DNA from: Anolis carolinensis
Taxonomy: Eukaryota
NCBI RefSeq assembly: GCF_035594765.1
Contig: NC_085845.1
Location: 190,294,897 to 190,358,896 of the forward strand
Length of the DNA stretch: 64,000 nucleotides
Direction: 5' to 3'
In this document: in pieces, positions 1 through 64,000 of the stretch
Numbering within the stretch: the stretch's first letter is position 1
How the letters are laid out: each line of letters begins with the position of its first letter
Notes under the pieces: model-generated
Told to the model about the DNA's origin: nothing
Databases searched by the model: none
The model's input: the letters and a program-made list of their open reading frames with translations, nothing else
Program-made: the position numbers and the translations under genes

Positions 1-1616
1 AATCATGTCTACATTCCTCCAGGACCGGGCAGGGAAAAAGCACTTCGTCTGTGTCATGACTGCAAGCCAGCAGGGCACTACGGACTATTTAAAACCATGC
101 ATTTGATCCTAAGAGATTTCTGGTGGCCCAAGATCCGCAAGGATGTGGAAAAATATGTCAACACCTGCCCAGTATGCCAGCGCTCCAAGACAAGAAGGGA
201 AAAGCCCTCAGGGCTTCTGCATCCCCTCCCTACCCCATCTCGCCCATGGGAAATAATCTCTGCGGATTTTATCACTGATCTACCACCTTCTTGTGGATTC
301 ACCACCTTTTTACCAAGTTAGCCCATTTCATTCCCTGCGATGGCCTTCCCACGGCCAAAGAGACTGCAGATTTATTCCTTCAACATGTTTTCAGATTGCA
401 TGGATTGCCCAAGAGTTTGGTCACAGACCGTGGGTCCCAATTCACCTCTCGTTTCTGGAAAGCACTACAAAAACTATTGGGCATAGACTCTCATTTATCT
501 TCGGCTCACCATCCCCAAACGGATGGGCAAACTGAGCGCACCAATGCCACTCTGGAACAATACCTTCGCTGTTATGTGAACTACCAGCAGGACAATTGGG
601 CTTCCCTGTTACCGCTGTCAGAGTTTGCCTATAACAATGGTGTCCAGGCCTCGACTAAAGAAACCCCGTTCTTTGCAAACTACGGCTTCCATCCACGTTT
701 CTTTCCTCCTGTCATTGAAACCTCAGAAGTTCCCGCAGCCGAAGACTGGCTGCAGGAACTCACAGCGGTGCAACAACTTTTGCTCCAGCAACTAGACCAA
801 GCCAAGGAGGACTATAAACGTCACGCGGACAAACATCGCCAGCCGGGCCCCGAAATCAAGGTAGGAGACCGGGTTCTTCTGTCCACTCGCTTTTTGCCCT
901 CCCATCGCCCTTGCCGGAAGTTAGATGCCCGTTTCATTGGTCCCTATCCAGTGGTGGCGCAACTTAACCCCGTGACTTTCAAACTCCAACTCCCACGCTC
1001 TATGCGCATTCATCCAGTGTTTCATCGCTCTCTGCTCCTTCCGGCGGATGGTGTGCACCCTGATGTAGACCGGCCGGCCCCCACTCCTATTTTGGTGGAT
1101 GGGGAGGAGGAATTCGAGGTTCAGGACATTTTGGATTCTCGCTTTCACCGCCACCACCTTCAATATCTCATTGACTGGGTGGGTTTTGGCCCCGAGGAAC
1201 GCTCTTGGGAAGACGCTTCCACAGTCCATGCCCCAGATTTAACCCGCCGTTTCCATCAGACCTATCCCGCCAAGCCGCGGCCTCGCGTCTCGGGGAGAGA
1301 GTCCCAGTTTGAGAGGGGGCTTGAGGAGGGGGATAGTGTGATGACTCATGGGCCATGTAGTCCCGTTCCTAGTGCTGTTGTGACAGATGAAGAGGAAAAC
1401 TTGGGTTTTCCACCATTTCAGCCAGAAAGGGAACTTTCCCAGCCTGAATTAGAGCCCTTGCACCTGCAGGAGGTTTGTATTCCAGAAATCTGCCAAACAA
1501 GCCCTGAGTCAAAATCTCCCCCATTTTCTCGCCGTAATTATTATCTACAACAAAAAGGAGTTCAGCAGGCTAATCGCCGAAGCCTGAGAATCGCAACAAA
1601 GCATTCTGATGATTAA
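1..1616 (+). pseudogene. pol: pol 3' part (integrase, chromodomain and LTR-encoded tail), frameshifted at about 305
   Basis: Frame +1 is open from base 1 (CHDCKPAGHYG...CPVCQR...WEIISADFITDLP). A short deletion at about 305 removes the expected ILVVVD-type segment and switches frame to FTKLAHF...TDRGSQF...HPQTDGQTER...GPY...HPVFH...chromodomain (1110-1256), ending at TAA 1614-1616. Confidence 0.95.
1323..1336 (+). promoter_or_regulatory. Polypurine tract (plus-strand primer) of copy A
   Basis: GAGGAGGGGGATAG lies immediately before the LTR start TGTG; copy B has the same arrangement. Confidence 0.9.
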
Positions 1617-2251
1617 GCCTGCTTCCATGAGAAATTTTAGGGAGTCGTACATCTGGACACAGAGATTGACTTTCGTTTCTGGTTTCCCCAGAGAAGTGTT
1701 CTCTGGTGGGAAACGAGGCCCTATTTAGGTTCCTTGCCCCTTTTGGAATCTTGCGGAGTCAATTCGTCAGCTACTGGAGTAGCGTGTGTGGACAGCTACT
1801 CCGTTTCCAAGCCTTGTTCCTGTTTCCAAGCCTCCGTTCCCAGCCTTGTTTACTTCCACGGATCTTGCCTTGCTTCCCGGACCTTGCCAAGTAAATTCCA
1901 CGGATCTTGTTTTTGCTCCTCATTTCTTGTTGCCTTGTTCAAGCCTTGTGTTCCAAGTATCAAGTTATTTCCTAGCCTTGCTCAAGTTTCATGGACTAAA
2001 GGACCTTGTCATCTCCCCTCACTTCGCTTGGCGAAGTGAGTGTTTCGGTTATTGGATTACAACTTGGGACCTTAATATTTCATATTGGACATTGTTTCTT
2101 TGGACTAATTTTGACCTTCCCTGAAAGGTCTATTCCTGAACTATTTCCTACACTTGCTTTTATTAATCTTATATATTTCCTTAATAAAGATATTAGTTAG
2201 ATTCTGGCCTCTGTGTATGGTTATTGGTGCTCTGCAGCCTGGGTCGTGACA
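1337..2251 (+). repeat. 3' LTR of copy A (915 bp)
   Basis: Starts TGTGATGAC, ends GTCGTGACA; both ends align with the copy B LTR ends. TATA-like TATTTA at 1722-1727 and AATAAA at 2183-2188. Confidence 0.95.
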
Positions 2252-2369
2252 ATCGGGTCAAAGTCGGTGTGCTAACCAGAATGGATTCATTCGAACACCT
2301 GCTGAAACCACCAGGTTTTGAGCTCCTTATGAAAGGAATGCAGGGTAGGGGCCAACCTAATCAAAGGTA

Positions 2370-2530
2370 ATTTTATACAACATGTTATATAAGTTTGTAC
2401 ATGAAGCAAAGTTTATGAACAATGAACCATCAGAAAGCAACGGTGTCACTACCTCAGCCACCCATGAGGACAGCTTTAGATTTTACAGTATTTTGGATTT
2501 TGGAATTCTGGGTAATGGATGCTCAACCTG
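2370..2530. mobile_element. Fragment of a Tigger/pogo-like MITE (same family as 9780-10078)
   Basis: Ends in ...TCAACCTG|TA; the internal GTGTCACTACCTCAGCCACCCA nearly matches the reverse complement of the 9780 element. Confidence 0.6.
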
Positions 2531-3552
2531 TATTAATATTTTAAATATTTTGATCCTATCTCATGTATTTGTAATATTTTTCATTTTAATTCTGCCCAAA
2601 GGCATTCTGAACAGTGGTTTAGAAAGGAAGCAAATCCGATTTCTAGGAACAGTTATTTTCTTTGCCAATCTATTTGCTGAAAAGTTTATATTCTAACTAT
2701 TTGGAAAGTATATTGATACTCATGTAGATGTTTTATATTTCTGTTTCATAGTACTATATAATTTTGTGAGTCAAAATATGCTTGGAAAAATATTATATCA
2801 AAGACTGTTTTGTGCCAGTTACCATGACATGGCATTTGGAATATATGATCCAGTATCAATTATGACATTAGGTTCACAATGACAGTCAATATACCAACTG
2901 AGAAAACAGATATTCTAACTACTAGATATATACAATTGGGAGGTGCTGGTGAAACCCGATTCCCCCAATTTGCAGTTGGTAAATATGTTAATGATTTCTT
3001 TTAGCTGCAATAGGTCTTGTGAGAGTACAATGCAGTGCTTTAAATCTGCTATTTGCTTTTGATCAATTGCTTAATTATTTTAGGTTGACAATAAAATTAA
3101 ACAGTTAAAGGCTGGTCTTGTGGCAACAGGAAATTCAATTTCCTACACTGCTTTTAGTGGCAAATCACAAAGGTATCCTCAGTAGGCAGGTTCTGACTCA
3201 GGTTTTTCTTCATGTTTTGCTGAACTTTGATGTAGATGTTTCAGTTTGATGCATCTGTCACAGAAGGGCTCCAATGACCAACCACATGGTGCTCCAATTG
3301 AGGCAGTTGTCAACTGGTGGATTCCATGTCACTGAAGTGGTGAATCCACACTGACTTTTCTCTAATACATTATAGGTCTGTCCAAGACATCAAAACTGTT
3401 TGGGGTTAAGGCTCAGCAATTTATATATCTGCTTTAAAGTTCATGCTAAAATCTAGGCCCTAAAAGCATAGAAGCCACTTCCTACCCCGGAGATGATGAG
3501 AGCCAAGCTATCTTCCAGTTATGTTCTAAGAATGATTATGGATACTCTAAGG

Positions 3553-4077
3553 CAGGGATTCTCAAACTGCTCCGCAGAGTGTTCTCCTGGGAAACAGACT
3601 ATTTCTCTCCACCCAGTCCCTTCCCCCTCCACCTTCTTTGCTTCAAAAACCCTATTTTCCTCCCACTGCTCAGGCAGTGCTTTGATTGTGCTTTTCCTTC
3701 ATGGCAGAGGGAAGTTGGCCTGAATGGACCCTGGGGTCTTCCACTGAAATACTGTTAAGTTTATGTTGGTTAAAATTATTCTTCATTTTAAATATTGTAT
3801 TGTTCTCTCTTTTTTGGACTACAAACAATTTGTTCAATTTTTTTCAATTAGCTCATACAAACACTCTCCATCCATCTGCCACTGGCCTGGCCTGTTTATC
3901 AAATTTTAAAATGCAATGCGGCCCCTGTGTCCAAAAGTTTGCCCATGCCTGATATATATACATTATTTATATTTTTATTATATAATATATATAATATATA
4001 TCAACATTTATTGGGGCTCCTCAAGAAACTTTTGCTTCAAAAAGGGTTCCATGGCTGAAAAAGTTTGAGAATCCCTG
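3553..4077. mobile_element. Non-autonomous hAT (Charlie-like) DNA transposon
   Basis: Perfect 16-bp TIR CAGGGATTCTCAAACT/AGTTTGAGAATCCCTG and perfect 8-bp TSD CTCTAAGG (3545-3552, 4078-4085). A second hAT-like end (AAAAGTTTGCCCATGCCTG, about 3934-3951) is nested inside. Confidence 0.9.
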
Positions 4078-4689
4078 CTCTAAGGTCACAGCCTGTGAGA
4101 TGCAACTTGTTAATGCATGGTGATTAGCTTTTCAACTTCTGAAGGATGATCCCTCTTGGTGCCCTCAACATTTTCAACATCATGCAGCTCTGAGACCATT
4201 GCGACAAAGACTAAATTACTGTTGCTTTCAGATTTTTGCATATGAGCCATGTCTGAGAAATAAATTGTACTCAAAACTATGTACCTATCTTAAAATGTGA
4301 ATGGCTAAAATAGCCATAATTGGAAGAAAATACGGAGAAAGACAAATTAGTCAGTGGGGAAATTGCTTAAATGAAGCAATTTGGAGAAATAATTGTGCAA
4401 ATTAGGAAAATACTTTATGATTACATCTGTTTCAGCATGGGTAAAAGTTAGGAAGACTCACAACCCGATATGAAACAAAAATGAGAAGAAAATGCAGGTG
4501 GGATTCAGTATGCTCGACACAATTTATTCTGAAGACACACCTCCACAAGCAGCCTGAAGAACATCCTGGAAGAAGTTTCCAGAAATCTACATTTTGTTTG
4601 TTTGTTTTATATATTTATATACATTATATCCCACCTTTCTCCCAGTATGAGAGGCAATGCAGTTTACAATAAAAGGTAAAACAACCCCT

Positions 4690-4930
4690 ATACCTGTGGA
4701 ACCAGCACCCGTGGTTTCTCCTACCTGCATTCAACAAAATATGTATTCGGTAGGAATGTTCTAGACCCTCCAGGCAATTCTATGATCTTTAGGAATTTTC
4801 TGGCTTCTCCAGAGTGACTCTATAGTATCTTCCAGCAGAAATTGTTAATTTAAATAGTATTTTCCATAGTTTCCCATTTCTACAGTAAGTTCAGCAAGGT
4901 ATTCTCTGTGAATATGGGAACTGTACTGTA
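4690..4930. repeat. Degenerate interspersed repeat with internal CTAGG-CCTCCAG-TTCTATG subunits, probably a Tc1/mariner-type MITE; relatives at about 13790-14050, 29470-29960 and 48450-48846
   Basis: Recurring subunit in four places; several copies end in ...ACTG|TA. Confidence 0.5.
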
Positions 4931-6537
4931 TAGCTAAAACATAATATTATACAAAAAATTATATTTTTCAATCTTAATTAGACAATCAAACTAAAATAGT
5001 AAACATTGTCAAAAACACATTCAAAATACAGCACATCCTAACAGATCCTTCTGCCACAACCAGTTGAAAACTGAAGCTTTGTTGAGAAAGAAATCGCTGT
5101 TTTTTGGTGAAACTAGAGCCGAAGAGGCCAACTGAACCTCTGTGAAAGGGAATTCCACAACTCCTACATCTGCAATTAATGTGAGTGACAAGAGTTGCAA
5201 ACTGGCATAAAACTGGACACCTTAGTCTTGTAGTATTTATTTACGCTGTTTACAAGTAGTGTCCTCAACAACAACACATTTTCCCAATTGGGACTTGAAT
5301 TTTATGAAAATCAAAGGCAACCACAGATGTGTTGGTCTTGGCAACTTCAAAGTGTGAGGAACTTTTATTTCATATGCATTAAATTTTTATTTTGAGTGAC
5401 ATTGAGAAGCTGGACATGGTTCATATTTTTTTTCTCAGATCCTGTGTTTTAAAAATATGGTCTTTCTCTTGAAAAAATGGGTGATCTACATCTGCTGTGT
5501 TCTTGGCATCCTGCACTCAAATTTTCCTCCTTGCCTTCCCATCCAAACAATGCAGCTGCTTTTAAGAGCAATAATGAAATACATTGTATGCATGTGGTGT
5601 TCTTGGCTTCTGATAAGCCTGTTCCATCCAAACAATGCTGCTGTATGACATTTTTCTGATCAAATTAGAAGTACATTTTTTGTTTTATGTTTTAAATGAG
5701 AGAACAGGCACTCATTCCACATTTGCAAGTATTATAGCCAAGCAACCAGAGAATCTTCTAAATAATAAACAAACATGTGCAAAGCATAAAGACATTTTTT
5801 TGAGTTTTTAAAATCCCTTTTCTCTCCCCCCCACCGCAATTCTAAAACACAGGGGAATCTGGCTTAGAGACCACAGTAAGAGGGGAAAAGTATGACGAGT
5901 AACAGATCCAACCAATTATTAGAAATTTAGAAGAATATTGTTGTACTCTTTCTTTTTGCCAGGAGAAAGAACAGTTTTGGCTTTCATGCAGAAGCACTTT
6001 ATGCCTTCAAGCCATTTCTGACATGATGATCCTAAAGCAAACTTGTCACAGGGTTTTTTGGGGGCTCACTGTAGGTCACCCACTGGGTTTCTATGGCTGT
6101 GTGGGGAACAGAACCTTGTTCTCTAGAGTCATAGAACAACATTCAATTCATTTCACCACCCTGACTCTTAGGCACAAGCATTACCAAGAAATGATGTTTT
6201 TCCTAGTTGGCTAAAGAGAATGGGAACTCATGTAGAGAAGTTCTGCAAGCTATGCTATCCATTGCTATAGCTCTCTAAGATTTATTTTCAGATTTAAAAA
6301 CAACTGTTTTTAATCCCAAGCCAACTGGAAAAACAATTTCAGAGCAAGCTAATGGTCTTGATGTGTAACATCTATTGCCATTTCTGTTCCACGTCATCGG
6401 AAATCAGGACAACATGAGCAATCCATAATGGAATTGTAGTGGTTGATACAGAGAAAATATGCATAATCCAATCCAATAGTCTCAATTGTATCCCCACTTT
6501 CTTACTTGGGATTTGGGCAGTAGCAAGTAGGATATAA

Positions 6538-8303
6538 TAATAACAACAACAACAACAACATCTACAACAACTTTAATTATACCCCGCCACCATCTCCCCG
6601 CAGGGACTCGGGGCGGCTTACAACAAGAATATGACAACCACATAGCATATAATACACATGATCCACTAAAACAATGAGATTTAAAAACAATGCAATACAA
6701 GATAAAAACAACATAATAGTTACTTTAAAAACCAGAACATCAAATTGTTCTGCACAGCAGAGGGTGACTAATACATCATTCCACCAGGTCCAAGAATAGA
6801 ATCAAAATGAGTAAAGAAGGAACAAGGGAACAATTTCACTTAAAGTGCTATAGCATGTAGAGTGAGGAGCAAGATAAAGTTCCATTAAGGTTGTAAACAT
6901 AGAGTGTGATACCGAGTCAGATTGGCTATTTATTCAAATGCACTCCGGAACATCCATGTCTCGAGTTAACAGCGAAAGATGGGCAATGACAGAGGTAACC
7001 TGATCTCCCTGGGAAGAGAGTTCCAAAGCCGGGGGGCCACCACCGAGAAGGATCTCTCCCTCGACCCCACCAGCCGCACTTGGTACAGGGGCGGGAGCGA
7101 GAGAAGAGCCTCATCAGATGATCTTAAGGCCCATGCAGATTCGTAGGGGAGGAGGCGATCGTGGAGATAGGCAGGTCCTGAACCATTTAAGGCTTTATAG
7201 GTGATAACCTGCACCTTGAATTGGGCCCAGAAACTTATTGGTAGCCAGTGGAGCTGCTTAAATAGGGGGGGGGGGACCACTCCCTATAGCTTGCTCCTGT
7301 TATTAACCTGGCTGCTGATCTTTGTACCAACTGTAGTTTCTGAACCGTCTTCAAAGGCAGCCCCACGTAGAGCGCATTGCAGTAATCCAACCTGGAGGTA
7401 ACTAAGGCGTGGACCACCATGGCCAAGTCAGAATTCACAAGGTATGGTCGCAGCTGGTGCACAAGCTTTAACTGTGCAAAGGCCCTCCCGGCCACTGCCG
7501 ACACCTGAGCCTCAAGCGTCAGCACTGAGTCCAGGAGGACCCCCAAGCTGTGGACCTGTGTCTTAAGGGGGAGTGCGACCCCATCAAGCACAGGTTGCCA
7601 CCCTATGCCCTGATCAGCCACACGACTGACCTGAAGGACCTCCGTTTTGTCTGGATTAACCCTCATCCAGTCCATCACAGCGGCCAGGCACTGGTCAAGG
7701 ATCTGGGGGGATTCCTTGGAGTTAGGTGGAAAAGAGTAGTAGAGTTGGGTGTCATCTGCTTAGAGATGGCACCCAACCCCAAAACTCCAGATGATCTTGC
7801 CCAGCGGTTTCATGTAGATGTTAAAAAGCATGGCAGACAGAATGGAACCTTGCGGGACCCCACAGGACAATGGCCAGGGGCCCAAGCAGAAGTCTTCCAG
7901 TTTCACCAGCTGGGAATGGCCCTCCAGGAAGGAGCAGAGCCATTGCAGAGCAACGCCCCAATACCCATTCTGGAGAGCTGTCCCAGGAGGATACCATGGT
8001 CGATGGTATCGAAAGCTGCCAAGATGTCCAGGAGAACCAATAGGGTCACACTTCCCCTATCAAGTTCTCTACGGAGGTCACCCACCAAGGCGACCAAAGC
8101 TGTCTCCATACCATGACTGGGCCTGAAACCAGACTGTGATGGATCCAGATAATCAGTCTCTATCAAGAACCCCTGGAGCTGCGAAGCAACCACCCGCTCC
8201 AGAACCTTGCCCAAAAAGGGGAGGTTAGAAATTGGCCGGTAGTTATTAAGTATCGACGGATCAAGGGACACCTTTTTCAGGATTGGCTTAACAAATGCTT
8301 GCT
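6538..8303 (-). mobile_element. L2-clade LINE, 3' 1.8 kb (degenerate RT and 3' UTR with simple-repeat tail)
   Basis: Minus-strand ORFs NYRPISNLPFLGKVLE, QSGFR, LDILAAFDTIDH, NPDKTE, SRLDYCNALY, LHWLP, RSFSVVAPRLWNSLP; tail GTAAGCCGCCCCGAGTCCC...(TTG/TTA)n. Confidence 0.92.
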
Positions 8304-8371
8304 TCAAGGTGGATGGAAAAAAATCCCTGTTCCAGTGAGGTGTTTATTATCCTCACAAACCAATTTACCTA

Positions 8372-8660
8372 GGCCCAATGTGTGTCCTGCCTGATGGGTT
8401 GGTCCAGAAATCATTTGGGACAGGCCCAAGGCCATCATGGTGACCATGAAGTCCTGTGTTGCACCAGAAAGGGTGGACTCCGCATGGATGTTGAAGTCTC
8501 CCAGCACTACAAAGTGCTGGGACTCCAACACCAGGCTGGAGACCACCTTGGTGAGCTCAGGCAGTCAGACTGCTGTGTCGCGGGGTGGTCGGTACACAAG
8601 CAGAATCCCCAACCTGTCCCGGCTTCCCACTTTCAGGTGGACACAGTCAAACCCAGGAGA
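8372..8660 (-). mobile_element. L2 LINE APE-endonuclease fragment
   Basis: Minus-strand translation contains VYRPP, VVLGDFNIH and GPTHQAGHTL. Confidence 0.8.
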
Positions 8661-8731
8661 TTGTGGAAAAATGTTGCAGGGTGCAGTTTTGTCCTTTTTG
8701 TGATAAAAAGTGAAGGGAAGAGAACCATATA

Positions 8732-8964
8732 CAGTTGTTCCTCCATATCCATAGATTCTCTAACCATGGATTCAACTATCTACGGCTTAAACCCGCCCCG
8801 CCCCCCCTTAAAAAAATGATCAAAAGCCAAACTCTGATTTTGCCATTTTTATAAAGTACATCATTTAATTATGCCATTATATATAATGGGACTTGGTAAT
8901 CAACAGATTTTGATATCCATAGAGGTTTCTGCAACCAAACCCAACAGATAGCAAGGGTCCACTG
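8732..8964. mobile_element. Tigger-like MITE
   Basis: TA|CAGT...ACTG|TA with imperfect TIRs. Confidence 0.6.
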
Positions 8965-9779
8965 TATAGTGGGCTCTTTGGAGAAATGATGGAATATAAT
9001 GCGTTCATTACAATAGAAAGCCAATGTCCTCCTTTGAATCTTTTCATGTTAACCCACTGTAGAAAAGATACAGAACTTTTGCCATGAAAAATAAAACCTT
9101 TTCAATTCATCTGTTTGCTTGATGTAACAAGGCTCATTGTGTTTTTAGCCTGATTGCACATGTGGCATTTATTTTTAAGTTAGGGGTTGCAATTTTATGT
9201 CATTTTCATTTGTGTTCTGTGAGCATAAATAGGAAACATGCCATGAAACAAAAAGAAAAGGGGAAAAGAACACCCTCTGGGTGTCTGAAATGCTAAAAAT
9301 TGTCATCAGATGGTGTATTAACAATTAGGACAGTACAGCTCTATTGCTGCCAAAGAGAATTTAGATATAAACAAGTGTTCAAGCGATGAAGCATGCTTGA
9401 GCTAGTAAAATTGAAAGGTAGAAAATGATCAAAATCATGCTAAGTGGCAAATAGAACAGTCAAACTGGTACCCAGGATCCTGACTCCTGCAGGGACAGCA
9501 CATTTACCTTAATAGAAAGACATGTTAAATAAAAACATGCATATACCATATTAATTCTTATTTAATAACTATTTGTACATGCTGCCTCCCACAGTCACAT
9601 TATCTTATAATGAGAAAATAAAACTGTAAAACTGTAAGAAGACAGCCGGTGACTATAAGATGGCCAGACAGACAAACAGAAAGATACTCAAAGGTATATC
9701 TGCAGTTGATGATTCCAGCTATATGAAGTTTATGGAACAATTGCTCAATATCAAATCAACATTCATGTACATCCTAATA

Positions 9780-10078
9780 CAGGTAGAGTATACTTTACCT
9801 AGATTTTCAAAATCCAAAATTGTCCATGTGGATGGCTGAGATAGTGACACATTTGCTTTATGATGGTTCAGCATAGACAAACATTTTGATTTAAAATATG
9901 GTGCAAAAAGAACCACCAGGCTATCTGTGTAAGAAGCATAAATGAATTTCAGGTTTGGGCTTGGGTCTGATCTCCAAGATATCTCATCATATATATGCAA
10001 GTACTCCAAAATCCGAAACAAAATGAAATACAGAATGCTTCTTGGCACAAGCATTTTGGATAGGGGATATTCAACCTG
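9780..10078. mobile_element. Tigger/pogo-like MITE
   Basis: TA|CAGGTAGAGTAT...ATATTCAACCTG|TA: imperfect TIRs and TA TSD. Confidence 0.7.
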
Positions 10079-10441
10079 TAATTTGAAGGGGCTTCTCTGT
10101 TTGGAATGACTGATGGGATTTAATCTGAGAGATCCAGCAGGAGAGTTTAAAAATAATATAATTAATCCCAAGGAAAGCAAGGGTGTGTGTGTGTGTATGT
10201 ATTAAACAGTTGTCAACTTTCACATTTGTAATCTTATAAATTTCAGAGTTTGAAGTACTTAGGATATTTAGATCAACATAAAAGACCACAGAAGAGGCAC
10301 CAAGTGACCTTCTCAAAAGAGAATACATCATAGTTGAGATATTACCACTGGAAAAGCCTTTTGTCCACTACCCGCTTGACAGAGTTACACAGGGAATGGC
10401 TTCCAAAGTCAGCCACAAGATCTGAAAAGGTTAGTCTAAAC

Positions 10442-10579
10442 CAGTGATTTCCAAACTATGGATTTTCCATGTCATTTTGGACTTCATTTTCCAGAAGTCC
10501 CAGCCAGCTTGGCCAACAGTCTGGAATGCTGGGAGCTGGAGCCCAAACCATGTGATAGACCAAAGTCTGGGAGTCACTA
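10442..10579. mobile_element. Palindromic hAT MITE
   Basis: CAGTG start, internal CCCAGC/GCTGGG inverted arms, 8-bp TSD GTCTAAAC/ATCTAAAC. Confidence 0.65.
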
Positions 10580-11583
10580 ATCTAAACTGACAAACCGCAT
10601 GCTTATCTGTGTCTGTTAGCCATACTGCTAACTGAATAGAACCTGCATGTCCTATGACTGCACACATATATACCAGGTAATTGTGTACTGGGGAAAACAC
10701 GAGACACTCTGTGAGTTTTCAAAGGGAATCTGACCAGCCATGATTGACCAGTAATGGAAAAATAAATATTTGGCTATGATCCAATGAGGCAATTGTATGG
10801 CAGATGTGGATAGGTGTGAAATTATTCTGAATATGAAATCGCTATGTCAAGACACACTCATTTACAGAATGAGCCACACATCTATTGACACCTGCATATG
10901 CCCTTTAGGTACTTGGAAGATGAGGGAGCCCTGAATGTGCAACTTTCATCATAAAACGTATTTAAAATGAACTTGGGTGACAGTTTCTGCCATTTTGAGG
11001 CAAGGCATTTCATGACATAACATAGCTTTCACTGAAAGGTAATGCAAATTCAACTGAACAAGCTTGGTTTCCAGAAAATCCTGAAAAATGTATAGCTTGT
11101 GGTCTCTCTCTTACATTCTCTCATTCCTTGCCTATTTAAAGAACCTTGGTTTGGGGAGTCTAAGAAGAACTGAGGCCCCTTCTACACTGCCATATAAAAT
11201 CCAGATTGTCTCCTTTAAAAATTTCCCAAAGATCAGTGGATTGGTGAAACATTCAGAAACTTGGCAGGCTTGTAGCCATAAATGTGGCCTACAAGTGAGG
11301 CAATTTTCATCTTGATAGGCCTAAAAATGATGGAGAAACAAGCCTCTACATTTTCCCAATTTGTACCAACGGACCAAATCTTACCGGAACAAAAATGAAC
11401 CCCCTCTCCCAATTTTGGTAATTTCCCATAAATAAATAAATGTGGGGACAGCCAAAAATGGGACTGAAAATGGTATAGTTTTGGGGCATTGTACTACACA
11501 GTTCTGTCACTTTGTTGCCACTTCAACTGATGTGACTCTATCCTAAGGAATCCTGGGATTTGTAGTTTAATAAAGCACTTACT

Positions 11584-11917
11584 GGAGTCCTTGGTGGTTC
11601 AGCAGATTAAATTGCTGAGCTGTTAAACTTGCTGACTGAGAGGTCAGCAGTTCGAGTCTGGTGAGCAGGGTGAGCTCCCGCTATTAGCCCCAGCTTCTGT
11701 CAACTTAGCAGTCTGAAAACATGCAAATATGAGTAGATCAATAGGTACCACTCTGGTGGGAATGTAACGGTGCTCCATGCAGTCATGCCAGTAGCCACAT
11801 GATCTTGGAGGTGTCTAGGTCAATACTGGTTCTTCGGCTTAGAAATGGAGATGAGAACCAACCCCCAAGTTTGGACATGACTAGACTTAATGTCCAGGAA
11901 AAAACTTTTCCTTTACT
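11584..11917 (+). mobile_element. Sauria-type SINE (older copy)
   Basis: tRNA-like head with GTTCGAG B-box, core GAGTAGATCAATAGGTACC and degenerate ACCTTT tail; aligns with 16981-17304. Confidence 0.85.
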
Positions 11918-13169
11918 TATTCATTACAGAAGACTTCCGGTGCATTATTTTCCAATGTATTTTGAGAAGAGGAATAGGAGTTTAAATTAGGATGCACTGG
12001 GAAATGTAGATCACAGGAGTGCACAGTAGCTCTCGCTCAGAAAATTTTAAGTAGGACCACAAAACTACCTGTTTGTGTGTTCTGAATAGTGAAAGCAGGT
12101 AAATATTTTCCTAAATCAACTTGGAATTTTGACAGAAGTTTCCCTGTTCTCAAAATGCCATGGATTGAATCCACAGAAAATTTGGCTCAGTACAAGTAAG
12201 GATGGATTATAGTATTTGAGAAAGTGCCTGCTGAAGATTTTTCAGCAAGCTGTTTTCTGTTTTGGTTATGGAAATCAAAGGATTCAGTGGTAAGCATGGC
12301 ATTTTTGAAACAGAGGCATATCAGTGGCTCTGGCGGGAAAAAACACGTTATTGCTTGAAGTTATAATTGTGAGGAAAATAAGACGATGGTGTTCAAATGA
12401 AGCTTGACAGCCCGCATTGCAGGCGAGAGCCATCTGTGCTGTGGCAGCTCTGTTTGTATTTTAATGTTTAAACATACCACAAAGATAATTAAGAATAACT
12501 ATAATTAAAAATGATTACAACAAATTACTTTTCTCTCAACAGTAATGCGTGCCGGAAACTTATAACTTTATATAAAAAAGGTTACTTTATCAAGTCAAAG
12601 AAAAAATAGAAGTCTTATTCAGTTTTTCTCCCTCCCTCCTTCTTCTGTGTATATCAGATATATACATATAGAGAGAATGTGTGTGTGTGTATGCACACAC
12701 ATATACACACATGCATATGCACACAAAAATACTCATTAACATTCTGTAGTCAAGCAAAGGACTACTGTGTGCCAGTAAAAAACGAACTGTGCAACTGATA
12801 TAAATTACACAAGTCATGCAGACATTCCAGCGATGTGCAAAAGAAGCTAGTAGTTTCTCTTTAACGTCAACTTTTTGTAATATATTCTGGATTTTCCTAG
12901 TTCTGGAAGTCTTATTTATGTACACAAAGAATCAGTGAGTACAAAGGCTGGTTGGTAGGAGACATGGGGCAGCATGCAGGAGCCTTGCCTCAACACCCTT
13001 ATTCATGTCAACTCCATCACTGTCAAATTCATATATATAAGTCTAGAAATTTTAGTCAAAAATATGATCTAAACAAAATTTGGTCAACCTATTTATAGGT
13101 CAATACAAGTACTTTTCCTTAATGCTTATTTCTGAGTGGAGTGGTGAAAGGTCTAACTTGGGAGAACCT

Positions 13170-13339
13170 AAAAGAAGCATTGTTGTGTTTTTTCACCTAT
13201 TGTGTATATTTTATTATTGGTTTTTGTTTTTGTCCTTTGATGTTTTATATTTTATCATTGCTTGTATTTTGATTTCACTGTAAGCCGCCCCGAGGCTTAA
13301 TAATAATCGGGGGAGATAGAGGCGGAATATAAATAAACA

Positions 13340-13424
<85 letters not shown>
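13170..13424 (+). mobile_element. L2-type 3' tail ending in a (CTT)n(ATT)n compound microsatellite
   Basis: TGTAAGCCGCCCCGAG...GGGGAGATAGAGGCGGAATATAAATAAA followed by the microsatellite at 13339-13424. Confidence 0.7.
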
Positions 13425-14737
13425 GACCTTCTCTACTCTCAGCCATTGCATTGTTTCTGGCCTTTTTGAATGCCTGAGTGGGAAAATGGTGGTGGCAGCC
13501 AGGAGCAGCTGGTCCCTGAGATGGCATTGATGTTTTCTTCTCTCCACAAAATGGCCATAGACTAATACATGGGTCATATTAAAATCCATAATTTTGGCCC
13601 CAAACCTGCTTTCGACTAATACATTAGGTTGACATCCATACAAGTGTATATGGTACTTCATCTAACGGGGGGGGGGGGGTGTCTTTGGGGTAAAATGTAG
13701 TTATCTTTGTTCTAATTGTAACCAATGTTGCTCAACTTTATATCATATTAGCTTTTCTTTTACCAACCACTGAATAAGTTGTTTCACTTACCTACATCTG
13801 ACAAAATATGTATTTTCTAGTAATTTTCTAGATTCCTCAGTCAATTCTATGGAATATATTCACATAGAGTCTTTATTGAGGACTTAGTAAATTCCTAGAG
13901 AAGATACCTCTTTAGGAATTTTCTAGGTCCTCCACAATGACTCTATGTATGGTGATGTATGGTGTATGGTGAATGTCAATCATTTCAACAGAGTTTGCTC
14001 TTATCCACAGTTTCCTATTTCCATGGCAAGTTCAGATGCATATCTCCTGGAGATGTACAGCCAGATACGGGCGTAGTATGAGTTCAGTTCTGGTGGAGTT
14101 AAAAAGAACATGGAAAAGACAGTAGAGGAAATGAAGGCTATGACAAAAGTACAGCCTTGGAAACAGTACATTTTTCAATTCAACAAGTCAATTAATAACA
14201 TGCCTTTGAAACAATTCAAGTCAATTAATGAGTTAGACTTGACTATATTTATGTAATGCCAGAATGCTGATATAAGAAGTCTTTTTGAGACCACACATAA
14301 TTTAAGAAACAAAAGCTCTTATCCATTGTGAAAAGGAAAGAGTGTTTGTAATATTATCTTTCAATCTTCTGTTACATCAAAGCGCCAGTAACAAACTAGC
14401 TGAATATAATCATGAAAACAAAACAAATGAGTGTTTTATCATCAGTCCCTAGTTAGAACTAATATTTCATCGTAGATACTTAACCATAATGCTATTTTTT
14501 CCCTAGAAGACGGGAATTGGATGTCTTTACCAAGGATGCCTTCTCTCCTTGTCAACTGATTGTCCATTGTTTGAACTGAATGTCGAAGTGCATAAGCTTT
14601 GTTTGACCCAGCATAGCTCTTTTAAAATGTTCAGTTGAAATAAATGGAGAGCAAAGATCATGGTTAAAGGTTTTATTCGCTTTTGTTGACCTCAGTGCTT
14701 AGCTTGTAGGATTCAAGAAATTGGCTGGTCTAGATGC

Positions 14738-14738
14738 C

Positions 14739-14783
<45 letters not shown>

Positions 14784-15325
14784 CTTTATTTATATACCGC
14801 CCTATCTCCCGGATGGGAGTCAGGGCGGTTTACAGTCATAAAAGCAAACACAAACATTACATAACAACATAGTAAAATAATACAATTATAACAATAAATC
14901 ACACTTACATGACCAGATCAAGGGGACGGGAACCATAAAACCAATATATTAAAATGTATCATTTTAGGCTAGGGAAATCTTGTGCAATATATTCAGGCCC
15001 AGAAATCGGCGGTAGTCCAATGTAATTACTCAAAAACCTGCCGACACCACCAGGTCTTCAGTTCCTTACGGAAATTGGATAATGTAGGGGATTGCCTGAT
15101 CTCTTTTGGCAGTGCATTCCAGAGCCAAGGGGCCACTGCCGAGAAGGCTCGTTCCCTCGTCCCCACCAGCCGCACTTGAGACGGCGGTGGGAGCACGAGA
15201 AGAGCCTCCCCGGAAGATCTCAAGGTCTGCACTGGCTCATAGGAGGAGATGCGATCACGGAGATAGGTAGGGCCCGAGCTGTATAGGGCTTTATAGGTCA
15301 AAACCTGCACCTTGAATTGGGCCCT
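14738..15325 (-). mobile_element. 5'-truncated L2 LINE with (ATT)n tail
   Basis: ORF RAQFKVQVLTYKAL...RAFSAVAPWLWNALP is homologous to the 6966-7280 ORF; same tail motif. Confidence 0.9.
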
Positions 15326-15736
15326 GCAGTTTATCAACCTTCTAGAACTGGTATAGTCCTGGAGATGAATTAGAAATTCTCATTATTTGGTACATCTTGG
15401 AAAACATTTTGGGTAGTATTGTTTATTAAATTTCTCAGTCAGCATGGGAACTAGGAATGCTGGGAGATGTAGTCAAAAACATAACATTATCATGCTCTGA
15501 TTTGGAAAGTGGCCTGAACCCAGAGCTGGGCTGTACTTTCCTAAAAGTTACGAAAGTCTTCTTTATCTCTCTCCTGAGGTTACTTTGTAAATATTCCTCC
15601 ATAGTTTTTCAATTTCTGTGGGAAGGCCAGCTGCCATATTGCCCCTGTTCATGACACAGAGCAATCCTAGATCTAGTGCATTATGTGAGATGTAAAGTGG
15701 ATGTCTGGCTGCCATCACTATTACTAAGCAGACTAA

Positions 15737-16000
15737 GACACAGAACAATGGCTTCAAACTACAGGAAAGGAGATTCCACCTGAACATCAGGAAGAATTTC
15801 CTCACTGTGAGGGCTGTTCAGCAGTGGAACTCTCTCCCCCGGACTGTGGTGGAGGCTCCTTCTTTGGAGACTTTTAAGCAGAGGCTGGATGGCCATCTGT
15901 CAGGGGTGCTTTGAATATGATTTCCTGCTTCTTGGCAGCGGGTTGGACTGGATGGCCCATGAGGTCTCTTCCAACTCTACTATTCTATGATTCTATGATT
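15737..16000 (+). mobile_element. CR1 LINE 3' end
   Basis: Encodes IRKNFLTVRAVQQWNSLP...VVEAPSLETFKQRLD; ends in the (ATTCTATG)n tail typical of CR1. Confidence 0.92.
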
Positions 16001-16980
16001 CTACTTCTTTGTGGTGGCATCAGCAACATTATGGGCAAGTTTTGTTCAGAGAGGCTTTGCCACAGCTGTTCTCTTAATCTGCAACAATGGGACTTGCTCA
16101 AAATCACCCAGTGAGTTTCTATGGCTAAGAGGGGGTTCAATCCCAGAGTTCAAATCCAAAACTCAATCCACTGCACAAGACTGGTGGAGGAGACCATACA
16201 ACAGAGCATACATTAGCCTTCCCGTTATAGTGACTACCTACAATGTGGAACAGACTTGTTCTGTTTCTCTAAATGGCAAGAAATGGCCAAGGGACAGGAA
16301 TGCAAAGTAACCAAATTCCAACCAAACATTAAGGAAAATATCCTAATGCTTGGAGCTCTTAATCAGTGCAACAAACTGAGTCTGGAGGCACAGGGCTCTC
16401 TTTTTCTTGGGCTATTGAAGAGGCTAGTTGGCCATGTATTGAAGATAAACAGCCAGATTTTACATTACAAACCTTGCATTGAGAAAAGGGTTAGACTAGA
16501 TCAGAAATGTGGACTGTATGACCCTCTAGTTTTTGCTGAACCAGCTTAGCCATTACAAGCAGTTCTGAGGGATAATGGGAATTTCAGTCAAGCAACCTGT
16601 GGAGGACCCCATGTTTCATGTCCCTGGACTAGATTTTCTGGAAAGCTCATTCTACCCCTTATGATGTAATGGTTCAATGTAGTATATCAGTGACAAGAGT
16701 TCTTTTTCCTGACATGGATTCTTCATACCACCAGGTTTTTGTGATTGTTTCTGCATAGAGGGATGGTCAGTCCTGGAATGAAGGAAATAAAATTGATTGA
16801 CAAAGGATTCAAGACAGTCAAAAGAAAAGACTGTTCCACACAATGTATAATTAATTGATAAACTTTGCTGGCAGAACATCTGATGATGATCTTTAAAAGA
16901 TGCAACTTTATGGAGGAAAATGCTTGAGGAGTTATCAAGATTAGACATGAGTGTTACATTGAACCTGGCTATCCAAAGAT

Positions 16981-17304
16981 GGAGCCCTAGTGGCAAAGTG
17001 TGTTAAAGCACTGAGCTGCTGAACGAAAGGTCGCAGGTTCAGATCCAGGGAGCGGAGTGAGCGCCCGCTGTTAGGTCCAGCTTCTGCCAACCTAGCCGTT
17101 TGATAACATGCCAATGTGAGTAGATCAATAGGTACCGCTCAGGCAGGAAGGTAACGGCGCTCCATGCAGTCATGCCCATGGCCACATGACCTTGGAGTTG
17201 TCTACGGACAACACCGGCTTTTCGACTTAGAAATGGAGATGAGCACCAACCCCAGAGTCAGACATGACTGGATTTAACGTCAGGGGAAACCTTTACCTTT
17301 ACCT
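16981..17304 (+). mobile_element. Sauria SINE, full length
   Basis: GGAGCCC start, tRNA-like head, (ACCTTT)n tail; TSD TATCCAAAGAT/TATCCAAAAAT (16970-16980, 17305-17315). Confidence 0.93.
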
Positions 17305-19339
17305 TATCCAAAAATAGTTTGGGCTAAAAGCAATCATTTGAGGAAATATGCCAAGGGAAGACTTGCTTTTATTGTCTCATGTGTGGGCTATCAGGGATAT
17401 CTGGCTGTAAGGAGAAAGATGTTGGACAAGATGAACCTTTGATCTATCTCCACACAGTATTATTTTCTAAACTTGTGAGCCTGCAACTACCGACTGATGT
17501 AGTATAGTCATGGAAAGCTGTTATCACATCACTTCTCTACATGTGTAAATTGGCTGAAAGGCTTCTGAACATCAATCAGTGTTGGGCTATCTGCCAGAGC
17601 TTGGGAGCATGGGAGGAGATGTCACAGAATATCTTCAAAATGCACTCAAATTGAAACCACAGCTTTCAGAGGCATGGAAATTGGCAATTGTTGTTTGTTC
17701 ATTTGAAGTCTTTGAATTTGTGGGTGCCTGCTTCTCTTTCTTACATATAGGTAATATAGTTGAATCCTAGACTGGATAAGATGCTGCATACTTGCTCACA
17801 ATGCTAGTAATGTGGCTTTCCCTTTTGTTTTGTAGCTAATAAAATGAAGGGTCCAATGATGTTTTTACATAGGAAGAAGAATTTAGGATTCTACTCTTTT
17901 TTGTGTGTGCTTAAAATGAGTCTTCTACTGTTGACACTTTTCTGTATACGAAAGCACAAGGGGGCAGCATTACATTAAAATAAATTGCCGCGCTATATGT
18001 TCATCTATATTACTGAATAATCCACAAGCTGTAACTTTCCAGTAGAATGGAAATGTGTGGTTTTAAAACTGCTTGGCCAGACACCACTGCAGGATCAGCT
18101 TATTGGACCAGTGGCCTATAAAAATGAAATAGGCATTTGAAATGCAAAAGGATTTGCTTCCTCAGGATGCAGCCAATTGCATAACATGTTATTAATGAAA
18201 TATGTGCACATACTTGTGCTTATCTTACAGTCTTGCTAAAGAGAACTTTTCAGTGGCCTTTGCTCATACTTTCTGATGGTTCAACTCACCTCACTGAGCC
18301 AGTCTTGGTAAAAAGCTCTGTCAGTATCTCTCCAACCATATGCCAAAAATGAACTGGTACAGAAGATGATGAGAAGGGTTTTGAAAGTCTCTTCTGAATT
18401 ACAGCTCCCGCAACTTTATCCAGCATAACGAATGGCGAAGAATGTTGGGAGTTGTAGTCACCAGCAATGTTGAGAGGGCTCCATGATTCCAAACCTTTTT
18501 TGAAAATAGGCAAGTGGATTTTCAAAAACTCTGGGCTTTGAACTGGGAACTTAATGCTTGGGATTTGCATCGATGGTATGCAAGTTGCATGATCTCTGCC
18601 ACCAGCACGACAGGGGCCAAAGTCCTTATTAGCACCATAAGACACTATTACATGAACCTGCTATTCCACAACCACTACAGTTACCTTATTGTTGATAGCT
18701 GATACATGTTGAGCACCCTCAATTTTGCATCTCTTGCCATTAATACAATTGCATCAATTCACCAATGTGTGGTCCTGCAATTGTACTTCAATACAAACTC
18801 ATAACACTGCCTTCCTGCACTATTGCTGTTTCTTAATTTTATTTTTATCTTTAGTGCAATTTCACAATTCAAACATTTAAAATTTGAAGAACGCAAACAT
18901 ACATGTAATTAGTAAAATAAGTGTAAAACAACCAACACGGAAAAAGTGTGGAGCAGAGGGGAGAGTAGGAGAATCCCAACCCCTGACCACAATTTACTGC
19001 CTGCACAAAAGGGAAGGGATCCCTTGCACCAAGGTAGTTGGTGGAAACATTGTAGGCTTTGGTGATGTCAATGGATGTTACCTAACTAATAGGGGTGTGA
19101 AAAATTTTGGAGATTGTTTCGTATTTCGGGAGATTCAGGTGACTTGTAATTTCAAATCACCAAAAAAATGAACTGTGAAGTCAGCATCCTAATCTTTCTG
19201 AAGCAAAACAGTCGTTCTGAAACGTTTTGGAAAAATTTCAGAAGGATTTGTTAATTGAGAGCATTTTTTAGAATGTAACAAAATTGCCTGGGGTGGGAGG
19301 GAAGGGAGGGGGGCTGAACGTGGCAGCTGCAAAGAGCAT

Positions 19340-19508
19340 GGCTCTGTTTTAAATCTGTTTATTTCTCCTGCAGAATTCTGGGGTTTGTAGTTTAGTGAGG
19401 CCCAGAATCTCTCTAGCTGAGCAGTTTAAAAGCCCTTCCCTAAAGTATAATTCTGCAGGAGGCAGAAACAGGATTTAAAGTGGATCAATGCTGTAGTGTG
19501 ATGAGGTC
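19340..19508. mobile_element. Palindromic MITE
   Basis: Inverted arms TTTAAATCTGTTT...CTCCTGCAGAAT / ATTCTGCAGGAG...AAACAGGATTTAAA; ends GTGTGATGAGGTC. Confidence 0.6.
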
Positions 19509-19628
19509 TCTACCTGGTCTCCTCCCCTTAGCAAAAGATATGTGCTTGACAGATCCGATCTGTGTTTGTTAAAACCTAAACTTAGAAAGTGGTTTAAAAT
19601 TGTACTCCTCTTTCCCTAGCCCTAGCAG

Positions 19629-19770
19629 NNNNNNNNNNNNNNNNNNNNNNNNNNNNNNNNNNNNNNNNNNNNNNNNNNNNNNNNNNNNNNNNNNNNNNNN
19701 NNNNNNNNNNNNNNNNNNNNNNNNNNNNNNNNNNNNNNNNNNNNNNNNNNNNNNNNNNNNNNNNNNNNNN
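19629..19770. other. Assembly gap (N run)
   Basis: Run of N. Confidence 1.
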
Positions 19771-19978
19771 CCAAGAGTCATCCATTCCGACTCCCTTCTG
19801 CCCAAAAGGAAGACCCCAGTAAATCCTTCTGGACAGATGGTCATCCAGACCCTGCTTATAGAATCATAGAATGCTGGAAGTTTAAAGGGACCCCCAAAGG
19901 CCATCCAGTCCAACTCTACTCAACAGGCAGAGGGACTCAATTGAAGCCTTCCTAGCATATGGCCATCCAGCCTCTGCT
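19771..19978 (-). mobile_element. CR1 3'-end fragments (two tandem remnants)
   Basis: ATAGAATCATAGAAT tail and GGCCATCCAGTCCAAC / GGCCATCCAGCCTCTGCTTAA motifs match 15737-16000. Confidence 0.7.
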
Positions 19979-19984
19979 TAATTA

Positions 19985-20640
19985 TTTGTAAAAACTTTTT
20001 AAACTCAGTGGATTACCAAAAAATTCTGAAACTTGGCAGACTTAAAGTGGCAAATGTGGCCTACAAATGTGGCAAGTTTCATCCTGATAGACATATTTAA
20101 AAAAATTCAAGCCTCTGAGGCTGAGAGGTTGTGACTCACCCAAAATGCTTAAATTGAAAGAAATTTCTAAAAATCAGTGGATGACTCGATCTTTCTGAAT
20201 TTTTTTCAGGAATAATACCCTGCTTCTGTTGTGTCACTATGGAGAAATTCAAGGGAACCCCTTTTGTAGTTTTCTTAAAATAAATGTTATTTATAAAAAA
20301 AATTGAAATTTATTAAAAATCAGTGGATGACCAAATCATCCCAAAATCTTGCAAGATTGACGCCCTCTATATGATGTGTCACTGTGGAGAAATTCAAGGG
20401 GATCTCTCTTGTAGCTTTTTAAAAATTGCAAATACTTTAACATTTTCCCAAAAATCAGTAAATGAACAAAACATGAAACTTGGCAGGCATACAGTTGTAA
20501 ATGTGGCAAGTTTCATCCTAATAGTCATAAAAATGACAGAGAAACAAGCTTTGAAACTTTTCCCATTGCCACTAATGGAACAAATCTTACCGAAACAATA
20601 ATGAAACTTCAGAATTCAGATTATGAATTTAAATCCCCCC
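19985..20640. repeat. Internal subrepeats of an abundant hAT-like non-autonomous family (also about 11210-11480, 54306-55572, 59030-59460 and 61586-62703)
   Basis: Recurring AAAATCAGTGGAT, AAACTTGGCAGG and TTTCATCCTGATAG units. Confidence 0.6.
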
Positions 20641-20789
20641 CCCTCCCCGAAACATGTTGAGGAGTGACCTGCATAAAGAAAATTAGAGAAGAGGCAGCAC
20701 ATGGTTTTATGTGGCCAAAAATTCTATGTCCTCCAATCCAACAGTAGCAGAAGAGCCCATGGAGACCACATAGCCAACACTGCACAAAG

Positions 20790-21600
20790 GAGATCAATTG
20801 CCATTTTAAAATATCTCAAGTCAAGAGGGGCCACTTCATACCTGCAGCACTCAAACTATTTCAAGCCAAGCCATTAGCACTATTTCTGTATGGTGCCCAG
20901 CTAGGTCCCTTTTCCAGTTTTGCTCCACTAGAGCTGGTACAGTCAAAGTTTCTGAGATAGGCTCTGCAAGTACCAAAATGTGTTTCCAGTGCCCTCCTGT
21001 GATTGGAGACAGGTTTCATGAGAGTGGAGGCCAGGGTGTGGGTGGTCATACTCAACTATTGGCTCAGAATATCCTGCACTCCCCTTGGTCTTACTCCATT
21101 AACTATGGAGGATGACTTCCAGTCTACATGGAAACAGGGTGTAGCAAACTAAAATCTCATCATTGGGCTTCTCTCCAGGGTTGCTACTCAGTATGGAATA
21201 CGATCAATCCTAAGCACTCATCAAACAACATATCACAGACACAGAGCACTAATTGGATCTAGTCTCCACCCCAATCTTCATTGTCAGAGAAGACAGCAGA
21301 TATCTCGCCTCTCCTATGGCATACTTAAGAAATCTAGAGGTTCGCAATAATTGGCTCAATGTCACATCCTTCCATCAGCTGTACTCGAGGGCTGATACTG
21401 GAAGATCCCATTTCCAGAGAGACTCTGCCCTTGTGACTTGGGTCACACAGAAACAACTGAACACGTGTTCCTCCAGTGCCTGTTCTAGAGGGACTCATCC
21501 TACATTTGATATACAATTACCTGGGCCTCTCAGGACAATTTGACACCACCCTACTGCTTTTAGATACCAATTCAGTTAAACCCATAATGTTGTCAAGTTC
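20790..21600 (+). mobile_element. Degenerate non-LTR retrotransposon ORF2 3' region, probably RTE-X-like
   Basis: Interrupted frames give LYGAQL...LELVQSKFLR*ALQVPKCVSSALL*LETG and KIPFPERLCPC...ETTEHVFLQC (C-terminal CCHC-type finger). Confidence 0.65.
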
Positions 21601-21672
21601 TGTGCAGCAGCACTTAAAATTTGTACAACTTTAAAAAGGTACAACACTTTTATGAGACTGGAACCCTCTCTC

Positions 21673-21673
<1 letters not shown>

Positions 21674-21703
<30 letters not shown>

Positions 21704-22168
21704 CAGTATTTATATTCCGCCCTTCTCACCCCGAAGGGGACTCAGGGCAGATCACATTATGTACATATAGGGCAAACATTCAATGCCCATAAACACATCG
21801 AACCGAGACAGAGACAACAGACAGACAGACGCAGCGGCAATTTAACTTTCTCCTGAGGGGATGTTCGATTCTGGCCACAGGGGGGAGCAGCTGCTTCACC
21901 ATCCACTCTGACGGCACTTCCTCACTTCCTCATTCCAACGTTGTAAATTAGTTAAACTTGCCTCCCCACTTTTATAAGTGGTACCTTATTTCCTACTTGA
22001 TAGATGCAACTATCTTTCAGGTTGCTAGGTCAGCAACGAGCAGGTGCTATATTTTATTTTTAATTGACAGGTGCTCACCCTGCCACGGGCTGGCCTCGAA
22101 CTCAAGACCTCATGGTCAGAGTGGTATATTGCAGCAGCTGTTTACCAGCCTACGCCACAGCCTGGCCC
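21674..22168 (-). mobile_element. tRNA-derived SINE with L2-type 3' tail (Anolis SINE2-like)
   Basis: Minus-strand head GGGCCAGGCTGTGGCGTAG...GAGTTCGAGGCC (A/B boxes); tail CTGAGTCCCCTTCGGGGTGAGAAGGGCGG...(TAAA)n. Confidence 0.8.
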
Positions 22169-22448
22169 CTTAATGCTGTTCTATGACCGTAATAAAGATT
22201 TGTTTGTTATGTCCCATCTCCTAAAGAAGGCTTCAGCCCTAGTGACATCAATAACAGTCCCCGAAAGTAGAAAGATTAAAAGCTACACTTGGATCAAATA
22301 GGCACTATGTAGGATGGTTGAGATAATGTTGGTAGGTGGACTTCTCCAAACAACTGCTGCATAGGTAACATTAAAAAAATAATTCCCTTGACTCCAACCT
22401 GACACGGAAAGGATAATACTTTCCCCACAATTTCCAGATTTGTAAATA

Positions 22449-22771
22449 CAGTAGAGTCTCACTTATCCAAGCCTCGCTTATCCAAGTTTCTGGATTATCC
22501 AAGCCATTTTTGTAGTCAATGTTTTCAATATATCGTGATATTTTGGTGCTAAATTCGTAAATACAGTAATTACAACATAACAGTACTGCGTATTGAACTG
22601 CTTTTTCTGTCAAATTTGTTGTAAAACATGATGTTTTGGTGCTTAATTTGTAAAATCATAATCTAATTTGATGTTTAATAGGCTCTTCCTTAATCCCTCC
22701 TTATTATCCAAGATATTCGCTTATCCAAGCTTCTGCCGGCCCGTTTAGCTTGGATAAGTGAGACTCTACTG
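22449..22771. mobile_element. Young Tc1/mariner-superfamily (Tigger/pogo-like) MITE, 323 bp
   Basis: Perfect 24-bp TIR CAGTAGAGTCTCACTTATCCAAGC and TA TSD; second copy at 58687. Confidence 0.93.
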
Positions 22772-23046
22772 TAACGGGATGATTGTGGTGGTGGTGGTGA
22801 TAAAAATAGGAATGTATTTATATCACCAAGTATTTTCTGGGTAATTATGAAAAAGAAGAAGGAAGAGGGGAGAACGAGAAGAGGAAGGGAAAGAAAAGGA
22901 AGAAGTGGAGGAGGAGGAAAAGGAGGAGGAAGAGGAGGAAGAAGAAAACGAAGAAGAAGAAAAGGAAAAGGCCACATCAATCTCTGCAGTTGAGGCTGCC
23001 AATAACTTGGTGTAACTCTGCACCATTAATTTCTTCCAGAGTGACA

Positions 23047-23266
23047 NNNNNNNNNNNNNNNNNNNNNNNNNNNNNNNNNNNNNNNNNNNNNNNNNNNNNN
23101 NNNNNNNNNNNNNNNNNNNNNNNNNNNNNNNNNNNNNNNNNNNNNNNNNNNNNNNNNNNNNNNNNNNNNNNNNNNNNNNNNNNNNNNNNNNNNNNNNNNN
23201 NNNNNNNNNNNNNNNNNNNNNNNNNNNNNNNNNNNNNNNNNNNNNNNNNNNNNNNNNNNNNNNNNN
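23047..23266. other. Assembly gap (N run)
   Basis: Run of N. Confidence 1.
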
Positions 23267-24669
23267 CCGTTGCAGTGCCAGTTAATTGGGAGGGGAGGAG
23301 AGGGGAGGCAGCACCCTGTAGGAGTCAGCAGAATGGCTGCGGATCTCGTGGTGGGAGGCAGACCTGCTGTTTTTTTGGGCAAGAGTCAAGGATATTAACT
23401 CATGAAAGAAAAGAATCTGGGCTTTCTCTTGTCTTTCTCCCCCCCACTTACCCCCTACTATTTCAGTCTCTTATGCTTCTATCTTGGCTCTTCCTCTTTT
23501 ATTCTCCCCAACCACACATACACACACACTACTCCACCCAGTAGCAAACAGATGCGATTAGTGTTTTTCAGCCATCATAAAAACTGACTGCGGGACTCCG
23601 TAGGCCTAATGAGAATAAACTTTTCTGAGGCTGCTGTCTTGTGGTGCATCCCACCTGTCACATCATTAGGTGCGGCGTGTGCCTGGAATCCACTTTGCTA
23701 AATGAGATTTACAGGCCCCTGCGAGAGGGAGCCATCCTGCAGCATTCCGGCTTCAATTAGCTAAAGATTAATTGTCTGTGAAAGGGAATGAAAGTTTTAC
23801 TTCAACTGACCTGGAAAAAAAAGAAGAAGGGGAAAGAGAGAGTTGGGTGGTGTTGGCGGAACTGCGGAAGTAAGGTTCAGGTATTCCAATCCACCTAGGC
23901 CTGGAGGCAGTGTGGGAAAACGTGATAATTTAAAAGTGCTGCAAATTTCCTACACCTCGTCTGGATGAGCGAAATTAACTAGCACTAAAAGCTGTCAAAT
24001 TAAAGGTTGACTTCTGGATATTAGCACCTTAAATGTCACTGAATATTCTCCCTCCCAATCTGTCTCCCTCCTCTTCCTGCACTCTCTTTCTTTCTCTCCA
24101 TCCTTTCAAGCCATCCCCTCCTCCTGTGACTCCTTTCTTTTTTTGGCAAGCCCCCACATCGGCACACCTGCACATATGCACAAACGGCTACCCTACTGCT
24201 GTTCCCACTAACTACTTGTGCGTGCCTGGACTGGAGGTGTGTGGTATAAATTGCTGATGTAACCATGGCTACAGAACAACCGGTAGTTACAAAATTTCCT
24301 CCATATTTAATGCCAGGCTAATTATGTTTGACTGTGTCATAATGGGTAGTGAAAACTGGGGAGGCAAAACTGTGATCTGGAAGAGGAGTCGGAGAAAACA
24401 GAGAAGGTCTAAGGAAAGAAAAATGGAAACAACAATGAGCGATATCAAAAACAACAGTGCAACAGCTAACCTTGCCCTCGGCAGTTTTATCCAAACATGA
24501 ATGGAACAACTAATGGAGCATGAGAGCTTTGTTGGTTCCCTACCTAATATCATACCATGTATATATCACAGACCCTGAAGAATCAAGAGACATAAAGTTT
24601 GTTTAGTAGAATGAGGGACATCATTTTACAAGTACCTGGAGTATCTAGATGATGACGGCTCTCCGATGG

Positions 24670-24880
24670 AGTGTATCTACACTGTAGAATTGAATCCATT
24701 TTAACTGCCATGGCTCAGTGCTATGGAATCATGGGAGTTGTAGTTTTATAAGTTCTTTACCCTTATCAGCTAAATAATGCGGTTGCATCACCAAAATACA
24801 CATTCTAGAATAACATAGCATTGAGATATGGCAGTTAAAGTGGTGCCAAATTACATAAGTTCTACATTGTAGATTCATCC
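24670..24880. mobile_element. Palindromic MITE (possibly Harbinger-like), same family as 61258-61476
   Basis: Arms ATCTACACTGTAGAA...TTAACTGCCAT / ATGGCAGTTAA...TTCTACATTGTAGAT. Confidence 0.7.
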
Positions 24881-25257
24881 TTGGAAAATACTGGCTTCCA
24901 AGTGATTTTCCATGAGTCATGCTTTGCATCAAAACTTGGAAAGGTTACTTTTAAAGTCTTCAGTTCTTGGTGGTCCTGGAAGGTGAAGGGATTTGGGATT
25001 TGTTGTTGTGTCTGTGCAAATCCTTGCAAAGTTCATGTTTACACTAATCAAAAGATTAGACATTTACCTCCCAATGAAGTAATAATCCTTTCCCAGTGGG
25101 ATTGGCAGTTAAGATATTTTGTCTGCCTAAGGGAATCACCAGCCTCAGAATGCCTATGTTTCATGACCACCAGTGTGCCTGCAATTTCCTGGCCAATTCC
25201 AAACACGTTATCCTTTTTTTGTCTAGAGCCAGAGAACATATTCCAGCCCACTACAGC

Positions 25258-25258
25258 A

Positions 25259-25323
<65 letters not shown>

Positions 25324-25490
25324 GATACAGAACAAGATTAGTACAGAGCAAAAAAGATCACTATGCTGGCTGTTGTATTGGATCACACGTCGGACACTTC
25401 CCAAGTGTCTAGGACTATGTGATGTATCAGCAAATAATGCGTGCACATCCAAGTAGGGTGGCCTTTTGCAGCTGACAGGTGGTAATTTTG
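25258..25490 (-). mobile_element. R4/Dong-clade non-LTR retrotransposon 3' end with (TAA)n tract
   Basis: Minus strand encodes KITTCQLQKATLLGCARII, the typical R4/Dong C-terminus, followed by a short 3' UTR and about 22 TAA units (25258-25323). Confidence 0.75.
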
Positions 25491-27387
25491 AGAAGATATC
25501 TTCAAATAAAAGACCCGTCAATATTCAAGAAAGACTGGGAACCCTTCAAACATTTCCTGGAAGAAAAGAAAATTGCAACATGGGAATTTCCTGTTTAAAA
25601 TGTTAGTCTATTACATAATATTTTACACTATGAACAAAATAATATGGAAACAAACAAAATTCTTATTTATATGAAAGAAGGATATATATAAAAATTGATG
25701 ATATATTTCAATTAAAAACAACGACAACACATAATCATTGTAAACATTCTATAAAATACACATATTTAAATGTATTTGTATACATACAAAATACATAGAA
25801 CAAAGATTAAAACAGGATGTGAGTTAAAAATTCATGATTAAAACTGACTGCATAGGTACACACCTGCAATTCTTCCCCTAATACCTGCCATGAGAGACCT
25901 ATTTAATGACACCAAACCCAGCCAATTATGAAATTTCCCAGGTAAAGTGTGATATTAGGGGGGAAACCTCCAATAAAATGAAAAATATCCTACCTGGCCC
26001 CAAAAAATGACCAGAAACTCACACTGCACGGAGGGTGGGAGAATGGGTTGAAATAAACCAATAAAGAGGACTTCTGGGTGTTGAATTGGACTGTTTATAA
26101 CTTCTTGCCCCGTGCATGTACCTTGTCCCTTCATTCACATACCCGATCAACATTTATCAGGGATGCAACACTCCTCCACCTCCTCAGCAGCTTGTGCTGC
26201 ATTGTCTTGGGTGCAAAACCTATGACAGAAATAGTATTTACACAAGGGTGGACTCCCCAATCATTCTTTGTTTTAATGCGTCCGCTGGGCAATGTCCTTG
26301 CGGATGGTTAATTCTCTCACACCAGAAGTGACTTGCAGTTTCTCAAGTTGCTCCTGACATGAAAAGATGTGTCTGTTCTGTTTGGGGGCAACTAATTGGG
26401 TGCAGGGCTGTATGTTTAATATTTTATAGCAGGTGTGAGGATCATGTAGCCCCTTCATATGTAGTTGGACTGTAGCTCTCAGCATTTCTCACCCCTGGCT
26501 ATCCTGGCATGGGATTCTGGGAGTTGCAGCTCAACAACATCTTCAGGGGAGTTTCATTCCCATTCCTGGGTTATAGAGTAATCAATACAGCCTTCATTAT
26601 ACAGTCCCACCAACTCATCCCCTCAGGTTGCTTCTTTACATGCTAAAGAGAAAAGAAAATATCTTGCGCATCAGATCTTTCCTAAGTATTTCAGGGCTTT
26701 TTTGGTGTTGTCGAAATACATATTCACTACACTTCAGGTATCTTTTGAAGGGGGCCAAGTGTTATAACAGAAGGTATTCTTTTCTGTTGCTCCTTTCATG
26801 GACCATTTATCAAACTGTCTTGATGAAGTAGCTACACCAGTTGCTCTGCATATTGAGTATTCATCTTGAAAGCCAAATCCTTGCTTGAAATTTCTTCAGA
26901 TCCTCCCCAAATCTTATATAGCCTCCATATGGGGACAAGGAATGATTTATAATATCCCAGCTTTTCTATATGTGCATTGGCTCCTTTGAAATTGAATTAA
27001 ATGTGCTTCTCTGTTAGTAATGATGTTGCTCTCTGGTGGCCCAAAGCCTAGAAAAGGATCTAAGCCTTAATTCTACTGACAGCTAATAGAGCTATTCCTT
27101 TTAGCTGGAGTGCTAAAGGTCTTTGCTTTGGGAACTGGCAGGTTCAAAGTTTATCCACTGAGCTAGAGAGTTGTCATTGAACTAATGATCATATACACAC
27201 AGTCAGTCATGGACTTGTTATTAGTATATTGGGTGTGCGGTGGTCCTGGGGCTGGTGAATCACATTTCAAGATAGGGCAGCTAAGAATCTCTTCTGACCA
27301 CTGAAATCCAGCCAAAACAGGGGAAAGCCAAGAACATAATCCAGAATTATGTTATGGCCAGCACTTGGACCAGTCACTATTTTGAGG

Positions 27388-27537
27388 TATAGAGTTGGAA
27401 GAGACCACATGGACCATCTAGTCCAACCCCCTGTCATGCAGGAAAAGCACAAAGTACCCCTGACAGACGGCCATCCAGCCTTCACTTAAAAGCCTCAAGG
27501 AAGGAGCTTCCACCACACTTTGTGGCAGAGAGTTCCA
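27388..27537 (-). mobile_element. CR1 3' end
   Basis: WNSLPQSVVEAPS and GGTTGGACTAGATGG...CTCTTCCAACTCTA. Confidence 0.85.
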
Positions 27538-27702
27538 AGTAAAGTTATAACTATTGTTCACAGAATACAATCTATGAACAATAACAGGAAGCCTAGCAGC
27601 TTTGAAGAGTATCAGACCTCCAAGAGCCACATGAAACTCACAGATCACACTTTGCCTACCCTTGTGCCAAAGGAAGTCATTTCTTCTGTGAAATGAAACT
27701 AG

Positions 27703-27860
27703 TAAGTAAGTAAGTAAAACTTTATTTATATACTGCTCTATCTCCCCAAAGGGACTCAGGGCGGATTCCAATAATAAATACAGACAGCATACATTACATA
27801 AGCAGCATAAAAACACAGTATTAAACAGCTTAAAATCTACAAATAAAAACAATAAGTGAC
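27703..27860 (-). mobile_element. L2-type 3' tail
   Basis: CCGCCCTGAGTCCCTTTGGGGAGATAGAG...ATAAATAAA on the minus strand; similar short tails at about 29590-29650 and 44750-44830. Confidence 0.65.
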
Positions 27861-30164
27861 AGTCACAACAACCTATGATTGAGGGGACGAGCATCATTGG
27901 TCAAATGAATTGACATCATCTGTTTGACATCATCAACTGGGTTCCAAATTATATAAAGATCTAAGTTACTAGATACAAGCCCTAATTATAAAGATATATA
28001 GGAACTAAGCTGAACAACATTCATGCCCAGGATTGCCAGGTCAGGGTATTCAGCTTTGCATGGGCACATTTATTGAGATTATTGCAGGTTCAAGGATTTC
28101 AATGCCAAAACCAGAGACATGGAGATAACCCCTTGTAATGTCATAGAGTGCTGTCCATGGTAATGTTGCAATGATGCTGTTACATTGGGCATCCATGGGA
28201 ATGGCATTAAGCATGATGCATTAAATATAAAGCGGTCACATCAAATATGTCATTCAAGAAAAAAGTCATCAAAAACATGAGGAAAATTCTCTCTTCTCTT
28301 TTCAAGGCAGTGCTCTCATCCTGAGATTCCTCCTTTTTGCCCTGAAAACCTAAAACAGAGGGACCATGCCCTAACACCTGGCAAGCCTACCCATCACTAC
28401 AACAAACCTTCCACTTCATGCTCAATACGGCATATTTGGATATCCCCTGGGCGTAATTTTAAGATTCCCAACACTTGGGTGGCCACCTTGATTTTGTTAC
28501 TCCTGTTGTTCCCCTGCTTTTGACAGCAAGTGGTACAGTGTTTTCTTTATATTTACTATTTTCAGTTATCATTCTCTTGGTCAATGAACATTTCTCTTTG
28601 AGAAAACAAGAGGATATTCTGGAAAAGGAAAATATAAACCTCTGTGCCTTCCTCGTGGTGATCAGAAAAATTAAATTAATTACAGCTGCTTGGAACTTAA
28701 TACTTTTCCTCAGAATCTCTTTGTAAGTCAGATGATAAGAAAATCTAAATTAAACTTTAATTCCCTGATACAGAAAGCCTTGACTCCTTCGATCAGAAGA
28801 GTTCTGGAAGGCCTTATTCCGCCTACAGTGTACAGGTTTGTTACCGAATGGCCCGATTATATAATTAGACTCTGCTTTCATTGCTTTAATGAACTTATTC
28901 CAGCCCACGCTTAATTCTGAGGCATGATTGGAAAAAGCCCCATCTATGTAAAATGTACTATGCATGATCATGCAGGGCTGCCTGTAGATCAAAACGGGAG
29001 GTTTTATTGATTAAAGCCTCCCTGCAGTAGAGATTTAGAAAAAAAAAAGAAGAAGCAAGGGGATGTTTTATCTTGCTATCTATTTGAAAGATATAGATTC
29101 CGGTTATTTGCTGAGGTAAGAGAATGTCTGCCGTATCAAGTTCTTGACACAAGGACTGACAGGAGTAGAGACCCCTTTGAAGATTTACCTTCCTAGCTTG
29201 GGGAAAGCAGCAGCAGCCTTGTTTTCAGAAGAAAATTGTACCATCCAAGATACCAAAGAGTATTAAATCCTCTGTCTTGGAAATGTGTCCCACATTGTTC
29301 TTGAAAAGGCAAGAGAAGAGGCCTAAACATTTCACTTCTATCTTAGTGCTGAGGGGGGTGGAAGGGTGGGCACTTTCAGGTCATTTCTGCATTGGAGAAA
29401 TGGCATGTGATCTCTGGAGCTGATACCAAGTTCTTGTCCTACATGTGTCCTATTTAATCATTAGACTACAGTATGACTTCCATATCCCCAAGGGAGACAT
29501 TCCTGCACTTACTATGGAAATGTGAAAGTATATGTAATACCGAATCCTATTGCAATGAATGACTTCCAGCAGAAACATAGCATAGAATAACAACAACAAC
29601 AACAACACTTTATTTATATCCCACTTTCTCTCCCCGAAAGGACTCAGGGAATCATGCTGTAGGATCTAGAAAATGCCTAGAGAGAACATATCTTTAGTAT
29701 TCCTAGGTTCTACAGTACAACTCTATAGACACTGTCCAGTGGAATCATACCATAGAATCATGCTGGAGGACCTGGAAAATGCCCATGGAGAAAATCTCTT
29801 TATTATTTCTAGGTCCTTCAGCAAGACCCTGTGTTGAACCTCTGCTGGAAGCATACCATAGAATTGCCCTGGAGGACCTAGAGGTAACATTTTCCATATG
29901 TGGGTAAGTGAAATTGCAGATACCAGTCCCATAAATGTGTGTGTGTGTGGTGGGGGGTCATGTTGTATTTCATATTTGTTTGTGGCCCCAGGCAGAGATA
30001 GAGAAATTACTAATGGTGTCCAAATTCGGAATGTGTCTATATCAGGCTAACATTTTTGCCTTTGACAGCCTGGCCGGGAGGGAAAAGGATAGTCAGGCAC
30101 ATGCTGGGTGGGATGAATCTGGGAGGGGCAGGCCTGGAAGAGGGCGAGGCCAGAAGAGCATTTC

Positions 30165-30610
30165 TTTTTTGTTTATTTATTATTTACTGCATTTATATTC
30201 TGCCCTTCTCACCCCAAAGAAAATTCAGTGCAGATCACAGAACACCTATATGGCAAACATTCAATGTTGTTATACAGACAAGGCAGACAACAGATAGAGG
30301 TATTTATAGGCATTTTCCCTTCTTCGGCATCCTGGAGGTTGTGCTTGATTCCAGCCACAGGGGATGCTGTCGCTCCATCTTCCATGTCGAAGAGCCCAGG
30401 ATCATAGACTTCCTCCTTTCTTTGATCAACAGGAATTTCTGGTATTTCCTTTTTATGGTGCCATAAAATATCTCCCTACTTAAGCACTACCTAATTTATC
30501 CACTCATGGTTGTTTGGAAGTGCTTAGGTGGGGAGTGAGCTGGGCTGAAGGTCAGGCACTCATCCCAACCTGGGTTTTGAACTCCCAACCTTTTGATTGG
30601 TAAGATGTAT
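30165..30610 (-). mobile_element. Older copy of the SINE at 21674-22168
   Basis: Shared GCCCTTCTCACCCC, GGCAAACATTCAATG, GATTCYRGCCACAGGGG and GCTCACCC/ACTCATCC blocks in the same order. Confidence 0.7.
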
Positions 30611-31439
30611 GGCAAGCCTAAGGCAAAGTATTACAGGACTTGCGGAGAGTGTGTGACTCCCCCTGGGTCACACACTCTTTGAAAATCCATGGAAATCCAC
30701 TCACAGTAGTTTCAAACTCTAGTTTTCAGTAGTCAAAAGCTCAAATTACTAGTCTACATTGGCTTCCATAAAAATATATAGTGCTTTACAATGCTGTTCA
30801 AAACAAACCCCCTAGTTTTTGCTTTAGTCTTTGGTAGAAGTGTAAGAAAACAGAATAGTACGCAAACATACTAACAAATAAACTATTGCAGGAAGGCTCT
30901 GCCTTAATTTCATATTTCTAAGTTAAGATTCTGCTTCTAGTTTTAATTTGTTGATAATTTGAAGTCATTATCTCTCTTTTATCCTGAGACTTCATTAACC
31001 TAATAGCTCTTCCTGCTGCATTGTGTTCACCTCTGTGATATATTTGTAGAAAGCTATCATAGTTTTATCATAAATATCATTGATTTGCAAAAGGGTGACA
31101 TTATTTTGCAATGGTAATCATTAAAGAAAATAAATGGTTCAAGGATCGGGCTTAATATATTGGGTTTTCCCTTTTGCTAGATCAATGAAAATCAACAAAG
31201 ACATAATATTTTGCTCGATGTGTGTTAAGTGTGTTTATGAACTCTGAATGTCAGAGCAATGAGAAGTACTGTGCTGTCAGTTAGGCAAGGACGGAAAATC
31301 AAGTGCCTACAACTTTCAATTAGGTTAACCAATCCCTCCCTGTTTGTACCTCTATGTGGCCTGTCTAGTATTTACAGAAATCCTGTGCATTTTCTTAAGC
31401 AAGGAAAACTCAAAGGTGGCTTTCTATCCTCTGAAATAT

Positions 31440-31537
31440 AGTCTGCTACACATGATATTCATTGGCAGTCTCCCATCCAAGTACTCACCAGGGTTGACCT
31501 ATCACCATTCTATTAAGAGCAGATGAGATCTGGTGCC
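31440..31537 (-). pseudogene. 5S rRNA-derived fragment (5S pseudogene or head of a 5S-derived SINE)
   Basis: GTCTCCCATCCAAGTACT is the reverse complement of the 5S internal control region AGTACTTGGATGGGAGAC; CAGATGAGATC also matches 5S; flanks are degenerate. Confidence 0.75.
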
Positions 31538-32761
31538 TTAAACCAATCTAGGGGGCTAATCAAAAGTGACCTACTACATTAGAAGCAAGATTTACATTTC
31601 AAGCATATGAAGATTCAATTCATTTCTTGCTGTTAAGTTACAACCTCAACCAATATAAGTTCTGGTTTCTAATCCTGCACCATACAATCATGAATAAACA
31701 ATGGTTTCAAATACAAATGATTCATATCACCAGTGCAATTATATATTGTAAAGTTCTAACACTGACTTTTTTTGTTCCTCAGAGTTCTTGCCATGGTGAG
31801 CGCCTTTGAGGAAAATCCAAAACAAGGCAAAATAGTAACCAAACACCTCCTGGAGTTAAATTGCCTATCAGTTTCTGAAATCTGGGTAGAAGCAGGAGAT
31901 GATGGAAGTTCAAGTGATCATTAATTGTGCAGGCTTTCATTCTCTGCTTAAAGTGAATGTATATGTATGTGCAAGGAGGTAGGAGCAGGTAGGCTTGACC
32001 CTTCTATTGTCACTGAATGCAAAATGGCCAAAAAATTGTGGTGAATGAAGAACTCATTGGAAAATCTTCATATGACCCTGGAACTCAAGATTATCAAGCA
32101 TACCAGAAGCCTTGAGCAAGTGCTGTTTGTCTACTACATTCCTACGCTTTCCTTTTAACCACAAAATGAATGCTATAATTCAACTAATGACATTTTACAT
32201 ATCACCCACAAGATTTCTTAGGAAAGACTACCACTGAGATCCTACATCATGCTTGCATAGTGTAAATCTACACCTATGTACTGAGACACTAGTTGCCCTA
32301 CAACGCTATTCTATTAAATATCAATATTATGGAATTACTCGTGTGTTTGCCAATGTATTTATTGACCTATTTTTACAATGGGGAATACACAGTGCCTGTT
32401 TCTGAAGTCCTAGTCAATCAAGTGGTACACTGAAAGCAAAGTACAGCCTCTGTATCCATGGGGGAAGACATTTCCAGACTTTCCTGCAGGTACAGGGTCT
32501 TATTGTGTTGAGGAATCCTTTTGTACCATTGTGTGTCTGGAATCTCTTTTAACTCATCCTAAACACAGTAAAGCCATTAAGGACCTCATCAGACCGAAGT
32601 CCATAAACCCGGGGACAGCAGGGGAATCCATGGGGCAGTGGGACAAATCTATGGGACAGTAGGGGAAACCATTGAGCAGTGCCCTATATTGCCCTCTTCC
32701 CATTCCACGGTGTTTCTTGTCTGCCCCCAGCTTTGTCCCTTGATGTCCCTGGCTTGATCAA

Positions 32762-33628
32762 TGTGAGGACTCATGGGCCTTGTAGTCCTGTTCCTAGTAC
32801 TATTGTGACAGACGAAGAGGAAAACATGGGGTTTTTGCCGGTTCAGCAAGAGCCGGAGTCTCTTCACCTGCAGGATGTTGATGTTTGCCCTCAAGAATTC
32901 AGCCAAACAGGCCTTGGGCAGAACTCCCCACCGTTTCCCAGAAAAGAATCTTATTCCAGAGAAAGGGGAGCCAGGGAGGCCCAACGGAGGAGTTCACGCT
33001 TAGCTGCCAAACATCAAGCTGATTAGGTCTGCTTCCCTTGGGAAATTCTAAGGAGTCACACATCTGGACAGAGTTGGGTTTCGTTTCCCGTTCTCTAGGG
33101 AAAGAGTTCTGTTGATGGGAAAACGAGACCCAATATAGGTGTTTGGCGCGAGGAATTCTTTGCGGAGTCAATTGATCAGTTAGAGGAGAGAGATCGTGTG
33201 TGGACTTCGTAATCCCAGTTCCTTGCTTCCCGGATCAAGCTTCAAGCCTTGCCCTGTCTCACGGTTTTACCACGGACTCTGTTTCATGCTTCATGTTTGC
33301 CTCGTTTTCAGTCACGGATCTAGCCAAGAATCAAGTTTATTTCCAGCCTTGTTGTCAAGCTTCATTGGACTTTAAAGACTCTGTTATTTCCCCACACTAT
33401 TGCTTGTTAAAGTGTGTGTTTCGGTCAAGTGGATTAAAACTTTGAACTCTAATATCTTATATTGGACAATACATTTCTGGACTATATTTGACCTCATCTG
33501 AAAGGTCTGCTTCTGAACTATATTCTTCACTTGTTTTTATTGATTTTATATATTTCTTTAATAAAGATATTAGATAGAGACTGGCCTCTGTGTAAGGTTA
33601 TTGGTGCTCTGCAGCCTGGGTCCTGACA
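32762..33628 (+). repeat. 5' LTR of copy B (867 bp)
   Basis: TGTGAGGAC...GTCCTGACA; about 7 substitutions versus the 3' LTR by eye; TATA-like AATATA at 33132-33137 and AATAAA at 33560-33565. Confidence 0.97.
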
Positions 33629-33630
33629 GT

Positions 33631-33640
33631 TTGACTCCGC
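33631..33640 (+). promoter_or_regulatory. Self-priming primer-binding site
   Basis: TTGACTCCGC is the exact reverse complement of GCGGAGTCAA (33162-33171), which lies about 30 nt downstream of the TATA-like box; there is no TGG tRNA-type PBS. Confidence 0.85.
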
Positions 33641-33671
33641 CACCTTAAGCACCAAACAACCTAAGGCCAGA

Positions 33672-34654
33672 ATGTCTACAGGAACCGGAGCGGAGGCTCA
33701 ACCACTCAGTTACACCATTTCCCAAGATGAATTCAATCGAATCCGCGACACACTCCGCAGGAGGGAGAAATACGGGGCTTGAAGGAACGCGGAGCCCGTC
33801 TCCCTGCCCTAGCGCTATCAACCAAGTTTTCTGGAGAAGCCTCCAAGGTTCATGTTTTCCGTCGCCAGTGCCAGGCGTACTTAGAAGCCCACCAAGCCGA
33901 GTTTCCCCAAGAAGATGTCAAAGTGGCGTGGATCTACAGTCTCCTAGATGGGCCTGTGGCCACTTGGGCGACGGCGCTATATGATGCGGGTTCCACGCAT
34001 CTAAGCACCGCGCAAAATTTCTTGAACCACCTTAGAAAGACCTGGGGGATCGAGGACGACGAGGAGGCGGCCGGCCATAAACTCTGGCGTCTCTTCCAAG
34101 GGGACAGGCCGTTGTCCCGGTACATAGCCGAGTTCCGGGTGCTGGCTCAGAGCACCGGCTGGAACGATATAGCCCTTAGAGGACAGTTTCGTGAGGGCCT
34201 CAACATCGAGATGCAGGAAGAAATCTCTAAGGTAGATCCCCCAGGGACTCTTGAGAGACTCATCAACCAGTGTTTACGAGCCGAAGCCCTGCTTGCCAAC
34301 AAAAAACAGTGGCTCCGAGGCCAGAGTGGAAGAGCCGGAGTGAAACCCCCCGCTTCTGCCAGTGTTCAGCCACGTCCAGTATGGAGATCCCCACCGCCAG
34401 CCCCAAACCCCATGGGAAGCGAGGAGGAGCCGATGCAGTTGGGCAATGTGCGCCCCAGACTAGATGCTGCCGAAAAGGCCCACCGCCAATGTTTGAATCT
34501 GTGTTGGTACTGCGGGAATGGGGGCCACTTCGCCAGAGAATGTCCAGCCAAAAAGAAGCCCGCCGCCCGCCTGGCGGTGGCGTCCTCCGCGGAGCCGGAG
34601 GCGGCCGAGGCGGCTGGAGCAAAGCCGGCAGGGGAAGCCAGCGACCGGGCGTAG
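33672..34654 (+). pseudogene. gag: gag (capsid-like retrotransposon gag domain plus CCHC zinc knuckle), frameshifted near 33757
   Basis: ATG at 33672 gives MSTGTGAEAQPLSYTISQDEFNRIRDTL, then the frame shifts to QEGEIRGLKERG...KFSGE...LFQGDRPLSRYIAEF...FREGL...EPMQLG...CWYCGNGGHFARECP, ending at TAG 34652-34654. Confidence 0.92.
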
Positions 34655-35913
34655 AGAGGCTCGCCAACCCGGTCAAAAACCCCACTCAAGAGCCGCAAAC
34701 AGGGGTCCTATTTCTCCTGGTGGTCACGCTGTGGTCAGTGAAAAAAGGACCCGTCATGATCCATGCCATGATAGACTCAGGGGCAACAAACAATTTCATC
34801 GATAGAGAGTATGCTGACTCTCTGGGATTACAATATCATGATTTCAAGAATGCCCAGGTGGTGCAGGCCATAGATGGCCGACCCCTAAAGACAGGTCCAG
34901 TAAGCCAATGGACTGAACCCACCAGAATGTGGATAAGGGAACACATGGAAGAAATTTCTTTCTTCGTTACCGAGGTTCCCCACTTCCCTGTGATTTTGGG
35001 TATTCCATGGCTGACACTCCACGACCCAAACATCTCCTGGTCCAACAGAGAACTGCAGTTCGCCTCAAGATATTGCCAAAACCATTGTCTAGTAGCCAAG
35101 GTCTGCCATGCCACAGACGCAGAGCCCATCATCACCTTGCCCAAGAAATATTCGGACATTTGGGATGTTTTCAATGAAAAGGAAGCTGAGAAACTACCCC
35201 CACATAGACCCTACGACTGTGCCATTTACCTGGTGGAGGGGGCCCCAATTCCGCGAGGACACCTCTACTCCCTGACTGAACCAGAGCAAGAAGCTCTCAG
35301 GGAGTTCATAGAGTCAAACCTCCGCAAGGGGTTCATCAGACCCTCTCAATCCCCAGCAGCTTCCCCAGTGATGTTTGTGAAAAAGAAGTCAGGGGACCTA
35401 CGCTTGGTTGTGGACTATAGAGCATTGAACAATATCACGAAGTGGAATCGCTACCCCCTGCCTCTGATCTCGGACCTATTAGACCGGCTCCGAGGGGCCA
35501 AGGTTTACACCAAGCTGGATCTCCGCGGGGCTTACAATCTAGTTCGCATAAGAGAAGGGGACGAATGGAAAACCGCCTTCCAGACCAAATTCAGATTATT
35601 TGAGTCCCTAGTCATGAATTACGGATTATCCGGAGCTCCCGCAACATTCCAGCATTTTGTCAACGATATCTTCCAGGATTATCTAGATCGGTTCTTGATC
35701 ATATATTTGGACGATTTTTTGGTGTATTCTAGATCACAATCAGAACACGAGCAACACGTCAGAATGGTGCTACAACGATTGCGGGATCATGGACTATATG
35801 CCAAGTTAGAGAAATGCGCCTTTGATCTGCAAGAGGTAGACTTCCTGGGATACTGCGTCTCGCCACTAGGGCTCTCCATGGACCCGGCAAAGGTTTCAGC
35901 AGTATTGGAATGG
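34630..35913 (+). CDS. pol: pol 5' part: aspartic protease and reverse transcriptase, in the -1 frame relative to gag; truncated by a deletion
   Basis: AMIDSGATNNF (Asp codon at 34774), ILGIPWL, LPPHRPYDC, LVVDYRALN, KLDLRGAY, KTAF, YLDD (35704-35715), KCAF...FLGY, DPAKVSAVLEW. Confidence 0.95.
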
Positions 35914-37187
35914 CCATCCCCTGCGATGGTCTCCCCACGGCCAAAGAGACTGCAGATTTATTCCTTCAACATATTTTCCGACTACATGGATTGCCCAAGA
36001 GTTTAGTCACTGACCGTGGATCTCAATTCACCTCTCGTTTCTGGAAAGCACTACAAAAACTATTGGGCATAGACTCTCGTTTATCTTCAGCTCACCATCC
36101 CCAAACGGATGGGCAAACTGAGCGCACCAATGCCACTTTGGAACAATACCTTCGCTGTTATGTAAACTACCAACAGGACAATTGGGCTTCCCTATTACCT
36201 CTGTCAGAGTTTGCATACAACAATGGTGTCCAGGCTTCAACTAAAGAAACCCCGTTCTTTGCAAACTACGGTTTCCATCCACGTTTCTTTCCTTCTGTCA
36301 TTGAAACCTCAGAAGTCCCTGCAGCGGAGGACTGGCTGCAGGAACTCACAGCGGTGCAACAACTCTTGCACCAGCAACTGGATCAAGCCAAGGAGGACTA
36401 TAAACACTACGCTGACGGTCATCGCCAACCGGGCCCCGAGATCAAGGTAGGAGATCGGGTTCTGTTGTCCACTCGCTTTTTGCCCTCCCACCGTCCCTGC
36501 CGGAAGTTAGATGCCCGTTTCATTGGTCCCTACCCAGTGGTGGAGCAACTTAACCCTGTGACTTTCAAACTCCAACTTCCGCGCTCCATGCGCATTCATC
36601 CGGTGTTCCATCGTTCCCTGCTCCTTCCGGCGGATGGTGTACGCCCCGACGCGAGCCGGCCGGCCCCCGCCCCTGTTTTGGTGGACGGAGAGGAAGAATT
36701 CGAGGTTCAGGACATTTTGGATTCTCGCTTCCATCGCCGCCGCCTTCAGTATCTCATTGACTGGGTAGGTTTTAGCCCCGAAGAACGCTCCTGGGAAGAT
36801 GCTTCCACAGTCCATGCCCCCGACTTAGTTCGCCGCTTCCATCAGGCCTACCCTACCAAGCTGCGGCCCCGCGACTCTCGGAGAGGGGCCCTGATTGAGG
36901 GGGGCCTTGAGGGCGGGGATAGTGTGAGGACTCATGGGCCTTGTAGTCCTGTTCCTAGTACTATTGTGACAGACGAAGAGGAAAACATGGGGTTTTCGCC
37001 GGTTCAGCAAGAGCCGGAGTCTCTTCACCTGCAGGATGTTGATGTTTGCCCTCAAGAATTCAGCCAAACAGGCCTTGGGCAGAACTCCCCACCGTTTCCC
37101 AGAAAAGAATCTTATTCCAGAGAAAGGGGAGCCAGGGAGGCCCAACGGAGGAGTTCACGCTTAGCTGCCAAACATCAAGCTAATTAG
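35914..37187 (+). pseudogene. pol: pol 3' part: N-terminally deleted integrase, chromodomain and LTR-encoded tail
   Basis: IPCDGLP... is nearly identical to copy A through the chromodomain (36696-36842); out of frame with RT; the stop lies inside the 3' LTR. Confidence 0.95.
36909..36922 (+). promoter_or_regulatory. Polypurine tract of copy B
   Basis: GAGGGCGGGGATAG directly before the 3' LTR. Confidence 0.88.
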
Positions 37188-37789
37188 GTCTGCTTCCCTT
37201 GGGAAATTCTAAGGAGTCACACATCTGGACAGAGTTGGGTTTCGTTTCCCGTTCTCTAGGGAAAGAGTTCTGTTGGCGGGAAAACGAGACCCAATATAGG
37301 TGTTTGGCGCGAGGAATTCTTTGCGGAGTCAATTGATCAGCTAGAGGAGAGAGATCGTGTGTGGACTTCGTAATCCCAGTTCCTTGCATCCCGGATCAAA
37401 CTTCAAGCCTTGCCCTGTCTCACGGTTTTACCACGGACTCTGTTTCATGCTTCATGTTTGCCTCGTTTTCAGTCACGGATCTAGCCAAGAATCAAGTTTA
37501 TTTCCAGCCTTGTTGTCAAGCTTCATTGGACTTTAAAGACTCTGTTATTTCCCCACACTATTGCTTGTTAAAGTGTGTGTTTCGGTCAAGTGGATTAAAA
37601 CTTTGAACTCTAATATCTTATATTGGACAATACATTTCTGGACTATATTTGACCTCATCTGAAAGGTCTGCTTCTGAACTATATTCTTCACTTGTTTTTA
37701 TTGATTTTATATATTTCTTTAATAAAGATATTAGATAGAGACTGGCCTCTGTGTAAGGTTATTGGTGCTCTGCAGCCTGGGTCCTGACA
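36923..37789 (+). repeat. 3' LTR of copy B (867 bp)
   Basis: Direct repeat of 32762-33628, followed by the TSD ATCAA. Confidence 0.97.
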
Positions 37790-38222
37790 ATCAATGAGAA
37801 CCCAAGTAATCACTAGGCTTGCACCATCTGGGTAAACCTTGATTCGTTTTGGTGTCTTGGCTTTCATTGCGAGTCCCAATCTGTTTTTTTAGGAAGACTG
37901 AAATCAGTTTTTGATCCAAAAAGTCAAAATATTCATTTTCAATCTGGCCCATTGTTGGCAATGGGAATGGGCTTCTCAGGTTTAAGGCAAGGGCTTAAGA
38001 GACCCCCATTCCTGCTATCCTTTCACTTCTCCCTTTAGAGGAGACCCAGGTTAAAGGTAAGGGCTTAAGAAAGTCTCCTTCCTGCCATCCTTTCTGGGAG
38101 CCTAATATTCATCCATGTTCTCAGGGCAGCCTCTGAACACACTGTTAACCCCAACTACAGCACAGCCATGGAATTATTTTAATTTGTTTATGTGTTGATT
38201 CCCAGTTCAATACCTGATTTAT

Positions 38223-38385
38223 GACCTCATCACATTGGGAATTTTTTCTTTCCTAAAATGCTGCCGAGCCGGAGCTGGGATGGAACCAGAAATAGCTCTA
38301 CATCATGTGATGGGCTCCAGCAGTTCTGTCCTGACTGCATTTCGGCAGCAACCTAGGACAGGAAAAAGGCTCCGTGAAATGAAGT
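38223..38385. mobile_element. Degenerate palindromic MITE
   Basis: GACCTCATCACA start; arms TGCTGCCGA/TCGGCAGCA and TTTTCTTTCCTA/TAGGACAGGAAAA. Confidence 0.55.
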
Positions 38386-40474
38386 GGTAAATCAGGTATT
38401 GAACTGGGAGTCAACCCATGAGCAAATTCAAATGATTCCATGGCTATGTGGTAGTTGGGATTACCTTTTAGGATTTAGGCCATTGGGAAATAGTTACACT
38501 TGTAGGACCCTGCTTACAGAACAATAAATTGAATATGTACAATGCATAATGACCAAGAAATAGTGGAAACATACGAGTAAAGGAACTGGCATATGTTTAT
38601 GACATCAATCATATTCTTGCCAATACTTGCTATATAGTTTCTTTCACTACATAAACTCTATGAAGGATCTCTTACTTATGTCCAACTTTCTGCTATTAAA
38701 TCCTGTGAAAGCTGGTGGATATATCCAGAAGAGCAAGCAATGACCTCATTATTTTCTTGCTGAAAAGTCTTATGTGTTTACTCTTTGCTGGCTTTCTCTT
38801 GTACGTGGGTGTGTGGGAACATCTTGTCACAAGGCATTGGCCCGTACTAAAATCCAGATCTTGATCCAAACTTCCCAAAATTAATGAACACATTTTTATC
38901 AATAATTTACTGGCTTTGATTAATAATGAATAAAGATCTGGAGAAGAAGGGCAACACTTTACAAACCCTATGGAGAGAGCAATCTCCAGCTAGTGGTATT
39001 GCCATCTTTGAATCTCACCCTCCAAACCTCGCTTACATCACTGTGCAAAGAGCTTTTAAATATTTCCTAATTGCAGAAAGTTGTCTTGCATTTGGCCATT
39101 TGCTTTCTCCTCATCATTGATCTGCTGATGTATTACTGTCAGCCAGCTCAATGCTCTGTTGAGATATTTTATTGTAATTAATTTACAGGGGTGATAGCCA
39201 TTGACTGATAGGGAAGCAAAGGAAGATTTGTTCTATATGCTTTAGTGAAGTAAAAAGGAAAAAAAAGAGAGAAAGGAAGAGGGACAAAATGGAGCAATAT
39301 TCTGTTTAAGTACTATTGTAAAACCAATAGAATGCCCAATGGTTTTCACCAGGCTCAGCAATTTTCAATCAGTGTTTTGTAAAGTGAAATAAAGACTTTT
39401 TTCCAGTTAACAAAGCCTCTGGCAAAGAAGCACCTTACAAAGTTTTTCATGTCCATCCAGACTCCATTTCCTCTTATCCTTTATCTAGCTATTTTCTTTA
39501 GCAGTGTCAACACTGGGAGGATGGTGGAGGTGGGTTCGAGAAACACAGACCTCCAGAGTTCCACACTGCAACTGTGTGACTACAATAAGAAACAATAAAA
39601 AGTAAGACATGAACCTTCAGCTGGGATAGTGCCTTCAAGTAGTTCCTTGGAATTTCAGCATTCTTTTGTTTACTACTGCAAGACTTCCGTGAACTGGTAG
39701 TTTCATTCACATGCACATACTGCTAGTTGTGAATACAAAGTTTGCTAAAATGTGTTGAACAGCTCTTCTATACTGTGATTTAGGATCCTACCTCTATTCT
39801 TTACGTTCTGTTTCTGACATTGGTGTCAAATTTTGTATTCATGAAGAAACACCCAATAATACATCAACTATGTTAACTGAAGTATAATTACAATTGTGTA
39901 CCTTCAGGTTGTGTCCAATTTGTGACAACTCTAAAATGAATCCCAGTGGGATTCCATGACTGAGTGGAGATTCAAACTCTGTTCTCCAGAGTTGTAGAAG
40001 GCTACAATTTGATAGAATTAGTTGGCAAGCTGAAGGAAGATTTAGGGACTGGGCTTCTAGCATTTAAAAAAGTACATCCTTAGGTGGAATCCGTATGTCC
40101 CAATTGCTGAAGGTGGCAGATTGTAGGGGTGCAGTATGAAATCAGTGCTAAAGCTGAGTGGGACAAGGTAAATGGATCATGGCTTAAGTGATCCTCAAAA
40201 TATTTTGTGCTAATAGCCTGTCAAAATTCTCCATCCTGCTGTGGTTACAATATTTGACTACAACTCTGGAGAGAAGGATTTATATCCTCGCTCACTCTAA
40301 AACCCACCAGGTGACCCTGGGCAAGCCACACTCTCTCGGCTTCAAAGGAAGGCAATGGCAAAACTCTTCTGAAAAAAAATGTTACCAAGAAATCCTTGTG
40401 ATAACTTTATGTCAAGGTTTTCTTAGACAAGAAATACCCAGAAGTATTCTCACCAATTCCTTTCTTTGAAATAC

Positions 40475-40581
40475 AACTTGCAGCACCTGGTATTCGCTAA
40501 CAATCTTCCATCCAAGTAGTAATCAGACTTTCTTAACTTCCAAGATAAGTGAAGTTCTGGTGCCTTTAAGGTATTTAGGCC
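40475..40581 (-). pseudogene. Second, more degenerate 5S rRNA-derived fragment
   Basis: CAGCACCTGGTATTC...CCATCCAAGTA matches the reverse complement of the 5S 3' half. Confidence 0.6.
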
Positions 40582-40909
40582 TAGTGTGTAGCAGCACTAT
40601 TTCAGTAGTGGGAGAGGCAGTCAACAAGTTACACAAAGAAATAAATTAGGCCCATGTTGGATATAACATGAAAGAAGTAATCTATTTGAAGTGTTTTTAC
40701 CCTTGCTCATATGCATCTTGCATTGCACTTGTCCTACATGTAAGTGGTCTTATCAGTTTATGAACACAAAATTAATTGATACAAAATACACCAAAATGTA
40801 ATTAGTACATTTATTAAATGTTTTGATTTGATAAAACATGGGGTACAGCTGCTGCTGGCTTTCCGTGGCTTTGAGCTGCATTGAAATAGCGTAACTTTGG
40901 TAAAGCCAT

Positions 40910-41055
40910 ATTGTTTTCATTGTTTTCATTGGATTTTCATTGCTATGTTTTAATTATGTGTAGGCATCGAATTGTTGCCAATTGTGTATGCCGCCCTGAG
41001 TCCCTTCGGGTGAGAAGGGTGGGATATAAATGTTGGAAATAAATAAATAAATAAA
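40910..41055 (+). mobile_element. L2/SINE2-type 3' tail with (TAAA)n
   Basis: GCCGCCCTGAGTCCCTTCGGGTGAGAAGGGTGGGATATAAAT...(AAAT)n. Confidence 0.75.
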
Positions 41056-44000
41056 GCGGAAAGGTTAAAAAATAAAAATAACAATCATATAAATTCATGT
41101 GATCTCTTCCAGATTAATTTGGGAGGGGAGCAAAGTGTCTCATAACAGTTTGGCATTTCAAGTTCAGGACCTTCAAGTTCAGCAGAAGGCCCTCCTGCCT
41201 TACACTATTAGTGTGCTCAGTTTGACAAGAATACCAAAGATCATGGGCAATCTGAAGGCGGCTCATCTATATGGACAATATAATTTGGACTCACTGCAGA
41301 TTTGATTCTGACTGTTCCTACAACATTCTTGCTCCTCCAGTAGGTATCATGGGGTAAATTGACTTAATCTGGTTTAGTCCTGAATGAAAAGAAGTAATCT
41401 GCACTGGGAAAACGTTGCTGCCATTGCCATTTCCAGATCACCACAGAGCTCTGTGTGAGTTCCTGGCTGTCGTGGCCAGATCATGTTGATATCAACCAGT
41501 GGTGCCTGCACAACCAGGAAAAAGTGAATGATTGGCTCCCTCTTCTTCCTTGTAACGTGGCACCAGCCAGTGTAGACATGGCTTAAGAGAACTCTCAGTT
41601 TGTATGGTGCATGCTGAGGGAGCTCCCTCCAGGTGTGAGACACCGAAGCTCCCTCCCACAAATCCTCACCATAGTCTTCAACAAAGTTCTCTTCTTCACC
41701 ACTGACATTGTCTTTGGATTCCAGACTATACACAGGTTAAATAAATGTAGTTAAGAATGTATTAGCCTGTTAGCTGGTTTACTAACTTTGTTTCATCGAG
41801 ATCCCTAAAGAAAATCATAACATGGGCCTGCAGCAGGTTTTCTACTAGGTCAAAAGAAGAGAGCAAGAGCAAGAAGCTCAGAGGTGGGATTGTGCTTAAG
41901 GGGACAACACACCATTCATTCAGTGTGCCTGAACAAAACATTACAAGAAAGCTTCCCCCAGTACAGCAATCTTTAACAAGACAATGTTAACTAAAACAAT
42001 TGGAGTAAATATTTTGCGATATGGAAATTATGGAATAATGCTATTGTTAGTGACACTTAGTAACAGCTGTCCTTTAAAAAAAAGGAGGTGAAAAAGAAAC
42101 CTGTGAATTAATCTTTGTCTGTACATGTAGTGCCAGATGCTAACATGACCACAAAAACCAGGTATTTAAAGCTACATTTTATAAAAGCACCATGGCAAAA
42201 ATCAATAGAAAGCTTTAGTGGGCAGAATGTCTGTAATAGTAGCAAGTAGAAAGGTTAGTGGAGAAGTTAATGGTTCTATCAGGCATAAAGCAGAGTTAAA
42301 GCGTGAGGGAAAGTGCTACCACAAGTGGTTCATTAACCTTTTGGAACCCCAGCACACCTTCAAAATAAAGATTACGAGAAACCTGATGCTGCCTCGACTA
42401 GTACTTGTTAGCACTTACTTTCACAAACCAAGTGTTTTTCAATGCATATGACAAAACAGCCAACAGAAATGAGCCTAGGAGCTGAAATATTTTAGGGAAA
42501 GGCATCACAAACTTTCTGAATAGCAGTGCTTGCCAGAACCTTTTTCAGTGTCTGGAAACAAATGTCAGAAAATATTCAAGTGTGTGTAAGGCAGAGTTGC
42601 ATGAGCGTTAGAGAAATGGCATGTTATTAGAAAAGAGAGAAAAAACAGGGAGTGGCTCCATCAACCTTTAGCTTTTTCATTTCTGATTTATGGTGTCCCT
42701 AAGGCAACTGTATCACATTTTAGGGCTGAGATGTGGGACTCTGGTCTTCAGAGTCATAGTCCAGTGCTGAAACTACTACACCACACCGGCTCTTTACAAA
42801 TGTTATATGGTTCTGATAATAAATTAAAAAGAAGATGGGCCAGAAGAAAAAGAGGAAAATGAAGGAAGAGGAGGAAAATAAGAAAGAGGAGAAAGGAGGA
42901 GGAGTGGTGCTGGCTGTCACCGCAGGGATCTACTAATGGGTGGATTAGGTACCCATTGGAATGATACATATACATGGGATTAAGTTTTATAAAATTCAAA
43001 TTTGCATTCCTTCACAACATCAGAATCTCTGTCTTCCACACCTGCAATATGTCTCTGCCTCTCTCATTTGTGTTCCAGGGGCTTTTAGAGAAGGATTTAA
43101 GCAAGCAGCTGCTACATATGTGAATGCCAGTGCTTACTGGCCAAGCTAACCAGCAGGAGGTACCGCTTGTGCAAGATGGCTGAATCCTTTTCAGAGATTG
43201 GGTTAACCTTTGGTGTCATATCCGTATGCCACCAGCTCTTGGCGTTAAGTCTCCGGCTTGCTTTCCTCTCCAATTTGTCCATTTGGTATTATTTTTTGCT
43301 GCTGTGTCCTCTAGTCCTCTATCGTCTCTCTCTCTCTCTCTCTCTTCAAAATGAACTTTTTCATACTGTTTGTGGGTATAGTTCATAACAAGTGAGAGAA
43401 CTTTAGTTCATACTTGTGGGGAGGGATGGGGGAGTTGTTTATTGGCCTGCATCCCCAGCACAAAATCTGTTAGAAATGGATTCTGCCAAAACGAAGAACA
43501 AAGTGAGAGTGTAAAATGTTTCATCTGCCAGACTGTATTTTGAATAGGTTTAGGTATTTGAGCTTTTTTCCTATGCAATCCAAGCCACCACATCATTTCA
43601 ATGACACATTATCCTTGGAAAAAGCTCACCCTTTATTTCTCCGCAAGGACAGGTTTTGTACATGCACTTAAGACTCTCCAGCTGTGACAATGCAAGAAAA
43701 AAAATCCTTGTCATTTGGGCACACCTAGAATAATAGAAAAAAATTCTGTTACATTGCCATGAAACTGATCTTTATTAGAATACAGCCTTCACTGGCCAAG
43801 AGCGCCAGGAGCCAGTTGAGAAAATACTTTCCAGCCCAGGAGTGTTGGAAACTACTTAGGAAATTACCTGCATCGTGGTCTATTATATGCACTTGTGTAT
43901 AAGTCAACCCTCTGTATAAGTTGAGGGCAGATTTGGGGAGTCAACATTGATATGAGCTCAATAGGCTGGGAATTATTCTGTAGAATGCTGGAGACAGAGT

Positions 44001-44384
44001 AATCTGAGCCAGAATTTTGACCAGTTATTCCTGGTTTTATAGTAGAAGAGAAAAGAGACAGAAGGGAGATGACTATGGAAAGTGGTGATAATGTGATAAA
44101 GGACCTAATGTGAAAAAAATTATAATGAGCATTTGTAAATGTATGTATAGAGACAGTACTCAACTCCTTCAAATTTATGGGAAAATATTATTTGCAAGAG
44201 GACATGTGTTACAGATTCTTGTTGCTAATTTTTTGCATATTTTTCGTTCTGTTCTAAAGTGTGTTCTAGTTTTTGAGAATGAAAGAAGTTCTAATGGAAA
44301 TATGCTCATCTCTTAAAGTTAAACTTTTCAAATATCTTTTAAATATATTTGAAAGGTTTTGAATTAGTTATGTATTCATTAATG

Positions 44385-44535
44385 AGACAGTATGGACTAT
44401 GACTCTGGAGACCACAGTGCAATTCCCTGCTTGAACATGGAAACCCACTGGGTGACTTTTCTCAGCCCCAGACAAGCTTATGATAGTTTCATCTTAGATT
44501 TGTCATAAGCTGGAAATGACTTGAAGGCACACCGA
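44385..44535 (+). mobile_element. Old tRNA-derived SINE remnant; relatives at about 40240-40420 (+), 42720-42792 (-) and 39930-40000 (-)
   Basis: Shared GGACTATGACTCTGGAGACC...CCCACTGGGTGAC motifs. Confidence 0.5.
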
Positions 44536-44622
44536 AATAACAAAATATATTCATTAATCACCTCAAGACAAGCTGTGCCATAACACAGTTAACTAAATTT
44601 ATATACTCTAAATGGAGAAAAA

Positions 44623-44695
<73 letters not shown>

Positions 44696-44715
44696 TAGAT
44701 AGATGCTAGATAGAT
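44623..44715 (+). repeat. (AGAT)n/(AGAC)n microsatellite
   Basis: Direct inspection. Confidence 0.98.
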
Positions 44716-45167
44716 ATGAGTAACTACTGGAACACAAATTTACTATGATAATATATATTATCATTATTATATTTATTTATAACCCACTTTATCTCCCCAG
44801 AGGGGACTCAAAGCCGCTTGACATAAAAGCATTGGTATCTAATTTAAAATATAAAAATATACAAACATTAAAACAGTGTTATACACAATCAATATTTAAA
44901 AATTCAGTTACATCTTTAAACATTCTTAATTCTTAAATGATTTTGTTGGCAGTGTGTACATGTATAAATTGCTGATACCTTAGGATCTAATAAAAATTAT
45001 AAAAATAAAAAGAGATGAATATTTTAAAGAAAGAAAAAAATAAACAAGTGAAAATGTACACAAATAAAAAGCAGCAACACCGATCCATTCTTTTCAGCTT
45101 GATTTCAGTTTCTGGAAGGAGATACATGACATACTCAAGGGAGCAAAGGCATTCTATAGCTCTAGGT

Positions 45168-45302
45168 CAGTGGTTCCCAACCTGTGGGTCCCCAGACATT
45201 TTGGCCTTCAACTCCCAGAAATCCTTACAGCTGGTAAACTGGCTGGGATTTCTGGGAGTTGCAGGCCAAAATACCTGGGGACCCACAGGTTAAGAACCAC
45301 CG
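45168..45302. mobile_element. Palindromic hAT (URR1/Charlie-like) MITE, 135 bp
   Basis: CAGTGGTTCCCAACCTGTGGGTCCCCAG / CTGGGGACCCACAGGTTAAGAACCACCG; TSD CTCTAGGT/TTCTAGGT. Confidence 0.88.
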
Positions 45303-46046
45303 TTCTAGGTAATCTGTGCTCCCATAGGCACCCATGGCCTGCATTTGACCCTTTGAAGTCTTCCGTGTATCTTATAGACTCCTTGATTTCCACCTGCTTT
45401 GGTACCTATCTCCTCACTACCATAGCAAATAGTTGAGCATAAATCTGTGTGCTACTCAGCTGTTTCTCATAACAATCAGTCAAAAGAAAAGAAGTACAAG
45501 TTGAGTACAAGTTCATACTCTAACACAAGAGTGGATGTAAAGCATGATAGTGTGTGGGAGAAAGAGAGGTGAGGAGGGAAAAGGGAAAGCTCACGTTGTT
45601 AGATCTGTGTTTGTGTGGACTGGATGCTGGCATATGTTTGTGTACTAGCACGGTGAAGTAGAGCTGAAACCCAACTCAACCATAACCCTCCCTACCAGGA
45701 AAATGCACCACTTGACTCATTACATATTGTCCTTATGGGCAAAAGGGTGGCTTATCCCAAATTAGGATCTAGATCAGGAGAACTTAATTTACATTGCGAC
45801 ATCATAGAATCAACAAGTTAGACGGGACCTCAAGAATTACAGTTCATCTCTTTGTCAATGTAGGAAATCTGTTGGTATAACAGAGATGGCAATCATTTGA
45901 TTGTCCAGATATTGTGGGTCCTTAGAACTGCTGTACGTCCTAGTAGCTCTAGGCAGCTTAGTTAATAGTGAGGAATGCTGACAATTTCAGTCTAGCAACT
46001 CCAGAAGGACTGCACAATTCCCACAATCCTAATAGTTGGCAATTGA

Positions 46047-46200
46047 NNNNNNNNNNNNNNNNNNNNNNNNNNNNNNNNNNNNNNNNNNNNNNNNNNNNNN
46101 NNNNNNNNNNNNNNNNNNNNNNNNNNNNNNNNNNNNNNNNNNNNNNNNNNNNNNNNNNNNNNNNNNNNNNNNNNNNNNNNNNNNNNNNNNNNNNNNNNNN
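46047..46200. other. Assembly gap (N run)
   Basis: Run of N. Confidence 1.
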
Positions 46201-49200
46201 TTGAAAACAGTGCTTTAATTTCGACATAGATTTTTAAAATGTTCTCATTTTCTCAATAATTGCTTCAAGTGTATTAACAGTTCAGATTGTCTCTTGGTGG
46301 AAGAGAAGTCATCTACAGATCTGATATTGTAAAGACTATGATGTCTTTAACCAAGCGTCATTGAGTAATAAGGCAAAGAGACAGTTATAAGAGCTCTCCT
46401 TACACAAAGTCAATAAATGTTTGTATCATACAGGAAAAACCCATGACAGCTATATTGTAAAAGGAAGATTTTTGGACACTTTCTGTCAATATAAATACGT
46501 TATGTCGACATCTATGCACCTTGTCATGCTGCCTTTTCATAATCATAGTCTCAAGAGCTTTAATTATCTTTTTCAGCTATCAGTATTTGCATTTGGGTTG
46601 TCTTGTGGTCTTTCATTGCTAATGTGTCACATGTTTCCCATTTTCCCCATGTGGGATGCAACTGGTCATTCTTCATTAGTAAAATGACAAGTCTCTTATT
46701 CATATAACACTCAAAATTAGGCTTCAGAAAGTTGAATTTCAAGAGATTAAAGTCTCTTTGTGGCTCCCTATGGCCCGGACCTTCTAATTTTATAAAATGC
46801 ATGAAACAGGCATTCTATTCTTTGGTACATAAACATGTTTTGGGCTGGTCAAATTTCTATCAAATGATCAGTTCAGCCTCAGACATTCAGAGAGCCTTGT
46901 TAGAGGTAACTGTTTTTTTAAAGATTGTTAAAACAGACAAGGATTTGATGACAACACCCCAAAATAACAGAGTACATGCATTGCAAAGTTTGTAGAAATT
47001 TGGAATCCAGAAAGTATGTTCTAAAATGCACAGTTTGGGGGTCTTCAAATTAAATTGATGTTCTTAAAATGTGAATCAAAATAAATTCTACAGTATGCTT
47101 AGATGTGACCTGGAAGTGGATATCACTGACACCACTTTCTTCATTATTTAGTAATCCAATAAATGTTGCACCAGTGAGCACAAGAGAAGGCTCCCAGTTT
47201 GAGTATCAGTGGATCTCAAACAGATCAAAATCTGCTGGGATACAAACTATGTTAATACAGTCAGATGATCAAGAACACAAAACATACTCAAATTACTTGA
47301 GTAGTAAACATGGAAACATCAAGAAGAAATCAATGTACATTATAAACAACAAGAAGAAATACATAATCCCTGTCTGAATTAAAACAACAATCAAAATGGA
47401 AATAACAATTGAAATAGATAACTGGAAGGATTGTGACCTTAAGTTTTGTCCTTACTGAGAGAATTCATATTGGCCTGAAAATGGATTTTGCTAGGAAGAG
47501 AGGAAACATACTGTGCAGAAATGCCATCTTCAGCCAATGGGACCACTGTGAAATCCAAGTCAGTCATAAAACTTAACAAATGCTTGAAACATTTACAACT
47601 CTCTGCAAATGTAATGGCACCTTTACCAAATACTTTTATTAAATTGCAAATTTTATGTGCCATAATGCCATGCACAATAAATTAGCAATGCCCTTATCAA
47701 TCTCATGGTGGATATGAAGGCAACCCAGAAGGGGGAAAAAATCATGTTTAGCGTTAAGGATAAATAAAGTAAAAAACACTTTATTGCTTTGTGACAGAGG
47801 ATTATAAAATACCTTACAATAATAGAGCACACGCCACAGTCCATAGAAGCGAAGGGATTGCCTTATAATGGAAAGAGCTAAAATTCAAAGTGGGGAAAAA
47901 GAGATCATGTCTGGAAGTATTATATAGTATTAAATCTTAGAATATTCTAGGGATGGCATCATAAAATCTTAAAGGAAATAAAGCTTAATACTTTGGGAAC
48001 TTAAGCTCCAAAAGACATGCAATTTTTGAAAGTCTGCTGATGCTTCAGCTTGGTGGATTGGACAGTTTCATAATACTTACCCAGAGTTTTCTGTCTTAAT
48101 TCTGATTAAGGTCTTGAACACATAGCAAAAGTATGGTTTACATAGATGACCTTTCATTGGTGTATAGAATCTCTGCAAATGAGAAAGAATACATTGTCAG
48201 CCACATAATAGCTGTTCTGTTTGCAGAGACAAGTACAAGATGGTGGAAGGTCCCAAAATGGACCTTTTCAGGATCTGGGGAGAACACTGGTGGTTTTGGA
48301 TATGATGGTTTCAAAGCTTTACAGATCCTCCAGAAGCCAGATATTTGGGCTTCTCAGAAACAAATGTACTTCACATTTGCTGGGGTTAGGAATACAGGGC
48401 CATTTTGAAGCTCAAAAACGTGACTAAAGAAATTGCATTTTTTTTGCCTGAGAGAATCCTCTCTAACAATTTCTAGGTCTTTCAGTATGACTGTATATGG
48501 TCAACATTGACTGGAAGCTGGCCATAAAATCACATTGGAGGATCTAGGGCAGGCCAATACAAACTGTAGCCCTCCAATACTCCAATACTGAAGCCCTAGG
48601 CAGCTTATCCAATGCTCAAGAATTCTGGGAGCTGAATTCCAAACCATGGATGTCCACAGAATGTGTAGGTCTGATCTAGAGATTCCTTAAGAGGTATTCT
48701 CTCTAGAAAGTCTAGGTCCTCCAGTATGACTGGAGCAAGTCGACCACAGTGGAGGACCTATTGATCCCTAGAGAGGACATTTTAATCAAATCTGTAAATA
48801 ATTAAATCTGTAAAAGTCAAAACTGCAAATGTGGAGGGACAACTGTAATATTCTCATCACATCCTGAAACGAGCCCATACATCTTCTAATCTTCTTAATG
48901 GTTTGTATTGGCCAGTTAGTGGGACCTCACTCATCTCTTACTTACTTTGTATTGCTCTTCCCATTGCTTATATCCTAGTATCGCTATACCATTTTATGTA
49001 TAAAAATGTGAATGAGGAGAAAAATTGAAAATATTTGGGAAATGGTTGAAAAACAAGGTAGTTTAGAGCATAAAACCCTGCCAAGTACTACCCTAAACTG
49101 AGAAGAATCTTTACATTTTGAAACTTGTTCTGCGCAAAATTCACATGTGATTATTTTGTACTAAAAACAGTATTTTAAACATTTTTTGTGCAGAAAAGCT

Positions 49201-49448
49201 ATCTTTTGTGAAGCAATACCATGCATAGATTTTGTGCAGAATAAGGCTTCTACTGTGTAGAGTCTGAGCAGTTTTGAAAAACTTTCACACAGTAAGAAAA
49301 AAATTGTTAAAATTATGTATAAATAGGAGTTAGAAGACTCTCCCTCAATTGAAAGGTGATCACTGGCCCAGTTAATTCTAAACAATCTAGCTGGTCTCTG
49401 CAGATCTTATATGTAGCAAGTTATGGCCATGGCCCTAATTCAGTATCT

Positions 49449-50324
49449 GCTGCTCAGTCGTTTAGTCGCCTCCGACTCTTCGTGACCTCATGGACCAGTC
49501 CATTCCAGAGCTCCCTGTCGGCCCTCACTGCCCCCCGTTCCTTCAAGGTCAAACCAGTCACTTCAAGGATACTGTCCATCCATTTTGCCCTTGGTCGGCC
49601 TCTCTTCCTTTTTCCTTCAATTTTCCCCAGCATCGTGATCTTTTCCAAGCTTTCCTGTCTCCTCATGATGTGGCCAAAATACTTCAGCTTTGCCTCTAAT
49701 ATCCTTCCCTCCAGTGAGCAGCTGGGCATTATTTCCTGGAGGATGGACTGGTTGGATCTTCTTGCGGTCCAAGGCACTCTCAGGATTTTCCTCAGCACCA
49801 GCGTCTATCGTCCTTCGCTCAGCCTTCCTTATGGTTCAGCTCTCGCATCCATCGGTTACTACGGGGAATACCATTGCTTTGACTATGCGGACCTTCGTTG
49901 CCAGTGTGATGTCTCTGCTCTTCACTATTTTGTCAAGGTTGGCCATTGCTCTCCTCCCAAGAAGTAAATGTCTTCTGATTTCTTGGCTGCAGTCTGCATC
50001 TGTAGTGATCTTCACGCCTAGAAATATAAAGTCTGTCACTGCCTCCATGTTTTCTCCTTCTATTTGCCGGTTATCAATAGGTGTAGTTGCCATGATCTTG
50101 GTTTTCTTGATGTTTAACTGCAACCCAGCTTTTGCTCTTCCTCACTTTCAGCCATCAGAGTGGTATCGTCTGCATACCTAAGATTGTTAATGTTTCTTCC
50201 AGCAATTTTAACTCTGGCCTTGGATTCCTCAAGCCCCGCATGTTGCATGATGTGTTCTGCATACAAGTTGAATAGGGAGGGTAAAAGTATGCAGCCCTGC
50301 CGCACTCCTTTCCCAATCTTGAAC
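49449..50324 (-). mobile_element. BovB (RTE clade) LINE, 5'-truncated with internal deletions
   Basis: WFKIGKGVRQGCIL, NNLRYADDTTL, LNIKKTKIM, RVPWTARRSNQSIL, LKYFGH, GKIEGKRKRGRPR..W, HEVTKSRRRL; 8-bp TSD CAGTATCT (49441-49448, 50325-50332). Confidence 0.93.
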
Positions 50325-51459
50325 CAGTATCTATGTCTCAATTATTTTCTTTTTTTTAGAGGGGGGTGGGAGGTACAAATAAGTCACCCACGGGATCACT
50401 TTTCTTGCTTAGTGACATTTTAAATGAAACCTACATGAAAAAAGAATGTGATCAATTCTTGTAATAAGATGAATTCCTTATTTCCACTTGGAAGGACAAG
50501 AAATGGGGGAAAAATCTATGTCTCAAAAATTCTACACAATTCAGTATTGTAAAGATTAATCAGCCTTATAATGATATAATAAAGAGGAAGAAAAAAAGAT
50601 GATCTAGATATGCATGACCTTTGCAAATTTTTAAAAAACAGATTAATACTTCGGGTTGAGTCCAGTTTCAGCTAAACTTCAACCAGGTGTACTGGAATCA
50701 ATGTAATGTTATATTTTAATGACAAGTTATTATTAGGTCTCCTGAATTTCAGTGGTCTTACTGATATGGTTAAATCTGAACAAAACATAAAGCTGAAAAA
50801 TCATTTCTGAAAATATTTGTAATTACTACAAGTCTGTTTCAGAATACATGTTAAGCAAGCTACTAGACTACATTTTAAAAACTGGGCTTTAAAAGATGTC
50901 TGGGCCATTTCTGAAATCTTATTTTTTATTGTTGTGTATCACCTTGGGAGCCTAGTGGAATGAAGTAATACATAAACGGTATACATAAACCAATAGGCAT
51001 CATCCAATTCAGGGAGTGCAATCCTAACACAAATATGTGTTTTTTGTGTGGATTCAGGTTAGGTGTAAGGTTCTTCTGCTGACATAAATGCCCTTTAGAC
51101 AGCAGAGCCCTCTTCTGCTATATGATCTCAGTTTTGCTGTCAAAATTGCTCTACTGCAGGGACAGCCAGCAGACTCAGGGTGAGGCGTAGCAAATAGACT
51201 TTCAGGTTTGGTCACTTATCCCACGGTTGCACAGAGCTCTATGGGAGACAGCAGCAGTTTGGCACTGACAGAGTCCCTGTACTGCCTGGAACAGGTGAAC
51301 AAAAGGAGTGGATATTTTGGATCCATAGTAATAGATCCACTGAAAGGACTGCTCTGCTGGATATGATCTACTTGCAGAACTGCCAAAAAGGGAAAGAGAA
51401 AGGATGAGGTCAATGAGGAATTAAAATTAGGCCAGTTTTAAATATCTAGCCTAAGTATA

Positions 51460-52097
51460 CTTACTTACTTAGGCAATCCCTTGTAGTTCGAGGATGATGG
51501 TCCTCCAAGTGTAGTGTCTTGGCAGAGGATGTGTAGGTGACTGTGGAGCCATCTTCTTGACCCGCATGTTCTTCCACAGTGAAGACATCGGAAGGTGGTC
51601 CTGGTCAGGATTGGCTTGATACACCTTCCTCTTGGCACGTTTCTCCCTTAAGCCCTCCATTCATGCCTCTTTAAATTCTACAGCACTGCTGGTCACAGCT
51701 GACCTCCAGTTAGAGCATTCAAGGGCCAGGGTTTCCCAGTTCTCGGTGTCTATGACACAGTTTTTAAGGTTGGCTTTGAGCCCATCTTTAAATTTCTTTT
51801 CCTGTCCACCAACATTACGTTTCTTGTTCTTGAGTTGGGAGTATAGTAACTGCGTTGGGAGATGGTGATCAGGCATTCGGACAACATGGCCAGTCCAGTG
51901 GAGTTGATGGCGTAGGAGCATTGCTTCAATGCTAGAAGTCTTTGCTTCTTCCAGCATGCTGGCATTTGTCCACCTGTATTCCCTAGAGATTTGTAAGATT
52001 TTTCAGAGGCAACATTGATGGAATCCTTCCAGGAGTTGAGGGTGACATCTGTAAACAGTCTATGTTTTGCAGGCATATAGCAAGGTTGGGAGAACAT
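51460..52097 (-). mobile_element. RTE-clade LINE (non-BovB) 3' end
   Basis: QLHWTGHVVRMPD..LP.QLLYSQL...GGQEKKFKDGLK...WE.LA...W, a C-terminal Zn-finger remnant and a (TAAG)n tail. Confidence 0.88.
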
Positions 52098-54305
52098 ATT
52101 AGGGAGAAGTCACACATGAGAAGGCTTCCAAGATCTCAAGATGTGGACTTTTTTCTCCAGGCCTTGAGGTAAAGGTGAGGCATGTTTCCTGGAAAAAGTG
52201 TACCTTTGTTTCTCTTATTAGACTTTGTTTTATATTGGCTGCATAATGGTAGACTGTGGGCAGCTTGGGTTGATGCTTAATGATATTACATCATAAGGGG
52301 GGCATTTCAACGTTTCAACAGTGAAATCTAAGGCCCTGGGATATTCCTCACCTGGCAAACAGTGGCATTTCTAGGGGAATGTTAAGGATGTGAAATGCGC
52401 TGGATGACATTATTGGGGAGAAGAATGACCCCAAAATGACTATCTATACAATTTTTGCAGCATTTCAGAACACATTTATCTTTTTAATAAAAATATCCCA
52501 ACTGCATTCATTTTATAGTGTAGATGCATCCAAGTAACTGCTTCCAGTGTTAGACTGCTCTGCGTGAACTGCCCTTCTTGTCAAGATGTTTCACCTTCTT
52601 GAGCTATTGTGGCATAGAACAGATCTTTCCCTCTTCTTGGTGACAGACTTTCAAATGTTCAAAGACTGCTTTCAAGCTCTCTTTCCTATCTTCTCTTCTC
52701 CAGATTAAACATATCATTTTTTTCCATCTTTCTTTATATTTGTTTTTTATGCTACCAATCATTGTCACTATCATGCACTTAAACTATTATGCACATCTAT
52801 ATCTTGTAACATTGTTAAGTTTGCCTCCCTTTGGGGCAACAGACTCCACAGAGGAAACTTGTTTCCACAATGCCATGACTAAACGTGAAAGGAAGCCCCG
52901 AGCAGAAGAGGTAAAATAATAAGAAATTTCCAGTAGATCCCCTCCTTCTGAAAATAAAATGATCTTAAATATTAATGAGTGCATAAGACCCTGACGATCT
53001 CAATGCAAACATTTTATGATGATCTGTACAATGCTTCTGACCTATGAAGATCATTAATTTCCAACCTAATAGCCTATCTGCTTCTGTACAACTTCTAAAG
53101 CTCGATTTGTCAGATTTGTATTATACAAAGAATATTGCTAATTATGTAAAACATAATGGGATGCTGTGCTGCATTATAAAAAAACAGGCAGGAAAAAGTA
53201 GATAATTATCAGTATTATAAAATCTTCAGTACCAGAAGACCTTAAACACTATGCGGACAAATGAAATTGTGATCATCTAGTAATTTCTTCATCTGACAAT
53301 GATTGCCCTTTAGGAAGAAAATGGATATAATTCCCATGGTCTAATGTTTAAGCTTTTGAGAAATTAGAAGCTCAGTACAATGATCTTTTTCCTCTCTCAC
53401 TTAAAAATATAATTTTCTGATTAGAAACTATTGTGGTTTTACTAGGAGGAGCATATTCAACTGTTCTCATTTATTCTCTTTCTTCTTCATTTATTTACCT
53501 TCTCCTCACTTAATTGGATAATCACTTGTCTTTTTTCTTTTAACATTAAAATGCTGCATAGAATTTTGCCTAATATGTGATGGCATACATATATTTATTT
53601 TATAAAGATTTGCATTTTGTTCATCCAGTAGTCAGCCAATGACATAGAAAATTAGTGCAACAGTATGTGTTACTCAGGTACTGATCTATAGAAGCATATT
53701 GCTTCTGATATAAGAGGGCATATTTAACCATTATGCTTCTATTCAGACTAAATGTCGATACAGTAAAAATTAGGGATGGGAACACACAGAAACCAGTGGC
53801 AGAACACTCCACTCTTCCTGGTCATCTCATTTCTGACTTCAGAACAATTGTCTTTGAAGAAGCAAAAACTACAAAGAAAGATTGGAAAGAGAAACAGCAG
53901 AATTTAAATGTATCAGCAAACTCTAATCCATTGACAGTGGATTAAACAATGACAATTGTTTCTTGGCACACTGCACATATTATAATACTAGTTAATGCTG
54001 CAGCCTCATGAAGACCCTTTTGACCAGTTCTTCCCATCTCCTTTCTAGTTTCCAGCCAGCATCATACTACATTCCAACTCTCTTCACTATTCATATGGTT
54101 GTCAACTCATCTTGGCTTTAGGAAACATTGTCTTTGTTTCCCAATTACTGTTGTTAAAACTGAACTTGCCACTTCATCACCATATCCAAAAGTTTTGCAT
54201 TTGTATGACTATTCATATAAACAGTCTACCTATAAATTTCTGTTCCCAAACACTTCACTCTATGCATCGGAGGAAACAGATTTAGGGCTCATCTTCACTA
54301 GGCAG

Positions 54306-55572
54306 GAGAGCTGTGCAATTGATAAAAAAATGTTTCAAAAGTCATTGCAAAATTATGGAGTGCCGGCATTTCATTTCTAAAGTGTTTCTAAAGTATCGTT
54401 ATTAAAAAATTGTTACAGTTATGATAGTAATGACATTTTGTTACTATTTCATTAAAAGTAATTGTATGCGTTGGGAGGGGGACTTCCAGGGCTCCTTTCT
54501 CTCTCATTTTTAGAGTTATTCGGGTGAAACTTGCTACAATGGTAGAATATGTTTAACACCCCCCTCTCCCAAGTTTCAAAATGTTTCACTCATCTGTTGA
54601 TTTTTGGGATTTTTTGTTTTTGCCAAAATAACTTTTTAAAAACAAACTTCAAGAGCTATGTCCTGGAAAGTTTCTACAACTACACAGCATAACCAGGGCA
54701 TCATTCACCTCAAATTTCAGAAAGATTAGCACATCAGCTGATTTTAGAGAATTTTATATATTTTTTGTCAAGAAAACATCTTTTTTTTTTTAGCTGCTTT
54801 GGCTGGTTGGAGTGGAATGGGGTGGTGTGGAGTAGGGTGGTGTGGGGTATGCAGCTAAGGCAACTTGTGCCAAAGTTAAACAAGGGGTTGTGATCTTTTT
54901 TTCTTTTTTTTGCTGTAATATACACACAGAAATCACACTAGCTCTAGAAAAAGTCGCTAAGGTAGCTTGTGCCAGCACCTTTCCTCTGCATTCATCAGTT
55001 CAGGGAAAAAGAAATAGATCATGCCATTGCCAATTTGAGAAGTCTGTGTGAGCTCCTGGCCATCATGGAGACCCTGTTCTGATATCAACCAAGGTGCCTG
55101 CAGAACCAGGAAGAAGGTTAGAAGATTGGCTTTCTCCCTCGTCCTGGTTGCAGGAATACTGCATGGGTACCTGCCACAGCCAGGATCTCATATTCTGAAC
55201 TTGTCATGGATTCATTGGCCAGTACAGATTCCATATCAGAAAAGTGGAGATCCACAGCTCAATCCAATGGTAAGTGGTTGAACAAGTGGTTGTGTTTTTT
55301 TTTTTTACTGGATTATGCACAGAGATCACACTAGCGCTACAAAAACCTGCCAAGGCAACTTGTGCCAGAGTGCTTGGTTGCTCTGTGAATTAAAACTGCA
55401 TCACAGAGAGTTACAACATTTACGCAACTTACAAAAAAAATACTAGGCTGAAGTTTCAATTATTAATTTTTTGGCACGGACAACGCCCATGCATCAGATA
55501 TTGCATCCTAAGTACGAATTTAATTAATTTGATCCGACTTATGACAAGTTACGAAAATTTTGCACGGCCCTA
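54306..55572. mobile_element. Non-autonomous hAT-like element with a nested insertion (about 54980-55275)
   Basis: Ends GAGAGCTGTGCAA / TTGCACGGCCCTA; 8-bp TSD CTAGGCAG/CTAGGCCG; an internal ~100-bp subrepeat is interrupted by sequence resembling 41415-41560 and 55660-55800. Confidence 0.6.
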
Positions 55573-56264
55573 CTAGGCCGAGCTGGAGCTTTAGATTAGA
55601 TGGCATAGGGGCATCTCACCTCCTCCATGTTGCTGCTATTAACATTCCTTGAGGGTCATAGAGCTCCATCCAAGGTCCTGGTCTCAGGGACATCTCTGCT
55701 GATATCAGAATGGGGCACCTGCACAACCAGAGATAAAAATGGGGGAAATATCACCTTCTTCCTGGTCAGAATTGAATGCCAATGTGGCCAGGAAGAAGAA
55801 GGGCAAATCCTTCTTTTGCATGGTAAGACAATGTAGAAAAAGGAAAACCGAGGGCCCCATTCACATGACAAAATTATAAATGTTTGGTCCCATCCTTGAA
55901 ATCTTGAGGTTAGTAGTTTAGTGAGGTGCTAAAGTGTTAAATCTGGGATTTCTAAATTCATCCTTTCTTCAGGGTGAGAAATGGTGGACCAAGCTCTCCT
56001 AATACCTGGAGCAGGAGGAGAATAGTTGCTGAGAACATTTTACTATTTTAATAATTGTTCTTCAAATTTCAGAGGGAGGAGGAGACTTCCAGAACTCTTC
56101 ACTATCTGTTTTTATTGTCATTGACATCAATTATTTTGTGTCATCAGCTAACATTGCCATTTCATTACTCACTCCTAAGTAGTACAGGTTATGAATAAAC
56201 AGGTTGAGTAATTAATATACTCCTTGTCATTAATAAATTAGTAAAAAATTAGAATGTAGATTAC

Positions 56265-56680
56265 CAAAGGTTCCCCATTGTTTCACATCCCTCGGTTGAA
56301 AGAACTGATCACTTATTCCTACTCTTTATTTCCAGTTTTTTTAACCACCTTTGATCCATAAGAATACTGTTCCTTACTGCTATATTTTCTTAACCTTGTG
56401 GAAGTCTAAGTAAATAGCATTTAGTGCTCACATGTTTCTTGACACTTTCAAAGAAATTTAAAAGGTTAGTATGACAAGACTTACCTTTGGAGAAGCTACG
56501 CAGATTCTTTTCTAGCAAGGTTTGCCCTTCTACATGCCATTCTACAGTTTCGCTTTTAAAAATGTTTTCCATCAATTTGTCTGGAACAGACACTAATCCA
56601 ACTGGCCTATAATTTCCTAGATCCCTCCCTTTTTTAAAAGGACTAGTTTTATATTGGCCATTCTGAGATCCTTTTGAGCA
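56265..56680 (-). mobile_element. Old CR1 RT fragment
   Basis: NYRPV-like sequence and FSKGKSCHTNLLNFFE on the minus strand. Confidence 0.7.
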
Positions 56681-58334
56681 AAAGATAATTTAAGGAACTT
56701 GTAACACATTTTAATTAGAAAATCAACACTGGGCTGACCGATCTCAGATCCAGGACCCATGCATGGCAGCCAACCCTTGTTCCCGTAATCAATAAACAAG
56801 TTGTGGCCAGTTTATACCCCAAACCTGTGTCTGGGTTGTCTTTGGTTTTTGGCGGGAGATGTGTCGCCTATGTACATGCAACCACGTGGAACTGGTGATT
56901 TGTTCGTTTTATAACTTGTAGCAAAGCTTTGAAATAATCAAAGTTTGCCTTCTTTCCTCATTCTCATTTTCTGGAAATATCAGGTTCAGCACAGGTTTAT
57001 CCTATATGCTCAGCAGGGAAGCATTACGAAGTTCTTTATTGATAATCTCTCTTCTATACTATAATTTTAGGTATCAGAAAGTTATGTTGTTGAAATTTAT
57101 ATGCTCAATAATACCTTTATTGGCCAATAGAAATGCACAAAACACTTCATGCAAGCTTTCAAACTTCCCATGGATTTCTCTTTAGGCCAAATATGTTAAA
57201 AATACAGGAGAATGGGGGGAAATGACTGGATTGCTGAAAATGGCAGAATTTAGACTTCAGTGCAATGGGATTATGCACTCAACTCATCTCTCCTGTGTTC
57301 AAGACTTCCCATTCCTTTACTAATTAATATATTCAATTCTGGTGGTTCAAAATTGTGCAATCTATTTTTTAAAGTGCAAAGAGACACCCTGAGTTCTGAA
57401 TTAAAGATATAATGTATGCCATACTCTTGATTCATGGCCTTACGTCTGACTCTTTTTGGCTTCTTACAGCTACAGGCTCTAACCTGTAAGGCACTGTCTT
57501 CCTCTACCCTTTCAAGCTATTAAAATGCCACTGTAGGTTGCCCACACAGTTTAGAAAGTCAGCTTCAAAGCTTTCAAATGTGCTGATTACCATTTGGAAC
57601 AGCTCTTAAGGTTTATATAAATAGCATTTGTTTTAAAATCTACTGCATTAGGGATTGCAATTGCCTGTAGTTGAACACATCTTCAGAAGTGAGAAGAAAA
57701 AGTAATTAAAGGAAGGATCTGAACATGATATATTGTAGCTGTCCCTACAAGCCTGGCATGCCTCTAGTGGATCAGTGCTTTAATTACACCTTTGTCAGCT
57801 GAGGATCAAAAGAGCCACTAAAACACTTCTTACAAAATACTTCTGAAGAGCAAACCATATTTCTTCGTTACCAGTTGCTAGTTCGTTAACATGGAGCGGA
57901 GCATAGCAAGTTCAAGTTTCACAAATGATACAAAGGGGATTGCATCCTTTTCAAGCTGTTCATTTGTTTGAACTGTCTTTAAAAAGCCCTCTGCTGTTCA
58001 TGGGACATCAATAAAAATTAAAGTACCATATGAGATTTTTTTTAAAAACCTCTCAATTTTTAATTCTCCCTGGATTTTTGAGTTCCATATTAACCTTTCC
58101 CAGCTAACCTTTCCTTAGTTAGAGTGTGGCAGCAGATGCTGAAATGCAGCAGTGTGGGGTTAGAGATGAGATGGGTGTGCTGTGCAGCTTGCTCTGAAAC
58201 CTCAAGCTACTCTAGATCTGACGAAGGATATCTCACTACCACCATTGAAAGAAGATTCATCTGACATTCTGATTTGTATTTTGGAGATTACATTGGCTGG
58301 AACCTTGTCTGTATTATATGTAGCTGTTATATAT

Positions 58335-58659
58335 GTAAAAAGGTAAAGGTTTTCCCCTGACATTAAGTCCAGTCGTGCCCGACTCTGGGGGTTGGGGCTC
58401 ATCTCCATTTCTAAGCCGAAGAGCCGGCGTTGTCCGTAGACACCTCCAAGGTCATGTGGCCAGCATGACTGCATGGAGCGCCGTTACCTTCCTGCCAGAG
58501 CGGTACCTATTGATCTACTCACATTGGCATGTTTTTGAACTGCTAGGTTGGCAAAAGCTGGAGCTAACAGCGGGTGCTCCCGCTGCTCCCGGGGTTTGAA
58601 CCTGGGACCTTTCGGTCTGCAAGTTCAGCAGCTCAGTGCTTTAACACACTTCGCCACCA
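58335..58659 (-). mobile_element. Sauria SINE
   Basis: Reverse complement of 16981-17304; TSD TTATATAT on both sides. Confidence 0.93.
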
Positions 58660-58686
58660 TTATATATCTATATCTCTATATATATA

Positions 58687-58993
58687 CAGTAGAGTCTCAC
58701 TTATCCAACACTCACTTACCCAACATTCTGGATTATCCAAAGCATTTTTGTAGTCAATGTTTTCAATACATCGTGATATTTTGGTGCTCAATTCATAAAT
58801 ACAGTAATTACTACATAGCATTACTGCGTATTGATCTACTTTTTCTGTCAAATTTGTTGTATAACATGATGTTTTAGTGCTTAATTTGTAAAATTATAAC
58901 CTAATTTGATTAACCTTAATCCCTCTTTATTATCCAACATATTTGCTTATCCAACGTTCTGCCCATTTATGTTGGATACGTGAGACTCTATTG
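58687..58993. mobile_element. Tigger/pogo-like MITE (family of 22449-22771)
   Basis: TA|CAGTAGAGTCTCACTTATCCAA...TTGGATACGTGAGACTCTATTG|TA. Confidence 0.92.
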
Positions 58994-61257
58994 TATATAG
59001 CCTGTTTGACTAATAAAAAAATGTTTCAATACTCCTTACTAAATTAGAGGGCGGGTTGAATCTAAACTATTTCTAAAATATTGTAAGGGGTCTGTATCAT
59101 AACTATAATGATATCATGATATTTTCATTACTTTTTCATTATGTAATTGTGCAAGTGGGGAAGCTTCTGGGACTCCATTCTCCCTCATTTTTAGAGCTAT
59201 CAAGATAAAACTTGCTGCAATTGTAGAACACATGTACCACTCTCTTTCTCTCTCTCCCCCCCTCCCCCAAAGTTTCAGAATGCTTCACACATCCACTGAT
59301 TTTTGGGATTTAAAAAAAATTATGAACAACATTTTTTTTAAAAAAAAATCTACAAGAGCCATTTCCTTGAATGTCTATTTTCAATGATACAACATAACCA
59401 GGGCATCATTCCCCCCAAGTTTCAGAAAGATTTGCACATCCATGGATTTTTAGGGCATATTAACCAACACAAACTTAACAGTATTATTTCACTAGAGGAC
59501 TCCAGGGAACATCCAGTCCAATCCCCTTTTGCCTAGCAGAAAAAGTATAGTCAAAGCACCCCGAACTGATGCCCATCCAGCCCTTGAAAAAATAATAATA
59601 GTAGGAAACCTATTAGGTAACATTGAAGTTACTACCGCTCAACTTTGCCTATCTCAAAGGGTTGATTCAACCCCTAACAGTCCCCTTTTATCTCAAAATC
59701 TCTGTAGAGAATGAACATGGGTTTTCCCCCATCAAAACTTTCAGGGAGAGGGAGAAGGCACAATGTGGTAAGCAGAATTCTGGGAAACGTAGTTTGAGAA
59801 GGCAAGGACCCCTGTGACAGAGAATTCAAAATGCCTCACCCTAAACTACATTTCCCAGAATGCTGCTCAATTCAGAATACGACCCTCATTAAAGCCCTAA
59901 TATGATCTTTGCCTGTCTCTTTCTGGGCCAGCCATATACTGGAGGGGCTTCTTTCTTGCCCGGCCATCCAGCCAGACTTCCCTCCCTCCTGAGCCGCCGC
60001 TCCCTTTGGAGAAAGCCCCGCAGGGCCCTTTGGAGGAACCAACCCAAGCCTTTTTGGGGGAGAAGCAGTGCGACTGAGACCTGGAACCACATATAAGACT
60101 TACATAGCTCTTCTGAAAAGTCATAGGTCAGTGTTTTTAATCCTGATTTTTTTTTTTGGCGTTGGTGCCATGCAACATATGAGATACAAACAACTTTTTG
60201 CACAGCCCTAATATATGTTGCAATAGTTCATGGATGAGTGAGCTGAGTTCCACAAGAACTCCAATCCTATTTTTAACACCAGCTAGAGAAAATAAATTGA
60301 ATTGGTTGGGTTGACCCATATGTCAACTCACCATTGAATAATTTAAACGCCAGATGCGTATCTGCATTACACAAGTTATAGCTCTTTGATAGCATTTTAA
60401 CTGTACTGCCTGCATTCAATGGAAGCCTGAAATCCACTGTTTGTTAATGTACTTTGAGGTCCTGTTAGAAAGTTCTAGTTCCCATTGAACTACACCATTA
60501 GTGCCATTCAGCAAAGAATTTACAGTACCTTCCCTTACTACAAATCCCAAAATTAAATTGGATGTAGCCATGGCACTTTAAAAAGCATGAAACTTGTATA
60601 AAGGGGTGTGTTTGGTTGATTAGGGGACTATATACATTTGACTGGTGTGAAGAACTGACAGTTGTACTTACCCTTCTATGGAAGCATGTTGTGGCCAGTG
60701 ATATAGCATTTGCCACTGCTTCCCACACCAGCCCAGTATTAAGTGTGATCTCAGAGGGATGGAAAGTCAGGCGTTTGCTTTCCTTCCAGAAGTCTCACCA
60801 AAGGGACTGGTCTATGCCCTTTTGTGAATTGATTGTCATTTCCAGAAGGGTAGGCAGACTATTGTCCGCACTGATGTTTCAGCTAAGGGAAAGGTAATTT
60901 ACCAGTGCTGAAATGTCACTTATGTGATCGGCATCAAGAACAGTGTGAGAGTATGTGTATGTAGATAGATTAAGGTAACACAATGGTCTTAAACTGATTC
61001 ACATTCTCCAGACTGGGTGGGTGGATAGAGGTTGCTTAAAGGCTTTTAACCATCAAGACAAAATTGCATAGTCTTCTGCATAAGCATGAAATCTATGGTG
61101 ATTGTTGAACTAGCTGGGTACTCATCTATTGCTATGTTAGCTTCCCCTTTTTAAAAATTGGGGGGAGGGGGCTACTGAGAAGGTAGATAAGCAAAACACA
61201 GCTGGGCCAATTAACTAGGAGAAGAAGTTGTTTCCAGGTTTTGGCCTGTGTTATGGC

Positions 61258-61476
61258 TGGTTCTGCACTGTAGAATTAATGCAGTTTGATACCACTTTGA
61301 CTATCATGACTCGATCCTGTGGAATCCTGAAATTTGGAGTTTGGTGATGCACCAGCACTCTTGGGCAAAGAAGACTAAAGATTTTGTAAAATGATAAGTC
61401 CCATGATTCCATAGCATTAAGCCATTACAGCTAACGTGGTATCAGACTACATTTAGTCTACTGTGTAGATGCACCC
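61258..61476. mobile_element. Palindromic MITE (family of 24670-24880)
   Basis: CACTGTAGAATTAATGCAGTTTGATACCAC / GTGGTATCAGACTACATTTAGTCTACTGTGTAGATGCACCC. Confidence 0.72.
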
Positions 61477-61585
61477 CTTATTTATCTCATGTCTAAATCC
61501 TAACTGCTGTATATTAGCACAAAAATGTTTAATTAGTAGATTTTCATACATTCTCATCTAAAATATACTAAAATGAAGTTCTTAC

Positions 61586-62703
61586 TAGAGATGTGTGAAA
61601 CTACAGAAATCAGTTTTGTTTAGAAATACAAAATTTGGATGGCCCCTATTTTGTAAGTGTTTTGAAAAATTTGGAAGGGAGCCATTTTGTTTCAAATCCA
61701 AAATTCTGAATTTTGAAAATTATTTCATTTTGTTATTCTACCCTTTGACAGCAATGGAAAAACTTCCAGATCTCATTTCTCTGTCATGTTTAAAGCTATC
61801 AGGATGAAACTTGCTATATTTGTAGAACACATTTTTGACTGTAAGCCCCCCAAGTTTCAGAATGTTTTGCCCATCCACTGATTTTTGTGAAAAAGTTTAT
61901 ATTTTTACGAATAACTTTTTTTTAAAAAAAAAGAAAACCTACAAGAGGTATTGCCTTGAATTTCTCTACAATGACACAACATAACCAGTGCATCATTCTT
62001 TTGAAGAGGGATTTTTTAGGGATTTTTTTTCAATGTAATTAATTTAAGCACCTTGAGCAAGTCACACTTTATCGGTTTCAGAGAACTTGGGGCTTCAACT
62101 TTTATGTCTTTCAAGATTAAAGTTGCCACACTTGTAAAATTTTACTTTTAATTTCAAGATTTTTTTCAATTAGGGTCTTTTGAGTTCGGTTGGACTACAT
62201 ACCTTTGTGGGTCTTTTAAGGAAAACTTTAGAGGCTCATTTCTCCGTCATTTTATGGCTATCAGGATCAAAAGTGGGGCATTTGTAGGACACCTTTATGA
62301 CTGTTAGTCTGCCAAGATTCAGAATGTTTTGCCCATGTACTGATCTTTTGGAATTTAAAAAATATTTTCTCTCTCTTGTACTGAGAGGAGAAGACCGCTT
62401 CCAAGAAGAAGAAAAAACAACAGATGCAGCTTCTGTTCCCATCCGGCGCAGGGATTTCTGGGACTTGAAGTCCAAACTGTAATTGGCTGAGAAAAAGCAT
62501 GCGATGCAGCTTCTTCACCTTTCTCTTTTATTTTTGGGAGTCTACATTGAAAAAAATCAATTAAATATTAAAACAATTTAAAGATTTTTTTCCCAGAATT
62601 TTGAAGGGACTGTTTTGGTTTGTTTTAATTCAGAAGGCCTCAATTTTTAATCATGAGTACAATTTGTTAGTATGAATTGCCCCTGAATTTTTGCACACCT
62701 CTA
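61586..62703. mobile_element. Non-autonomous hAT-like element
   Basis: TAGAGATGTG.../...GCACACCTCTA imperfect TIR; 8-bp TSD GTTCTTAC/GTTCTTAA. Confidence 0.7.
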
Positions 62704-63871
62704 GTTCTTAACTTTTGAATTGCACCTACTAAAAAGAAATAATAGAGCTGATTCATTACTAAGTTTCCATTCAAATTTTTGTGAATGGATTTCATAAAAT
62801 TACAGCCTGCATATTCACTCTTTCTTCTATTTTGGAGGGTGCATACTAAGTTAGAGATACATGGGTTGCTGCTGAATAAGGAATTTTATCAAATCCATAT
62901 CCTCTCAATCTAAAGAGAATGAGCCGTTCTTCTGATCTTGGTTGATCTTTGCAAAGTGTTAATTGAGAAAAGATTACTGCTCCTGCAGAGAGTACAATGC
63001 GGAGACACTCCAAAGAAATTGATAGTGCATTTGTAATCAAGACTCAAAGGCTAGTAAAGGATTAGGTACAAAATCAGAAAAGTGTTATTATGAAAAGGAT
63101 GCCTACTAAAATTGAGGAGCTATAGAATCTCCTCACCTGTCAAATTAACTAAGAAATGGAAGACAAAAGGAGAGAGGCCATGATCAGAGTACTTTAGAGA
63201 AAATTTTAAAGAACTCTAAAACGGGGGAGTGGACAAGCATTAATGTAATTGCTTTGTTCATGATCAAGGAGACATATTCATGCAGGGGAAACGTCCTTGT
63301 ACAACCATTAACTCTACCTACCCCCTTTTACTTGCCAGAAAAGAATCTACTTAGTTCTCTGTGGAAATGTTGCCAAATATTTACCCAAATGAAAATATAG
63401 ATGTACATCTGGACATTCCAGTTTTGGAAAAGGCTCTGATGAGCTCTAGGATAAAGATGAAGAAATTTTGATAAAACAAGAAAATTTTCTAAAGTGCATT
63501 TTTCACATTCTGATGCTGATACGGAACTGTATCAAAAAGCAAAATCAGAGAGGAATAGAGTTTCTTATTCTAAATTAAATACGAACAGGAAAATTTCTTA
63601 CATGAAGAGTTGCTGACATGTTCTTAGTTTTAAACACAGAGGAAATACAACAAAGGTCTATCTCATTATGTTTTTAAATGAAAGGCATTTTAATACATCA
63701 GGTTTTAAAAGGAATGACATTTTGAAATGTCTCACAGAGAAGGAGTGAGAGATTTGGTCTCCTGAATGGTTAAGGATGATCCATGGATGGCCAGAGGCAA
63801 AGGCATAGGTGTATCTTGCACTGTGGGGTGTGTTCTTCCTTTATCAACTTCCTGTCTCTTATCTATGAAGT

Positions 63872-64000
63872 AAGGTAAAGGTAAAGGTTTCCCCTGACGT
63901 TAAGTCCAGTTGTGTCCGACTCTGGGGGTTGGTGCTCATCTCCATTTCTAAGCCGAAGAGCCAGCATTGTCCGTAGACACCTCCAAGGTCATGTGGCCGG
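63872..64000 (-). mobile_element. Sauria SINE 3' end (runs off the window)
   Basis: (AAAGGT)n tail and body nearly identical to 58335-58460. Confidence 0.92.

Follow-up and report, generated by a model that had tools for sequence, protein, structure and literature searches.

An Anolis chromovirus whose U3 encodes the conserved end of Pol, a candidate chromatin anchor for integrase

Coding sequence within the U3 region of a long terminal repeat (LTR) is familiar from HIV nef and MMTV sag, which overlap U3 as separate accessory genes carried on spliced RNAs. In plant CRM group A elements, Pol itself is described as continuing into the 3' LTR, where the CR targeting motif is encoded (PMC3059260, PMC3605345). 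Among chromodomains, a group I is defined by an aromatic cage of Y, W and Y (PMC3605345) and by binding of methylated H3K9. Complementarity between the PBS and the 5' end of the RNA is the self-priming mechanism reported for Tf1 (PMC4600332). Short arginine motifs are described as docking on the nucleosome acidic patch, as HMGN proteins bind it via RRSARLSA, cryo-EM places HMGN2 RRSAR and Dsup RRSSR (RRSSRLTS) on it (PMC12487698), and yeast Dot5 binds it with RRSARIAT, in which arginines 1, 2 and 5 are required (PMC13347269). Foamy virus Gag and MLV p12 are likewise reported to tether integration complexes via the acidic patch (PMC9040877). In the Anolis carolinensis element described here, a protein-coding U3 is real and well supported, with a layout that is known and a proposed mechanism that is specific and likely but unproven.

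The DNA analysed, hereafter the window, comprises 64,000 nt of the A. carolinensis assembly GCF_035594765.1 (contig NC_085845.1, 190,294,897 to 190,358,896, forward strand). Self-comparison and translation revealed two copies, A and B, of one LTR retrotransposon family (Table 1), and the LTR coordinates and lengths (915 versus 867 nt) given in an earlier note on this DNA proved right. The element is a Ty3/Gypsy chromovirus without env. Pfam matches cover retrotransposon gag, CCHC, aspartyl protease, RT, integrase core, a Tf2-type SH3 domain and a chromodomain, and copy B displays the Ty3/Gypsy arrangement of gag, protease, RT and then integrase between LTRs of the form TG...CA with a target duplication. 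The RNase H is deleted from copy B and present in the relatives P0001 and P0002. The chromodomain at the integrase C-terminus scores above the PF00385 cut-off in both copies and carries the three aromatic cage residues of group I, here F, W and F at A2 columns 6, 27 and 30; for copy A the cage positions follow a spacing that we take to be that of HP1. Neither copy is whole, as A is frame-broken and begins before the window start, and B, which spans 32762-37789 with a 5-bp target duplication (ATCAA) and LTRs differing at 7 sites, is internally deleted. Genome-wide, the junction between polypurine tract (PPT) and LTR gave 4937 exact matches versus 1 for a reversed control. Self-BLAST also found other short interspersed repeats in the window, at 11607-11924, 16990-17306, 22443-22773, 58339-58995 and 63865-63998.

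Table 1. Features of the two element copies in the window (positions count from the first letter of the 64,000 nt)
Feature	Position	Strand	Remarks
Copy A 3' part of pol (integrase)	1..1336	+	frame-breaking deletion near 300-311
Integrase SH3/GPF-Y domain (PF24626)	864..1040	+	Pfam E 1.6e-15
Chromodomain (PF00385)	1113..1259	+	Pfam E 7.5e-9; F, W, F at three cage positions
Polypurine tract, also codons (EEGDS)	1323..1336	+	
Copy A 3' LTR, 915 nt, TGTGA...TGACA	1337..2251	+	self-comparison, translation
U3	1337..1752	+	boundary inferred from self-priming complement
LTR-encoded Pol tail, 92 codons and stop	1338..1616	+	acidic first 55 residues, SPxFxR block, basic end
HMGN-like motif, RRSLRIATK in copy A	1575..1601	+	RRSARIAAK in commonest subtype
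TATA-like element TATTTAG	1722..1728	+	31 nt upstream of inferred RNA start; function inferred
Inferred RNA 5' end (R start), GCGGAGTCAA	1753..1762	+	complementary to PBS
Polyadenylation signal AATAAA	2183..2188	+	
Copy B 5' LTR, 867 nt	32762..33628	+	Pol-type frame open 87 codons
Self-priming PBS of copy B	33631..33640	+	10-nt complement of R start
Copy B gag (capsid, CCHC), protease, RT, integrase	33731..36922	+	RNase H and integrase start deleted near 35910-35915
Copy B 3' LTR, 867 nt	36923..37789	+	tail 36924-37187; motif RRSSRLAAK 37146-37172

The Pol frame of copy A is open from the chromodomain across the PPT to a TAA at 1614-1616, leaving 92 codons within the LTR, and in copy B it is open for 87 codons in each of the two LTRs, so that the start of U3 is open in all three LTR copies, as the earlier note had claimed. 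The indels between A and B, read there as frame-keeping, are indeed -7 and +2 codons (net 15 nt), and the synonymous-type differences are equally real, with the same residue at 48 of 85 aligned codons and a different codon at 20 of these 48. The description of the two integrase cores as nearly identical was overstated, however, as they share 89.7% of nucleotides and 308 of 336 amino acids (dN 0.043, dS 0.39). Genome searches delivered eight LTR subtypes, each represented here by one real copy. Across these, about the first 280 nt of the LTR encode a tail of 85-97 residues whose frame is continuous with Pol in every subtype having a 3' copy. The first 55 residues of the tail contain 10 D/E and 1 K/R, and the last 37 contain 8 K/R. 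In UniRef entries the tail is already included in Pol, with no remark on it.

The position of the tail within U3 follows from the inferred start of the RNA. Behind the 5' LTR of copy B lie 10 bases, placed as the PBS, that are complementary to GCGGAGTCAA, which in the LTR of copy A is sited at 1753. A PBS complementary to the R start follows the LTR in 7 of 58 non-3' LTR records as well as in window copy B, and the remaining records, without such a PBS, were read as solo LTRs. In subtype E (two copies, L064 and L072) both partners are altered, with A in R and T in the PBS, a compensatory change. This complementarity places the RNA start, likely the 5' end of the genomic RNA, at 1753 and U3 at 1337-1752, and the tail therefore fills two thirds of U3, its stop lying 136 nt before the inferred RNA start. 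Since the AATAAA at 2183 is downstream of that start, the genomic RNA would contain the tail. Beyond the stop, the non-coding sequence shows conservation of about 0.7 with no codon periodicity and includes the TATA-like word; promoter function is likely confined to this stretch (1617-1752).

Comparison of the eight subtypes points to selection on the encoded protein. Over the tail span the Pol frame has 0 stops, versus 28, 62, 16, 31 and 23 in the other five frames. When the subtypes are aligned as DNA only, 6 of 6 internal tail gaps are multiples of three (33, 36, 15, 15, 15 and 12 nt), and in DNA-only pairwise alignments three divides 42 of 77 tail gaps, compared with 53 of 246 for one 270-nt stretch beyond the stop and 33 of 199 for a second. 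Split by codon position, the mismatch is 0.27/0.24/0.42 for the tail, whereas the 270 nt that follow the stop give a flat 0.31/0.29/0.30. The codon-aware dN/dS analysis that the earlier note had proposed (GY codon model, 85 gap-free codons, kappa on a coarse grid) returned a tail omega of 0.271 for the eight subtypes, with a likelihood-ratio statistic of 92.9 against omega 1. Constraint is concentrated in the first block (omega 0.21), in the SPxF block (0.27) and above all in the last 13 tail codons (0.079, p 2e-12 versus omega 1), and the columns invariant across all eight subtypes include R80, R81, S82, R84 and A86. The middle 25 codons show no departure from neutrality across the subtypes (omega 0.65, p 0.14). 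The earlier proposal that the tail is selected as protein is thus strongly supported and its division into acidic, linker and basic parts was right, yet constraint on the linker is not borne out. Among 10 representative copies, the median dS of the tail was 0.81 versus 0.42 for the integrase core, with the motif block highest; candidate causes of this excess are homogenising recombination in pol, CpG-rich arginine codons and synonymous constraint in pol.

Copies were also sampled by position: the listing of junction matches begins with 100 in the first 28 Mb of contig 1, and 93 of these were taken. Such sampling avoids ranking by similarity, although the junction pattern itself favours young copies. 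Frequent stops or frameshifts, which the earlier note had named as evidence against selection, were looked for, but 86 of the 93 tails are open to the motif and an equivalent stop, and the seven others each have a different defect; the 416 codons upstream of the tail are open in 79 of 93. Four subtype clusters account for 88 of the 93 copies, and within them the frame-breaking gaps of the tail comprise 0 shared and 3 private ones, against 33 shared and 19 private in the 300 nt after the stop. These gap events are only partly independent and the shared/private 2x2 split alone gives p 0.06, the signal being the contrast in shared gaps. For the 75 sampled copies in which integrase and tail are open, the omega of shared variants is 0.08 in the integrase core, 0.09 in the chromodomain, 0.77 in the linker before the PPT, 0.45 in the tail and 0.22 in its last block, and that of private variants is 0.34 in the integrase core and 0.65 in the tail. 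The 7 common indels in contigs from four public runs, of the same organism and of uncertain kind, are each a single nt long and confined to 1683-1987, with none preceding the stop. In every one of these runs a contig skips 1370-1750, with 22 letters on the short side, which may be a deleted LTR variant or a chance join. Subtype C is very young, with 37 of 40 scored matches at the top score and 100% identity over 520 nt (L121-L135), and together with its close kin it makes up 62 of the 93 sampled copies.

All eight subtypes end in RRS[A/L/S]R[I/L]A[A/T][K/R], four residues before the stop. The conserved RRS.R.A.K block seen in the earlier note is therefore confirmed, although its likeness to HMGN had gone unrecognised there; the R-R-S-x-R core, with arginines at positions 1, 2 and 5, is that of HMGN-like motifs. 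Among 229 LTR copies (four duplicate loci dropped), 209 are open to the stop, and these retain R1 in 207, R2 in 208, S3 in 209 and R5 in 206 copies. The four residues are specified by 5, 4, 2 and 5 different codons, respectively, the arginines being spread over CGN and AGR. Position 9 is K in 160 and R in 48 of the open copies, and position 4 is L in 64 of 209, window copy A included; the resulting RRSLR is not among the tested motifs in the text available from the acidic-patch papers compared. Of the 86 intact sampled copies, 73 have exact RRSAR and 62 RRSARIAAK, which is the same as Dot5 RRSARIAT at 7 of 8 positions; copy A reads RRSLRIAT there and copy B RRSSRLAA. Residue shuffles of the tails gave RRSxR[IL] in 162 of 400000 cases, a post hoc figure. 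A Pfam search admitting E values up to 10 returned no family, HMG14/17 among them, for any of the 8 tails, a PDB sequence search with the tail returned a single weak and unrelated match (E 0.31), and the ESM Atlas had no usable match to the tail of P0002. The resemblance is therefore one of a short motif and not of homology to HMGN. Complex prediction for the last 36 tail residues with the H2A and H2B of this genome gave 0.70, 0.01 and 0.02 in separate runs, with controls not folded, and was given no weight in either direction; AlphaFold 3 is reported to fail on the HMGN2-nucleosome complex as well (PMC12487698). A helix over residues 145-168, predicted by AlphaFold2 for chromodomain plus tail, was discarded because mean pLDDT was 50 and the chromodomain was misfolded.

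The frame is open, its indels keep phase, dN/dS is below 1, the R-R-S-x-R core is invariant on changing codons, and the whole tail lies inside U3. We give a probability of roughly 60% to the reading that the final 85-97 residues of Pol, encoded by the first 280 nt of the LTR, are under purifying selection and form a flexible nucleosome tether acting through RRS[A/L]R[I/L]AA[K/R]. The genomic RNA would include the 3' U3, and the tail would accordingly be translated as the C-terminus of Pol and would stay on integrase after protease cleavage. The roughly 55 acidic, low-complexity residues would act as a spacer from the chromodomain to the basic end, where the three arginines of the motif would insert in the H2A-H2B acidic patch, as in HMGN2, Dsup and Dot5. 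Chromodomain and tail together could then bind the nucleosome at two points, holding the integration complex on chromatin and biasing the insertion site. Two considerations may count against a tether, namely a conceivable protease site between chromodomain and tail and other ends that a five-residue basic motif could serve.

The tail could also be selected as protein for another reason, its basic end being a nuclear localisation signal or a general DNA- or RNA-binding patch. The 8 K/R of the last 37 residues would suit such a role, integrases of related elements from squamates and fish finish with different basic motifs, in some cases containing RGRP, and basic stretches of integrases are likened to nuclear localisation signals in the text available (PMC3605345). 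Yet the motif arginines are never swapped for lysine in the 209 open copies, although position 9 varies between K and R, and the serine is invariant while basic residues further upstream vary. A stereospecific arginine anchor therefore fits better than a charge patch, and we consider the latter unlikely. Somewhat less probable still is that the tail serves docking or regulation through a different partner, such as a targeting factor of the host, a switch under kinase control, a degron or the assembly of particles. Further conserved blocks, namely EN.F.P, SPxFxR and S-P pairs (omega 0.21 and 0.27), speak for it, as do the short C-terminal segments described for Ty1 integrase as binding host factors; constraint is nevertheless strongest over the motif matching acidic-patch binders that have been tested, and both readings can hold. 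It is very improbable that the tail is a separate small gene starting at the ATG of LTR nt 5-7 (1341) and expressed by read-in or from a spliced RNA. This ATG, at codon 2 in most subtypes, belongs to the terminal TGTGATGA attachment sequence and lies 412 nt upstream of the inferred RNA start, it is AGG in a B sublineage (window copy B and several of L031-L060) with the tail intact, and the frame is continuous with Pol in all subtypes that have a 3' copy. That the open frame is a by-product of a late stop, conserved for transcription-factor sites or U3 RNA structure, is least credible and largely refuted by the stop, omega and gap tests: the stop does fall within a DNA word that is itself conserved, (G/A)ATTA(A/G), and no part of U3 is better conserved than the initial 30 nt of the LTR, but conserved residues switch codons freely, fourfold sites diverge more in the motif block (0.60) than anywhere else in the region, and shared frame-breaking gaps, common after the stop, are absent before it.

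The earlier note had viewed U3 as dual-use DNA, in which a swap of LTR subtypes would change promoter and integrase tail together. Dual use holds for the PPT and for the integrase attachment end, which are cis-elements and codons at once. Beyond these, fourfold sites diverge more in the tail (0.38) than in the integrase core (0.27) or the C-terminal part of integrase (0.21), leaving no sign of enhancer-type constraint in the tail; fast-changing enhancers in the coding U3 may remain compatible with this divergence. Promoter and tail are physically linked in U3, but wholesale swapping of subtypes was not found. Among 3916 pairs of copies, 3 combined integrase parts that were both at least 97.5% identical with a tail below 90%, all within one subtype cluster, and 2 had the reverse pattern. 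Tail identity correlates with that of integrase at r 0.89 and 0.94 (the latter for the C-terminal part; the 3916 pairs are non-independent) and less closely with that of the promoter (r 0.76, 861 pairs). The contrast between core and LTR therefore mostly reflects faster LTR evolution plus local recombination. The comparison of LTR and integrase phylogenies, suggested earlier as a check for recombination, showed agreement of the main groups and conflict only locally (L193; L138 versus L164) when 27 copies were placed in separate trees for the core, the C-terminal part, the tail and the rest of the LTR. AU tests rejected the tree of each region on every other region, with 2000 replicates flagged as too few, and we read this conflict only as suggesting local recombination. 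Individual copies show mosaic tails or tail/integrase conflicts (L201, L144, L203 and L193), pointing to template switches in or beside U3, and the spacer of L193 is lengthened by a 7-codon tandem expansion that keeps the frame. At L012, L060, L172 and L032, LTRs of different subtypes stand in tandem or are nested, some of them linked only by a short integrase end and PPT.

Named relatives that contain the tail sequence are A. carolinensis records only, and there is therefore no cross-species conservation of the motif; P0001 and P0002 were dropped as cross-species support because near-identical tails are present in the A. carolinensis genome. Several Anolis gene models (P0043, P0044, P0048, P0054 and P0122, including two cation-transporting ATPases and an RT-domain protein) contain or end in the LTR tail, which is probably the capture of open solo LTRs by gene prediction, although exonisation of a putative chromatin-binding tail may be considered. 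Annotated chromovirus integrases of other squamates (Rhineura, Vipera, Crotalus, Salvator and Podarcis) run past a similar junction, DSV/GVM, into acidic tails, three of which end in basic clusters 85-105 residues on (P0071, P0134, P0168, P0075, P0081 and P0090). One such cluster has an RGRP core, which is presumably AT-hook-like. No RRSxR was found in the squamate tails looked up, ten proteins from the best 150 of 2900 representative matches. These tails, too, would overlap an LTR. It is conceivable, if somewhat doubtful, that squamate chromoviruses made U3 a coding cassette for an exchangeable chromatin anchor of integrase, with an acidic spacer of about 60-90 residues followed by an HMGN-type end in the anole and by other basic motifs in an amphisbaenian and two vipers. 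Cyprinid relatives (P0004-P0035) have PRPRGRPRRR after the chromodomain, and many end in SPE[F/Y] about 25 residues past a GGGSV junction.

The usual answer to how vertebrate chromoviruses choose insertion sites has so far been the chromodomain alone, and the acidic-patch motif is a nine-residue candidate for a second determinant. The family that carries it has about 4900 PPT-LTR junctions. If the reading is true, the anole integrase would be the first to bear an HMGN-type acidic-patch motif and would, together with the chromodomain, read nucleosomes at two points, and the few known carriers of such motifs would be joined by a mobile element. With two thirds of U3 evolving as protein, divergence between LTRs of this family is a measure neither neutral nor purely regulatory. 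A literature search with thin coverage of subscription papers and Repbase reports turned up no vertebrate chromovirus described as having a coding U3 and no integrase described as bearing an HMGN-type motif.

A coding U3 is common to the anole element and to HIV nef and MMTV sag, with the difference that the anole U3 encodes the C-terminus of Pol. The layout is that of plant CRM group A as described, where a chromovirus Pol frame passes the PPT into the 3' LTR and the LTR part is a putative chromatin-targeting segment. Unlike CRM, in which the CR motif replaces the chromodomain, the anole element keeps a group I-type chromodomain upstream of the PPT, and its LTR adds an acidic spacer and a short arginine motif in tails that match no Pfam family. 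In beet Bingo1-4 and 7 the frame likewise reaches the LTR after a chromodomain, with no constraint or motif described for the extension in the accessible text (PMC3605345). The element resembles Tf1 and the sushi group, as far as these are described, in its PBS complementary to the RNA 5' end, chromodomain integrase and AATAAA near the LTR end (PMC4600332, PMC3601003); the available LTR description of Sushi makes no mention of a coding U3 (PMC3601003), and cyprinid relatives seem, from protein records, to run only about 25 residues past the PPT. Like foamy virus Gag, with its CBS, and MLV p12 (PMC9040877), the anole tail would, by analogy, tether the integration complex via an arginine anchor on H2A-H2B, although those reported tethers are Gag products and the anole one would sit on Pol/integrase, paired with a chromodomain. 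Finally, the tail shares with HMGN, Dsup and Dot5 the RRSAR or RRSSR core with three arginines described as essential (PMC12487698, PMC13347269), yet those are host chromatin proteins, whereas the anole motif, with no homology outside the motif itself, is encoded by an LTR and ends a retrotransposon integrase.
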